A DNA stretch of 64,000 bases. Source: Eledone cirrhosa. Its lineage: Eukaryota. The stretch covers positions 26,784,001 through 26,848,000 of the forward strand of contig OZ024763.1 in assembly GCA_964016885.1 (NCBI GenBank). Reading direction: 5' to 3'. The notes under the pieces were generated by a model, which ran no database searches, had not been told where the DNA came from, and saw only the letters and a program-made list of their open reading frames with translations. A program made the translations under genes and the position numbers. Shown here in pieces: positions 1 to 64,000 of the stretch; within the stretch, counting starts at the first letter, position 1; every line of letters starts with the position of its first letter.

Positions 1-4
1 TATA

Positions 5-64
<60 letters not shown>

Positions 65-98
65 TATATATATATGAATATAGATATATGTATATATA

Positions 99-193
<95 letters not shown>

Positions 194-255
194 TATATAT
201 ATACATATATCTAATATATATATATTAAATATATGTATATATATATGTGTGTGTG

Positions 256-297
<42 letters not shown>

Positions 298-411
298 CAC
301 ACACATATATATGTACATATATCTAATATATATATATATATATTATATGTATATGTATATGCATATATATATGTATATATGTATAATACAATATGTATAT
401 ATGTATAATAT

Positions 412-447
<36 letters not shown>

Positions 448-474
448 AAGATAAAGGATTAGAGAACGAAAAGC

Positions 475-505
<31 letters not shown>

Positions 506-506
506 T

Positions 507-582
<76 letters not shown>

Positions 583-619
583 GTAACGTTAATAACATTA
601 TATCTGCATAAATTTTAAT

Positions 620-2470
620 GGTTCATGGTGGAGTGATGGTGGTGGTGATGGTGGTGATATTTTATTGATGGTGGTGGTGTTAATAGTGGAGGTGGTGTTG
701 GTGATGGTATTTTATTAATGTTGGTGGTGGTGGTGGTGGTGGTGGTGGTATTGATATTTTGTTAGTGGTGGTGGTGGATGTGGTGGTGGTGGTGGTATTT
801 TATTAATGTTGGTGGTGGTGGATGTGGTGGTGGTGGTGGTATTTTATTAATGGCAGTGGTGTTGGTGGTGGATGTGGTGGTGGTGATGGTGGATGTGGTG
901 TTGGTGGTGATGGTATTTTATTAATGGTAGTGGTGTTGGTGGTGGATGTGGTGGTGGTGATGGTGGGTGTGGTGTTGGTGGTGATGGTATTTTATTAATG
1001 GCAGTGGTGTTGGTGGTGGATGTGGTGGTGGTGATGGTGGATGTGGTGTTGGTGGTGATGGTATTTTATTAATGGTAGTGGTGTTGGTGGTGGATGTGGT
1101 GGTGGTGATGGTGGATGTGGTGTTGGTGGTGATGGTATTTTATTAATGGTAGTGGTAGTTGTACACGTGGTACATACAATGTGGTGTCGATGTCGTAATT
1201 AGTGGTGGTGGTGGTGGTGGTGGTGTCGATATCGTAATTAGTGGTGGTGGTGGTGGTGTCGATATCGTAATTAGTGGTGGTGGTGGTGGTGGCATTTTAT
1301 TAATTGTAGTGGTAGTGGTGGTGGTCATAGTGGTATTTTATTAATAGTGGTGGTGATGGTGGTGGTGGTGATCATGGTGGTATTTTATTAATAGTGGTGG
1401 TGGTGGTGGTGGTGGTCATGGTGGTATTTTATTAATAGTGGTGGTGGTGGTGGTGGTCATGGTGGTATTTTATTAATAGTGGTGGTGGTGGTGGTGGTCA
1501 TGGTGGTATTTTATTAATAGTGGTGGTGGTGGTGGTGGTCATGGTGGTATTTTATTAATAGTGGTGGTGGTGGTGGTGGTGGTCATGGTGGTATTTTATT
1601 AATAGTGGTGGTGGTGGTGGTGGTCATGGTGGTATTTTATTAATAGTGGTGGTGGTGGTGGTGGTCATGGTGGTATTTTATTAATAGTGGTGGTGGTGGT
1701 GGTGGTGGTCATGGTGGTATTTTATTAATAGTGGTGGTGGTGGTGGTGGTGGTCATGGTGGTGGTCATGGTGGTATTTTATTAATGGTGGTGGTGGTGGT
1801 GACGGTAGTTGTGTTAGTGGTGGTGATGATATTTTATTAATGGTGTTGGTGGTTGTATAGGTGGTACATATAATGTGGTGTCGATATCGTAATTAGTGGT
1901 GGTGGTGGCGGTAGTGGTGATTGTGATGGTATTGATATTTTATCGGTGGTGGTGGTGGTGGTGGTGGTGGTTGTGGTGGTTGTGGTGGTGGTGTTGGTGG
2001 TGGTGTGGGGGGGGGTAGTGCTGGTATTGGTAGTGGTGGTGATGGTTGTGGTGGTGGCAATGGTTGTGTTGGTGTTGGTGTTGGTCGTGGTGGTGATATA
2101 AGTGGTAGTGATGGTTGATGGTGATGGTTGTAGTGATGTTGGTTGTGGTGGTGGTGGTTATGGTGGTGATGGTTGAGGTGGAGATGGCTGTGGCGGTGAT
2201 GGTGGTGTTGGTAATCGTGATGGTGATGGTATTGATATTTTGTCGGCGGTTGGGTGGTGGTGGTCGTCGCCGTGGTGTTAGTTGTGGTGGAAATGGTTGT
2301 GGTGGTAGAAATGGTTGATGCTTTGTTGGTTGTGGTAGTGATGGTAGTGGTAGTGATGGTAGTGGTAGTGATGGTAGTGGTAGTGTTGGTTGTGGTGGAG
2401 ATGGTTGTTGTGGTAATGGTGGTGATGATGGTAGTGGTGGTGTTGGCTGAGGTGGGGTTGGTGGTGTTGG
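620..2470. repeat. (GGT)n-based compound satellite, including a ~33-39 bp unit (ggtggtggtggtcatggtggtattttattaata)
   Basis: Tandem units are directly visible at 1320-1790. The ORFs here are poly-V/T/G/H artefacts. Confidence 0.9.
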
Positions 2471-2573
2471 TTAAAACTTCTTCATAAAATATATTCTCCA
2501 ATTTTTGAATTCAAAAAAACAGATCCATCTCAATAATATATCGTTGTTGTGCTGTAGTGTTCTTCTTTCTTAG

Positions 2574-2663
<90 letters not shown>

Positions 2664-2694
2664 CTGTTGACTATGTATATTGTATATATCTGTT

Positions 2695-2730
<36 letters not shown>

Positions 2731-2797
2731 GTTGACTATGTGTGTGTGTGTATATATATATATCTGTTGATTATGTATATTGTATATATCTGTTGAC

Positions 2798-2863
<66 letters not shown>

Positions 2864-2922
2864 GATATACACACAGAGAGATGTATATATATATATATAT
2901 ATATATACATAGATCCACACAG

Positions 2923-3041
<119 letters not shown>

Positions 3042-3149
3042 CGATCATAGAGACCACATGATCGTTATATTGTATATCAATCTCTTTATAAATACATATA
3101 TATATATATATGAAATATAAGAATCAAAGAACTGTTCAAAACATTATTG

Positions 3150-3196
3150 TGCTTACAGCTGTTTCCTCCAAACCGAGGTTTGGATTCTTCGGAGCA
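3150..3196 (-). ncRNA. Inverted copy of the PLE hammerhead
   Basis: Reverse complement of 6387-6433, inside the inverted repeat. Confidence 0.78.
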
Positions 3197-3727
3197 ATTT
3201 ATTAATGCATGGACGGTTATATGACCTCCTTTTCAGCCGAGAGACATACCAATACATATTCAAACATTGATACATATTCAAACATTGTGGGTCAACATTC
3301 ATTACAAAATTTAGAGTGGCAGTACACACTTCGAGATTACATTTATATTAATAGGTACAATCAAAAATCAAAGATATAGGTTAAAGTACAACATGAAGAT
3401 AAGTGGTTATATAGTGCAAATGTTATATGTGTGGCACGCATGTGCGTCTTGTTTATATAGTGTGGCAGAGAGATATGTGTGGTAGAGGCACTTAGGTAGG
3501 TAAATAAGAGTGTTAGGTTGGTAGATCTGGTGGCAAAGTCTTTATATGATTGATGTAGTCTGTGTGTGGGGAAATATTATAAATATTAAAGATAGTGCAA
3601 GCATTAAAAGTGTTATAAGTATTGGAGATGCACAACGCAGGGATGTCAAGTAATTCATGTACTTCGGCATTTTCATGGTCAAGGGAGTGTATATTTCGAT
3701 TATATGCCTTTCACATAATCCACGACA

Positions 3728-4943
3728 GCCTAATGAGAAACTTATTTACGTAGATACCAAGTCTAATCACCCTAGATCAATATTAAACTCTATCTCTAAG
3801 GGGGTGTCCAATAGAATCTCTAGTCTGTCCTATGACGCAAACATATTTAGCAAAAACTCACAATATTACAATCAAGCATTAGCTAGCTCCGGCCATAATA
3901 TAGAAATAGAGTTCCTACCTAAGAAAACACATAGCTACAACATCATCTCGCACAACATGTCCATGAGGAAATCTAATAATAGGAATAGCAACCACAAGTA
4001 CACCAAAGCGGAGGGTGCCACCGGAAGTAACCATTACCATGGAAACTACTGTGAGGCCTTAGGAGGAAGCAACACACCAAACACTAAAAGCAAAAATAGA
4101 AGAAGAAATAATACATTTTTCAACCCTCCTTTCAACCTAAATGTCTCCACCAACATACCTAGGGCTTTCTTCTCACTACTAGATAAAAACTTCCCTCTAG
4201 GACACAAGTACCACAACCTCTTAAACAAAAACACCATTAAAATCTCATACTCTACGACGCCTAACTTAGCATACCACATAGCTAGCAGCAATAATAGTAA
4301 AATTAGTTCTTACTTCCAACAAACAAAATCACAACGGGATGCAAACCCTCTAAATACCACTGTAGCAAGCAACAATAGCAACGGCAGTAACAATAGAAAT
4401 AACACTAGTATAAGTAATAACACCAGGGTTGTCAACCTGAACACCCAAAATCCTATATCCACCACACAGACTTCCGCATTGCATTATAACCAGCGGACTA
4501 ACGCACAGAATAATTGTAACTGTAGAGCTAATAGAACCTGCCCCTTAGATAAAAAATGCCTAACCAAGGATGTCATATACTCATGCACAGTCACGACTAA
4601 TAACTCTTCAGAAACCTATGTAGGCTCCACTTCTAACTGCTTCAAAATTAGATATAACTCGCACATCCACTCGTTCAAAAAGCACAGCCTAGCCAACTCC
4701 ACCTCACTTTCTAGCTACATACACTATCTAAAATCTAAAAATAAACCATACACACTCAAATGGGAAGTGATAGGCAGCGCGACCTCGTACAAACCACCTA
4801 ATAAATTCTGTAACCTCTGTATACTAGAGACACACAATATTATCTTCTCCAACCGTAACCTACTTAACAAAAAATCTGAGGTGTTTGCAACTTGCCAACA
4901 CCGCCTCAGACATTCCTTCCAAAACTTTAAGCCCTATATATAG
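3728..4943 (+). CDS. PLE polyprotein C-terminal part: RT thumb, Cys-rich linker and GIY-YIG endonuclease (5'-truncated)
   Basis: Motifs: PNEKLIYVDTKSNHP, FFNPPF, CNCRANRTCPLDKKC, DVIY...YVGST..CFKIRYNSH, CNLCILE, LLNKKSE. The first ~24 aa of the listed ORF (3657-3727) come from the inverted repeat. Confidence 0.9.
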
Positions 4944-6386
4944 CAATGTCGGACTGGAACCTAACACCACATCTAGCATCAAACACCAGAGACACACCCT
5001 ATACTACATACCCAACACTAGCTGATCCATTATAACACAAACAACGACATCCCTCTGGAACCCTTCGCAGGGAAAATACCCATTTATACCTCTACGGCAG
5101 GTGTGACAACATCCACCCACCTGGACGGCACTACACCGCTCTAAGGGTAATTTGAGCATGAATTGATCGGTTGGATGGTGTTGGGCAGAGGAAACACCTT
5201 CCTTAGACAGATGTAAAATGATTTAATCGAGTAGCGCTGTTGACCAGTAGGACCGGGCTGCTGAGCGCAGTGAGTGAATGCAATGCAACTGCCGTGCGGG
5301 TTGTACGTATATGGATGATCTGACGGTCAGAGAGGGGTCGCGAGGACTGCGGATTGACCTTTGGCCTGCCTGGGGACGATTATCTTTCGACATCCAATGT
5401 AGCAAGCGATGACCCAGATCTTACCAGAGATCATTGGGTCCTGAAGCAATCCTGCAATCACCGCGCCTGGTCATATGAGCAGACTACAACCACAGAGATC
5501 ATTAATTTAGAATCCTCGCTCATCATCTATAATTTCCATTTGTAGCACCTTAAGATGGGTTAATCCACCTTAATAATAATATGATCACCTTCAGCATAAT
5601 TTAGTTAAACTACTCTATAGTTAGTGCACTTTATGCTTTAAAAGTCTCTCTTGGAAGGTGCACCTCACCATAGAATTTAGGGTCCATATTGGGACACATT
5701 TTAATGGCTAGATATAGAAACCCCAGAGTTACCTCCCCGCATGCATTAACTCCCCTTAGCCACACACACACTTCCGGTATTCAATGGCGTCTCTCGAAAC
5801 GTAACAACCTCCTGTATCGAACTAAAGAACACCAGACTACGATCTCTAACTGGATTGTCGTGGATTATGTGAAAGGCATATAATCGAAATATACACTCCC
5901 TTGACCATGAAAATGCCGAAGTACATGAATTACTTGACATCCCTGCGTTGTGTATCTCCAATACTTATAACACTTTTAATGCTTGCACTATCTTTAATAC
6001 TTATAATATTTCCCCACACACAGACTACATCAATCATATAAAGACTTTGCCACCAGATCTACCAACCTAACACTCTTATTTACCTACCTAAGTGCCTCTA
6101 CCACACATATCTCTCTGCCACACTATATAAACAAGACGCACATGCGTGCCACACATATAACATTTGCACTATATAACCACTTATCTTCATGTTGTACTTT
6201 AACCTATATCTTTGATTTTTGATTGTACCTATTAATATAAATGTAATCTCGAAGTGTGTACTGCCACTCTAAATTTTGTAATGAATGTTGACCCACAATG
6301 TTTGAATATGTATCAATGTTTGAATATGTATTGGTATGTCTCTCGGCTGAAAAGGAGGTCATATAACTGTCCATGCATTAATAAAT

Positions 6387-6433
6387 TGCTCCGAAGAATC
6401 CAAACCTCGGTTTGGAGGAAACAGCTGTAAGCA
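6387..6433 (+). ncRNA. Minimal type I hammerhead ribozyme of the PLE (CCGAAGA core variant)
   Basis: TGCT-CCGAAGA-a-TCCAAAC(ctcg)GTTTGGA-g-GAAA-C-AGCT-GTA^AGCA. Stem III is palindromic (ACAGCTGT) and stem I is TGCT/AGCA. Confidence 0.8.
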
Positions 6434-6637
6434 CAATAATGTTTTGAACAGTTCTTTGATTCTTATATTTCATATAACTGCTCTGTAAATCATCTGATGT
6501 TTTTACATTGAGCTACTTAACTTACTGGTAATAAGGTAGTAATACATTACTGCCTACCACTATTTAGGGTGTGTGTAAAATACTTACAACTGCTTAAGGT
6601 TTTGTGTTTACATAACCATAAATAGTATAACTAATAC

Positions 6638-6669
<32 letters not shown>

Positions 6670-6692
6670 CATATATATATATACATATATAC

Positions 6693-6759
<67 letters not shown>

Positions 6760-6887
6760 ATTCAAGACCCCGAGGGCTGAGCTCCTGCTATTTCAACAGC
6801 TAGTTCAGATAGTAATAATTTGGTAAAGATATCCAGGGCGTAGAGCACTCAGTCCAAGGGACGAGTTTTAATCTATTACTATATTCA

Positions 6888-7076
6888 ATAATTGTTTCTA
6901 CTTTAGGCACAAGGCCAGCAATTACCCAGTACATTACTGGTACTTTATTTTATCGACCTCGTAAGGATGAAAGGCAAAGTCAACCTCGGCGGGATTTGAA
7001 CTCAGATCGTAAAGGGACGTAACTATGCTTGAAAGCATGGCGTCCGACCCTCTACCGATACTGCCAATCCACCGCC
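6888..7076 (-). mobile_element. tRNA-derived SINE with Meta-type core
   Basis: Reverse complement contains GAGTTCAAATCCC (B box), CCTTTCATCCTTACG..GTCGATAAAATAAAGTACCAG and the tail GCTGGCCTTGTGCCTAAAGTAGAAAC. Confidence 0.85.
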
Positions 7077-7489
7077 ATTACTATATTCAATACTACAACG
7101 AAGACATAACTCGGAGACACGCAAGGACATGTTCAACGAAACACGTGTCTGCGATTCTCCGTGTTATGTTTTATTGTAGCATTAAGGGACGTGGCATGCT
7201 GGGACACGTTCTCAGCCTCTAACATAGTCGCTTCAACCACAAACCCCCTCCTTAATATGTACACATGTACGCCATGGGTAGAGTGTAGGAATTTGTTTTC
7301 TAAATAGAAAAGTATAAGTGACTTCGAAGTTGCAGTCATGCCGCTTCATCTGGCTAGTAGAAGTGAGCTAGAATAGCTCTCCCAGCGCGTCTCTTTCAGC
7401 GTCCTCCGAGGGAAACGCCTTCTCTGTTTTGTCCGCTGGGGCCGCGGGGCGGCCAGCGCATGGTGTATTTCCAGAGTACTCGATACATG

Positions 7490-7620
7490 GGGTAGTAGAG
7501 TATTGTTATATAAAAGAGTCAGGCAGGCCCCGACGGTTAAGCTCTTAGCGTTTCACCAGCTAGTTCCAGTTTGGAATTAGCTATTGAAACGGCAAGAGCT
7601 CAGCCGTCCGGGTCCCGACT
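7490..7620 (-). repeat. Diverged copy of the palindromic HHR-derived repeat family
   Basis: cccgacgg..aagctc..gtttc..agctagttcc|ggaattagct..gaaacggc..gagctcagccgtc, similar to 8941-9051. Confidence 0.65.
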
Positions 7621-8059
7621 CATACACACATATATATATATATTTTAACTTTAATTATATCTCATAAAATAATACAACTGGCTTTCCACATAATACATAT
7701 AGTTAGCACCCCAAACACTTAAATTGGGTTTATACTAACATATAACCTAATGTTTGTTGAGTGAGATGGTTACCAGTCAGAGTTTAGCTTTAAGCTATCT
7801 CTGTTATTGTATTAAATATATATTATATATATAAAATAGAATTTCTCTTACACTCCTGCTGCTGCCATAGAACTTACCTCTAGCTTACAATTCCCCATCC
7901 CCTTTTGAACTCTTGACCAGTCAATTAACACAATCAGATATACGCACACATATTTACAACTTTGTTCTGTGAAGAAACACAGCTGCTGCTATCTTCACTA
8001 CCATCTCTCTATTAACAAGAACTCACTCTCCAGCTAAATTTTGAGCAAGAAAGATGGAA

Positions 8060-8330
8060 GAAAACTTACTCCAACATTTGGTTTTAATTTTAAATCTTAA
8101 ATTTTTAGTTTTTAACTCTTATTAATTCTTTAAAATTTTTTGTTTCAATACTCAACATATTTTATATACTTTATATACATTATAAAACTTAAAAAAAAAA
8201 AGAATTGTCCCTCTCATTTTTTCAATAATGTCACTTTGACGAATCAAAGAAAGGATAAAAAAGGAAAAACAGACCCTTAAATATATTTTCCGCGCTATTT
8301 CCAACTTCACCTTTTCTCTCCCCCTCTCTC
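8060..8330 (+). repeat. AT-rich dispersed repeat, also at 19740-20050
   Basis: Shared sequence aaaacttact..caaca..aaatttttagtttttaa ... ttttcaataatgtcacttt.acgaat ... acagacccttaaatatattttcc. Confidence 0.75.
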
Positions 8331-8392
8331 TCTCTCTCTAAATATTTATATATATATATATATATATTCATTGTCATTACCATAACAGAAGT

Positions 8393-8471
8393 CCGACGAG
8401 CTTTTGATTCCAGAGTCGAGCCAGATCGATACAGATTGAACCTTGAGCTGATCAGTAGCGAAACGCGCGTC
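8393..8471 (+). ncRNA. Hammerhead-like motif with long stem II; stem I not evident
   Basis: CCGACGA-GCT...AGC-GAAA-CGCGCG-TC, with palindromic stem III ACGCGCGT. Confidence 0.55.
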
Positions 8472-8518
8472 CCCAACCAATAAACGTAATGAAGGAGTAA
8501 CTATTCGTCCTTGTATTA

Positions 8519-8578
<60 letters not shown>

Positions 8579-8650
8579 TATAATAAATAAATAAAATAAA
8601 AATGGCGTAAACATTACTATACAATAGGAGGAAATATGATAATAGTACCA

Positions 8651-8686
8651 CTGATGATGTTGCAGATGTGCAACGAAAGAATTTTG
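8651..8686 (+). ncRNA. Degenerate hammerhead motif
   Basis: CTGATGA-t-GTTGCA(gatg)TGCAAC-GAAA-GAATTT. Stem I and the cleavage triplet have decayed. Confidence 0.5.
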
Positions 8687-8704
8687 TTAGACCATATATA
8701 TATT

Positions 8705-8900
8705 TATTTATAACTGTATTTTTAACCGTTGGTCAATCAATGATAAACATTGATTGCCAAATAAATTAACTATGGAGATATAAAAGATACAGAAGCGAAA
8801 ACCAACAAAACAGTGAGTGTGTTCTGTTAATATTTCTGGCAATATTATTACATGACCCTTTCCCAAGTATAACAATATTTGTTTCGACACACGATTTCAT
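8705..8900 (-). repeat. Dispersed repeat (probable PLE 3' fragment), also at 60974-61145 (+)
   Basis: Shared tattgttatacttggg..gggtcat..taatattgccagaa..taacagaacacactcactgttt..ttggttttcgcttct. Both copies are next to (TA)n. Confidence 0.7.
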
Positions 8901-8940
8901 ATCAAAAACCTTGCAAAACAAATATATATATATATATATA

Positions 8941-9130
8941 TAGGAACCAGTAAGACCCCGACGGCTGAGCTCAAGCCGTTTCGACGGCTAATTCGGAGAA
9001 TTAGCCGTCGAAACGGCTTGAGCTCAGCCGTCAGGGTCTTACTGGTTCCTATTACCCACTCTACTACCCTAAGTATTGAGTACTTTGGTGCGTTATGGCC
9101 CACCTAGTTCCTTACCACATTTCCTTCGTT
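8941..9130 (+). mobile_element. Short non-autonomous element with a ~110-bp palindrome containing the 3' half of a hammerhead
   Basis: 8941-9051 is a near-perfect palindrome with GAAA-CGGCT..AGCCG-TC-(A/G)GGG. The tail ccactctactaccctaagtattgagtac...ttccttcgtt is shared with 34598, 41733 and 49394. It sits in (TA)n. Confidence 0.8.
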
Positions 9131-9295
9131 ATATATATATATATATATATAACCAAATATTAATATGGTTCATTGATTATTCAATGAATATAGTTTTACG
9201 ATAGATTAAAAGCACTCTACTACAAAGAAGTTTTCTGGAGTTATTATTATTCAGAATAATAATAAATGAAGACATTCACATAATCAAAATATATG

Positions 9296-9357
9296 TTTTA
9301 TTATATATATTTCGAAGGTACTGTGCTGTTTTTTCAGTACGTCCTCGTCAGATAAAA
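9296..9357 (-). ncRNA. Type I hammerhead
   Basis: Reverse complement: TTTTAT-CTGACGA-GGA.GTACTG...CAGTAC.TTC-GAAA-TATATA-TA^ATAAAA. Confidence 0.75.
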
Positions 9358-9666
9358 TACATGAATTGATGTAGGACATACCTCAACCGTCTTGATAGTT
9401 CAATTCCAGTATTGGCAGGGATTTATTACAACAAATCTCAACATTTATATACCACAAATAATAACATGATATACTTAAATACCACAAATAATAACATGAT
9501 ATACTTAAATACCACAAATATGGTATACTTAAATCTTCTTTAAATTTAAGTATATCATGTTATTATTTGTGGTATATAAATGTTGAGATTTGTTGTAATA
9601 AATCACTGCCAATACTGGAATTGAACTATCAAGACGGTTGAGGTATGTCATACATCAATTCATGTA

Positions 9667-9728
9667 TTTTATCTGACGAAGACGTACTGAAAAAACAGCA
9701 CAGTACCTCCGAAATATATATAATAAAA
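9667..9728 (+). ncRNA. Type I hammerhead
   Basis: TTTTAT-CTGACGA-..GTACTG...CAGTAC..-GAAA-TATATA-TA^ATAAAA. Confidence 0.72.
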
Positions 9729-9929
9729 CATATATTTTGATTATGTGAATGTCTTCATTTATTAATATTCTGAATAATATATATATATATACACAGATAA
9801 ATCTACCAATCAATGGTAGGGTCTAAACCGTATGAAGAACTCAATGTAATCTGTATGTAGATGTCGTGAATCAAAGTTTAAAATACAAAATTTTCAACGA
9901 TATAATTCTTTGGATACAGAGTCAAAAAC

Positions 9930-10266
9930 AGAAATATTAAAACAATGAAATTAAACAAAAAACGGTTAATTCATAGTAAAACTCATTATTTTACGATCGT
10001 TTCTGGGGGCTAGTTCTCCGTATGTCCATTCAATTATTGATCTATGTAAAATATATTACAAAATATCATAGTAAGAAAAAAAATACATACGTCTTGTAAA
10101 AAAAATACATACATCTTGTATGTATTTTTTCTTATTATGATATTTTGTAATATATTTTACATAGATCAATAATTGAATGGACATACGGGGAACTATCCCC
10201 AGAAACGATCGTAAAATAATGAGTTTTACTATGAATTAACCGTTTTTTGTTTAATTTCATTGTTTT

Positions 10267-10275
<9 letters not shown>
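9930..10275. repeat. ~160-bp inverted repeat (fold-back) with GAAACGATCGTA, a possible hammerhead 3' half
   Basis: 9930-10090 is the reverse complement of 10120-10275. Confidence 0.8.
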
Positions 10276-10355
<80 letters not shown>

Positions 10356-12452
10356 CCCATCAACTCTACACAATACCAGGCATTGACGTATAACCACACC
10401 TATACACCACTCTTCATACGTTCCTTCAATAAATATATATGTACGCCATAGAGGTCAGGTTATTTTACTTCCCGCCTTCCGGTACATCGAAATTATTTGG
10501 CGCCTCTCTCAGCTTTATCAATCGCTATGTTATACCAGTTATATGATATTCTGGGTCAAGTGGGTGAGACCATATCTTGGCTTATCTGCTTAAGTAGCTT
10601 TCTAGGTCATCGTCTCTCTGTTGTGGTACCGGAGGTGGTGGTTGCAGTGGTGGTAGTAGTGGTGGTGGTCGTGGTGGTTGTGATGACTGGTTGTAGTGGT
10701 TGTGATGACTGGTTGTAGTGGTTGCGGTGGTGGTAGTAGTGGTGGTGGTCGTCGTGGTTGTGATGACTGTGGTTGTGGTGACTCTAGTTGTGGCGGCGGT
10801 GGTGGTGGTGACTGTGGTTGTGGTAATGGTGGCGGTGATAGTTGTGGCGGTGATAGTTGTGGCGGTGGTGATGACTGTGGTGGTTGTGGTGGTTGAGATT
10901 GTGGTGGTGGTGACTGTAGCTGTGGCGGTGGTGGTGGTTGTGGTTGCAGTGGTGGTGGTGGTGACTGTGGTGGTGGTTGTGGTGGCGGTGGCGGTGGTGG
11001 TGGCTGTGGTAGTGGTGGTAGTTATGGTGGTGATAGTTGTAGCGGTGGTAGTGATGCATTTGATGGTTGTGAATGTGGTTTTGGTGGAGGCTTTGCTGGT
11101 GGTAGTGGTTGTTGTGATGGTGGTAGTTATGATGATGGTTTTGGTGATGGTTGTGTTTGTGGTAGTGCTAGAGGTGATGGTTGTACTGGTAGCTTTGGTG
11201 GTGGTGGTGGTGGTGGTGGTAGTGCTGATAGTTGTGGTGGCGGTTGTGGTGGTAGTGGTGATGGTTGTGAATGTGGTAGTGGTTGTGGTGATGGTTGTTG
11301 TTGTGGTTGTGGTGATGGTCGTTGTGATGGTAATGGTGGTAGTGGTTGTGGTGGGGATTTGTTGTAGTTGTTGATGGTAGTGGTGGTTGTTGTAGTGTTG
11401 GTGGCAGTTATGTTGTCATATCATCTGACACCACACTACACCGCCACTACCATGCTTCCTCACATCACCACCACCACACTAACACTTCCATGACTTCCCC
11501 CACCACTATGCCACCACCATCACCACACTATTCTGACACCCTCCACCACATACCCTGACCCCTCCCCCCACACCACACACCCCGCACCACCACCACTCTA
11601 CCCGGACACCCCACTCTCACCACCACACCACCCTGGTATGTAACTTCACCAGATTGTTTTACCGGAGTTGATCTTCAATGTGATTCATTTCTTTTGACCT
11701 ACTCTGAACAAACTGGTGGAGGGGGTGGGGTTGTTGTTGGTGGTGTTGGTGTAGTGATGGAGGTGGTGGTGGTGGTGGTAGTAGTACAGGTGGTGGGGGT
11801 GTAGTGGTAGTGATGGTGGTGGTGGTAGTAGTACAGGTGGTGGGGGTGTAGTGATAGTGGTAGTGGGGGGGGGGGGTAGTAGTACAGGTGGTGGTGGTGG
11901 TGGTAGTAGAGGTGGTGATGGTGGGGGTGGGGTGTAGTGATGGTGGTAGTGGTGGTGGTGGTAGTAGTAGAGGTGGTGGTGGTAGTGGTGGTAGTAGTAG
12001 AGGTGGTGGTGGTGGTGGTGGTGGTGGTAGTAGAGGTGGTGGTAGTTGTAGAGGTGGTGCTGGTGGTGGTTGTAGTAGAGGTGGTAGTAGTAGTGATGGT
12101 GGTGTTGGGGCTTATATTTATGAGGAGGAGGGGGTTTGTCTGTGTGGTCGTATGTATGTATGTATGTGAGTGTGTTGATGATTGTATGTATGGGAATGTG
12201 GCTGTATGTATATGTGTGGTTTTATGTGTGTGCATTGATGGTTGTGTGGTTGTATGTATGTGTATATGTTTGTGGTTGCATGTATATATGTGTGTGTGTG
12301 TTGATAGTTGTATGAATGTGTGCGTTTGTCAATGTGTGTGTTGTTGTATGTGTGCCTTCTTTTGACCTACTCTTAACAATGTGTTGGTGGTTGTATGTAT
12401 GTGTCTGTGTGTGGTTGTATATGTGTGCGTATTGTTGTATGTTTGTATACAC

Positions 12453-13370
12453 CAGGCATGCGGCCCCTTACAAGCACATCTGCGGCCCCTTACAAGCACA
12501 CCTGCGGCCCCTTACAAGTACACCTGCGGCCCGCACAAAGGTTTTTACTGCGCGAGCATGTTTTATCTTCGTAATATAAAATTAAAAACATTAGTTGTAA
12601 TGTGCGCAATTAGTTGTCATGTGGGACCCTCAGACAACACATATGTGACACATGTGACCCTCAGACAACACATGTGTGACCCATGTGGCCCTCAGACAAC
12701 ACATGTGTGATCTATGTGGCCCTCAGACAACACATATGTGACCTATGTGGCCCTCAGACAACACATGTGTGACACATGTGGCCCTCAGACAACATATATA
12801 TGACCCATGTGGCCCTCAGACAACACATATATGACCCATGTGGCCCTCAGACAGCACATGTGTGACCTATGTGGCCCTCAGACAACACATGTGTGACCTA
12901 TGTGGCTCTCAGACAACACATGTATGACCCATGTGGCTCTCAGACAACACATGTGTGACCTATGTGGCCCTCAGACAACACATGTGTGACATATGTGGCC
13001 CTCAGACAACACATATATGACCCATGTGGCCCTCAGACAACACATATATGACCCATGTGGCCCTCAGACAACACATGTGTGACCTATGTGGCCCTCAGAC
13101 AACACATGTGTGACATATGTGGCCCTCAGACAACACATGTGTGACCCATGTGGCCCTCAGACAACACATATATGACCCATGTGGCCCTCAGACAGCACAT
13201 GTGTGACCTATGTGGCCCTCAGACAACACATGTGTGACCCATGTGGCCCTCAGACAACACATGTGTGACCCATGTGGCCCTCAGACAACACATGTGTGAC
13301 CCATGTGGCCCTCAGACAACACATGTGTGACCTATGTGACTCTCGGGGGACCCTCAATTTGACATGCCTG
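12453..13370. mobile_element. Non-autonomous hAT-like DNA transposon with an internal 31-bp tandem array
   Basis: Termini CAGGCATG...CATGCCTG. 8-bp flanks GTATACAC/GTATACAG match 7 of 8 (TSD). The unit tgtggccctcagacaacacatgtgtgaccca is repeated ~23 times (12620-13345). Confidence 0.75.
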
Positions 13371-13409
13371 GTATACAGGGTTGAATTTAGACCTTGGGAG
13401 GGGCCCAGA

Positions 13410-14083
13410 CAGGGGCCTCGTTTGACTTAAAAATGTGAGGGGGACAAACCCACATTTGTTGATCTTTAAAGGAGCATAAATTGCTTAAGGTCCCTCTCCC
13501 GGACCCTATCACATAAGTAAAGTTTTACGCTAATGAAATTTTATATATTCAAATGAAGTTCAGATATAAAAGAATAAGCTTAAAAAGAATTAATTGGATT
13601 GGCAGTATCGGTAGAGGGTCAGACGCCATGCTTGATGCATAGAGTTACGGCCCTTTACGTTCAGAGTTCAAATCCTTCCAAGGTTAACTTTACCGTTCAT
13701 CCTTACGGGGTCGATAAAATAAAATACCAGTCACGCACTGGAGTCAAATTTAATCGACTTTTCCTTCCCCCAAAATTGCTGGCCCTGTGCCTATATAAGA
13801 ACGGTAGAGGGTCGGACGCCATGCTTTGCAGCATAGAGTTATACCCCTTTATGATCTGTGTTCAAATCCCGCCGAGGTTAACTTTACCTTTCATCCTTAC
13901 GGGGGTGGGGGGTCGATAAAATAAAGTACCAGTAATACACTGGGATAATTGCTGGCCTTGTGCCAAAAGTAGAAACAAATATATCAAATAAACCAAAAAA
14001 TAAATATAGACATTTGAAAAAGTGGTGGTGGTGGCGGGGTTTGACTTGTGTCCTCCTGGTGCCCCCTTGAAACAAGGCCCTTG
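13410..14083 (-). mobile_element. TIR element (MITE-like), same family as 32807-33701, containing two SINE insertions
   Basis: Ends CAGGGGCCTCGTTT...AAACAAGGCCCTTG. Subterminal sequences match the 32807-33701 ends in reverse orientation. Confidence 0.6.
13596..13980 (+). mobile_element. Two tandem Meta-type tRNA SINE copies
   Basis: ggattggcagtatcggtagagggtc...gagttcaaatc...gtcgataaaataaa..accag, present twice. Confidence 0.85.
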
Positions 14084-14221
14084 CATGTGGCCCTTGGGGG
14101 ACCTTCAGTTTGACATGCCTGGTATACAGACCTTGGTGTGGTGGGGCCCAGTGTACTTCAGATTAGGGGGAGGGGGCGCCCTTTATACTAAAAAAAAATA
14201 GAATACACATCAGACCCTCCA

Positions 14222-14398
14222 GGGCGGTGAATTGGCAGGATCGGTAGAGGGTCGGACATACTTTCCAGCATAGTTACTTCCCTTTACGGTCTGAGTTCAA
14301 ATCCCGCCGAGGTTAACTTTGCCTTACGGGGTCGATAAAATAAAGTACCAGTAATGTACTGGGTATTTGCTGGCCTTGTGCCTAAAGTAGAAACAATT
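14222..14398 (+). mobile_element. Meta-type tRNA SINE
   Basis: Same head, B box, core and tail as the other copies. Confidence 0.85.
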
Positions 14399-14604
14399 AA
14401 ATTAAAATATTCTAACCATCCTAAAAGTAAAAAGCTCAGCTGAGGGCACAAATAAATTGCTACTGTGGTCGTGGTGGGGTTCCCCGCTGCAAGTGTGTGT
14501 GGCGGGTATTTACCCTCTAATTCACTCCCAATAAATTCGGCCCTGTTTGTATGTGTGTGTGTCTGAGTGTGTTGTTGTATGTATGTGTGTCTGTGGTTGT
14601 ATAT

Positions 14605-14648
<44 letters not shown>

Positions 14649-15858
14649 ATACATCTGTGTGTCTGTGGTTGTATGTATGTGTGTGTTGTGATTCTGTGTG
14701 TGTGAGTATGTATCTGTGGTTTTGTGTGTATGTGTGTGTGTGTCTGTGTGTTGGTGGTTCTATGTGTGTGTGCTTGTGTTTCGTTGTATACGTGTGTGTG
14801 TGTCAGTGTAGTTGTGTGTGTAAACATATCGTGAAATACCGGATCACCATCAACACCACCACCGCCACCACCATCATCACCACCATCAACACCACCACCG
14901 CCACCATCACCACCATCACCACCACCACCGCCGCCGCCACCACCATCACCACCGCTACCATCATCACCACCGCCACCACCACCACCATCATCAATAATAC
15001 TATCACCACAAGCACCAACACCATTACAAACTACCACCATCACTATCCTCACCACCACTAATACCCCCCCCCCATCACCACACTACACCACAATCACCAC
15101 CACTATTAATACACCGCTGTCTCCCCTCCGCCACCATCACCATCACTTCTATTAATACACCACCAATTAACAACCACAGTACACCACCACTATTAATACA
15201 CCGCTGTCTCCACTCCACCACCACCACCACAACCACACCACCATCACCCTACACCCAAACCACCACTGTCCCCACTCCACCACCACCACCACCACCATCA
15301 CCCTACACCAAAACCCTACTATTAATACACCGCTGTCCCCACTCCACCACCACCACCACAACCACAACCACACTGCACCACCACCACCATCACCCTACAC
15401 CAAAACCCTACTATTAATACACCGCTGTCCCACTCCACCACCACCACCACCCCCATCACAACCACACTGCACCACCACCACCATCACCCTACACCAAAAC
15501 CACCACTATTAATACACCGCTGTCCCACTCCACCACCACCACCACCCCCATCACAACCACACTACACCACCACCACCATCACCACCACTATTATTACACC
15601 GCCGTCCCCCCTACTATTAAAGCCCCTCCTCTCCCCCCTCCCCCCACTAAACAACAACAACGACAACAAGATGACTAATATAATAAAAGGGCCGCACGAA
15701 TTTACCCCTCACCAAATCGTGACCCGGACCTGACCTTTCAGCCTAGAAAGGTCAACAACTACTTTCACACTGTGGACCTGATCATGGATACTTGGCCTGA
15801 AGTTTCACCTCTCTACCGAACGGGAGCGGGAAACGCCCGATAGAGGAGGTCACGTGCT

Positions 15859-15911
<53 letters not shown>

Positions 15912-15920
15912 ATTTGTGTG

Positions 15921-15951
<31 letters not shown>

Positions 15952-16114
15952 ATATGAGTGTGTGTGTGTCTGTAAGTGAGTGTGAGTACACATATATATA
16001 TATATATATATATATATGTGAGTGTGTTGTGTGTATGAGTGTGTGTGTGTCTGTGAGTGTGAGTACACACATATATATATATATATGTGTGTGTGTGTGT
16101 CTGTGAGTGTGAGT

Positions 16115-16177
<63 letters not shown>

Positions 16178-16227
16178 AGTGTGTTGTGTGTATGAGTGTG
16201 TGTGTGTCTGTGAGTGTGAGTACACAC

Positions 16228-16259
<32 letters not shown>

Positions 16260-16467
16260 ATATGAGTGTGTGTGTGTCTGTGAGTGTGAGTACACATATA
16301 TATATATATATATATATGTGGGTGTGTTGTGTGTATGAGTGTGTGTGTGTCTGTGAGTGTGAGTACACACATACATATATATATATGTGAGTGTGTTGTG
16401 TGTATGAGTATATATGACTATATAAATGTCTGAGTGTGTGTTTGGAACGCGTGTGTGTGTGTATATG

Positions 16468-16506
<39 letters not shown>

Positions 16507-17037
16507 CTGTAAGTGAGTGTTTGTGTATGAGTGTATATGACTATATATATATATATGTGCGTATGTTTGTGTGTGTGTTTGTCTAAGTTTGTGTCTGTGC
16601 GAGTGCGTGTTTGTAACGTGTATGTGTATATATATATGTATATGTGTGTGTCTGTGTGAGTGTGTTTGTGTATGAGTGTATATATATGTGTGTGTGTAAC
16701 GTATATATATACATATATATGTGTGTGTAACGTTTATATATATATATATATATGTGTGTGTGTAACGTATATATATATATATATGTATATATGTGTGTCT
16801 GTGTGAGTGTGTTTGTGTATGAGTGTATATATATGTGTGTGTGTAACGTATATATATACATATATATGTGTGTGTAACGTTTATATATATATATGTGTGT
16901 GTGTAACGTATATATATATATATATATATGTATATGTGTGTGTCTGTGTGAGCGTATATATATATGTGTGTGTGTGTAACGTATATATATATATATATAT
17001 GTATATGTGTGTGTGAGTGTGTGTGTCTGTGTGAGCG

Positions 17038-17076
<39 letters not shown>

Positions 17077-17412
17077 AACGTATATATATATATACATATA
17101 TATATAAATGTGTGTGTGTATGTGTACGTGTGCATTTCTGTACATTTGGACTTGCCAGTTTCAAGGTCAATCACAAATGCACAAACGCCGTACAGACACG
17201 GCGTACAGTGGAGGAAAATTCTTGTCAAATGTATGAATATTCTCGTCATATATGTATGTTTGTATCTATGTATATATGAATGTTTGTATGTATGTATGTT
17301 TTGCATGTATGTATGTTTGTATGTATGTATGTATGTTTGCATGTATGTATGTATATATGTATGTGTGTATGTATGCATGTATGCAATATTCTTGTATATA
17401 TGTATGTATGTA

Positions 17413-17812
17413 AGAGATGACCCCTTAGCCTTTGTCAAGGCAGAATTCTAGGAGAAGGAAAACTCTGATATAACACCTGCAACCCTGATGGTATCCAATG
17501 ATGTTGACTTGTTCTTCTTTTTGGTAAATATCATCTTGGTTAAGAGAGTGGGACTGGCTTTGTGCAGTGCCTTTGCTTACTATAAAAGCTTCACAGCACA
17601 GGCATTGCTTTATATCTGGAGATCTCTCTGCACTTGTCGTCACATGGTACCATGGGCCCAGCACTATGTGTCAATAATTGTCACAAGTGTAGTGTTTGTA
17701 CCAGAGTTTTCAAGTCACTGGCTGGACTAAAAAGTCACATTCGTTCAGCGCATCGGTAGGGGTTCTCCTACATGGATATAAAGTAGTGGCCGTACTCGAA
17801 AACGAGTTGGCA
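17413..17812 (+). mobile_element. 5'-truncated copy of an internally deleted RTE derivative
   Basis: Near-identical to 35162-35560. Ends in a C2H2-finger-coding remnant and a ctcgaaaacgag hairpin. Confidence 0.8.
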
Positions 17813-17996
17813 TATATATATATATATGCGTAGTGCACGAGTGAAGAATAACATGGTCGGCTGTACAAAATGAGTTTTATTGACAGTATTAACAATTGTT
17901 TCATTGATCAGGTGAGTCTAAAGGCCGCTAATCACTCGAAATTGCGTCACTCGACCTTAAATACAGTGTGTGTCTCTGATCAAATCATCACTTAAC

Positions 17997-18069
<73 letters not shown>

Positions 18070-18113
18070 CTTCAAAATATTAATAAATATAGACATTCAT
18101 GTGATCAAATATA

Positions 18114-18173
18114 TTTATCTGACGAGGACGTACTGATGAAATAGCTCAGTACCTCTGAAATATGTATAATAAA
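18114..18173 (+). ncRNA. Type I hammerhead (9.3/9.7 kb family) in an element spanning 18065-18320 with a short 5' inverted repeat
   Basis: TTTAT-CTGACGA-ggac-GTACTGA...TCAGTAC-ctct-GAAA-TATGTA-TA^ATAAA. 18065-18108 is the reverse complement of 18180-18225. Confidence 0.7.
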
Positions 18174-18316
18174 ATATAATTGATCACATGAATGTCTATA
18201 TTTATTAATATTTTGAAGTAATATTAATAACTCCAGAAAACCTCTTTGTTGAGTGCTTCTAATCTATTCTAAAACTTTATTCATTGATTAATCAATGAAC
18301 CTTGTTAAACTTTTGG

Positions 18317-18387
<71 letters not shown>

Positions 18388-18482
18388 GTTAGGTATTTCC
18401 GTGGAAAAGGTAATGCAAAGAAGAGTACTCTATGTATAGTACAAAGCTATTTAATTATGTATTAAACAACACAATATAATTA

Positions 18483-18553
18483 TTCTATTACTCAAGGTTT
18501 CACGAAGTCAGACGATTCTAACTGTGTCGTCGGAAGTCGTTTATCAGATAGAA
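18483..18553 (-). ncRNA. Hammerhead-like motif with a core substitution (CTGATAA)
   Basis: Reverse complement: TTCTAT-CTGATAA-ACG...CGT-GAAAC-cttga-GTA^ATAGAA. Confidence 0.55.
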
Positions 18554-18556
18554 ATC

Positions 18557-18594
<38 letters not shown>

Positions 18595-18635
18595 GATATT
18601 AACAAATGGAAACTATATTTATAAAACCATATTTA

Positions 18636-18696
18636 TTTCATTATACATATTTCAAGGATACCAAGTTAAATTATGGTATGCCTTCATCAGACAAAA
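18636..18696 (-). ncRNA. Type I hammerhead (family shared with 34313-34373) in a fold-back element spanning 18590-18860
   Basis: Reverse complement: TTTTGT-CTGATGA-AGG.ATACCA...TGGTAT.CTT-GAAA-TATGTA-TA^ATGAAA. 18590-18661 is the reverse complement of 18789-18860. Confidence 0.72.
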
Positions 18697-18943
18697 TACA
18701 ATATATACCAGTTTTATAAATAAACATTGACGTACCCTTTCAAAATGCGACCGTTACTTTTGGAAGACATCAGGATAGTGCTTTGTTTGTATCCTTGAAA
18801 TATGTATAATGAAATAAATATGGTTTTATAAATATAGTTTCCATTTGTTAATATCGTATATCTACTCCAAATACTTGTCGAGTGCTTTATATCAGTTATA
18901 AAAATATTTACTTGTTGTATCCCAACAATTTAAATAGAACTTT

Positions 18944-19000
<57 letters not shown>

Positions 19001-19445
19001 CATTTATTTTTTATCATTTATTTTTTATCATTTATTTTGTTTTGACCTGTTTAGCTTGATTAGGTTTTGGGGTTGGGTGGTTAATGCCTTCTTGACCACC
19101 TTTTCAGTTTTGTATGGCTTCTTAACACGTTGTTTAGCCCTGGTTTTTAACTATTGAGCACTTTGCCAGTATCATTTCTGATTTTTGCGTTTCGCTTCGC
19201 TTTTCCTGCCCGCCGAAATGCGATTCTCGCCGAATCTTTATTTGTATTTTTATTTATATATATATATATATATTATAGATATTAATTTAACAATGAAAAT
19301 AATTACAACAAAGTCTACTTATTTTACCTATTCATATAATCGTTTCGGAAAGTTGATCATATTGACATATTGACTGATCTATAGCAGTTATATAACTGTA
19401 TACTATCAGACTTCATATATAGGTTCAACCAGACCGGCTTCTTAT

Positions 19446-19574
19446 GTATCTATCTATCTAGTGCGGGTAAAATTCCCAAGATCCATGGACGAGTTCTCTC
19501 CAGCGGTCTCTGTCCCCCATCATCGCTGCCATGTCCTGCGTCTCCAAGAGATCAGTGTCTGTCCTTAGGGCATC

Positions 19575-19577
<3 letters not shown>
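19446..19577 (-). mobile_element. 3' end fragment of an RTE-type LINE with a (TAGA)n tail
   Basis: Reverse complement matches 50270-50396. Confidence 0.75.
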
Positions 19578-19639
<62 letters not shown>

Positions 19640-20041
19640 GAAAAGGGAAGTAAGGTTCTATACGAAACAGTCGTTATAGAGAGATGGTGAGATTGGAAAT
19701 AGTACGGAAAATATATTTTCCAGTCTCCTTCTCAACAAGGAAGATGAAAAAAAACTTACTTCAACACTTAATGTTAAATCTCAAATTTTTAGTTTTTAAT
19801 CCTTATTAATTGTAATACTCAACATTTGATAAGATGAAGTTTACTAATACATCGAAACCGGTTATACTTTATATACTTTATATACATTATATACTTTATA
19901 TATTTTATATACATTATAAAACTCTTTTTTAAAAGAATTATCTCTCTCACTTTTTCAATAATGTCACTTTGACGAATTAAAGAAGGGAAAAAAAAGAAAA
20001 ACAGACCCTTAAATATATTTTCCGTGCAATTTCCAACTTCA

Positions 20042-20072
<31 letters not shown>

Positions 20073-21299
20073 TATATATATATATGAACCTGTAACGTTT
20101 GATAGTCATTTCGGCGTTTCTAGGGCAGTTTTTAAACCTGGCGAGACCCATCTCCTCTCCATGTCTGAACATTCCACATTTCTTCCTTCCTTCCTTCTTT
20201 CTTTCCTTCTTTCTTTCCTTCTTTCCTTTTCACATTCTTTCCATTTCCCCCATATCTATTTCCGCTTCCGTTGGACATTGAATGTGGTCAGAATGGAACC
20301 CTTGTTTCAGTAGTTTTGGAGATGTTGGTGGTTGGGGTAGTGGTGTTGGAGGTGTGTGTGTGGTAGTAACGGTGGTGGTGGTGGTGGTTGTTGTGGTAGA
20401 TATGGTTTTGGTGGTAATAATAGTTGTGAATGTGGTAGTGACTGGTGGTGGTGGTGATGGTGGTGGAGATTGTGCTAGAGATTATGGTGGGGGTGGTAGG
20501 GGTGATGGTGGATGTTGTGGAGGTGGTGATGGTGATAGTGGTGGAGCTGGTGGTAGAGGTGGTGGTGGAGGTGGTGATGAAGGAGCTGGGGGCTGTCACA
20601 GTCCCGTCAGGGTTGAGAGACAAACAACACAAAAGTGACTTTATTCAAGATTATCAAACATTAAAAAAAAACAAAATAAAAATAACATCAAGAACTTTTC
20701 TTTATAACTCAGCCCCCCCCCCAAAAAAAGAAACAACAACACCACCATCACCAACACCACCAACAACAACACCACCACCAACAGCAAGAACAACAATAAC
20801 AACACCACCATCACCAACATCAACAACATCACCATCAACAGCATCACCACCACCACCACCAACATCACCAACACCACCTCCACCACCACCATCACCACCA
20901 ATAACAACAACAATAACACCACCACCAGCACTATCAACAGCAACAACACCAACACCACTACCACCACTATCAAAAACAGCAACACCACCAACACCACCAA
21001 CAACACCATTACCACCACCATCAACAACAACAAAATATTCCAAATAAATATATATAAATAAATAATAAATATATAAAGCAGCCCCCCCCCCCAAAAAAAA
21101 AACCATTCAACAAGAAACTATTTATTGATGGTTCCCATTTTATTTTTATTTAAATGTTTTATTTTAATATTTTTTTCTGTGTATTTCCAAGAGAGTTTTT
21201 TGTGAAAATATTCCTTCATTAAAATAGAAACCAAGATAATAACAACAACTATTGTAACAAAATGGTTTCTGTTTAAATAAACAGGTCAGATTTGGTGAG

Positions 21300-21335
<36 letters not shown>

Positions 21336-22162
21336 ACATATCTGCCTCTCTCTCTCTCTCTCTCTCTCTACCACACACATGTACCTCTCTCTCTCACACA
21401 CGCACACTCTCTCTCTCTCTACTACACATACCACTTCTCTCTCTTTCTGTCTCTCTCTCTCTACTACACATATCTCTCTCGCTCTCTCTCTATCACACAT
21501 ATCTACCTCTCTCTCCCTCTCTCACACACACACACACACTGTCTCTCTCTCTCTCTCTACCACACATATTTACCTCTCTCTCTCTTACACACACACTCTC
21601 TCTCATACACACTCTCTCTCTCTTTCTCTCTCGCTTGCTCCTTCGTTTTTGCTTTCTCTCTTTCTCTCACTTTTTTGATTTCTCTCTCTTTCTCCCTAGT
21701 TTTTGCTTTCTTCCCCCCTCTCCCTCTCTTGCTTTTTCTCTCTCTCTTTCTTGTTCGTCCTCTTTTTCTCTCTTTCTTTCTCTCTCTCTATTTTTAGCTC
21801 GCTCTCTTTTTCTTTCTCTCTTTTCCTTCTTTTTACTTTTCTTTATTCCTTCCCCTATCACTTTCTCTCTCTTTTTCTCTATTTCTTCCCTCTCTCTCTT
21901 CCCATCTGTCTACATTTCTCACCCTTTTTCTTGTCCTCTCTCTCTCTCTCGATTTCCAGTTTCTTTCTCTCCCACTTTCCCCCTATCTCTATCTTCCCTC
22001 ACTTTACTTCTCCATTCAACTTCTTTCTCACTTTTTCTAACTCCCTCTAGTTATATCTCCTTCTCAACAGCTTTCCCTTCTCCTCTCCCCCACCCAATTT
22101 CTTTCAGCCCCCCCCCTCTCACACACTCTTTTCATCTCTCCCTTTCTCTCACACACACACAT

Positions 22163-22205
22163 TCAGGGGGGCTCAGCTAAACTATGGCCGCGGTTGTTTT
22201 TGTTG

Positions 22206-22272
<67 letters not shown>

Positions 22273-24790
22273 TGTGGTGGTGATTCACGATTTCTTTAAG
22301 TAACATCTCAAACGTTGGTCGTTTCGCCGTTGGACTTCTTGCATCTTTGCCAGCGCCACCTGTCGGTTCCTGTTCTACCATTGGCCGGAGTTGCCGGAAG
22401 GAGGAGGAGGAGCTTCCGGAGTGTTCTGCTTCCGAAGGCGTGACGCTCGAAGAAGAAACGTCGGTCACTTGACTACACGACGTTGGTGTCGTCACTTCCG
22501 CCGCGTCGAGAAGGTGGCTCGAGTCGCGGTTAGGGTTCGACGATGGTGTCGATGCGACATTCTCGTATTTCACCACCGTTTCCTCGCTGTTTGATGTCGA
22601 ACGAGGCTGGAAAGTGCTGCACGAGTCCCCCAGCGTCCCGTAAGTGTCACTCGCCGTGCCGCTTGTATTTGCGACGCTCTGCGACGACGCAATCGATCCT
22701 AAACTGTCGTTCAAACCTTTCCCCATAAACGTTCTCAGTTCCAACTTCCGCCGTCTGTAATTATCCGACGGCGACAGATATTTGGAGCTTTCCGGATCTG
22801 GGCTGAAGGTTTGTAAGATCCTTTCGTCGCTGGGACAATGGAGTGATACCTCTTTGGTAATTGTACATATTTCTGCTGTAGTGGTTGTGGTTGTTGCTGT
22901 AGTAGTTGTTGCCGTTGTTGCTGCTGCCGCCGTCATTGCTGTTGCTGAGCCTTCATTATCGTCAGAGCTTCCGCTTCCTGTGTCGGCCATTGATAGCGTC
23001 TTTGTTGGACGTTTCCACACCCGATTTTGTCGTTGGAGATTTGTCTTCAGAATTGGTTTCGTCCGGTTTTGTTTCTCTTCGCCGGATGTCGCTGCTGATC
23101 GATTATCCGAACCCGTTTCGTTATTCGCATTATTCGAAGTCGCCACTATCTTCGAATCTCTTTTATTGGTGTCAGAGATTTTCAATAGCGATGGTTTTTC
23201 ACAGCGATGCATATCTCTTCCTGTTCCCATTCCACTGGGTTTGTCTTCTAGGCGTTTGATTGTCAGTTCCAGTGCGTTTAACTTAGATTTGGAATGTCGG
23301 TTTAGCGCCTCGTATAGTGTCTCCTCGCCACAGCTAACTGTCGATGACCTTCTCGAGGCTTCCAGACATGTCACGGACGAGACGATAGTCGGTTCTTTCA
23401 TGTTTGAACATTCTAAGTTGCTGTTGGCGTGGAGAATAAATTTTTTGTTGCTCCCCCTCTCTTTATCTTTCTCTTTCCTTTTCACAATGTCTTCAATGCT
23501 GTTTGTATTTTTGGTAAATTTATTCGGTGCCAAAAGGTTGAAGTACGTCTTTCGTGTGGCGTCTCGAGAAGAAACGCTCTTTGAGTAACGCAAGAACGAA
23601 CGACGCCAGTGTTTTTCTGACTGATTTTTCACTGAGTTTTCGAAGATATTATCGGCGGAACTGTTGGAGTAGAGTTTGGAATGTTTGTTATTGGAATTCG
23701 TTGCCGGACTAGAAGATGGCGTTACTTTAATACTGTTCGACGAGGATTTAGTGTCTTTCAATTTAGCACCGATCGAACCTTCCAGATTGCTTCTCGATCT
23801 CCGCAACGACTGCTTCAGGCGACAGCTAAGATTGCGAATTATCGCTTTAGTTTGCATCAGGGAAGACTCCATATTTTCTTTAAACGCTTTGTTCGGACTG
23901 TGTCCGACGGACGTGAACTGTTGTATCGACTCGACCGAGAGAGACTCAAGAGGCAACGGTTCGAGGCTTTCGACGCTGTATTTCGATGGCGTGTCGTCTT
24001 CCTTTATCGGCGTTGAAGCTTTCCTCAACAAAACGGGAATGGTGCCTCTTTCGACGTTTAACGAACCCCTACGTGAACGTGACGGCAAACTTTCCATGGC
24101 GATCGACTTATCTGAATGGTTTATCTCCAGGCGTGGAGTTCTACCATTTGAACCTGGGAATGGTTTAACGGAAGATTCCTGCTGACACTGGACTGTAACG
24201 CTTTCCAAAAGAGTAAAACTTTCATCCGAACATAAACTCAACCGAGAGTTCAGCGACGTCCGCTGGTAGTCCAAGCTGCGGTCAGATTTCGCTCGGATCT
24301 CGTCTACCAACGACCTGGCTCCTATATTAGTGAAGTTGTCCAAAGACTGGACGCAGTCCACCGGACGGTTGCATCTGCTGTCAGGTGTTGTTAAGTTTTG
24401 ATCCGCCGAGACTAGAACCGACTCTGTTGGCAAGCTGATGTCGTCAGCCAAGGTATCTCCTACCAGTTCAGCGTTTATGGCCGTCCGCGGACGTCTGAGG
24501 ACGATCCTGCTACTATCGCGGTTTGGGTCGCCCCGAAGCAAACCATTCTCATTGGTTTCCTGTGTGATGACGCTGCATTTGTTACGATGACCGGTCAGAG
24601 GACAGCCTATTGTAGCTCGACGCTCCGTTTTACGTTTCCTTCGGTGACCAGTCAACGGTCTATCGCCCCTGGGTGAAACGGCGACCGGGAGGTCTTCAGT
24701 TCGGTGTCCGGTTAGAGGATTTACGTTATTTCGGGGACAAACGGTCATGTGATTGTTCCGCATGTGGATGACTGGTAGGTCCATGGACAT
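22163..24790 (-). CDS. Uncharacterised 875-aa Ser/Thr-rich, probably disordered protein (large single coding exon)
   Basis: A 2.6-kb stop-free, non-repetitive, CpG-rich frame in an otherwise microsatellite region. An in-frame stop lies 7 codons before the ATG. It has three PLTGHR motifs and poly-T/poly-N runs. No domain recognised. Confidence 0.75.
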
Positions 24791-24944
24791 TTTGCTTGGT
24801 TTATTGGTTTATGTAGTTTCCTTGGCAATAAAGACTGACCAATGTCCAGTTAACGTCTGGACACCTGTCCTTTCCCGCCAACGACCATTTACAAATTTTC
24901 ACAGATTTTTATATTTTTATCTATTTATTTATTTATTATTAACC

Positions 24945-25260
24945 TCGCGGTGGATTGGCAGTATCGGTAGCACGTCAGACATTATGCTCTGCAGCATGGA
25001 GTTATGACCCTTAACATTCTGAGTTCAAATCCCACCGAGGTTAACTTGGCCTTTCATCCTTACGGAGCTCGATAAAATAAATTACCAGTAATGCACTGGG
25101 GTAATTGCTGGCCTTGTGCCAAAAGTAGAAACAATTATTAACTTCACCTTTGATCCTTACGGAGTCGATAAAATAAATTGCCAGTAATATACTGAGGACA
25201 ATTTAATCGACTTTTCCCTCCTTTTTAAATTGCTGGCCTTGTACCAAAAATAGAAATAAT
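24945..25260 (+). mobile_element. Meta-type SINE plus a partial second copy
   Basis: Same SINE consensus as the other copies. Confidence 0.85.
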
Positions 25261-25369
25261 AATTATTATTATTATTGTTGTTGTTGTTGTTATTACCAGT
25301 AGTTGCGACTGGTAGATAGTATCAGCAATGGAAAGACCAAATCCAGATAGTAGTTTTGTGTAATTTATA

Positions 25370-26000
25370 ATAATCCATTTGGAAAATATAGTTTGTAATC
25401 CATCTTATAATCCAGGGAACTAGCAATGTCGTTGAGCCACCGTGTAACCCATGTCGCTAGTAATGTCGTTGATCCACCGTTTGATTCATCTAACTGTCAG
25501 AGTTGTTGTTGAGCCGTCGTTGCTTCCATGTAGCTAGCAGTGTTGTTGATCTATCCAGATATAAGTTTCCTCACATATTGTGTAGTTATAATCGATTTGG
25601 AGAACACCGTTAGTTAATCCATTGTGTAAATCCGTGTAACTGTCAGTGTTGTTTTTAATCCATCGATTAATCCATGGAACTCTCAGTGTTGTTAATCCAT
25701 CGATTGTTTCGTGGAGCTATTAGTGTTGTTGTTAATCCATCAGTTGATCCGTGGAGCTATCGGTGTTGTTGTCAATCCATCGCATGATCCACGTAGCTAT
25801 GGATGCTGTGGTTAATCCATTGTGTAAATCCGTGTAACTGTCAGTGCTGTTTGTAATCCACCGAATGATCCATGTCGCTATCGAGGCTGTTGTTAATCCA
25901 TTCTCTGAATCCATGTCGCTATCGACGTTGTTAATCCATCTTATGGTCCATATAGCTAGAAGTGTTGTTGTTAATCCGTCGTACGGTCTACGTAGCTAGT
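25370..26000. repeat. Degenerate tandem repeat built on gttaatccat...gtagcta
   Basis: ttaatccat/atccatg recurs at ~35-40 bp spacing. Confidence 0.6.
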
Positions 26001-26074
26001 AGTGTCGGGAGTAATATTCCAGATTTGGGAAATAAACAAGCACTTCCTGTTATGTTGGCTGCCGTCTGCAAGAG

Positions 26075-28010
26075 TTAAGATGTTAGAATTAAGACGTTGG
26101 ACTTTAAGGCGTTGTATATAAGACATAACAATTAAGGCGTTGCATGTACAACTTAAAGTGTAAGACGTTGTACGTAAGACCTGAGACGTAATACGTTAGA
26201 TGTAAGACTTTAAGACATAGTACGTAAGAGTTAAGATGTTACAGGTTAAATGTAAGATGTCGGGTGTAAGGCGTTTGATTTTAAGGCGTTGTACGTAGGA
26301 CTTAAGATGTCAGGCGTTGTATGTAAGACGTTGGATGTAAGACGTTATACGTAAGAGTTAAGATGTAAGACGTTGTATGTAAGACGTATGCAAGATGTTA
26401 GGTGTAGGCGTTGTATGTTTGACGTATGTAAGAGCTTGAATGTAAAACTTAAACTGTAAGACATATTTAAGACATTGGTTTTAAGACTTATGTAAGACGT
26501 TGTACGTAAGAGTTAAGATATATGACGGTAAATGTAAGACATATGTAAGAGGTTGGATGTATGATTGTATTTAAGACGTTGAATGTAAGATGTAAGACGT
26601 AGTACGTAAGAGTTTAAGATGTTAGACGCTGGATGTAAGACTTTAAGACGTAGTACGTCAGAGTTAAGATGTTAGACGATAATGTAAGACATATGTAAGA
26701 TGTAGGACGTAAAACTTAGGTGTATGGCATTGTAAATAAGACGGTGAATGTATGACCTTGTAGGTATGACCTTGTATGTAAGACGTATGTAAGACGTTAT
26801 ATGTAAGATGTTGTATGTAAGATGGTGAATGTAAGACGTTGTATGTAAGACTTTGTATGTATGACCTTGTATGTAAGACGTTGTATGTAAGGCGTATGAA
26901 AGAATTAAGATGTAAGATGTAGTACATAAGGGTTACGCTGGATGTAAGTCTTTAAGACGTACGAACGGCATAAGATGTTAGACGTTGTAAGACGTTAGAC
27001 GGTAGATTAAGAAGTAATTCTTAAGATGTTAGACATAGTACGTAAGAGTTAAGATGTTAGACGCTGGATGTGAGACTTTAAGACGTACGAATGACATAAG
27101 ATGTTAGACGTTCGAATGTAAGACGGTGAATGTAAGACTTAGTACGTCAGAGTTAAGATGTTAGACGCTAGATGTAAAACTTTAAGACGTTGTACGTAAG
27201 TGTTAAGCTGTTAGACGCTGAATATAAATCTTTAAGACGTACGTACAACATAAGATGTTAGACGTTAAAATATAAGACGGTGAATGTAAGACTTAAGATG
27301 TTAGACGTAGTACGTAAGAGTTTCAGATGTTAGATGCTGGATGTAAAACTTTAAGACGTTGTACGTAAGAGTTAAGATGTGAGACTTTAAGACACACAAA
27401 TGACATAAGATGTTAGACGTTAGATTATAACACGATGAATGTAAGACTTAGATGTAAGACTTAATACGTAAGAGTTTAAGATGTTAGATGCTAGATGTAA
27501 GGCTTTAAGACATAGTACGTCAGAGTTTAAGATGTTAGACACTGGATGTAAGATTTTAAGACGTTGTATGTAAGAGTTAAGATGTTAGACGTTAGAATGT
27601 AAGACGGTGAATGTAAGACTGAGTACATCAGAGTTAAGATGTTAGACGCTAGATATAAAACTTTAAGACGTAGTACCTCAGAGTTAAGATGTTAGACACT
27701 AGATGTAAACTTTAAGACGTAGTACGTCAGAGTTAAGATGTTAGACACTAGATGTAAAACTTTAAGACGTTGTACGTCAGAGTTAAGATGTTAGACGCTA
27801 GATGTAAAACTTTAAGACGTTGTACGTAGGAGTTAAGATGTTAGACGCTAGATGTAAAACTTTAAGACGTTGTACGTAGGAGTTAAGATGTTAAATACTA
27901 AATGTGAGACTTTAAGACATACGAATGACATAAGAAGTTAGACGTTGTTTGTAAGACGTCAGACAGTAATCTGTAAGACATAAGACGTAATAGTAAGACA
28001 GAATAAGTAA
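26075..28010. repeat. Complex minisatellite of taagacgt/taagatgt subunits with a 50-bp higher-order unit
   Basis: agttaagatgttagacgctagatgtaaaactttaagacgttgtacgtagg is repeated exactly at 27781 and 27831 and degenerates leftwards. Confidence 0.85.
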
Positions 28011-28204
28011 GCTGGAACTGTTAGTCAGTAATCCCTTGTTAGTATAATCGATGTTTGTAAAACCTCCAATCAGATAATCCGGCAGATAATCCTCTAATCC
28101 GTAATTGTTGCTTTCTGAAACTTTGCTGAATTCATCAGAATATCTTCTTCGGATTTGTTTACATTAATTATGATATATACACTGTATGTATACACATACA
28201 CATG

Positions 28205-28252
<48 letters not shown>

Positions 28253-28742
28253 ATATATATGTGTGTATATATATATGTGTGAGTATATATATGTATATAT
28301 ATATATATGTGTATATGTTTATATATGTATGAATGTATATGTATATATATATGTATGCATGTATATATATATATATATATGTATATATATGTATATATAT
28401 GTATGCATGTATATGTATATATATATATATGTATATACGTATATATATATATGTATATGTATATATGTGTGTACATATATATATGTGTGTGTGTATATGT
28501 ATATATGTATATATGTGTATATATATATGTATATACATATATGTATATGTGTATAAATACACACACACATACACACATATATATATACACACACATACAC
28601 ACAAACACATATATATATATATATATATAAATATATATATATACACATACACATCCCTATATATATATATATATATAGGGTAGGTGATTCAGTGAATTAC
28701 ACAATAAACATATACATGTAAACGAAACTTCCTCGTTATTTT

Positions 28743-28863
<121 letters not shown>

Positions 28864-29361
28864 ACATATGTATATATATATATATGTATGTGTGTGCATG
28901 TATGTATAATTTAGTCTTTATATTATTTCAATGTAAAGATATAATATTAAAATACTAGAAAAAACAAAATAAAAATATATTTGAGTTACCAACCTGTTAG
29001 ATTGAAGGGGTCAGTTTCTTTGTTTTAGGGTCCTTGTTATTATTAGTTTGTCATATAAGGAGACGGGTTCCTTGTTAGTACCATCAGTGTGTCAGTGTCA
29101 TTGACACTAGTGTTGAACTTCCGGTTTGCTTAAGTTTGGTTTCCTGTTCCTGTTGCTTTAACGTCTACTCTGCCTTCCTCTCATATATCTCCTTCTGTCA
29201 AATCTAGTAGTACCAGTTATATCCTTGGGGTTGATAATAATCGATTTTTGACCAAATTTTTTCTTTGCTCTTCCTGTTGTAAGTTTAAATCCCGTCCTGA
29301 TATTGTTGTTATTGTTGTTATCGTTGTTGTGTTGTTGTTATTATTATTATTATTGTTGTAT

Positions 29362-29530
29362 CAGTAGAGGGTCGGACGCCATGCTTTCCAGCATAGTTAC
29401 GTCCCTTTACGATCTGAGTTCAAAACCCGCCGAGGTTGACTTTGCCTTTCATCCTTACGGGGTCGATAAAATAAAGTACCAGTAATGTACTGGGGTAATT
29501 GCTGGCCTTGTGCCAAAAGTAGAAACAATT
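29362..29530 (+). mobile_element. Meta-type SINE (5'-truncated)
   Basis: Same SINE consensus as the other copies. Confidence 0.85.
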
Positions 29531-29655
29531 ATTATTATTATTGTTGTTGTTATTGTTGTGTAGTTTCATTAACGACTGAAAATTGCTATGGATTTAGTCT
29601 ATACAGAAACAAACACAGATATATGTATGCGCATATATATATGTATGTCTGTGTG

Positions 29656-29688
<33 letters not shown>

Positions 29689-29733
29689 ATATATATATAT
29701 ATGTGTGTGTATGTGTATATATGTATGTATATT

Positions 29734-29768
<35 letters not shown>

Positions 29769-29791
29769 ATGTGTATATATGTATGTATATT

Positions 29792-29822
<31 letters not shown>

Positions 29823-30186
29823 ATGTGTATATATGTATGTATATTTATATATATATATATGTGTATGTATGTATGTATGTAGGTATGTATATATGTATAT
29901 GTATGTATGTAAGTAAATATATTTATGTATATATATATATATGTATGTATGTCGATATGTAAGTATGTATGTATATATGTATATATGTAAGTACGTGTGT
30001 ATGTATGTATATATGTTTGAATGTATATATATGTTTGTGTGTATGTATTATAAATGTAACAGTAAGAGTAATTATTTGTTATGTTAACTATACAATAATT
30101 ACTGAAATTGCGAAGAATTGATTTAGGAAAAGCAGCAACAACAAAACCCTCCACAAAACCCTTCAAATATCCCCCAATATGTCGGT

Positions 30187-30305
30187 GAAGGCGTATGGCT
30201 GAGTGGTTAGAGAATTGGATTCGCAATCGTAGGGTTGTGAGTTCGATTCCTGGACCAGGCGATGCGTTATGTCCTTGAGCAAGACACTTTATTTCACGTT
30301 GCTTC
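30187..30305 (+). mobile_element. tRNA-derived SINE head (second family), 3'-truncated
   Basis: A box tggctgagtggttag, B box gagttcgattcc, then tgtccttgagcaagacacttt. Confidence 0.75.
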
Positions 30306-32806
30306 TTCTATCTGGAGTTGCGACCGATCGATAGTATTAGCAATTGGAAAGACCCTCGGTCCGATTTGACGAAAGTCGATCGTTCCTTTATGTCGGTGAG
30401 AAAGAAGTGAAAACACGAAACGATGAAACGGAAGAGAGCAGACAATAGTAATAGTTGTCCAAGTATTTCCTTGTTGTGGAACAGCAGACAGATTTAACGG
30501 GTGACGGAGACAGCCTAAGAACGGGGGGTGGAGGAGAAAGTTAATAGGTGGTAGAGTTAGTTAACTGGGGGCAGAGGCAGCCATAGAACTGGTGGTAGAG
30601 AGAGAGAGAGAGAGTTTACGGGTGGTAGAGTTAGTTATCGGGTGGTAGAGAGAGTTAGCGGGTGGTAGAGTTAGTTTATGCGGCGACAATTATTATTTTT
30701 TATTATTTAAGTTGTTTTTGCTTTTGTTTTTGGAAGGAGGGGCGGGTAATTACGGATTATCGATTGTCTTTGATAATTGCTCACACACACACACATACAT
30801 ATACACATACATACACACACATATACATACATATACATACATATACACATACATATATACATATATATACACATACATAATATACACATACATATATACA
30901 TATATATATATACACATACATATATACATACATATACACATACATACATATACACATACATATATACATATATATACACATACATAATATACACATACAT
31001 ATATACATACATATACACATACACACACAACATACATACATATATATATATATATATACATATATATACACACATAGCATAAAACACATAGTCACTCATA
31101 CACACTCACACACATACACATACATTTATATATACATACACACATACATACATACACCACTCAAACAGACACTACACTTTATAAACGCACATGCACAAGA
31201 CAGGCACTCACACTATGCACACACACACGCACAAGACAGGCACTCACACTATGCACACACACACGCACATACACACATAGAGGCAACAATACAGAGACAT
31301 ATATGCGCAAAGAGAGACATACATATAGACACACACACATACAGAGACACACACACACACAGACAAGCATAGAGACATACACGTACGGAGAGACACATGT
31401 ACACACACACACACATACAGAGACACACATACACAGAGAACCACATGCGTACACACAGACACATGTATATACAGACACACATACAGAGAGACAGAGAGAG
31501 AGAGAGAGAGAGACACACATACGCACACACACGTATATACAGACGTACATAGACAAACACACACATATATATACAGAGATACACACCGACACACACGTAC
31601 AGACATATACAGAGACACACACACACACACGTACAGACATATTCAGAGACACACACGTACAGACATATACAGAGACACACACGTACAGACATATACAGAG
31701 ACACACACGTACAGACGTACACAGACAAACACACAGAGACATACGTACAGAGACAAGACACATATACACACACACACACACACACAGACGTATATAGACA
31801 AACACACATACATATACGTACAGTGACACACATACACACACAGGCACACATATAGACGTACATAGACAGACACACAGAGACGCATACGTATAGTGACACA
31901 GCTACACACACACATACGCAGGTACATAGACAAACAGACAGAGACACAGATACACACACGTACACACACACACATACAGACAAACATACAGTGACACATA
32001 CAAACATACAGACATATACCTAGACACACAGATATACACACCTACACACCTACACAGACCAACACACACAGACATATACATACACTGACACAGATACACA
32101 CACACATATACACATACAGACAAACATACAGTGATAGATACAAACATACAGACACATACGTACAGAGACACACAGATGCATACATACACACGTACACATA
32201 CAGACTACATAAACAAACACACAGAGACACATACGTACAGAGACACACAGATACACACACACGCAGACACACATGCATGTACATAGACCAACAGGCAGAG
32301 ACATATACGTACAGTGACACACAGATACACACACACACGCGTACATAGACAAACGCACAGAGACATATATGTACAGTGACATATAGATACACACACGTAC
32401 ACACAAACACATATACGTACAGAGACACACAGATACACACACAGACACACACATACACGTACATAGACCAACACACACATTGATGTATTCCCGTATGATG
32501 AAGAGCCGTAAGGCCTGCTTAATATGATGTAAATCTAGGTTCAGCTCTTTATCTAATCAGTTAATCTTGGAGTTAATCCTGCTGAAACGAAACTCAATGG
32601 ATTAACATATTTTGTAGAAACTCTAAGGCGAACGTGTGTGGCTTAGTGGTTAGAGAACTGGATTGGTAATCAATGAGTTACGATGCCCTTCCTCATACCA
32701 ACCTTTACAAGGGCTGAATTTCATAAGTTAAACTGTATAGGCAAATGTCACTGCTAGCTGTGTCCAACGCAAAACAACAGCGAAAAGAGAAACAAACACA
32801 CATATA

Positions 32807-33701
32807 CAAGGGCCTTGCTTAAAGGAGGTACCAGGGGACTATCACCCCCCACATTTTTTCAGGAACGGGAGACAAACCATCTTTTGTCCCCCTAATTTTT
32901 CCAAATTAAAAAACAAAGTAAATCCCACTAACAAGTCATACATATGTATAATACATATTTTTACATGTTTATTTATGTGTATATATTTATATGAATATAT
33001 ATATATAGACCCTAAGTTGCAATCGGTATTGAATTTTGTTCGATATTTACATCCATTTACTAAAAATTAAAAAAGATCAACTCATCAATAATTTGAATGA
33101 GAATTGTAGAACATTTTTAGATGTATTTGTCTCACTAAGTGAATCTTAACTATAATAAAAAAAAAAAAGGAGTGCGGGACTGCGTCCAGAATATATATTT
33201 TTTGTAAAATAAGTTGGATTACTTTGAATAAATAATGAATGAATATTACATAATTTATCTTATAAATTTCGTAATTCTTGATTAAATATAAATAATTTTA
33301 TTGCTTATTTAAAGATTCACTTCTTTAAAATTTTCAAATGTCAACACTTCCGGTTAGCGCCCGTTATATTATAACACTTATAAAAACATCGTATGTATTT
33401 CCGTCACTAATTTTCTTCTAATGCAGTTTATATATAATATCGTCTTTTTAAAAATGTATCATCGATTACTTTACTAATTACAAAAGAGAGTATAACACAG
33501 TCTCTCTTCAATTTCTGTACATATTGTCAATTACGATTTTATTTGATGTATCATATCTACATGCATATATATTTGCGTATACTATCATTATAAACACTAC
33601 ACATGTTAGCAGTATAGCTACACATGTTAGCTAGTATAGATAAATAAACAATATGTTGTTTATCAAACTGTTGGTTTGTCTCCCTGCAAACCAGGCCCTT
33701 G
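32807..33701 (+). mobile_element. MITE-like TIR element
   Basis: Imperfect TIR CAAGGGCCTTGCTT ... AAACCAGGCCCTTG with an AT-rich interior. No clear TSD. Confidence 0.55.
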
Positions 33702-33837
33702 CATATGTATAATGACGAGTGTTTTAAAACCATTTTAAAGCCATCGTCATCATCATCGTCATCATCACCACCATCATCATCATCACCATTACCACCATCA
33801 TCATCATCATGATCACCACCACCACCACCAACACCAC

Positions 33838-33892
<55 letters not shown>

Positions 33893-33932
33893 GCCATCAT
33901 AATCCTCATCCTTATCTTCCTTCCCTTTCCAG

Positions 33933-34049
33933 GAGCTGCAACCTTAGCCGGATTACGGAAGTTTGTGGCCGAACTACGGACCACCCGTCTTTTCGCCTTC
34001 GTCCATATTGCTGCGCACGGTTTGGCTGCAGCCGGATGTGCAGGGGAAG
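33933..34049 (+). CDS. Internal exon of an amidohydrolase-superfamily deacetylase (Atu3266/EF0837-like)
   Basis: Acceptor ttccctttccAG and donor G|GTAAG, phase 1/1. Encodes (G)AATLAGLRKFVAELRTTRLFAFVHIAAHGLAAAGCAGE(G), the segment that follows the DAGSAG motif in this family. Confidence 0.75.
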
Positions 34050-34312
34050 GTAAGCCGAGCAAGATATATACATACACTTTCGATAGACTTCCGGTGAAGA
34101 ACTGTGGAAGGTGGTGGTGGCGGTGGTAGTGGGGAGGGTGAATTTAATCGATACCCCCACCCCCACAAAATATATAAACATACTTTAGATAGACTTCCTG
34201 AAGTCCTGGGCGGTGGGGTCTATTTAGTCGATCCCCATCATTTTCCTGGAAAAAAACTTGAACCGTTAAGATCTCGTTCCTGGATATGTCAATATTTATA
34301 AAACTAACTTTG

Positions 34313-34373
34313 TATTTTATCTGATGAGAGCGTACCAAAGTTTTGGTACCCTTGAAATATATATAATAGAATA
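34313..34373 (+). ncRNA. Type I hammerhead, intact core, inside the amidohydrolase intron
   Basis: TATTTTAT-CTGATGA-GAG.GTACCAA...TTGGTAC.CTT-GAAA-TATATA-TA^ATAGAATA. Confidence 0.78.
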
Positions 34374-34509
34374 AATATGGTTTTATAAACATAGTTTCCA
34401 TTTATTAATATTATTGATATTATACTCCAGAAAACTTGAATCAGAAAACTTGAAACAGTTATAAACATATATATTTGTTGAATTACCAACAAATTAAATA
34501 TCCCTTTTG

Positions 34510-34597
<88 letters not shown>

Positions 34598-34601
<4 letters not shown>

Positions 34602-34719
34602 AAAAAGTATGACCCCGACGGCAGAGCTCATACTTTTTCCTATTTCCCACTCTACTACCCTAAGTATTGAGTACTCTGGTGCGTTATGGTCCATCTGGTT
34701 CCTTACCACAATTCCTTTG

Positions 34720-34721
<2 letters not shown>
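34598..34721 (+). mobile_element. Palindromic HHR-derived repeat family copy with a shorter hairpin
   Basis: taggaaaaagtatga...tcatactttttccta plus the shared tail, inside (TA)n. Confidence 0.75.
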
Positions 34722-34798
<77 letters not shown>

Positions 34799-34959
34799 CA
34801 TATATATATATATATGTGTGTGTGTATACATATATATGTGTGTGTATGTATACATATATATATATATGTGTGTGTGTATGTATATGTGTATGTATGTATA
34901 TATAAGTACGTATGTTTGCATGCATGTATGTATATATATATGTCAGGTCATACTTTAAT

Positions 34960-35568
34960 GTCAGGTCACCATTTGGTGCTACTGGTAACATGTATCCCAG
35001 TACAACCTGTCTCATGGTCGGGTCGTTGGCGACTAAACTGGCAACGCCACCAAGGTTTCTTGGTGAGGAGGGTGACTTTGGACATCCTGCAGGACTAAAA
35101 ACAAAACCTGTCAAAGGGCAAAGGAGCTCTTAAGAGTCAATGGCCATCCAAAATCACCGGGAGAGATGACCCCTTAGCCTTTGTCAAGGCAGAATTCTAG
35201 GAGAAGGAAAACTCTGATATAACACCTGCAACCCTGATGGTATCCAATGATGTTGACTTGTTCTTCTTTTTGGTAAATATCATCTTGGTTAAGAGAGTGG
35301 GACTGGCATTGTGCAGTGTCTTTGCTCACTATAAAAGCTTTACGGCACAGGCATTGCTTTATATCTGGAGATCTCTCTGCACTTGTCGTCACATGGTACC
35401 ATGCACCCAGCACTATGTGTCAATAATTGTCACAGGTGTAGTGTTTGTACCAGAGTTTTCAAGTCACTGGCTGGACTAAAAAGTCACACTCGTTCAGCGC
35501 ATCGGTAGGGGTTCTCCTACATGGATATAAAGTAGTGGCCGTACTCGAAAACGAGTTGGCAGCCACCA
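34960..35568 (+). mobile_element. Internally deleted non-autonomous RTE element (5' UTR joined to the ORF C-terminus and 3' end)
   Basis: RTE-like 5' UTR motif ctaggagaaggaaaactctga; terminal CSVCTRVFKSLAGLKSHTRSAHR* zinc finger (35437-35508); 3' hairpin. Second copy at 17413. Confidence 0.72.
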
Positions 35569-35680
35569 TATATATATGTATGTATGTATATGTATACATG
35601 TATATATATATGCATGTATATGTATACATGTATATATATATATGCGTATGTATATATACCTACATTCCTTTTATCTATAG

Positions 35681-35831
35681 GAAAAGGGGGAGAATGTGAT
35701 TCCCTCAACGCGGTCGACGTGGAAAGATGTGTGACCTCTATTCGGGACAATCGTGACTTCGTGGTCGGGGTTAAAGTCCGTTTGACCGCCAACGTGGCCG
35801 ACAGTGGTAACAACGAAGTTGAAATTTATAG
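35681..35831 (+). CDS. Next exon of the same amidohydrolase
   Basis: Acceptor ttccttttatctatAG and donor AG|GTAAG, phase-compatible with the previous exon. Encodes KGGECDSLNAVDVERCVTSIRDNRDFVVGVKVRLTANVADSGNNEVEIYR, with the GVKVR metal-bridging Lys motif. Confidence 0.78.
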
Positions 35832-35935
35832 GTAAGAACCCTTTGTTTTTTAAGTTTTTCCCCCCTAAATTCTTTATTGTTCTCATCAGTTGAGGTAATC
35901 TTGAGCATTTTGGGTTCATCAAGGGAGAGAAAGAG

Positions 35936-35998
<63 letters not shown>

Positions 35999-36799
35999 AG
36001 TAATACACAATGACACACACAAACACATTCATGCGCGAAACTGCACTGCTAGCAAGGCGGCTGACGAGGTAAAGTTGCATCTATTCGTTCGTCTTATGCA
36101 ACTGTGTGTATCATACTTGGTGCTATATACACACATATATATATATATATATAATCATGCATATATATATATATATATGTGTATGTATATATTTATATGG
36201 GTATGAGTGTATATATATATATATGTACGTGTGTATATACATATATGTGTGTGTGTATATATATATGAGTATATATATATATATATATGTATGTGTATAT
36301 ATATATATATGTATATATTTGTGTGTGTTGTATGTGAATATATGTATATATATGTGTGTGTGTATATATATGTATTTGTATGTATATTTATATGTAGGAG
36401 TATATATATGTTTGTATGTATTTATATACTTATGAGTATAAGAAAGAACTAAAGAATAAAAAAGAAGGAAAAAAAGAAGAAAGAGTTCAAGAAGGAATGA
36501 AGGAAGGAAGAAGGGAAAAAAAAGAAGACAGCAATGTTACGAAGGGGAGGTTGGAGTGGCGGTGGGGGTGTGTGCAGATTAATTTCGAAAAAAACTGGCA
36601 GAGAGGGGTAGGGATGTAGAGTAAGGTGGGTGGGTCGGGGTACTGTTTCGATGAAGTATTATATAAACTTATTGACAATAAGATATAATCCGTAGTGAGG
36701 GGTGGGGTGGAGTAGGAGGGGGTAGTGGTAGAGGGTGGGGAGAGGAAGGGAGGGAGGAGGAAGGGGACGGGAAATAACATGAGGAAACAACATTATTTA

Positions 36800-37392
36800 G
36801 AGGGTGGTGGAGGGTCGGACGCCATGCTTTCCAGCATAGTTACGTCCCTTTACGGTCTGAGTTCAAATCCCGCCGAGGTTGACTTTGCCTTTCATCCTTA
36901 CGGGGTCGATAAAATAAAGTACCAGTAATGAACTGGGTAATTGCTGGCCTTGTGCCTAAAATAGAAACAATTATTTAGAGGGTGGTGGATTGGCAGAGGG
37001 ACGGACGCCATGCTTTGCAGCAAAGAGTTACGGCCCTTTATGGTCTGAGTTCAAATCCCGCTGAGGTTAACTTGGCCTTTCATCCTTACGGGATCGATAA
37101 AATAAGGTACCAGTAATGCACTGGTATAGTTGCTGGCCTTGTGCCAATAGTAGAAACAATTATTTAGAGGGTGGGGAGAGAAGTATGATGAGATAACAGC
37201 ATTATTTAGGGGTGAATTGGGCGGTGGATTGGCAGTATTGGTAGAGCGTCGGACGCTATGCTTTGCAGCATAGAGTTACGGCCCTTTACGGTCTCAGTTC
37301 AAATCCCGCCGAGGTTAACTTGGCCTTTCATCCTTACGGGATCGATAAAATAAAGTACCAGTAATGCACTGGGGTAATTGCTGGCCTTGTGA
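36800..37392 (+). mobile_element. Three head-to-tail Meta-type SINE copies
   Basis: Consensus repeated at about 36808, 36980 and 37218. Confidence 0.85.
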
Positions 37393-37963
37393 GGTAGGAG
37401 GGGGTAGGATTAGGGGTGGGGAGAGTAAGGAAGGGAAGGGAAGGGAAGGGGAGGGGAAATATGATGAGAAAATAACATTATTTAGGGGTAGGGGAAGGGG
37501 AGAGAACTCTGATGAGATAACAATTATTTTCGTTTACGAAGCATTGAGGAAAGATGAAAAAAAATATGTTTGGCTTTTTTGTTTGAGTGCAAAATATAAA
37601 CTAGAGGGAGACGAATAAATAAGTAGTACTGGGTAGACAGGGGTAAAGTACCCCTGGGGCCGGGGGGAAAATAGTAAGTACTCACAGGTCTTGAATAAAC
37701 GTCCCGCCCCTCTCGCTTATTAATTTTTCAGATTTTTTCCAACCCCCACTCCCCCGCTTTTGTTCCCCTACCCTTCCCCAGCTTTTATTTCCCTCCCCTT
37801 ACCCACTTGACCCCCATCCCCTCCCACTTTTATTCCACTCCTCCACCCCACCTTTACCACCCTCTCTCACACCTTTACCCCCCCACTTTACCCCCCCCCC
37901 TCGCTCCGCTTATTAAATTTTGCTAATCTCTCTCCGGCGAAATTCTATTGTAAGCGATTGTAG

Positions 37964-38250
37964 AGGTACGTAGCCTAGTGGTAAGGGTGTTGGGCTTACG
38001 ACCATACTGTCATCGGTTCAATTCCTGGACTGGGTTGTGTGTTGTGTTTTTGAGTAAAACACTTCATTTCACGTTGCTCCAGTATACTCAGCTGAAAATG
38101 AGTACCGGCAATAGCTGGGAGTTTAACCCTGCGATGGACTGGCGTACTGTCCAGGGGGAAGTCTTGTACTCTCAGTCGCTTCAAGCCATGAAACCGGGAT
38201 AATCACTGGCCCGACGAGCCTTAAATGGCTTAAGACAAACTGTTGACTTT
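37964..38250 (+). mobile_element. tRNA-derived SINE with a V-domain-like segment
   Basis: A box tagcctagtggtaag, B box ggttcaattcc, and aaccctgcgatggactggcgtactgtccagggg. Confidence 0.72.
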
Positions 38251-38257
38251 AGATTCA

Positions 38258-38437
38258 TATGGCACAAGGCCAGCAATTACCCCAGTGCATTACTGGTACT
38301 TTATTTTATCGACCCTGTAAGGATGAAAGACAAAGATTAACCTCGGCGGGATTTGAGCTCAGGCCGTAAAGGGCCGCAACTCTATGCTACGAAGCATAGC
38401 GACCGACCTTCTATCGATACTGCTAATCCACCGCCCT
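38258..38437 (-). mobile_element. Meta-type SINE
   Basis: Reverse complement of the SINE consensus. Confidence 0.85.
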
Positions 38438-38603
38438 GGAGAATCTAATTATAATTTTACATTACAAAATATATATATAAAAAAAGAACATAACACTACA
38501 GCATTCTAATCAAAGTATGTATACATTTTTTAGGGACACCCTGTACATATATCGTCATCATCATTGTACTGTATTCTGTTGTTTTTGCCGATGAATGTTC
38601 GCA

Positions 38604-38657
<54 letters not shown>

Positions 38658-39096
38658 CTGGAGATGAGGGTTGCACATTTTTTTCGGGGGTATGTGTTGC
38701 CCATATGAAATGTCTCCCCCTATTGGGGAAAATCGATTAACTTTTAAATTGTAATTGTGATAATATTTTACACGTTTTTATTGTATGTAAACTTCCCCCT
38801 TTGTATTTGTCCCCTTCTTTTGTGCCCCTGTGGCTAATAAAGAAACATATCTATCTATCTATCTAGAAGAGAGAGGAAAAGGAAGAAAGGAGCACTTGCA
38901 CAACACGCTCCTGGAGTTGAGGGTTGTTCTATCGACGGGGTATTAAACAACCCATTTGTGACGCCTCCCCCCTATTGGGGATTTCGATTGTTATAATTGT
39001 TTGTTTTTATATTTTTTACACGAGTGTATGTAAAATCCCCGGCATGTCTTTGTATTGTCCCCTTTTCTTGTGTGCCCTTGTGGCTAATAAAGAAAT

Positions 39097-39097
<1 letters not shown>
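38658..39097 (+). mobile_element. Two tandem short retroelement 3' ends, each followed by (TATC)n
   Basis: ccccctattgggg...ttttacacg...tgtccc..tgtgccc..gtggctaataaagaaa occurs twice. Confidence 0.6.
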
Positions 39098-39154
<57 letters not shown>

Positions 39155-39400
39155 CTATCTATCTATCAATATGTCTATCTGTCTTTCTGTCTATCTATAT
39201 ATATCTACACACACACACATACATATACACAGGTATATATATATAATAAGCGTGAAACTAATAAGACTTCGTGTTATTGCTTCCCTATGTTCGTCTTGTT
39301 TATCATTAACTACGGTCCACACACACACACACACATGTATATATATATATACACGTATATACATATATATATACGTATATATATATATATATATACACGC

Positions 39401-39460
<60 letters not shown>

Positions 39461-39534
39461 GTATATATATATATATACATATACACGTTTATACATATAT
39501 ACACACAAACACACACATATATATATATACACAT

Positions 39535-39585
<51 letters not shown>

Positions 39586-39587
39586 TA

Positions 39588-39653
<66 letters not shown>

Positions 39654-39718
39654 GGTATATATATATATATATATATATATACGCATACATAGGTATATAT
39701 ATATATATACGCATACAT

Positions 39719-39779
<61 letters not shown>

Positions 39780-39786
39780 CATATAT

Positions 39787-39856
<70 letters not shown>

Positions 39857-39894
39857 GTACATATATATATGTGTGCATGTATGTATATATATAT

Positions 39895-40000
39895 ATACAT
39901 ACTACTGTACGTCTGTATACATATATGTATGTATGTGTACATACTTATATTTAAGTAACAGCCGTACTAAGAGTGGGAAATGAAATTTCGTTTCATTTTT
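39895..40000 (+). repeat. Fragment of the 58.2-59.1 kb hammerhead element family
   Basis: Reverse complement of about 58200-58305 (ctactgtacgtctgtatac...ccgtactaagagtg.gaaatgaaatttcgttt). Confidence 0.75.
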
Positions 40001-40003
40001 TCC

Positions 40004-40041
<38 letters not shown>

Positions 40042-40316
40042 GCATACATAGGTATATATCTATATATATATACGCATTATATATATATATATATATATAC
40101 CTTGTTTAACTCCTGGTAGATAGTGTACGACTCAGTAAGTCGGATTTCTTATCTTCAGCTGTTCTGTCAGACGGAAAATGAATGCGAAAAACATAAATCT
40201 GAAACCAAACGCGTGCATATGTGTGTATGTATGTGTATATATATGTGTGTGTTGTGTATATATGTGTGTGAGTATATATGTATGTGTGTGTGTATATATG
40301 TTTAGATGTGTATGTT

Positions 40317-40347
<31 letters not shown>

Positions 40348-41732
40348 GCGTGTTTTTATGTGTGGATGTGTGTATATATATGTGTGTTGTGTATATATGT
40401 GTGTGAGTATATATGTATGTGTGTGTGTATATATGTTTAGATGTGTATGTTTGTGTGTGTGTGTGTATATATATATATATGCGTGGATGTGTGTATATAT
40501 ATGTGTGTTGTGTATATATGTGTGTGAGTATATATGTATGTGTGTGTGTATATATGTTTAGATGTGTATGTTTTTGTGTGTGTGTGTGTGTGTATATATA
40601 TATGCGTGTTTTTATGTGTGGATGTGTGTATATATATATATATGTTTGTATGTGTGTGTGTATATATGTGAGTGTGTGTGTGTGTATGTATTTGTGTGTG
40701 TCTGTGTATGTGTGTATATATAGATATATGTATATGTATATACATGTATATATATGTATATGTATATATATATAGACATATGTATATGTATATATATATA
40801 TGTATATGTTTATATATAGATATATGTATATATATGTATATTTATATATATAGACATATGTATATGTATATATATATATGTGTGTGTGTGTGAATATGTA
40901 TGTATGTGTGTGTAAATATGTGTGTGTGATGAGGAAGAAGGAAGCGAAAGAGGAGGAGGAGGAGGAGGAGGAAGAAGAGGAAGGGGAAGTAATCCCGTTG
41001 TTTATCATTTCTAAAACTGTTCTCAAACTGGGAATATTTCATTTTTGTTCTCAGCTTGATGTCAAGATTGGATGGAACTATGGCTGGAAAACAAGGTTGT
41101 TATGGCAGAGAACATAGTAAATGGTGTGTGTGTGTGTATATATATGTGTGTGTATGTGTGTGTGTATATATATATATGTGTGTGTGTGTAATGTGTTTGT
41201 ATGTGGGTATGGCGAAAAACAACGTTTGTTATGGAGAATATAGTAAATGATGCGTGTGTGTGTGTGTAATATTGTGTGCGTGAGTGTGTGTAATGTTGTG
41301 TATGCGTGTGTGTGTGTGGCGAAAAACGTTTGTTATGGTAGTATGTAGTAAATGGTGTGTGTGTGTGTATGTGTGTGTGTGTGTGTGTTTTTGGCGAAAA
41401 ACAACGTTTGTTGTTATGGCAGAGGAGAATGAGTAAATGGTGTGTTTGTGTGTGTGTGTGAAAAATATTATCGTTATACTGAAAAATTCGTTATAATGGT
41501 ATTCGTTATAACGGAAATTTACCTGTATATATATAAAATTTGTAGATCGATTTTCGTTAAATCGGACCGAGGAAACTACGTTTCCGTTGGCCTTTCCGAT
41601 TGCTAATACTATCTATCGGTCACAACTCCACAAGGTAGAATATATATATTACTCTTTTACTCTTTTACCTGTTTCAGCCATCCGGCTGAGGCCATGCTGG
41701 AGCACTGCCCTTGGATATATATATATATATAT

Positions 41733-41842
41733 AGCTCTGCCATCGGGGTCTTGAACATTTTCCTAATACACACTCTACTACACTAAGTATTGAGTACTCT
41801 GGTGCGTTATGGTCCACCTGGTACCTTACTACACTTCCTTCG

Positions 41843-41844
<2 letters not shown>
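41733..41844 (+). mobile_element. 5'-truncated copy of the 8941 family without the palindrome
   Basis: Shared tail sequence with (TA)n flanks. Confidence 0.75.
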
Positions 41845-41884
<40 letters not shown>

Positions 41885-41940
41885 GACGAACGAGAGAAAA
41901 GAGTAGTATTCAATACCGAAGTAGAGTTTAGATATTAAAT

Positions 41941-42061
41941 TATAATAGCTTATAGCTAAGTAGTGAGTCTTGTTACTCTGGAGTTTCACCTGCTTACGAT
42001 GTTCTTGCGGCTGCACAGGTGAAACTTCAGAGCAACAACACTTTCTATTTAGCCATTATAA
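41941..42061. repeat. Imperfect palindrome containing a hammerhead 3' half (second family; related copy at 53350-53430)
   Basis: tgttactctggagtttcacctg...caggtgaaacttcagagcaaca. The reverse complement reads GAAA-CTC(ca)GAG-TA^ACAAG. Confidence 0.6.
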
Positions 42062-42062
42062 A

Positions 42063-42120
<58 letters not shown>

Positions 42121-42208
42121 TTTTTAATATAAAAAATTTTTTTTTTTAATATAAAATTTTTTTTTTTAATATAAGGAACTGTTTCTTTGTTTATTCATTA
42201 TTTTTTTA

Positions 42209-42282
<74 letters not shown>

Positions 42283-42306
42283 AAGTCTATAAACAGACAT
42301 ACATAT

Positions 42307-42352
<46 letters not shown>

Positions 42353-42413
42353 AAACAATTTTTTCGCTGCACTCACACATATATATAGCTACATAGACAT
42401 ACACATACGCATT

Positions 42414-42457
<44 letters not shown>

Positions 42458-43751
42458 TACACATACACACACATATATATATATATGGTTAGTGCCTGTT
42501 GTCATTTCCACAATTTCCATCACTTCTGCGGCCACCACTTCCACCACCTCTCACCACCAACAAACAACATCAGCAACACCATCCCCACCACCGCCACCAT
42601 CTCCACCAGCCCCACAACCACCACCGCCACCACCACCACCATCATCATCACCATCACCACTAAAAACAACCACAACATCACCAGTACCTCCACCACCCCA
42701 CCACCACCACCAACAACAACAACAACATCACCATCACAACCACAACAACAACAACAACAACCACAACAACAACATCACCATCACAACCACAACAACAACC
42801 ACACCACCACCACCACCAACAACAACAACAGCAACATCACAACCACAACAACAACACCACCATCACCATCACCACCAACAACAACATCAATAACACCACC
42901 AGCACCTCCACCCTCCTATGACACACCCTACCTTTACAATTCACCATGGCAATGCAAGACACGTCAATCACATCCACAATCTGTTGTCATGGCAACATAT
43001 CCACAGAAACCTCATTCTCTCATTCTTTCCCCATTTCGTTTTCTATAGTTTTACTCACACATACATACATATATACATATACATACATACATATATATAT
43101 AAATACATATATACATATATATACATATATATATACATATATACATATATACATATATACATATATACATATACATACATATATACATATATACATATAC
43201 ATACATACATATATATATACATATTTACATATACATACATACATACATATATATACATACATATATACATATATACATACATATATACATACATATATAC
43301 ATATACATACATACATATATACATATACATACATACATATATACATATACATACATACATACATATGTACATATACATACATACATATATACATATACAT
43401 ACATACATATGTACATATACATACATACTGTATATGCATACATACATATGTACATATACATACATACATATATACATATACATACATATATACATATATA
43501 TACATACATACATATATACATACATATACATACATACATATATACATATACATTTACATACATACATATATACATATACACACATATCACATACATACAC
43601 ATATATAGATATACACATACATATATATACATACATACATATATACATACATACATATATATACATATATACATATACATACATATATACATATACATAC
43701 ATATACATACATACATATATACACACATATACACATTAGATATACACATAC

Positions 43752-43782
<31 letters not shown>

Positions 43783-43869
43783 TATATATATACACACACA
43801 AATATATATATACACACGTATATACATACATACATAAATCCATATACATACATAAATCCATACACACAC

Positions 43870-43918
<49 letters not shown>

Positions 43919-44771
43919 CACATGCATACATACAAAATTGTATATATATATATACATGCATACATATATATATATATATATGTACATATATATATATACC
44001 CATGCATACATACATATATATATATATATACCCATGCATGCATACATATATATATATATATACGTATATATATATACCCATGCATACATATATATATATA
44101 TAAACATCTCCCCCTCTCTCTCTCCTACCTCTCTCTACATTTCTCCCCCTCTCTCTACCTCTCTCTACCATCGCTATCTTCCTAGCCCCTCTCTCTACAT
44201 CTCTCCCCCTCTCTCTACCTCTCTCCCCTCATTCTACCTCTCTTCCTAGTCCCTCTCTCAACCCTCTCTCTACATCTCTCCCCCTCTCTCTACCTCTCTC
44301 CCCCTCATTCTACCTCTCTCTACCCTCGCTCTCTCCCTAGACCCTCTCTCAACCCTCTCCCTACATCTGTCCCTCTCTCTCCACCAACTCTCAACAATAA
44401 CCCACCTTTACCAGAAACACACCACTCAACTGTTTGCCGACTTCAGTGAAATATTTGTTCCTGTCTTTCACAATTGCTCTCAATTCTGGTTCCGTCTATG
44501 TCTCTTATACTTTAGCGTTTATAGTTTATTCCTCCCCCCCCCCCGCCCTCGTCGTTCCTCTCCTCCACTTTCTCCCCTGCTCTATACCTCCTTACTCCTC
44601 CCGCTATCCTTCTCTATACCTCTCACTGTCTCTCTTCTCTATACGCCCCTCCCCAATAATAACAGTCCAATCTTTATAAATGTACCACAATGCATTGCGA
44701 AATAATGCATGCAGGCAACAATGGCGGATCTACTTCTACAACAATGATAGCTTCAATTGTACTGAATCATA

Positions 44772-44820
<49 letters not shown>

Positions 44821-44997
44821 GTATATATATCTATATACACACTCATGTATAAACACACACACATGTACATATATATGTATACACACACATATGTACACAC
44901 ACGCACACACACACACACACACACTCATGAATATACACATATACTTCGACAACAATCCTAGCTTTAATTGTACTGAAACATACATGTATACATGTAT

Positions 44998-46090
44998 GTT
45001 TAGCTCAGGATGGGGGTGTTTAGCTCAAGATGGGGGTGTTTAGCTCAGGATGGTAGTGTTTAGCTCAAGATGGGGGTGTTTAGCTTACGGTAGTGGGGTT
45101 TAGCTCAAGATGGGGGTGTTTAGCTCACGGTAGTGGGGTTTAGCTCAGGATGGTATGTGCGTGTATACATGACATGTATATTTCATGTATACACGCACAT
45201 GCCATCCTGAGCTAAACTCCACTACCGTGAGCTAAATACCCCCATCTTGAGCTAAATACCCCCATCCTGAGCTAAACACTACCATCCTGAGCTAAACCCA
45301 ACCACCCTGAGCTAAACACCTCCATCTTGAGCTAAACACCTCCATCTTTAGCTAAACACTACCATCCTGAGATAAACACCACCATCTTGTGCTAAATACC
45401 ACCATCCTGAGCTAAACACTACCATCCTGAGCTAAACACCTCCATCGTAAGCTAAATGCTACCATCTTGAGCTAAACACCACAATCTTGAGCTAAGTACC
45501 ACCATCTTGAGCTAATCATCACCATCTTCAGCTAAACGCTACCATCTTGAGCTAAATATCACCATCTTGAGCTAAATACCGCCATCTTGAGCTAAACATC
45601 ACCATCTTCAGCTAAACACTACTATCTTCAGCTAAACACTACCATCTTGAGCTAAACATCACCATCCTGAGCTAAGCACCACCATCCTCAGCTAAACACT
45701 ACCACCCTCAGCTAAACATTACCATCTTGAGCTAAACACCTCCATCCTGAGCTAAACACTACCATCCTGAGATAAACACCACCATCCTGAGCTAAACAAC
45801 ACCATATTGAGCTAAACACTACTATCTTGATCTAAACACTACCATCTTGAGCTAAACACCACCATCTTGAGCTAAATACCACCACCATCTTGAGCTAAAC
45901 ATAACCAGCTTCAGCTAAACGCTACCATATTGAGCTAAATGTTACCATCTTGAGCTAAATATCACCATCTTGAGCTAAACATCACCATCTTCAGCTAAAT
46001 GCTACCATTTTGATCTAAACGCTATCATCTTGAACTAAATATCACCACCTTGAGCTAAATACCACCATCTTGAGCTAAATATCACCTTCT
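44998..46090. repeat. 20-bp minisatellite (gctaaacaccaccatcttga) arranged as two head-to-head inverted arrays
   Basis: 44998-45172 is the reverse complement of 45183 onward. About 45 units lie on the right arm. Confidence 0.9.
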
Positions 46091-46254
46091 TGTCAGCACT
46101 AAACCACGCTACTGTATTATCTTGAGCCAAGCCACCTCACCACTAAACCATCCACCATGCCATCTTGAGCCAAGCCACCTCACCACTAAACCATCCACCA
46201 CTACAATGTGGTGAACATCTCTCTAATAAGATCGTTAAACATGGCCGTACTGCA

Positions 46255-46783
46255 CCACATCATACCACACCACACTACACCACACCACACCACATCACAC
46301 CACACCACACCTGACCACACCACACTACATCACACCACACTACACCACACCACGCCTGACCACACCACACCATACCACACCACACCACATCACACCACAC
46401 CACACCACACCACACCACACCACATCACACCACACCACACTACATCACATCACACTACACCACACCACGCCTGACCACACCGCACCATACCACACCACAC
46501 CACATCACACCACACCACACCACACCACACCACACCACACCACACCACACCACACCACACCACACCACATCACACCACACCACACCTGACCACACCACAC
46601 CATACCACACCACACCACATCACACCACATCACACCACACCACACCATACCACACCACACCACACCACACCACACCACACCTGACCACACCATACCACAC
46701 CACACCACACCTGACCACACCACACCATACCACACCACACCACACCATACCACACTATACCATACAACACCACACCACACCAT
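46255..46783. repeat. (CCACA)n pentanucleotide satellite
   Basis: Directly visible. Confidence 0.9.
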
Positions 46784-46895
46784 ACTTACAGCCGCCGCCA
46801 TCTCTCCATCGTTGAACCTTGTCCAATGAGAACACTACGTTTTTTCAGTCTGACCAATCAACGAGCAGGACATGGTTGCCTATAGCAACAGTTCT
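46784..46895 (-). promoter_or_regulatory. Candidate promoter/first exon of a - strand gene
   Basis: X-box GTTGCCTATAGCAAC (46875-46889), two CCAAT motifs (46823, 46854), a YY1-like GAGATGGCGGC, and ATG GCG GCG GCT|GTAAGT with a perfect donor (46801-46784). Confidence 0.55.
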
Positions 46896-47409
46896 TCAGA
46901 TTTAGACATTAAACCAGAATGATAATTGTTTTCATTCCTCGCTCTCCCTCTCTCACTCTTTCTTCCCCCTCTCTCTCTCCCTCTCTCACTCTTTCTTTGT
47001 TCCTCTTTCTTCCTCTCTCTCTTACTCTTTCTTTCTGACTCTTTCTCTCCCTAGCTCTCACTCTCTCTTTCTCTCTCACTCTTTCTTTCTTTTTTCTTTT
47101 TTCTTTCTCTTTCCTTCTGTCTTTCTGTCTTTTTCTTTCTTTCTCTCTTTCCTTCTTTCTTTATGCCCCCCCTCTCTCCTGTCTCTCCTGGAAATTATAA
47201 TCGAACGAAACAGTGCTTGTCTTGTCCAAGTAATTTTTTATCCTAAATAAATTACTTGTACATGTATGTATGTATGTATATATATATGTATGTATGTATG
47301 TGTGTGTATATATATATATATAATATATATATATGTATGTATATATATATGTATGTACTATTGTATGTATGTATATATATATATATATGTATGTACTATT
47401 ATATGTATG

Positions 47410-47441
<32 letters not shown>

Positions 47442-47685
47442 CGTACGTACCTACGTATGTATATACGCTTGTATGTATGTATGTATGTATGTATGTATGT
47501 ATGTATGTATGTATATATATATGTATGTATTTACTATTGTATGTATGTATATATATATGTATGTATGTACTATTGTATGTATGTATGTATGTATGTATGT
47601 ATATATGTATGTTATCTCTTTCTCTTAATTTCGAGTATATTTTTTTGACCGGCCATGTATGTATGTGTGTACTCTTGTATGTATG

Positions 47686-47719
<34 letters not shown>

Positions 47720-47749
47720 TGTATGTATGTATGTATGTATGTATGTATG

Positions 47750-49170
47750 TATGTACTATTCTATGTATGTACTATTGTATGTATGTATGTACTATTGTAT
47801 GTATGTACTATTGTATGTATGTATGTACTATTGTATGTATGTATGTACTATTGTATATATGTACTATTGTATGTATGTACTATTGTATGTATGTATGTAC
47901 TATTGTATGTATGTACTATTGTATGTATGTACTATTGTATGTATGTATGTACTATTGTATGTATGTACTATTCTATGTATGTATGTACTATTGTATGTAT
48001 GTACTATTGTATGTATGTACTATTCTATGTATGTATGTACTATTGTATGTATGTATGTACTATTGTATGTATGTACTATTGTATGTATGTACTATTCTAT
48101 GTATGTATGTACTATTGTATGTATGTATGTACTATTGTATGTATGTACTATTGTATGTATGTATGTACTATTGTATGTATGTATGTACTATTGTATGTAT
48201 GTACTATTGTATGTATGTATGTACTATTGTATGTATGTACTATTGTATGTATGTATGTACTATTGTATGTATGTACTATTGTATGTATGTACTATTCTAT
48301 GTATGTATGTACTATTGTATGTATGTATGTACTATTGTATGTATGTACTATTGTATGTATGTATGTACTATTGTATGTATGTATGTACTATTGTATGTAT
48401 GTACTATTGTATGTATGTATGTACTATTGTATGTATGTATGTATGTACTATTGTATGTATGTACTATTGTATGTATGTACTATTGTATGTATGTACTATT
48501 GTATGTATGTACTATTGTATGTATGTACTATTGTATGTATGTATGTACTATTGTATGTATGTACTATTCTATGTATGTATGTACTATTGTATGTATGTAT
48601 GTACTATTGTATGTATGTATGTACTATTGTATGTATGTACTATTGTATGTATGTATGTACTATTGTATGTATGTACTATTCTATGTATGTATGTACTATT
48701 GTATGTATGTATGTACTATTGTATGTATGTACTATTGTATGTATGTATGTACTATTGTATGTATGTATGTACTATTGTATGTATGTACTATTGTATGTAT
48801 GTATGTACTATTGTATGTATGTACTATTGTATGTATGTATGTACTATTGTATGTATGTACTATTGTATGTATGTATGTACTATTGTATGTATGTACTATT
48901 GTATGTATGTACTATTCTATGTATGTATGTACTATTGTATGTATGTATGTACTATTGTATGTATGTACTATTGTATGTATGTACTATTGTATGTATGTAT
49001 GTACTATTGTATGTATGTACTATTGTATGTATGTACTATTGTATGTATGTACTATTCTATGTATGTACTATTGTATGTATGTACTATTGTATGTATGTAC
49101 TATTCTATGTATGTACTATTATATGTATGTATGTATGTACTATTGTATGTACGTATGTACTATTGTATGT
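47750..49170. repeat. Compound satellite (TATG)n-TACTATTG
   Basis: Directly visible. It produces the 500-600 aa artefactual ORFs. Confidence 0.95.
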
Positions 49171-49393
49171 ATGTATGTATGTATGCATGTATATATGAAT
49201 GCTTGTATGTATGTATATACGTATATATGTTGGTGAATGTTACATATATGCATGTATATCTGTAAATATATATATATATATATACACACATAACCACCCA
49301 CACACATTTATTGTGTAGGTGGGAACATATACATTATCCTGCTCATCAAAACACTAAGTGACTGTATATGTATATATATATATATATATATAT

Positions 49394-49587
49394 AACGAAG
49401 GAAATGTGGTAAGGAACCAGGTGGACCATAACGCACCAAAGTACTCAATACTTAGGGTAGTAGAGTGGGTAATAGGAACAAGTAAGACCCCGACGGCTGA
49501 GCTCAAGCCGTTTCGACGGCTAATTCTGTCACAGAATTAGCCGTCGAAACGGCTTGAGCTCAGCCGTCGGGGTCTTACTTGTTCCTA
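49394..49587 (-). mobile_element. Palindromic HHR-derived element (8941 family)
   Basis: Reverse complement of 8941-9130, with the palindrome at 49473-49587 and (TA)n on both sides. Confidence 0.82.
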
Positions 49588-49712
49588 TATATATATATAT
49601 ATATATAGTAATAATAAAAATTTGAAGACTAAAATCCAAAGAGGGCTCGATAAGGATAAATATATATCAAATATATAAGAACTGTAGAGCAAATATATAT
49701 ATATATATGTAT

Positions 49713-50000
49713 ATCCCATCAGGTGTAATGACTTGGGCTTTGGTGTTGGTGTAGAGTAGTGATATCAGGTTCACTATCTTCTTGGGGATTCCATAAGCCT
49801 GTGAGATCTTCATCTCTTCATCAGGCAGTGACGGTCTACAGAATCAAAGGCCTTCCTAAAGTCAACGAAAACCATGAACGCAGGAAGGCACTTTGCTCTA
49901 GCTCCCTCTAATATCCTCCTCAGCATCAGGATGTGACTGGTGGTTGATCTTCCCTCTCTGAAGCCGTTCTGGTTGTCCCCGAGCTTCTTCTCCATCTCAG
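49713..50000 (-). pseudogene. Inverted RT fragment of an RTE-type LINE
   Basis: Encodes [22 protein letters not shown]...FVDFRKAFDSVDR, then after a frameshift AYGIPKKIVNLISLLY. Confidence 0.88.
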
Positions 50001-50604
<604 letters not shown>

Positions 50605-50821
50605 AGTGTTTGTGTACCAGAACAGTGTGTATGCTGTTTATGTATATGTGTACAGTTTGTGTATGTGCAGTATGTCTATATATGTATATGTGTGTATGTC
50701 TAATGTATGTGTGTGTGAGATGTATAATATGTGTGTATGTGTATATGCGTAATATGTAATATATGTGTGTGTATATGTATGTCTATATGTGTAATATGTA
50801 ATATGTGTGTGTATATGTGTA

Positions 50822-50877
<56 letters not shown>

Positions 50878-50954
50878 ATGTGTAATATATATATATATAT
50901 ATATGTATGTGTATATGTGTAATATGTAATATGTGCATGTATATGTGTAATATG

Positions 50955-51031
<77 letters not shown>

Positions 51032-51054
51032 TTATATATGTGTGTATATGTGTA

Positions 51055-51110
<56 letters not shown>

Positions 51111-51288
51111 ATGTATATGTGTAATATGTATATATATATGTATATATATATATATGTATGTGTATATGTGTGTGTATATGTGTAATATGTATATATATAT
51201 ATATAAATATATGTGTGTGTATATGTATGTGTATATGCGTAATATGTAATATATGTGTATGTATATGTATGTGTATAAGTGTAATATG

Positions 51289-51319
<31 letters not shown>

Positions 51320-51613
51320 GTGTGTAATATGTAATATATGTGTGTGTATATGTATGTACAATATATATGTATGTATATGCAAGGTTTGTGTATACAAAGA
51401 AGACAGGCGTAATACGATTTCTGTTGCTATGGAAACGACCGACATAATCGATTTTCACGGCAGACATCTGCCGGAGGTATTAGTGAAAATAATTGATGTA
51501 GAAGAGTTGAGACTAGCGGGTGTATATATGTGGGTGTACATATATATATATATATATGTATATGTATGTGTATCTGTTTGTGTTTATATATTGAAGTAAA
51601 ACTGTGTACATGC

Positions 51614-51725
<112 letters not shown>

Positions 51726-51762
51726 ATATTTATATATACATGTGTATATACGTGTATATATC

Positions 51763-51848
<86 letters not shown>

Positions 51849-51859
51849 CATACATACAT

Positions 51860-51934
<75 letters not shown>

Positions 51935-52282
51935 CAAATAGTGTATATGTATATATGTGTGTGTATATGTGTATGTATATATTGTGGTGTAGCTGTGTGT
52001 TTATGTACGAATAAGTATATATATGCGTGTCTATAGATGTGCCATATATTGAAATATATTTTTATATGTGTGTGTATATAGATGTAAGCATTTAATAAGG
52101 TATAGCCCTCAGTATGTGTATAGATGTGTGTATATCGAAGTATAGTTGCATGTGTGTGTGTGTATATATATATATATATTTGTGTGTGTGTGTGTGTGTG
52201 TTGTAGTATAGCTGTATGTATGTGTGCCTGTGTGTATATATATATGTACGAATAGGTGTATATATGAGTGTTTATGGATGCT

Positions 52283-52370
52283 AAGCTCAAGCCGTTTTGA
52301 CGGCTAATTCTGGACAGAATTAGCCGTCGAAACGGCTTGAGCTCAGCCGTCGGGGTCCTACTCGTCCCTA
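52283..52370. repeat. Partial palindrome of the 8941 family
   Basis: agctcaagccgtttt.acggctaattctg|cagaattagccgtcgaaacggcttgagct. Confidence 0.8.
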
Positions 52371-52592
52371 TATATATATATATATATTATATTATATATA
52401 TATTATATTATATATATATTTATATATATATATATTATATATATATATATATTTTTATATATATTATATATATATATATATTATATATTATATATATATA
52501 TATATTTTTTTTTATATTATATATATATTGTCCCAAGACTCTAAAACCATCAACACCAAAAACACAGAGCTGGCATATCTAAGAACTGACTA

Positions 52593-52648
52593 ACTGCCTG
52601 ATGAGGTCATAGCCATTCAATGGCTATCATCAAAATATATATAGTAGT
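52593..52648 (+). ncRNA. Degenerate hammerhead (GAAA changed to AAAA)
   Basis: ACTGC-CTGATGA-ggtc-ATAGCCAT..ATGGCTAT-catc-AAAA-TATATA-TA^GTAGT. Confidence 0.55.
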
Positions 52649-52689
52649 AAATAAAGGATTATAAGTTCATGCAATTGACTTATGTTTCG

Positions 52690-52741
<52 letters not shown>

Positions 52742-52768
52742 TATTTATATATGTTCATATATATATTT

Positions 52769-52815
<47 letters not shown>

Positions 52816-53899
52816 TTTTCCAAAGAGAAACGGAAGGGAACCACGGTTTAATAAAGTACTCAATATGTTAGTAGAGAAGGTACATATATTTCTTTATAGA
52901 AACTGAGAAAAAATCAATCTGCATACGCAGAAGTAAATATTTGATAAAGGCGAAGCTCAAATATTACCTTTAGAAAACAGGTAGGCATAACAGTAGTCCG
53001 ATAAGACGTTCTCTTGAGATGAGCGAAATATATGCAAGGATAATTACGTCATTATGTGGAATGAGAAGAATACATTTTGGCCATGGAAAAAATAATCATA
53101 TATATATATATTTATTGAAATAACAGATTAAAGTTTAAGCAAAGAATCGCTGCTTTCATCCTTAACGGGATCTTTTGAAACTAAAAAAAAAAATCAATCT
53201 GTGAACGCAGAAGTAAATATATTTGATATATATTTATACTTATTGAGCCCTCTTTGGATTTTTAGTCTTCACATTCATTATTATTACTATATATATATAT
53301 GTGTGTGTATATATATATATATATTATATATATATATATTATACTTAATACCTAAGTAGAGTTTTAATGTTCAATATTATGAAGTCTAAAAAGTGAGTTT
53401 TGTTACTCTTGAGTTTCGCCTGTTTATCACAGGGGCAGGGTCACCAGACAAGAACACACACATATACATACATACATAATACACACACACACACATATAA
53501 TATATATATATATATATATATAGATTGGTGTGCTCATGCGCAGAGATGGTATAAAAATAGGGTGAAAACCTTTAAAGGTCGCTATGAGGAATCGAAGCCC
53601 ATATCTCTCAGATACCATTAAGCCAAGATACTGTGACAACACTTATTGTCTTAAATTAGAAAGATGAATGACAGCTTTTACACATGTCATACATCTTGTA
53701 TACGAAGCTGTTCTGCCATCATATCTAAGTACTTTCTTTTATTATTATTTTTTCTATTTATTTTATTTTATTTTATTTGGAAAATAATTGTATAGATGAT
53801 TCGATCCTAACTTATCTATTTTTTTCTGTTTTTATTCAAAGCATACATTCTTTTCTGTTTTTTTTTTTAAATTATAAAAACTAGATGGTTTAAAAAAAC

Positions 53900-54660
53900 A
53901 TGGTTTAAAAAAAACATACGTTCCTTTTCTCTTTTTTAAACTCCACGTTTTTTTTGTTGTTTTAAAACTACACGTTCGTTTTCTGTTTTTTAAAACCATA
54001 CGTTCCCTTTTCTGTATTTTAAACTCCACGTCCCTTTTCTGTTGTTTTAAAATTCTTCGTTCCTTTTCTGTTTTTTTTTTTACTCAACATCCCTTGTTTT
54101 GTTTAAAAAACTACATATTCGTTTTCTGTTTTTTGTTGTTTCTCTTTATTATTAAAAAAACATTCTTTATCTACGTTCTTTCTGCTGTTTTTCTTCCAAC
54201 TCCGTTCGTTTTCTGTTTTTCTCCGAAAGTACACATTCTGTTCTTTTTTCTTTTTAAATCGCAGGTTGATTTGCTGTTTTTCAATCCAACGTTCCTTTTC
54301 TGTTTTTCAATCCCATGTTCCTTTTCCGTTTTTCAATCCAACGTTCCTTTTCTGTTTTTCAACCCCACCTTCCTTTTCCTTTTTTCAAACCCTCGTTCCT
54401 TTTCTGTTTTTCAACCCCTCGTTCCTTTTCTGTTTTTCAACCCCACGTTCCTTTTCTGTTTTTCAATTCAACGTTCATTTTCCGTTTTTCAATTCCACGT
54501 TCCTTTTCTGTTTTCGTTTTTTTTTTCGAAACTACACAAACATTCTCTGTTGTTTTTTTTCTTCTGCAAAATATGTTTTTCTGGTTTTTAACTACGTGTT
54601 GGTTTTCTGTTTTTTTCTTCTTTTCTGTTAAACTACATTCTTTATCTGTTCCTTTCAAGA
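53900..54660. repeat. Degenerate ~25-bp tandem repeat (ttttcaatccaacgttccttttctg)
   Basis: Clear units at 54275-54510. Confidence 0.8.
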
Positions 54661-55170
54661 TATATATGTTCTTTATCTGCTGGCTTGCTGAGTTACATTA
54701 ATGGTCTATTCAGAGCCAGCGTTGCTTTATACGTTTTCCATTATACATCCTATATTATACACACAATACACTATATACAATAGTCTTGTATATAATTTTC
54801 ATTACGTCTTCGTCTGCTTTTGTGCGTAGCAAGCTGTATTCTCTCTCTCTCTGGCTCTCATTCTCTCTTTCTATCTCTCTCCCTCTCTCTTTCTCTCCGG
54901 CTCTCATCCCCTCTCTCTATCTCTCCCCCTCCCTCTTTCTCTCTCCTCACTCCTTTCTCTCTTTCTCTTCTTTTTCTCCTCCCTCTCTCTGTCTTTGTAT
55001 GTCCGTCTGTCCGTCTTTCTCTCTGTCTTTCCTCCTTATTTCTCTCTTTCAATATGTCTGTCTCTCTCTCTCTACCCATCTCTCTCCGTCTATTCCCTTC
55101 TCTCTATTTACCTCTCTCTCTATTTTCCTCTCCCTCTCTCTTTCTATCTGTTTGTCCGTCTATCTACTTA

Positions 55171-55247
<77 letters not shown>

Positions 55248-55743
55248 TTGTAGATGTCTTTCAGTTTCTTTCCCTCGCTCTCCTCTCTCTGTCTCCCTTT
55301 CTCTGTCACCCATCCTCTCTCTTTATATATGTCTATCTATTTACACGTCCCTCTATCTCTCTGTCTGTCTCTCCTTTCTCTCTGTCTCCCCGGCCACCCT
55401 CTCTCCTCTCCCCTTCGCACTCTCCCCTTCCCTCACCCCCCTCTCCATCTATCTCCCCATCAACCCCTCCCCACTCTATATATCCCATACCATTCCACAA
55501 CCATTGGTAAACATCAAAGACTCTTTACCATTCCTTGTGCGGGCAAATCAACGGCGTTTGTTGCAGTGTTGCTCTCTCTCTCTCTCCCCTCCCCCCCTCT
55601 CTCTCTCTTCCCATCTCTCTCTCTCTCTTCCATCTCTCTCCCCCCCTCTCTCTTCCCATCTCTCTCTCTCTCTTTCCATCTCTCTCTCTCTCTTCCCATC
55701 TCTCTCTCTCTCTTCCCATCTCTCTCTCTCTCTCTCTCTTCCA

Positions 55744-55817
<74 letters not shown>

Positions 55818-56299
55818 GGTATATATATATATGTACTATTATATATATGTTCTATTGTATGTATGAGTGTATGTGTGTGTGTACGTATGTATCTATATAT
55901 GTATGTATTTATGTGTGTGTGTATATATCTATGTTTGTGGCTAGATAGATAGATGAATTAAAAAAAGAGGAGCATGATACATGAAAAAAGAAATACACAC
56001 ACACGCACATATATATACATACAAGATATACATACACACACATATATATATACCCACAAGATATACATGCACACACACATATATATATTCACAAGATGCA
56101 CACACACACACACATATATACATACATATATATACATATATACATATATACATATATACATATATACACACATATACACACATATACACAAGATAGACAT
56201 ACACACAGATACAAGATATACACACACACACACTCACCCACACACACATATATATATATTTACAAGATATACACACACTCTCACACACACATATGTATG

Positions 56300-56383
<84 letters not shown>

Positions 56384-57056
56384 TGAGCAACGAAATAGCT
56401 TGAAAGAGTAATAATATGAAGTGGATTGGTTGGGAAATAGTAATGGATGTGTGTGTGTGTGTGGATGGATGTGTGTGGTTGTGTGTGTGTGTGGTTATGT
56501 GTGTGTGGCTGGAAGTGTGTGTGTGTGTGTGTGTGGATGTGTGTGGATGGATGGATGTGTGTGTGGATGGAAGTATGTGTGTGTGTGTGTGTGTGGATGG
56601 ATCGATGGAAGTGTGTGTGTGTGTGGCTCTATGTGTGTGTGTGGATGGATCGATGGAAGTGTGTGTGTGTGTGGCTTGTGGCTCTATGTGTGTGTGTGTG
56701 GCTGTGTGGATGGATGGAAGTCTGTGTGTGTGTGACTGTATGTGTGTGTGTGGCTGGCTGGCTGGATGGAAGTGTGTGTGTGTGTGGCTGGCTGGATGGA
56801 AGTGTGTGTGCGTGGATGTGTAGCTGTGGTCGTATATATGTGTGTATGATAGGATGTGTGTGATGATGTGTGTGTGTGTGTGGTTGTGGTTGTGTATCTG
56901 TGTGCCTGTCACTATGTGTATATGTATGCGTATGCTGGAGACAAAGGTGACATTGCAACATACACACACACACACATACACACAACATACACACATACAC
57001 ACACATACGCACACACCCAAACATATATGTATATATATATATATATTCATCACACA

Positions 57057-57110
<54 letters not shown>

Positions 57111-57124
57111 CACAGACACACACA

Positions 57125-57186
<62 letters not shown>

Positions 57187-57364
57187 CACAGACACACACA
57201 TGCATATATATATATATATATATATATAGTGAGAATGAGGGAGAGAGAGTAGAAAGAAAGAAAGAAAGAAAGAAAGAATATTAACGTACTGAAGTAAAGA
57301 ATTGATTAGATGAAAAGAAATAAGAAGGAGAATAAGTGGGTCGAGAGAGAGAGAGAGAGAGAGA

Positions 57365-57412
<48 letters not shown>

Positions 57413-57527
57413 GAGAGAGAGATTTTCTGGAACGAAAGGGGCAGAGAGCGAGAGAAAGAGAGAGAGAGGAGGGGGGAGGAAGAGAAAGAGAGAGATTTTC
57501 TGGAATGAAAGGAGCAGAGAGCGAGAG

Positions 57528-57601
<74 letters not shown>

Positions 57602-57723
57602 TGGGGGGAGAAAGAGAGAGGGAATAGAGAAAGAGTGAGGGTAGAGAGAAAGAGAGAGATTTTCTGGAATGGAAGGAGCAGAGAGCGAGAGAAAGAGAGA
57701 GAGAGAAAGAGAGAGAGAGAAAG

Positions 57724-57786
<63 letters not shown>

Positions 57787-58103
57787 AATCGATGAACGAT
57801 GAATGAGATAGCTGATACGCCAAAACACTCACAACTGAATGTGTTCTATCGATCTGTTGCTAGCTGACGTCTACATTGTTCGATTTTTGGCTTTCAACAA
57901 ATGGCGACAGCAATTGCAGCCGACACTCGAAGCTTGCTAGCTGTGTGTGTGTAATGTGTAATGTGTAATGTGTGTAGTGTGTGTACTGTGTACTGTGTGC
58001 GTGTGTGTGTAGTGGTGGATTCTGGGTAATAGGTCTGCCTGCTTTTAAATCGTTACACTCACTCACTCGTAGATATGTATATGTATGTGTGTATATATAC
58101 ACC

Positions 58104-58144
<41 letters not shown>

Positions 58145-58186
58145 ATATATAGATATATACATCTATATATATATATACATATATAT

Positions 58187-58303
58187 ATAAGTTGAAATAA
58201 AATGAAAACGAAATTTCATTTCTCACTCTTAGTACGGCACTTACTTAAATGTAAGTATGTGTGTATACGTACATACATATATGTATACAGACGTACAGTA
58301 GCA

Positions 58304-58349
<46 letters not shown>

Positions 58350-58785
58350 TACATACAGGTACACATACATATATGCACGTATCAGTTTAGCGGACGCTTA
58401 TTATAACGCCGCTTTGTTCGTTTGTAAACAAACTGAACAGCCTGAATTTTATGCCGTACGGTGTTAAGGCAACCACGTCACCTTTTTGTTCAACACTGAC
58501 ACAGGAACGATGTACTAGTTTCAAGCTTGTTAGCTATCATCAGCACCGTATACCCTTCTGCCAGATAGTTGAACGTTCGAAAGTATATACTTTCCTTATG
58601 AAAATTAACGGCTGAGCAGCCTAATTTGCATATCGAGTGAGTATAGTCGGTCAGGCATACCGAAAACGATAAGTTGAAATAAAATGAAAACGAAATTTCA
58701 TTTCTCACTCTTAGTACGGCACTTACTTAAATGTAAGTATGTGTGTATACGTACATACATATATGTATACAGACGTACAGTAGCA

Positions 58786-58871
<86 letters not shown>

Positions 58872-59115
58872 TACATACAGGTACACATACATATATGCAC
58901 GTATCAGTTTAGCGGACGCTTATTATAACGCCGCTTTGTTCGTTTGTAAACAAACTGAACAGCCTGAATTTTATCCCCTACGGTGTTCCTGTGTCAGTGT
59001 TGAACAAAAAGGTGACGTGGTTGCCTTAACACCGTACGGCATAAAATTCAGGCTGTTCAGTTTGTTTACAAACGAACAAAGCGGCGTTATAATAAGCGTC
59101 CGCTAAACTGATACG
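58187..59115 (-). mobile_element. Non-coding hammerhead-containing retroelement (retrozyme-like or non-autonomous PLE) with partial tandem and inverted copies
   Basis: 58187-58466 is repeated at 58669-58987 (period ~480). 58985-59115 is the reverse complement of 58377-58508. The hammerhead lies between the direct repeats. Confidence 0.78.
58508..58548 (-). ncRNA. Minimal type I hammerhead with canonical core
   Basis: Reverse complement: CGGTG-CTGATGA-t-AGCT(aaca)AGCT-t-GAAA-C-TA-GTA^CATCG, with palindromic stem III ACTAGT. Confidence 0.82.
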
Positions 59116-59153
59116 TATACACACATACTTACATATATATATATATATACATC

Positions 59154-59300
<147 letters not shown>

Positions 59301-59482
59301 TATATATATATGCATTTATATATGCATATATATATGTATATATATATATATATATATATACATATATATAAATGTATATATAGATTTATATATATATATG
59401 TATATTTTCCTGTTATTTTAATGTTTTTCCACCACTCACACCCTCACACCTTCTCGGAACTCCTCTCCTTCCCACCATTCTC

Positions 59483-59510
59483 CTGATGAAGGGCTTATGC
59501 CCGAAACGTC
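59483..59510 (+). ncRNA. Hammerhead core; stem I not evident
   Basis: CTGATGA-a-GGGC(ttat)GCCC-GAAA-CG-TC. Confidence 0.6.
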
Positions 59511-59584
59511 CCCCCCTCACTCTCAAGCGTGGACCTAATACCTAACACCTTTCATAACTGTACTCCTTGTTGTTATTTACTTTT

Positions 59585-59622
<38 letters not shown>

Positions 59623-59642
59623 ATCTGAGTTTTTCGAATATT

Positions 59643-59800
59643 AATAATTGTTTCTACTTTTGGCACAAGGCCAGCAATTATAGCAGTGCATTACTGGTAC
59701 TTAATTTTATCGACCCCCGTAAGGATGAAAGGCAAAGTTAACCTCGGCGGGATTTGAACTCAGTCCGTAAAGAGCCGTAACTCTTTGCTGCAAAGCATGG
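59643..59800 (-). mobile_element. Meta-type SINE (partial)
   Basis: Reverse complement of the SINE consensus. Confidence 0.85.
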
Positions 59801-60524
59801 AATATTAATAATATTCGATTCGTTTGCAATTATGCAAACAGCCTCTTTTATAAGCCATGTCAGTAGAATGAGCCCCTCATTCTTGCTTGTGTGCAAACAG
59901 AACTGCAGGCACTAATGTTTCTAGTTGTTATATATATATATATATATGTAAGTATGTATGTATGTATAGATATATAAAATCCCAACCGCAGGGTGAAGCG
60001 GTTTCGGTTTGTGTGTTCATTTAGCAGATCGTGATGCAATATTCAAAAGCCGTGAATACGTATCTTCCATCATAGATGTGGTATTTCGTAGTTGGTACAG
60101 GAACGGAGTAAAATAATTCAATGAAAATAAAAGAAGGTCAGATTCAAATATCTTCCTTTAATGTTACACAATTACATAATACACATTTCTGTGGCCTGCT
60201 TATGTCATCAAATCAAACAGAGATTGTCGCTGTAGGGATGTCATCGCTAGCACGGCCGGCACCGTATCAATTCTTTATCTAGATTTTGCTGTAACACAGT
60301 AGGAGTTACTAGACTAAAAAATGTTATGTTCATTCGTCTGATGACGCCGCCGCTTGTATTGCGTCATTGTCTAATGATGTAAACCAGCCACAGAAATATG
60401 TATTATGTACTTGTGAAACATTACAGGAATATACTGGAATCCGGCATTCTTGTTTTTCATTGATATATATATATATAAGAATATATATAAACCAAATGAA
60501 AAAGATATATGTATATATATAGAG

Positions 60525-60601
<77 letters not shown>

Positions 60602-60730
60602 CATATATCGTATAAGAAACAGTATATTGTGTATATACAATTATGGCTCTAGATAATGTCTTTTGAGCTTATTGAAAAACACAAAATTCTAACATACTTG
60701 ATGTTTTGATTCATTAATTGTATATATGTA

Positions 60731-60766
<36 letters not shown>

Positions 60767-60893
60767 GTATGGTTGGTGATGGTTAAGAAGGGCGCAGTAA
60801 TGTGCTTAAATATGTATTCCTGGTTCAATCGGGGGTAACCACAGTAACTAGTAACTAGTTTAATATTGGTTTCATCCTGATAATATATATATA

Positions 60894-60979
<86 letters not shown>

Positions 60980-61524
60980 ATACTTGGGGAGGGTCATATT
61001 TGCGTAATATTGCCAGAATTAATAACAGAACACACTCACTGTTTGGTTGGTTTTCGCTTCTCGCTGTCTTTTATATCTGCGATCTAACTTACTCGGTCCT
61101 CAATGTTGCCATTGACTGACCGACGGTCAAAAATAATACAGATACAATATAGACACAAACACATATATATAGTTTACATAATTTACATAAATCTTTCGTT
61201 GCACATCTGCAACATCGTCAGTGGTGTTATATTCTTTGTTCCTCCTGTTGTGTTGTATGTCTACGCCATTTTTTATTCAGTCTGTCTCTCTCTCTATCTA
61301 TCTACTAATCTATCTGGGATGGACACACGCGTATAACTTGCTGAGTAAGTTCTGTTTAAATTTCTATAGAAATTCTTGTCTGATAACTTTAATTTTTGTA
61401 CCATTTTGTAGAGGGACTGCCAGGTCAAACTTTGATCTGGTCAGTCTCTCAAAATATTCTACGCCTTTAGGCGAAATAGTTAAAAAAAAAGTTTTTTCTT
61501 GTTGAAAAGTCAATATTTTTTTAA

Positions 61525-63312
61525 ATGGCCGAAGCTTCTTCACCAAAATTCGAAGGAGGAAAGGGGAAGATGAACTTACAGCTTCCCCCTGCCACTGTCA
61601 CAGTAGCAGAGGTCAAGAAGATAGGTCAGCCAGAGGAAGAATTCTCTCCACCTGTTAACCGACAACTTGACGTTACCATGGCAACAACCCAAAGAACCAA
61701 CAGCAACAACAACAACAATGCGACGGTAGAAAACAACACCAATAACAATAACAATAACAATAACAACAACAAGACCAATAACGGTGACAACAACAACAAT
61801 GATAACAACAACACCACCAACGACAACAACAACACAAACAAACAAAATTTCTCCTTCGCCGAGACGACAAGGAAAACCCTCGACTATCTGCCAGTAGATA
61901 TAACAAAAGCGAAGGAGCTACTGGCGGATGCGAAAAAATATATAGTGTACGGGGAAAATGGTTCATTCACAATCCATTCCCCCCCGGAACTAAAAAGCCA
62001 GAGACTCCTAAACACGGTCATGTTTAGGACAATCTCGAACAAAAGTAAAAAACCAGCTCAACCATCACAGAGCGAGATAGAGCTGGTTTTAAAAGACGTC
62101 ATGAAGGACATCACCTTCATTCAGAAGGATAGACTCTACGGGAGTCTATCCATTCTCATGAAGGACAGGGACACAGCAGTGAAACTGTCCATCAAACCAA
62201 TCACATCCACCGCATACACCTTCTACCCTACGTACATGGGTAGAAGAACACAAAAAATAAAAATCCACACCATCCTGCCGATTATGGACATATGGTGGGT
62301 TTTGACAGGTTTTCTGGACCTGGAGGATGACATGCTGGTGTCCATGGGAAAGGCATCGGGTGACGCGTTCAGTGGAACGAGCCTCGAACTTGTAGTTCAA
62401 ATGAGGCCCGAAAGGATCGCCCAGATCCCTGAACGCGTCATACTGGATGATCTAACCTTCATCAACATTACCGTTGAGGGTAGACGGCCCTCGTGTTACC
62501 TCTGCGGAACCAGAGGTCACCTGAGGGCTGTCTGTCCCCAACTTAATAAGAAAACCCCAATCCTGCCTACACCACCAACAACTGCACAACCAACACAATC
62601 ACCACAACAACCACTACAAAAACAACCACCACAGCTCAAACCAAAACAAAACAATGTCCAACCCATCCCCTCCACTCAAAAAACAAAAACAATTTCCAAA
62701 ACACCCGTACCGCAAACACAACCCGAAAATATACCCCTCCCCTCCAACGCGGAAGATGACCCTAGTTCGTCGTCAGACGAGGAGGAGCACTTCCACACAA
62801 TCAAAAGAAAAAAAAGAAAACACACCTCAGACACACAAATGAAAAAAACCCCTCCCCAAAACATAACACTGACACCAACACAAAAGAGCTCACAACAGCA
62901 AACAAAAAACACCACACAAAAACAAAAACATGCATACACATACATAAATACAAGAAACAAAAAACTGTTAAACATTGTGTACAACAACAATCTAATAAAA
63001 ACACAAGGGCCTAACTTCACCCAGGCAGGGGATTTCCCCCACCTCAAAATGATTAAGGCCCCACAGGACACCTATAAAACTTTAAAAAACAATTTTAAAG
63101 AGGACGTGGGTCCCCCCTGCGTCGGGCCCATTAACCGAGTCCTCCTAAAAAACTATCCCACCCCCTCCCCAAACACCCTCACAACTCCAAGCTCCCCAAC
63201 CACACAACACACTGATGCCCCCACACTTCCACAAACCACCACCCCACCCAACAACCCATCCCCCACCCTAATGGAAATTGTGCAGCCCGATACCCGGGAC
63301 GCAGAGAGGTAA
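61525..63312 (+). CDS. ORF1 (gag-like, zinc knuckle) of an L1/Tx1-type LINE
   Basis: 595-aa open frame with the CCHC knuckle CYLCGTRGHLRAVC, SFAE and KRKKRK motifs, directly upstream of the APE ORF. Confidence 0.88.
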   Translation: MAEASSPKFEGGKGKMNLQLPPATVTVAEVKKIGQPEEEFSPPVNRQLDVTMATTQRTNSNNNNNATVENNTNNNNNNNNNNKTNNGDNNNNDNNNTTNDNNNTNKQNFSFAETTRKTLDYLPVDITKAKELLADAKKYIVYGENGSFTIHSPPELKSQRLLNTVMFRTISNKSKKPAQPSQSEIELVLKDVMKDITFIQKDRLYGSLSILMKDRDTAVKLSIKPITSTAYTFYPTYMGRRTQKIKIHTILPIMDIWWVLTGFLDLEDDMLVSMGKASGDAFSGTSLELVVQMRPERIAQIPERVILDDLTFINITVEGRRPSCYLCGTRGHLRAVCPQLNKKTPILPTPPTTAQPTQSPQQPLQKQPPQLKPKQNNVQPIPSTQKTKTISKTPVPQTQPENIPLPSNAEDDPSSSSDEEEHFHTIKRKKRKHTSDTQMKKTPPQNITLTPTQKSSQQQTKNTTQKQKHAYTYINTRNKKLLNIVYNNNLIKTQGPNFTQAGDFPHLKMIKAPQDTYKTLKNNFKEDVGPPCVGPINRVLLKNYPTPSPNTLTTPSSPTTQHTDAPTLPQTTTPPNNPSPTLMEIVQPDTRDAER

Positions 63313-63336
63313 GTGCCTTTTCTCTTCACCACCAAC

Positions 63337-64000
63337 ATGGCTATGCTAAGAGTAGGCTGTTTAAATGCGCGTGGCCTGGGCTCAACTTGGAAGCAAGCAA
63401 TGCTTCTAAATGACCTCAGGTCACAACGTATAGATGTGATGGTTATTTGCGAGGCCCGGATCAGCAACGTGCGACAGCTGGCCCCCACCTTTGATGACTT
63501 TGAGATGCACGCATCTCTCTGTCAGCCTGGAGGTGGGGGTGGAGTTGTCGTTCTGCTGCAAAAACATCTGGGTCTCGCAACACAGATGGTACATTTGGAC
63601 CCGGAGGGTCGACTAGTGGTTCTGGACCTTGGCAGTGGTAAAGGCGGAGCGTTTAGGTTGGTAGCCGCCTACGGCCCTTTCGGGTCAATGCGGCCGGACT
63701 TCTTCCATCGTCTGGAGACTTTTCTAGGGACGTCCCGCTCCTTGCTATTAGTGGGGGACTGGAATGGTATCCTAGATGCACGTTGGGACTACGTAGGGGC
63801 CTGCCCCGATAGAGAGGGGTGTAATAGCCTCAAAGGGTTAATCGGTCGATTTGACCTGGCCGATAGATATCGACTAGATTTTCCGACTGCGCCAACCTGG
63901 ACTTGGGCAAATCGTAGCGGATCATCTAGGTCGTACCTAGATAGGTTCTTAGTTAGAATTAAGGATAAGGACTTTTTAAGTTGTCCAAAAATGCGCATTG
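63337..64000 (+). CDS. ORF2 N-terminal APE endonuclease of an L1/Tx1-type LINE (runs off the window)
   Basis: Encodes MAMLRVGCLNARGL...VICE...GVVVL...EGRLVVLD...LVAAYGP...LVGDWN...TWTW...SYLDRFLV, with no stop to the window end. Confidence 0.92.
   Translation, partial: MAMLRVGCLNARGLGSTWKQAMLLNDLRSQRIDVMVICEARISNVRQLAPTFDDFEMHASLCQPGGGGGVVVLLQKHLGLATQMVHLDPEGRLVVLDLGSGKGGAFRLVAAYGPFGSMRPDFFHRLETFLGTSRSLLLVGDWNGILDARWDYVGACPDREGCNSLKGLIGRFDLADRYRLDFPTAPTWTWANRSGSSRSYLDRFLVRIKDKDFLSCPKMRI

What the first reader, a model, noticed from the sequence alone, without database searches (positions are those of the whole stretch)
8941..9130. Palindromes centred on a hammerhead stem II, with copy-specific variants mirrored in both arms
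Seen: copies at 8941, 49394 (-), 52283 and 7490 read GTTTC-stem-loop-stem-GAAAC-stem III-GTC, so the CUGANGA half is replaced by the reverse complement of the 3' half. Variants are symmetric within each copy: taggaacCAGtaag/cttaCTGgttccta at 8941, taggaacAAGtaag/cttaCTTgttccta at 49473, taggaaAAAGtatga/tcataCTTTttccta at 34598. The inverted arm repeatedly ends at the same cctat site and merges into (TA)n. Inference: each palindrome is made anew at insertion. The cDNA would fold back on the ribozyme hairpin, self-prime second-strand synthesis and join the (TA)n target by microhomology. This would be a concrete mechanism for PLE inverted ends.
Basis: partly seen in the sequence, partly recalled or inferred. 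Interest (0 to 1): 0.75.

Follow-up and report, generated by a model that had tools for sequence, protein, structure and literature searches.

The report
Two-armed Penelope stubs mark RNA ends
These palindromes are among more than ten thousand short two-armed stubs of a protein-coding Penelope-like jumping gene, likely made by copying one RNA twice from the two sides of a DNA break, and their inner ends pile up at the gene's likely transcription start and at the predicted cut site of its self-cutting RNA.

Summary
The palindromes are real (10,799 by a strict pattern). They are stubs of a 3,543-bp Hydra-clade Penelope-like element (719-aa RT plus GIY-YIG ORF) whose terminal repeat holds a complete hammerhead fold with a U3-A8 core. 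Arms match by locus, not by side, and centres vary, so palindromes are made at insertion. The mirrored variants are mostly subfamily markers. Fold-back on stem II is not supported: the left arm is the exact complement of the right arm rather than native stem II, the tail-less arm is often the longer one, and some spacers are 0-2 nt. Best model: both ends of a (TA)n break prime cDNA on one RNA, at +61 and +139; both cDNAs run to the RNA's 5' end and are joined head to head. Most stop at +1 to +9, a likely start site inside loop II, which explains the missing catalytic box. In 16 of 40 shorter stubs both arms stop at or next to +42, just after the predicted cut. No RNA was tested. The scan found this before on other DNA of this genome (e1-9939475).

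The parts
8922..8939 (.). (TA)n target, left side
8940..8994 (-). tail-less arm: reverse complement of parent positions +7 to +61; outer end = inferred reverse-transcription start site 2
8995..8996 (.). copy-specific centre (GG), inferred head-to-head join of two cDNA ends near +1
8997..9052 (+). tailed arm, parent +6 to +61: 3' strand of stem II, GAAA box (9010-9013), stem III with GAGCTC loop, GTC (9030-9032; predicted cut after 9032), 3' strand of stem I
9053..9130 (+). 78-nt tail, parent +62 to +139; outer end = inferred reverse-transcription start site 1
9131..9151 (.). (TA)n target, right side
49394..49588 (-). second complete stub, CAAG subfamily, centre TGTGACA
52280..52371 (.). stub of the CGAG subfamily; one arm ends at +61 in (TA)n, the other is cut short at +37, tail missing
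34597..34721 (+). asymmetric stub, AAAAAG subfamily: tail-less arm reaches about +28, tailed arm starts about +46 to +49
41733..41844 (+). one-armed stub, +30 to +139, between (TA)n runs
7471..7614 (-). old diverged two-armed stub; long copies with the same stem III loop type carry a canonical CUGAUGA core
   Evidence: L307
6756..6809 (-). decayed tail-less arm next to (TA)n

Best explanation
The palindromes are short insertions of a Hydra-clade Penelope-like retrotransposon, likely made when both ends of a break in (TA)n prime reverse transcription on the same RNA at two fixed sites (+61 and +139), both cDNAs run to the RNA's 5' end, and the two are joined head to head. SHOWN: the parent (3,543-bp tandem unit, 719-aa RT plus GIY-YIG ORF); outer ends at +61 and +139; one end of each kind in about 97% of stubs; arms alike by locus; inner ends piled at +1 to +9 and at +42; a complete hammerhead fold with compensatory changes in stem II. 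INFERRED: +1 is the transcription start (TTAGT/TCAGT initiator-like site inside loop II), so RNA that starts there lacks the catalytic box and priming on its 5' copy of the repeat gives the common ~190-bp stub; +42 is the 5' end left by hammerhead cleavage after GUC in read-through RNA, giving the rarer ~115-bp stub; host end-joining supplies the fillers; a protein dimer does the double priming.
For: Parent: a minority of copies run on upstream of +1 (2,767 matches to a 31-nt marker) into 3,543-bp tandem units with an inverted last copy. ORF motifs RWR, DKT, YRDDG, CxCx5C, VIY..YIG, CxxC, CxH. Outer ends: of 62 long-copy ends, 27 stop at +61 and 25 at +139 before (TA)n, 7 read on into the next unit, 3 lie elsewhere. 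Double-tailed stubs 169 and double-tail-less stubs 127 against 10,799 palindromes (patterns differ in stringency). Two cDNAs: in 10 of 20 long head-to-head junctions the tail-less arm reaches 105-2,456 nt further upstream than the tailed arm (outer end not in view for 2), in 4 the reverse, 4 lie within 17 nt, 2 are other; in 32 two-armed stubs from position-picked DNA the tail-less arm is longer by 10 nt or more in 6, the tailed arm in 1. Mosaic stubs with arms of two subfamilies occur in both directions, 28 and 23. One RNA: 33 of 57 arm pairs identical, 0 of 2,000 permutations as high; stubs with one arm near +1 and one at +42 number about 100-175 (11-19 of the first 100 of 911 matches, counted by eye) against about 4,100-4,500 if arms came from independent RNAs (rough). 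Inner ends: 23 of 32 position-picked stubs have both arms at +1 to +9; the initiator-like site is kept while the loop upstream is replaced. Cut site: of the first 40 of 1,027 short palindromes, 16 have both arms at +41 to +44 and 25 of 80 arm ends are exactly +42. Hammerhead: predicted three-way fold, 90.6% of cells paired, 26 double changes against 12.7 in shuffles, core position 7 free, positions 3/8 U-A 26, C-A 4, U-G 3, C-G 1 of 34. PMC11167929 shows in vitro that a PLE protein cuts and extends both strands and starts at two sites that bound the tail.
Against: No RNA or biochemical test. The fold's energy is no better than shuffles (z = -0.15) and Rfam gives no hammerhead match. Covariation rests on a few subfamily splits in stem II, and the set was picked by a pattern that fixes part of the core and stem III. 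4 of 34 cores have a C3-A8 mismatch. 18 of 40 short stubs join inside stem III through 3-8 nt of microhomology or a short filler, which fold-back or later deletion explains as well. Later deletions at palindrome centres could make some of the arm asymmetry. A TATA-like box at -31 exists only in young subfamilies. PMC11167929 found hammerhead cleavage dispensable in vitro, no RNA reads at the cut site, and no homology between start site and target, whereas here a 3-nt match exists.
Confidence: 0.78

Rival explanations
1. Self-priming (first reader; PMC3846280): one target-primed cDNA folds back at its 3' end, copies itself to +61 and joins (TA)n; later deletions at the centre blur the symmetry.
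For: Explains mirrored arms and the shared inner stop. 4 of 20 long junctions have both arms ending within 17 nt, one with a 12-nt loop. 18 of 40 short stubs join inside the stem III hairpin.
Against: The tail-less arm is the longer one in 10 of 20 long junctions. Spacers of 0-2 nt with both arms complete to +42 in 7 of 40 are too short for a priming loop. Double-tail-less, double-tailed and two-subfamily mosaic copies exist. Native stem II and its loop are not in the stubs. A fixed stop at +61 is unexplained, whereas a fixed start there fits PMC11167929.
Confidence: 0.14
2. The +42 pile-up comes from reverse transcriptase stalling at the base of stem III, or from a deletion hot spot, and not from ribozyme cleavage (two-cDNA model otherwise unchanged).
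For: Stem III begins two bases upstream of +42. No cleavage was tested. PMC11167929 saw no reads at the cut site.
Against: The unpaired C at +41 is not copied: 25 of 80 arm ends are at +42, and the 6 at +41 all lie in microhomology overlaps. Both arms stop together, often with fillers. Stem III is 5 bp and is read through in most stubs.
Confidence: 0.25
3. An inherited palindromic master (MITE-like or SINE-like) spreads as a unit, and gene conversion keeps the arms alike.
For: Near-constant length of about 190 bp; a few centres recur (CTGGACTG 6 times).
Against: 43 distinct centre strings among the 57 of 82 stubs where the centre could be read; each of five subfamilies checked has long copies that run upstream; no left/right clustering; long copies show the same two outer ends with no hairpin at the axis.
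Confidence: 0.05

Closest known systems
Hydra clade of C-terminal-endonuclease Penelope-like elements (Craig et al. 2021, PMC8557442; passages, section 11 and supplement part 2 read)
   Same: Single ORF with RT then GIY-YIG; RWx, DKT, CxCx5C, CxxC and CxH motifs; (TA)n target; hammerhead in the terminal repeat; tandem and inverted copies.
   Different: Unit 3.54 kb (listed families mostly under 3 kb); RWR in place of RWK; U3-A8 core and a loop II of about 32 nt (listed Hydra hammerheads have CUGANGA and loops of 3-10 nt, Hydra-1_oBim included); 78-nt tail (30-40 nt typical); more than ten thousand short stubs.
Poseidon element PAc, internal initiation (Frangieh et al. 2024, PMC11167929; parts 1-2 of 4 read, which hold the main text)
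   Same: Two start sites that bound the tail; both DNA strands cut and extended; AT-rich target; predicted dimer.
   Different: That work leaves the later steps open, does not derive the inverted arrangement, and found no sign of hammerhead-cut RNA. Here the two sites are used one per DNA end in about 97% of stubs, both share TAT with the target, and a class stops at the predicted cut.
Inverted pLTR with palindromic junction and self-priming hypothesis (Arkhipova et al. 2013, PMC3846280; passages read)
   Same: Head-to-head inverted repeat, tail on one side, palindrome at the junction.
   Different: The data here favour two target-primed cDNAs over self-priming on an antisense template.
Penelope hammerhead variants with U3-A8 (Cervera and de la Pena 2014, PMC4209133; passages read)
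   Same: Type I fold, U3-A8 in place of C3-G8, G10.1-C11.1 pair, palindromic loop III.
   Different: Here stem III is 5 bp with a 9-nt loop, loop II is long and holds the likely start site, and insertions mark the cut position.

Membership tests
EN+ Penelope-like element | single ORF with RT and GIY-YIG endonuclease | tested here: met
   719-aa ORF with YRDDG and VIY..YIG; 2,027 homologs at E<=1e-30, top hit carries PF01541. Pfam scan of the ORF itself gave no family.
EN+ Penelope-like element | tandem units forming pseudo-LTRs, inverted 5'-truncated copy, tail on one end | tested here: met
Hydra clade | DKT, RWK-like, CxCx5C linker, CxxC and CxH around E/N, C-terminal endonuclease | tested here: met
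   DKT 117, RWR 37, CNCPDRSIC 572, CNLC 670, CKH 698 against PMC8557442 section 11
Hydra clade | CCHH motif absent from the endonuclease | tested here: inconclusive
   judged by eye from the translation, which has one C inside the GIY-YIG spacer; no alignment to reference endonucleases
Hydra clade | groups with Hydra RTs in a tree | not tested
   no named reference proteins were fetched
Hydra clade | insertion into (TA)n | tested here: met
   52 of 62 long-copy ends stop at +61 or +139 before a TA run
Type I hammerhead ribozyme (parent repeat) | three stems around core boxes YUGANRA and GAAA, with NUH | tested here: met
   U3-A8 in most, CUGAUGA in the oldest subfamily; no Rfam match
Type I hammerhead ribozyme (parent repeat) | self-cleavage after NUH | not testable with these tools
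   indirect only: insertions stop at +42
Type I hammerhead ribozyme (stub at 8941) | complete core | tested here: not met
   5' strand of stem I, the YUGANRA box and 5' strand of stem II are absent
MITE / inherited palindromic master | fixed internal sequence and side-specific arms inherited from one master | tested here: not met
   centres vary, no clustering by side
Non-LTR retrozyme | tandem non-coding units each with a complete hammerhead | tested here: not met
   stubs are single and lack the core; the tandem unit is protein-coding

The most novel reading that the evidence does not exclude
Penelope-like elements insert by symmetric double priming: one protein dimer copies one RNA from two start sites, one for each end of the break, and the inverted repeat plus one-sided tail is the normal product. 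The stubs are a genome-wide fossil map of the element's RNA 5' ends and record that a Penelope hammerhead cuts its RNA in the germ line, with the promoter placed inside loop II so that only read-through RNA is cut.
Probability: 0.55. Interest if true: 0.75.

Novelty: new variant of a known kind. Interest (0 to 1): 0.6.

Why it matters
How Penelope-like elements get their inverted ends and tail, and whether their hammerheads cut in the cell, are open in the papers read here (PMC3846280, PMC4209133, PMC11167929). This family gives thousands of scored insertion events, an intact young ORF and base-exact predictions (starts at +61 and +139, RNA ends at +1 and +42), so both questions become directly testable. 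It also warns that such stubs can be misfiled as MITEs, SINEs or microRNA hairpins.

Tried and rejected
CUGANGA search 4-34 nt from GAAAC: 207 mixed matches and no consistent core; the gap was too short for the long loop II and the young core is UUGANAA, so it was no evidence of absence. Rfam on the window and on the parent repeat: no hammerhead listed (one search showed only the best 150 of 373 rows). GIY-YIG family search: the 30 loci held no parent. Pfam on three window ORFs and on the parent ORF: no family. Sequencing runs: no RNA holder listed; the four runs laid are contigs and cannot show RNA ends. My early readings as a stand-alone SINE with untemplated A tails, and as a Naiad or Neptune element, were dropped once the upstream sequence and ORF were found. 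A cap-derived C after +1 is not seen (A 34, G 19, C 10, T 8 of 71 ends; A is the templated next base). Directional mosaics seen in the small sample did not hold genome-wide (28 against 23). Mosaics looked more common among double-tailed stubs (6 of 50 by eye against 1 of 57, p = 0.049): weak, not relied on. In one search, 20 hits without a tail anchor were dropped before parsing 154 copies. Literature searches listed no paper whose title or abstract start describes double priming or insertions ending at a Penelope hammerhead cut; most listed papers were not opened, subscription papers are not held, and supplements of PMC11167929, PMC3846280 and PMC4209133 were not read.

Full report
OBSERVATION. 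At window 8940-9130 two 55-nt inverted arms (1 mismatch) surround GGA and are followed by a 78-nt tail, all between (TA)n runs. Six related pieces lie in the window. A strict palindrome pattern finds 10,799 places in G000, control 0. Among 30 near-identical copies the centre differs from copy to copy, and short-read contigs show many different central joints.

ARMS. I parsed 154 tail-anchored copies (20 hits without an anchor dropped). For 57 pairs from position-picked DNA and from the palindrome search, 33 have identical arms over 30 nt; mean distance is 0.58 within a locus and 3.3 between loci, equal for left-left, right-right and left-right; 0 of 2,000 permutations reach this. Six of the 57 carry a mirrored haplotype seen at no other locus of the set. 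In position-picked DNA (744 kb) 32 of 43 copies are two-armed and 23 of the 32 have both arms ending at +1 to +9 of a 139-nt unit.

THE PARENT. A few copies run on upstream of +1 with shared sequence. A 31-nt marker across that point has 2,767 matches, many as facing pairs or at 3.54-kb spacing. One array gives a 3,543-bp unit with a 719-aa ORF from an ATG at +232. Its motifs (RWR, DKT, YRDDG, CxCx5C, VIY..YIG, CxxC, CxH) match the description of the Hydra clade in PMC8557442 (section 11); no tree was built. The listed Hydra-1_oBim has another hammerhead, so this is a different family. That the host is an octopus-like animal is a guess from repeat make-up and an earlier scan note.

THE HAMMERHEAD. 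Upstream of +1 lie the missing parts: ACCCC (pairs with GGGGU after the GUC), UUGANAA, and the 5' strand of stem II. The predicted fold is a three-way junction, though not more stable than shuffles. In 34 complete copies position 7 is free and positions 3/8 are U-A 26, C-A 4, U-G 3, C-G 1; the oldest subfamily, to which the 7490 copy appears to belong, has CUGAUGA. On 25 aligned copies 90.6% of cells pair, with double changes in stem II; the set was picked by a pattern that fixes part of the core. U3-A8 is a described variant in Penelope-like elements (PMC4209133). Position +1 lies inside loop II at a TTAGT/TCAGT site, like an initiator (recalled consensus), which is kept while the loop upstream is replaced; young subfamilies have TATTTA at -31.

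TWO STARTS, TWO cDNAs. Of 62 long-copy ends, 27 stop at +61 and 25 at +139 before (TA)n; both sites share TAT with the target. Double-tailed (169) and double-tail-less (127) stubs are each 1-2% of the total, so the two sites are used one per DNA end. In 10 of 20 long head-to-head junctions the tail-less arm reaches 105-2,456 nt further than the tailed arm, which a copy of the tailed cDNA cannot do unless later deletions are invoked; 4 are the reverse, 4 nearly equal, 2 other. Stubs show the same (6 against 1 of 32), the window's 34598 copy among them. Two-subfamily mosaics occur both ways, 28 and 23, but are rare. PMC11167929 reports that a purified Penelope-like protein cuts and extends both strands and starts at two sites that bound the tail.

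TWO RNA ENDS. A search for shorter palindromes gave 1,027. Of the first 40, 16 have both arms at +41 to +44, with 25 of 80 ends exactly at +42, the base after GUC; 7 have a spacer of 0-2 nt, too short for a priming loop; 18 join inside stem III and 6 are mixed. Stubs with one arm near +1 and one at +42 number about 100-175 (by eye), against about 4,100-4,500 for independent RNAs (rough), so both arms usually come from one RNA.

MECHANISM. Inferred: RNA starts at +1; the protein binds the 139-nt region, which occurs at both ends of a tandem transcript; both ends of a (TA)n break prime, at +139 and +61; both cDNAs run off the 5' end and are joined. Priming on the 3' copy gives long, independently truncated arms; on the 5' copy, the ~190-bp stub without the catalytic box; on the 3' product of hammerhead cleavage, the ~115-bp stub. 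Fold-back may account for the stem III class.

COMPARISON AND NOVELTY. The inverted end, tail, hammerhead, (TA)n target and a self-priming idea are known (PMC3846280, passages; PMC8557442; PMC4209133). PMC13282606 (passages) and bioRxiv 10.64898/2026.07.22.740005 (part 1 of 5) added nothing specific. I did not find the paired use of two starts or insertions ending at the cut in the searches named under Tried and rejected. Earlier notes of this scan, seen after these results, reach the same reading on other DNA of this genome; they are not independent support.

VERDICT. Real feature; new variant of a known kind; interest 0.6.

Noticed in passing
window 3100-6500: Another two-armed Penelope-like insertion: inverted ends with hammerhead-like CCGAAGA...GAAAC at 3192 (-) and 6391 (+), and a 429-aa frame at 3654-4943 that is 34% identical to the parent's C-terminal part (E 6e-67) with asparagine-rich inserts.
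   Followed up: partly
window 9200-9750: Short two-armed insertion of another family with CUGACGA cores at 9351 (-) and 9673 (+) and a 30-bp tandem repeat near the centre.
   Followed up: no
window 8393, 8651, 18119, 18690, 34321, 59483, 61221: Several further hammerhead-like motifs of other repeat families.
   Followed up: no
window 45000-45500: Palindrome centred near 45177 whose arms are arrays of ~20-bp repeats.
   Followed up: no
window 22163-24808 (-): 881-aa open frame, low complexity, no Pfam family; probably a host exon.
   Followed up: partly
window 61525-63312 (+): 595-aa open frame with a CCHC knuckle, like a LINE ORF1 (recalled resemblance); no Pfam family.
   Followed up: partly
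L237/L238 (G000:C1, about 91.489-91.492 Mb): A 55-bp piece of the parent ORF (unit 1755-1812) is repeated dozens of times at the inner end of the tandem array, as if synthesis slipped repeatedly.
   Followed up: no
window 9018-9026 and all subfamilies: Loop III is nine bases, two free bases then the palindrome GAGCTC then A or T; it could pair two RNAs. The searches that show its constancy partly fixed it.
   Followed up: partly
L052, L057, L097, L035: Some centres hold snap-back fillers copied from nearby element or flank sequence, of the kind recalled for polymerase-theta end-joining.
   Followed up: partly
window 8810-8910: A different very high-copy short repeat lies just left of the focal stub.
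   Followed up: no
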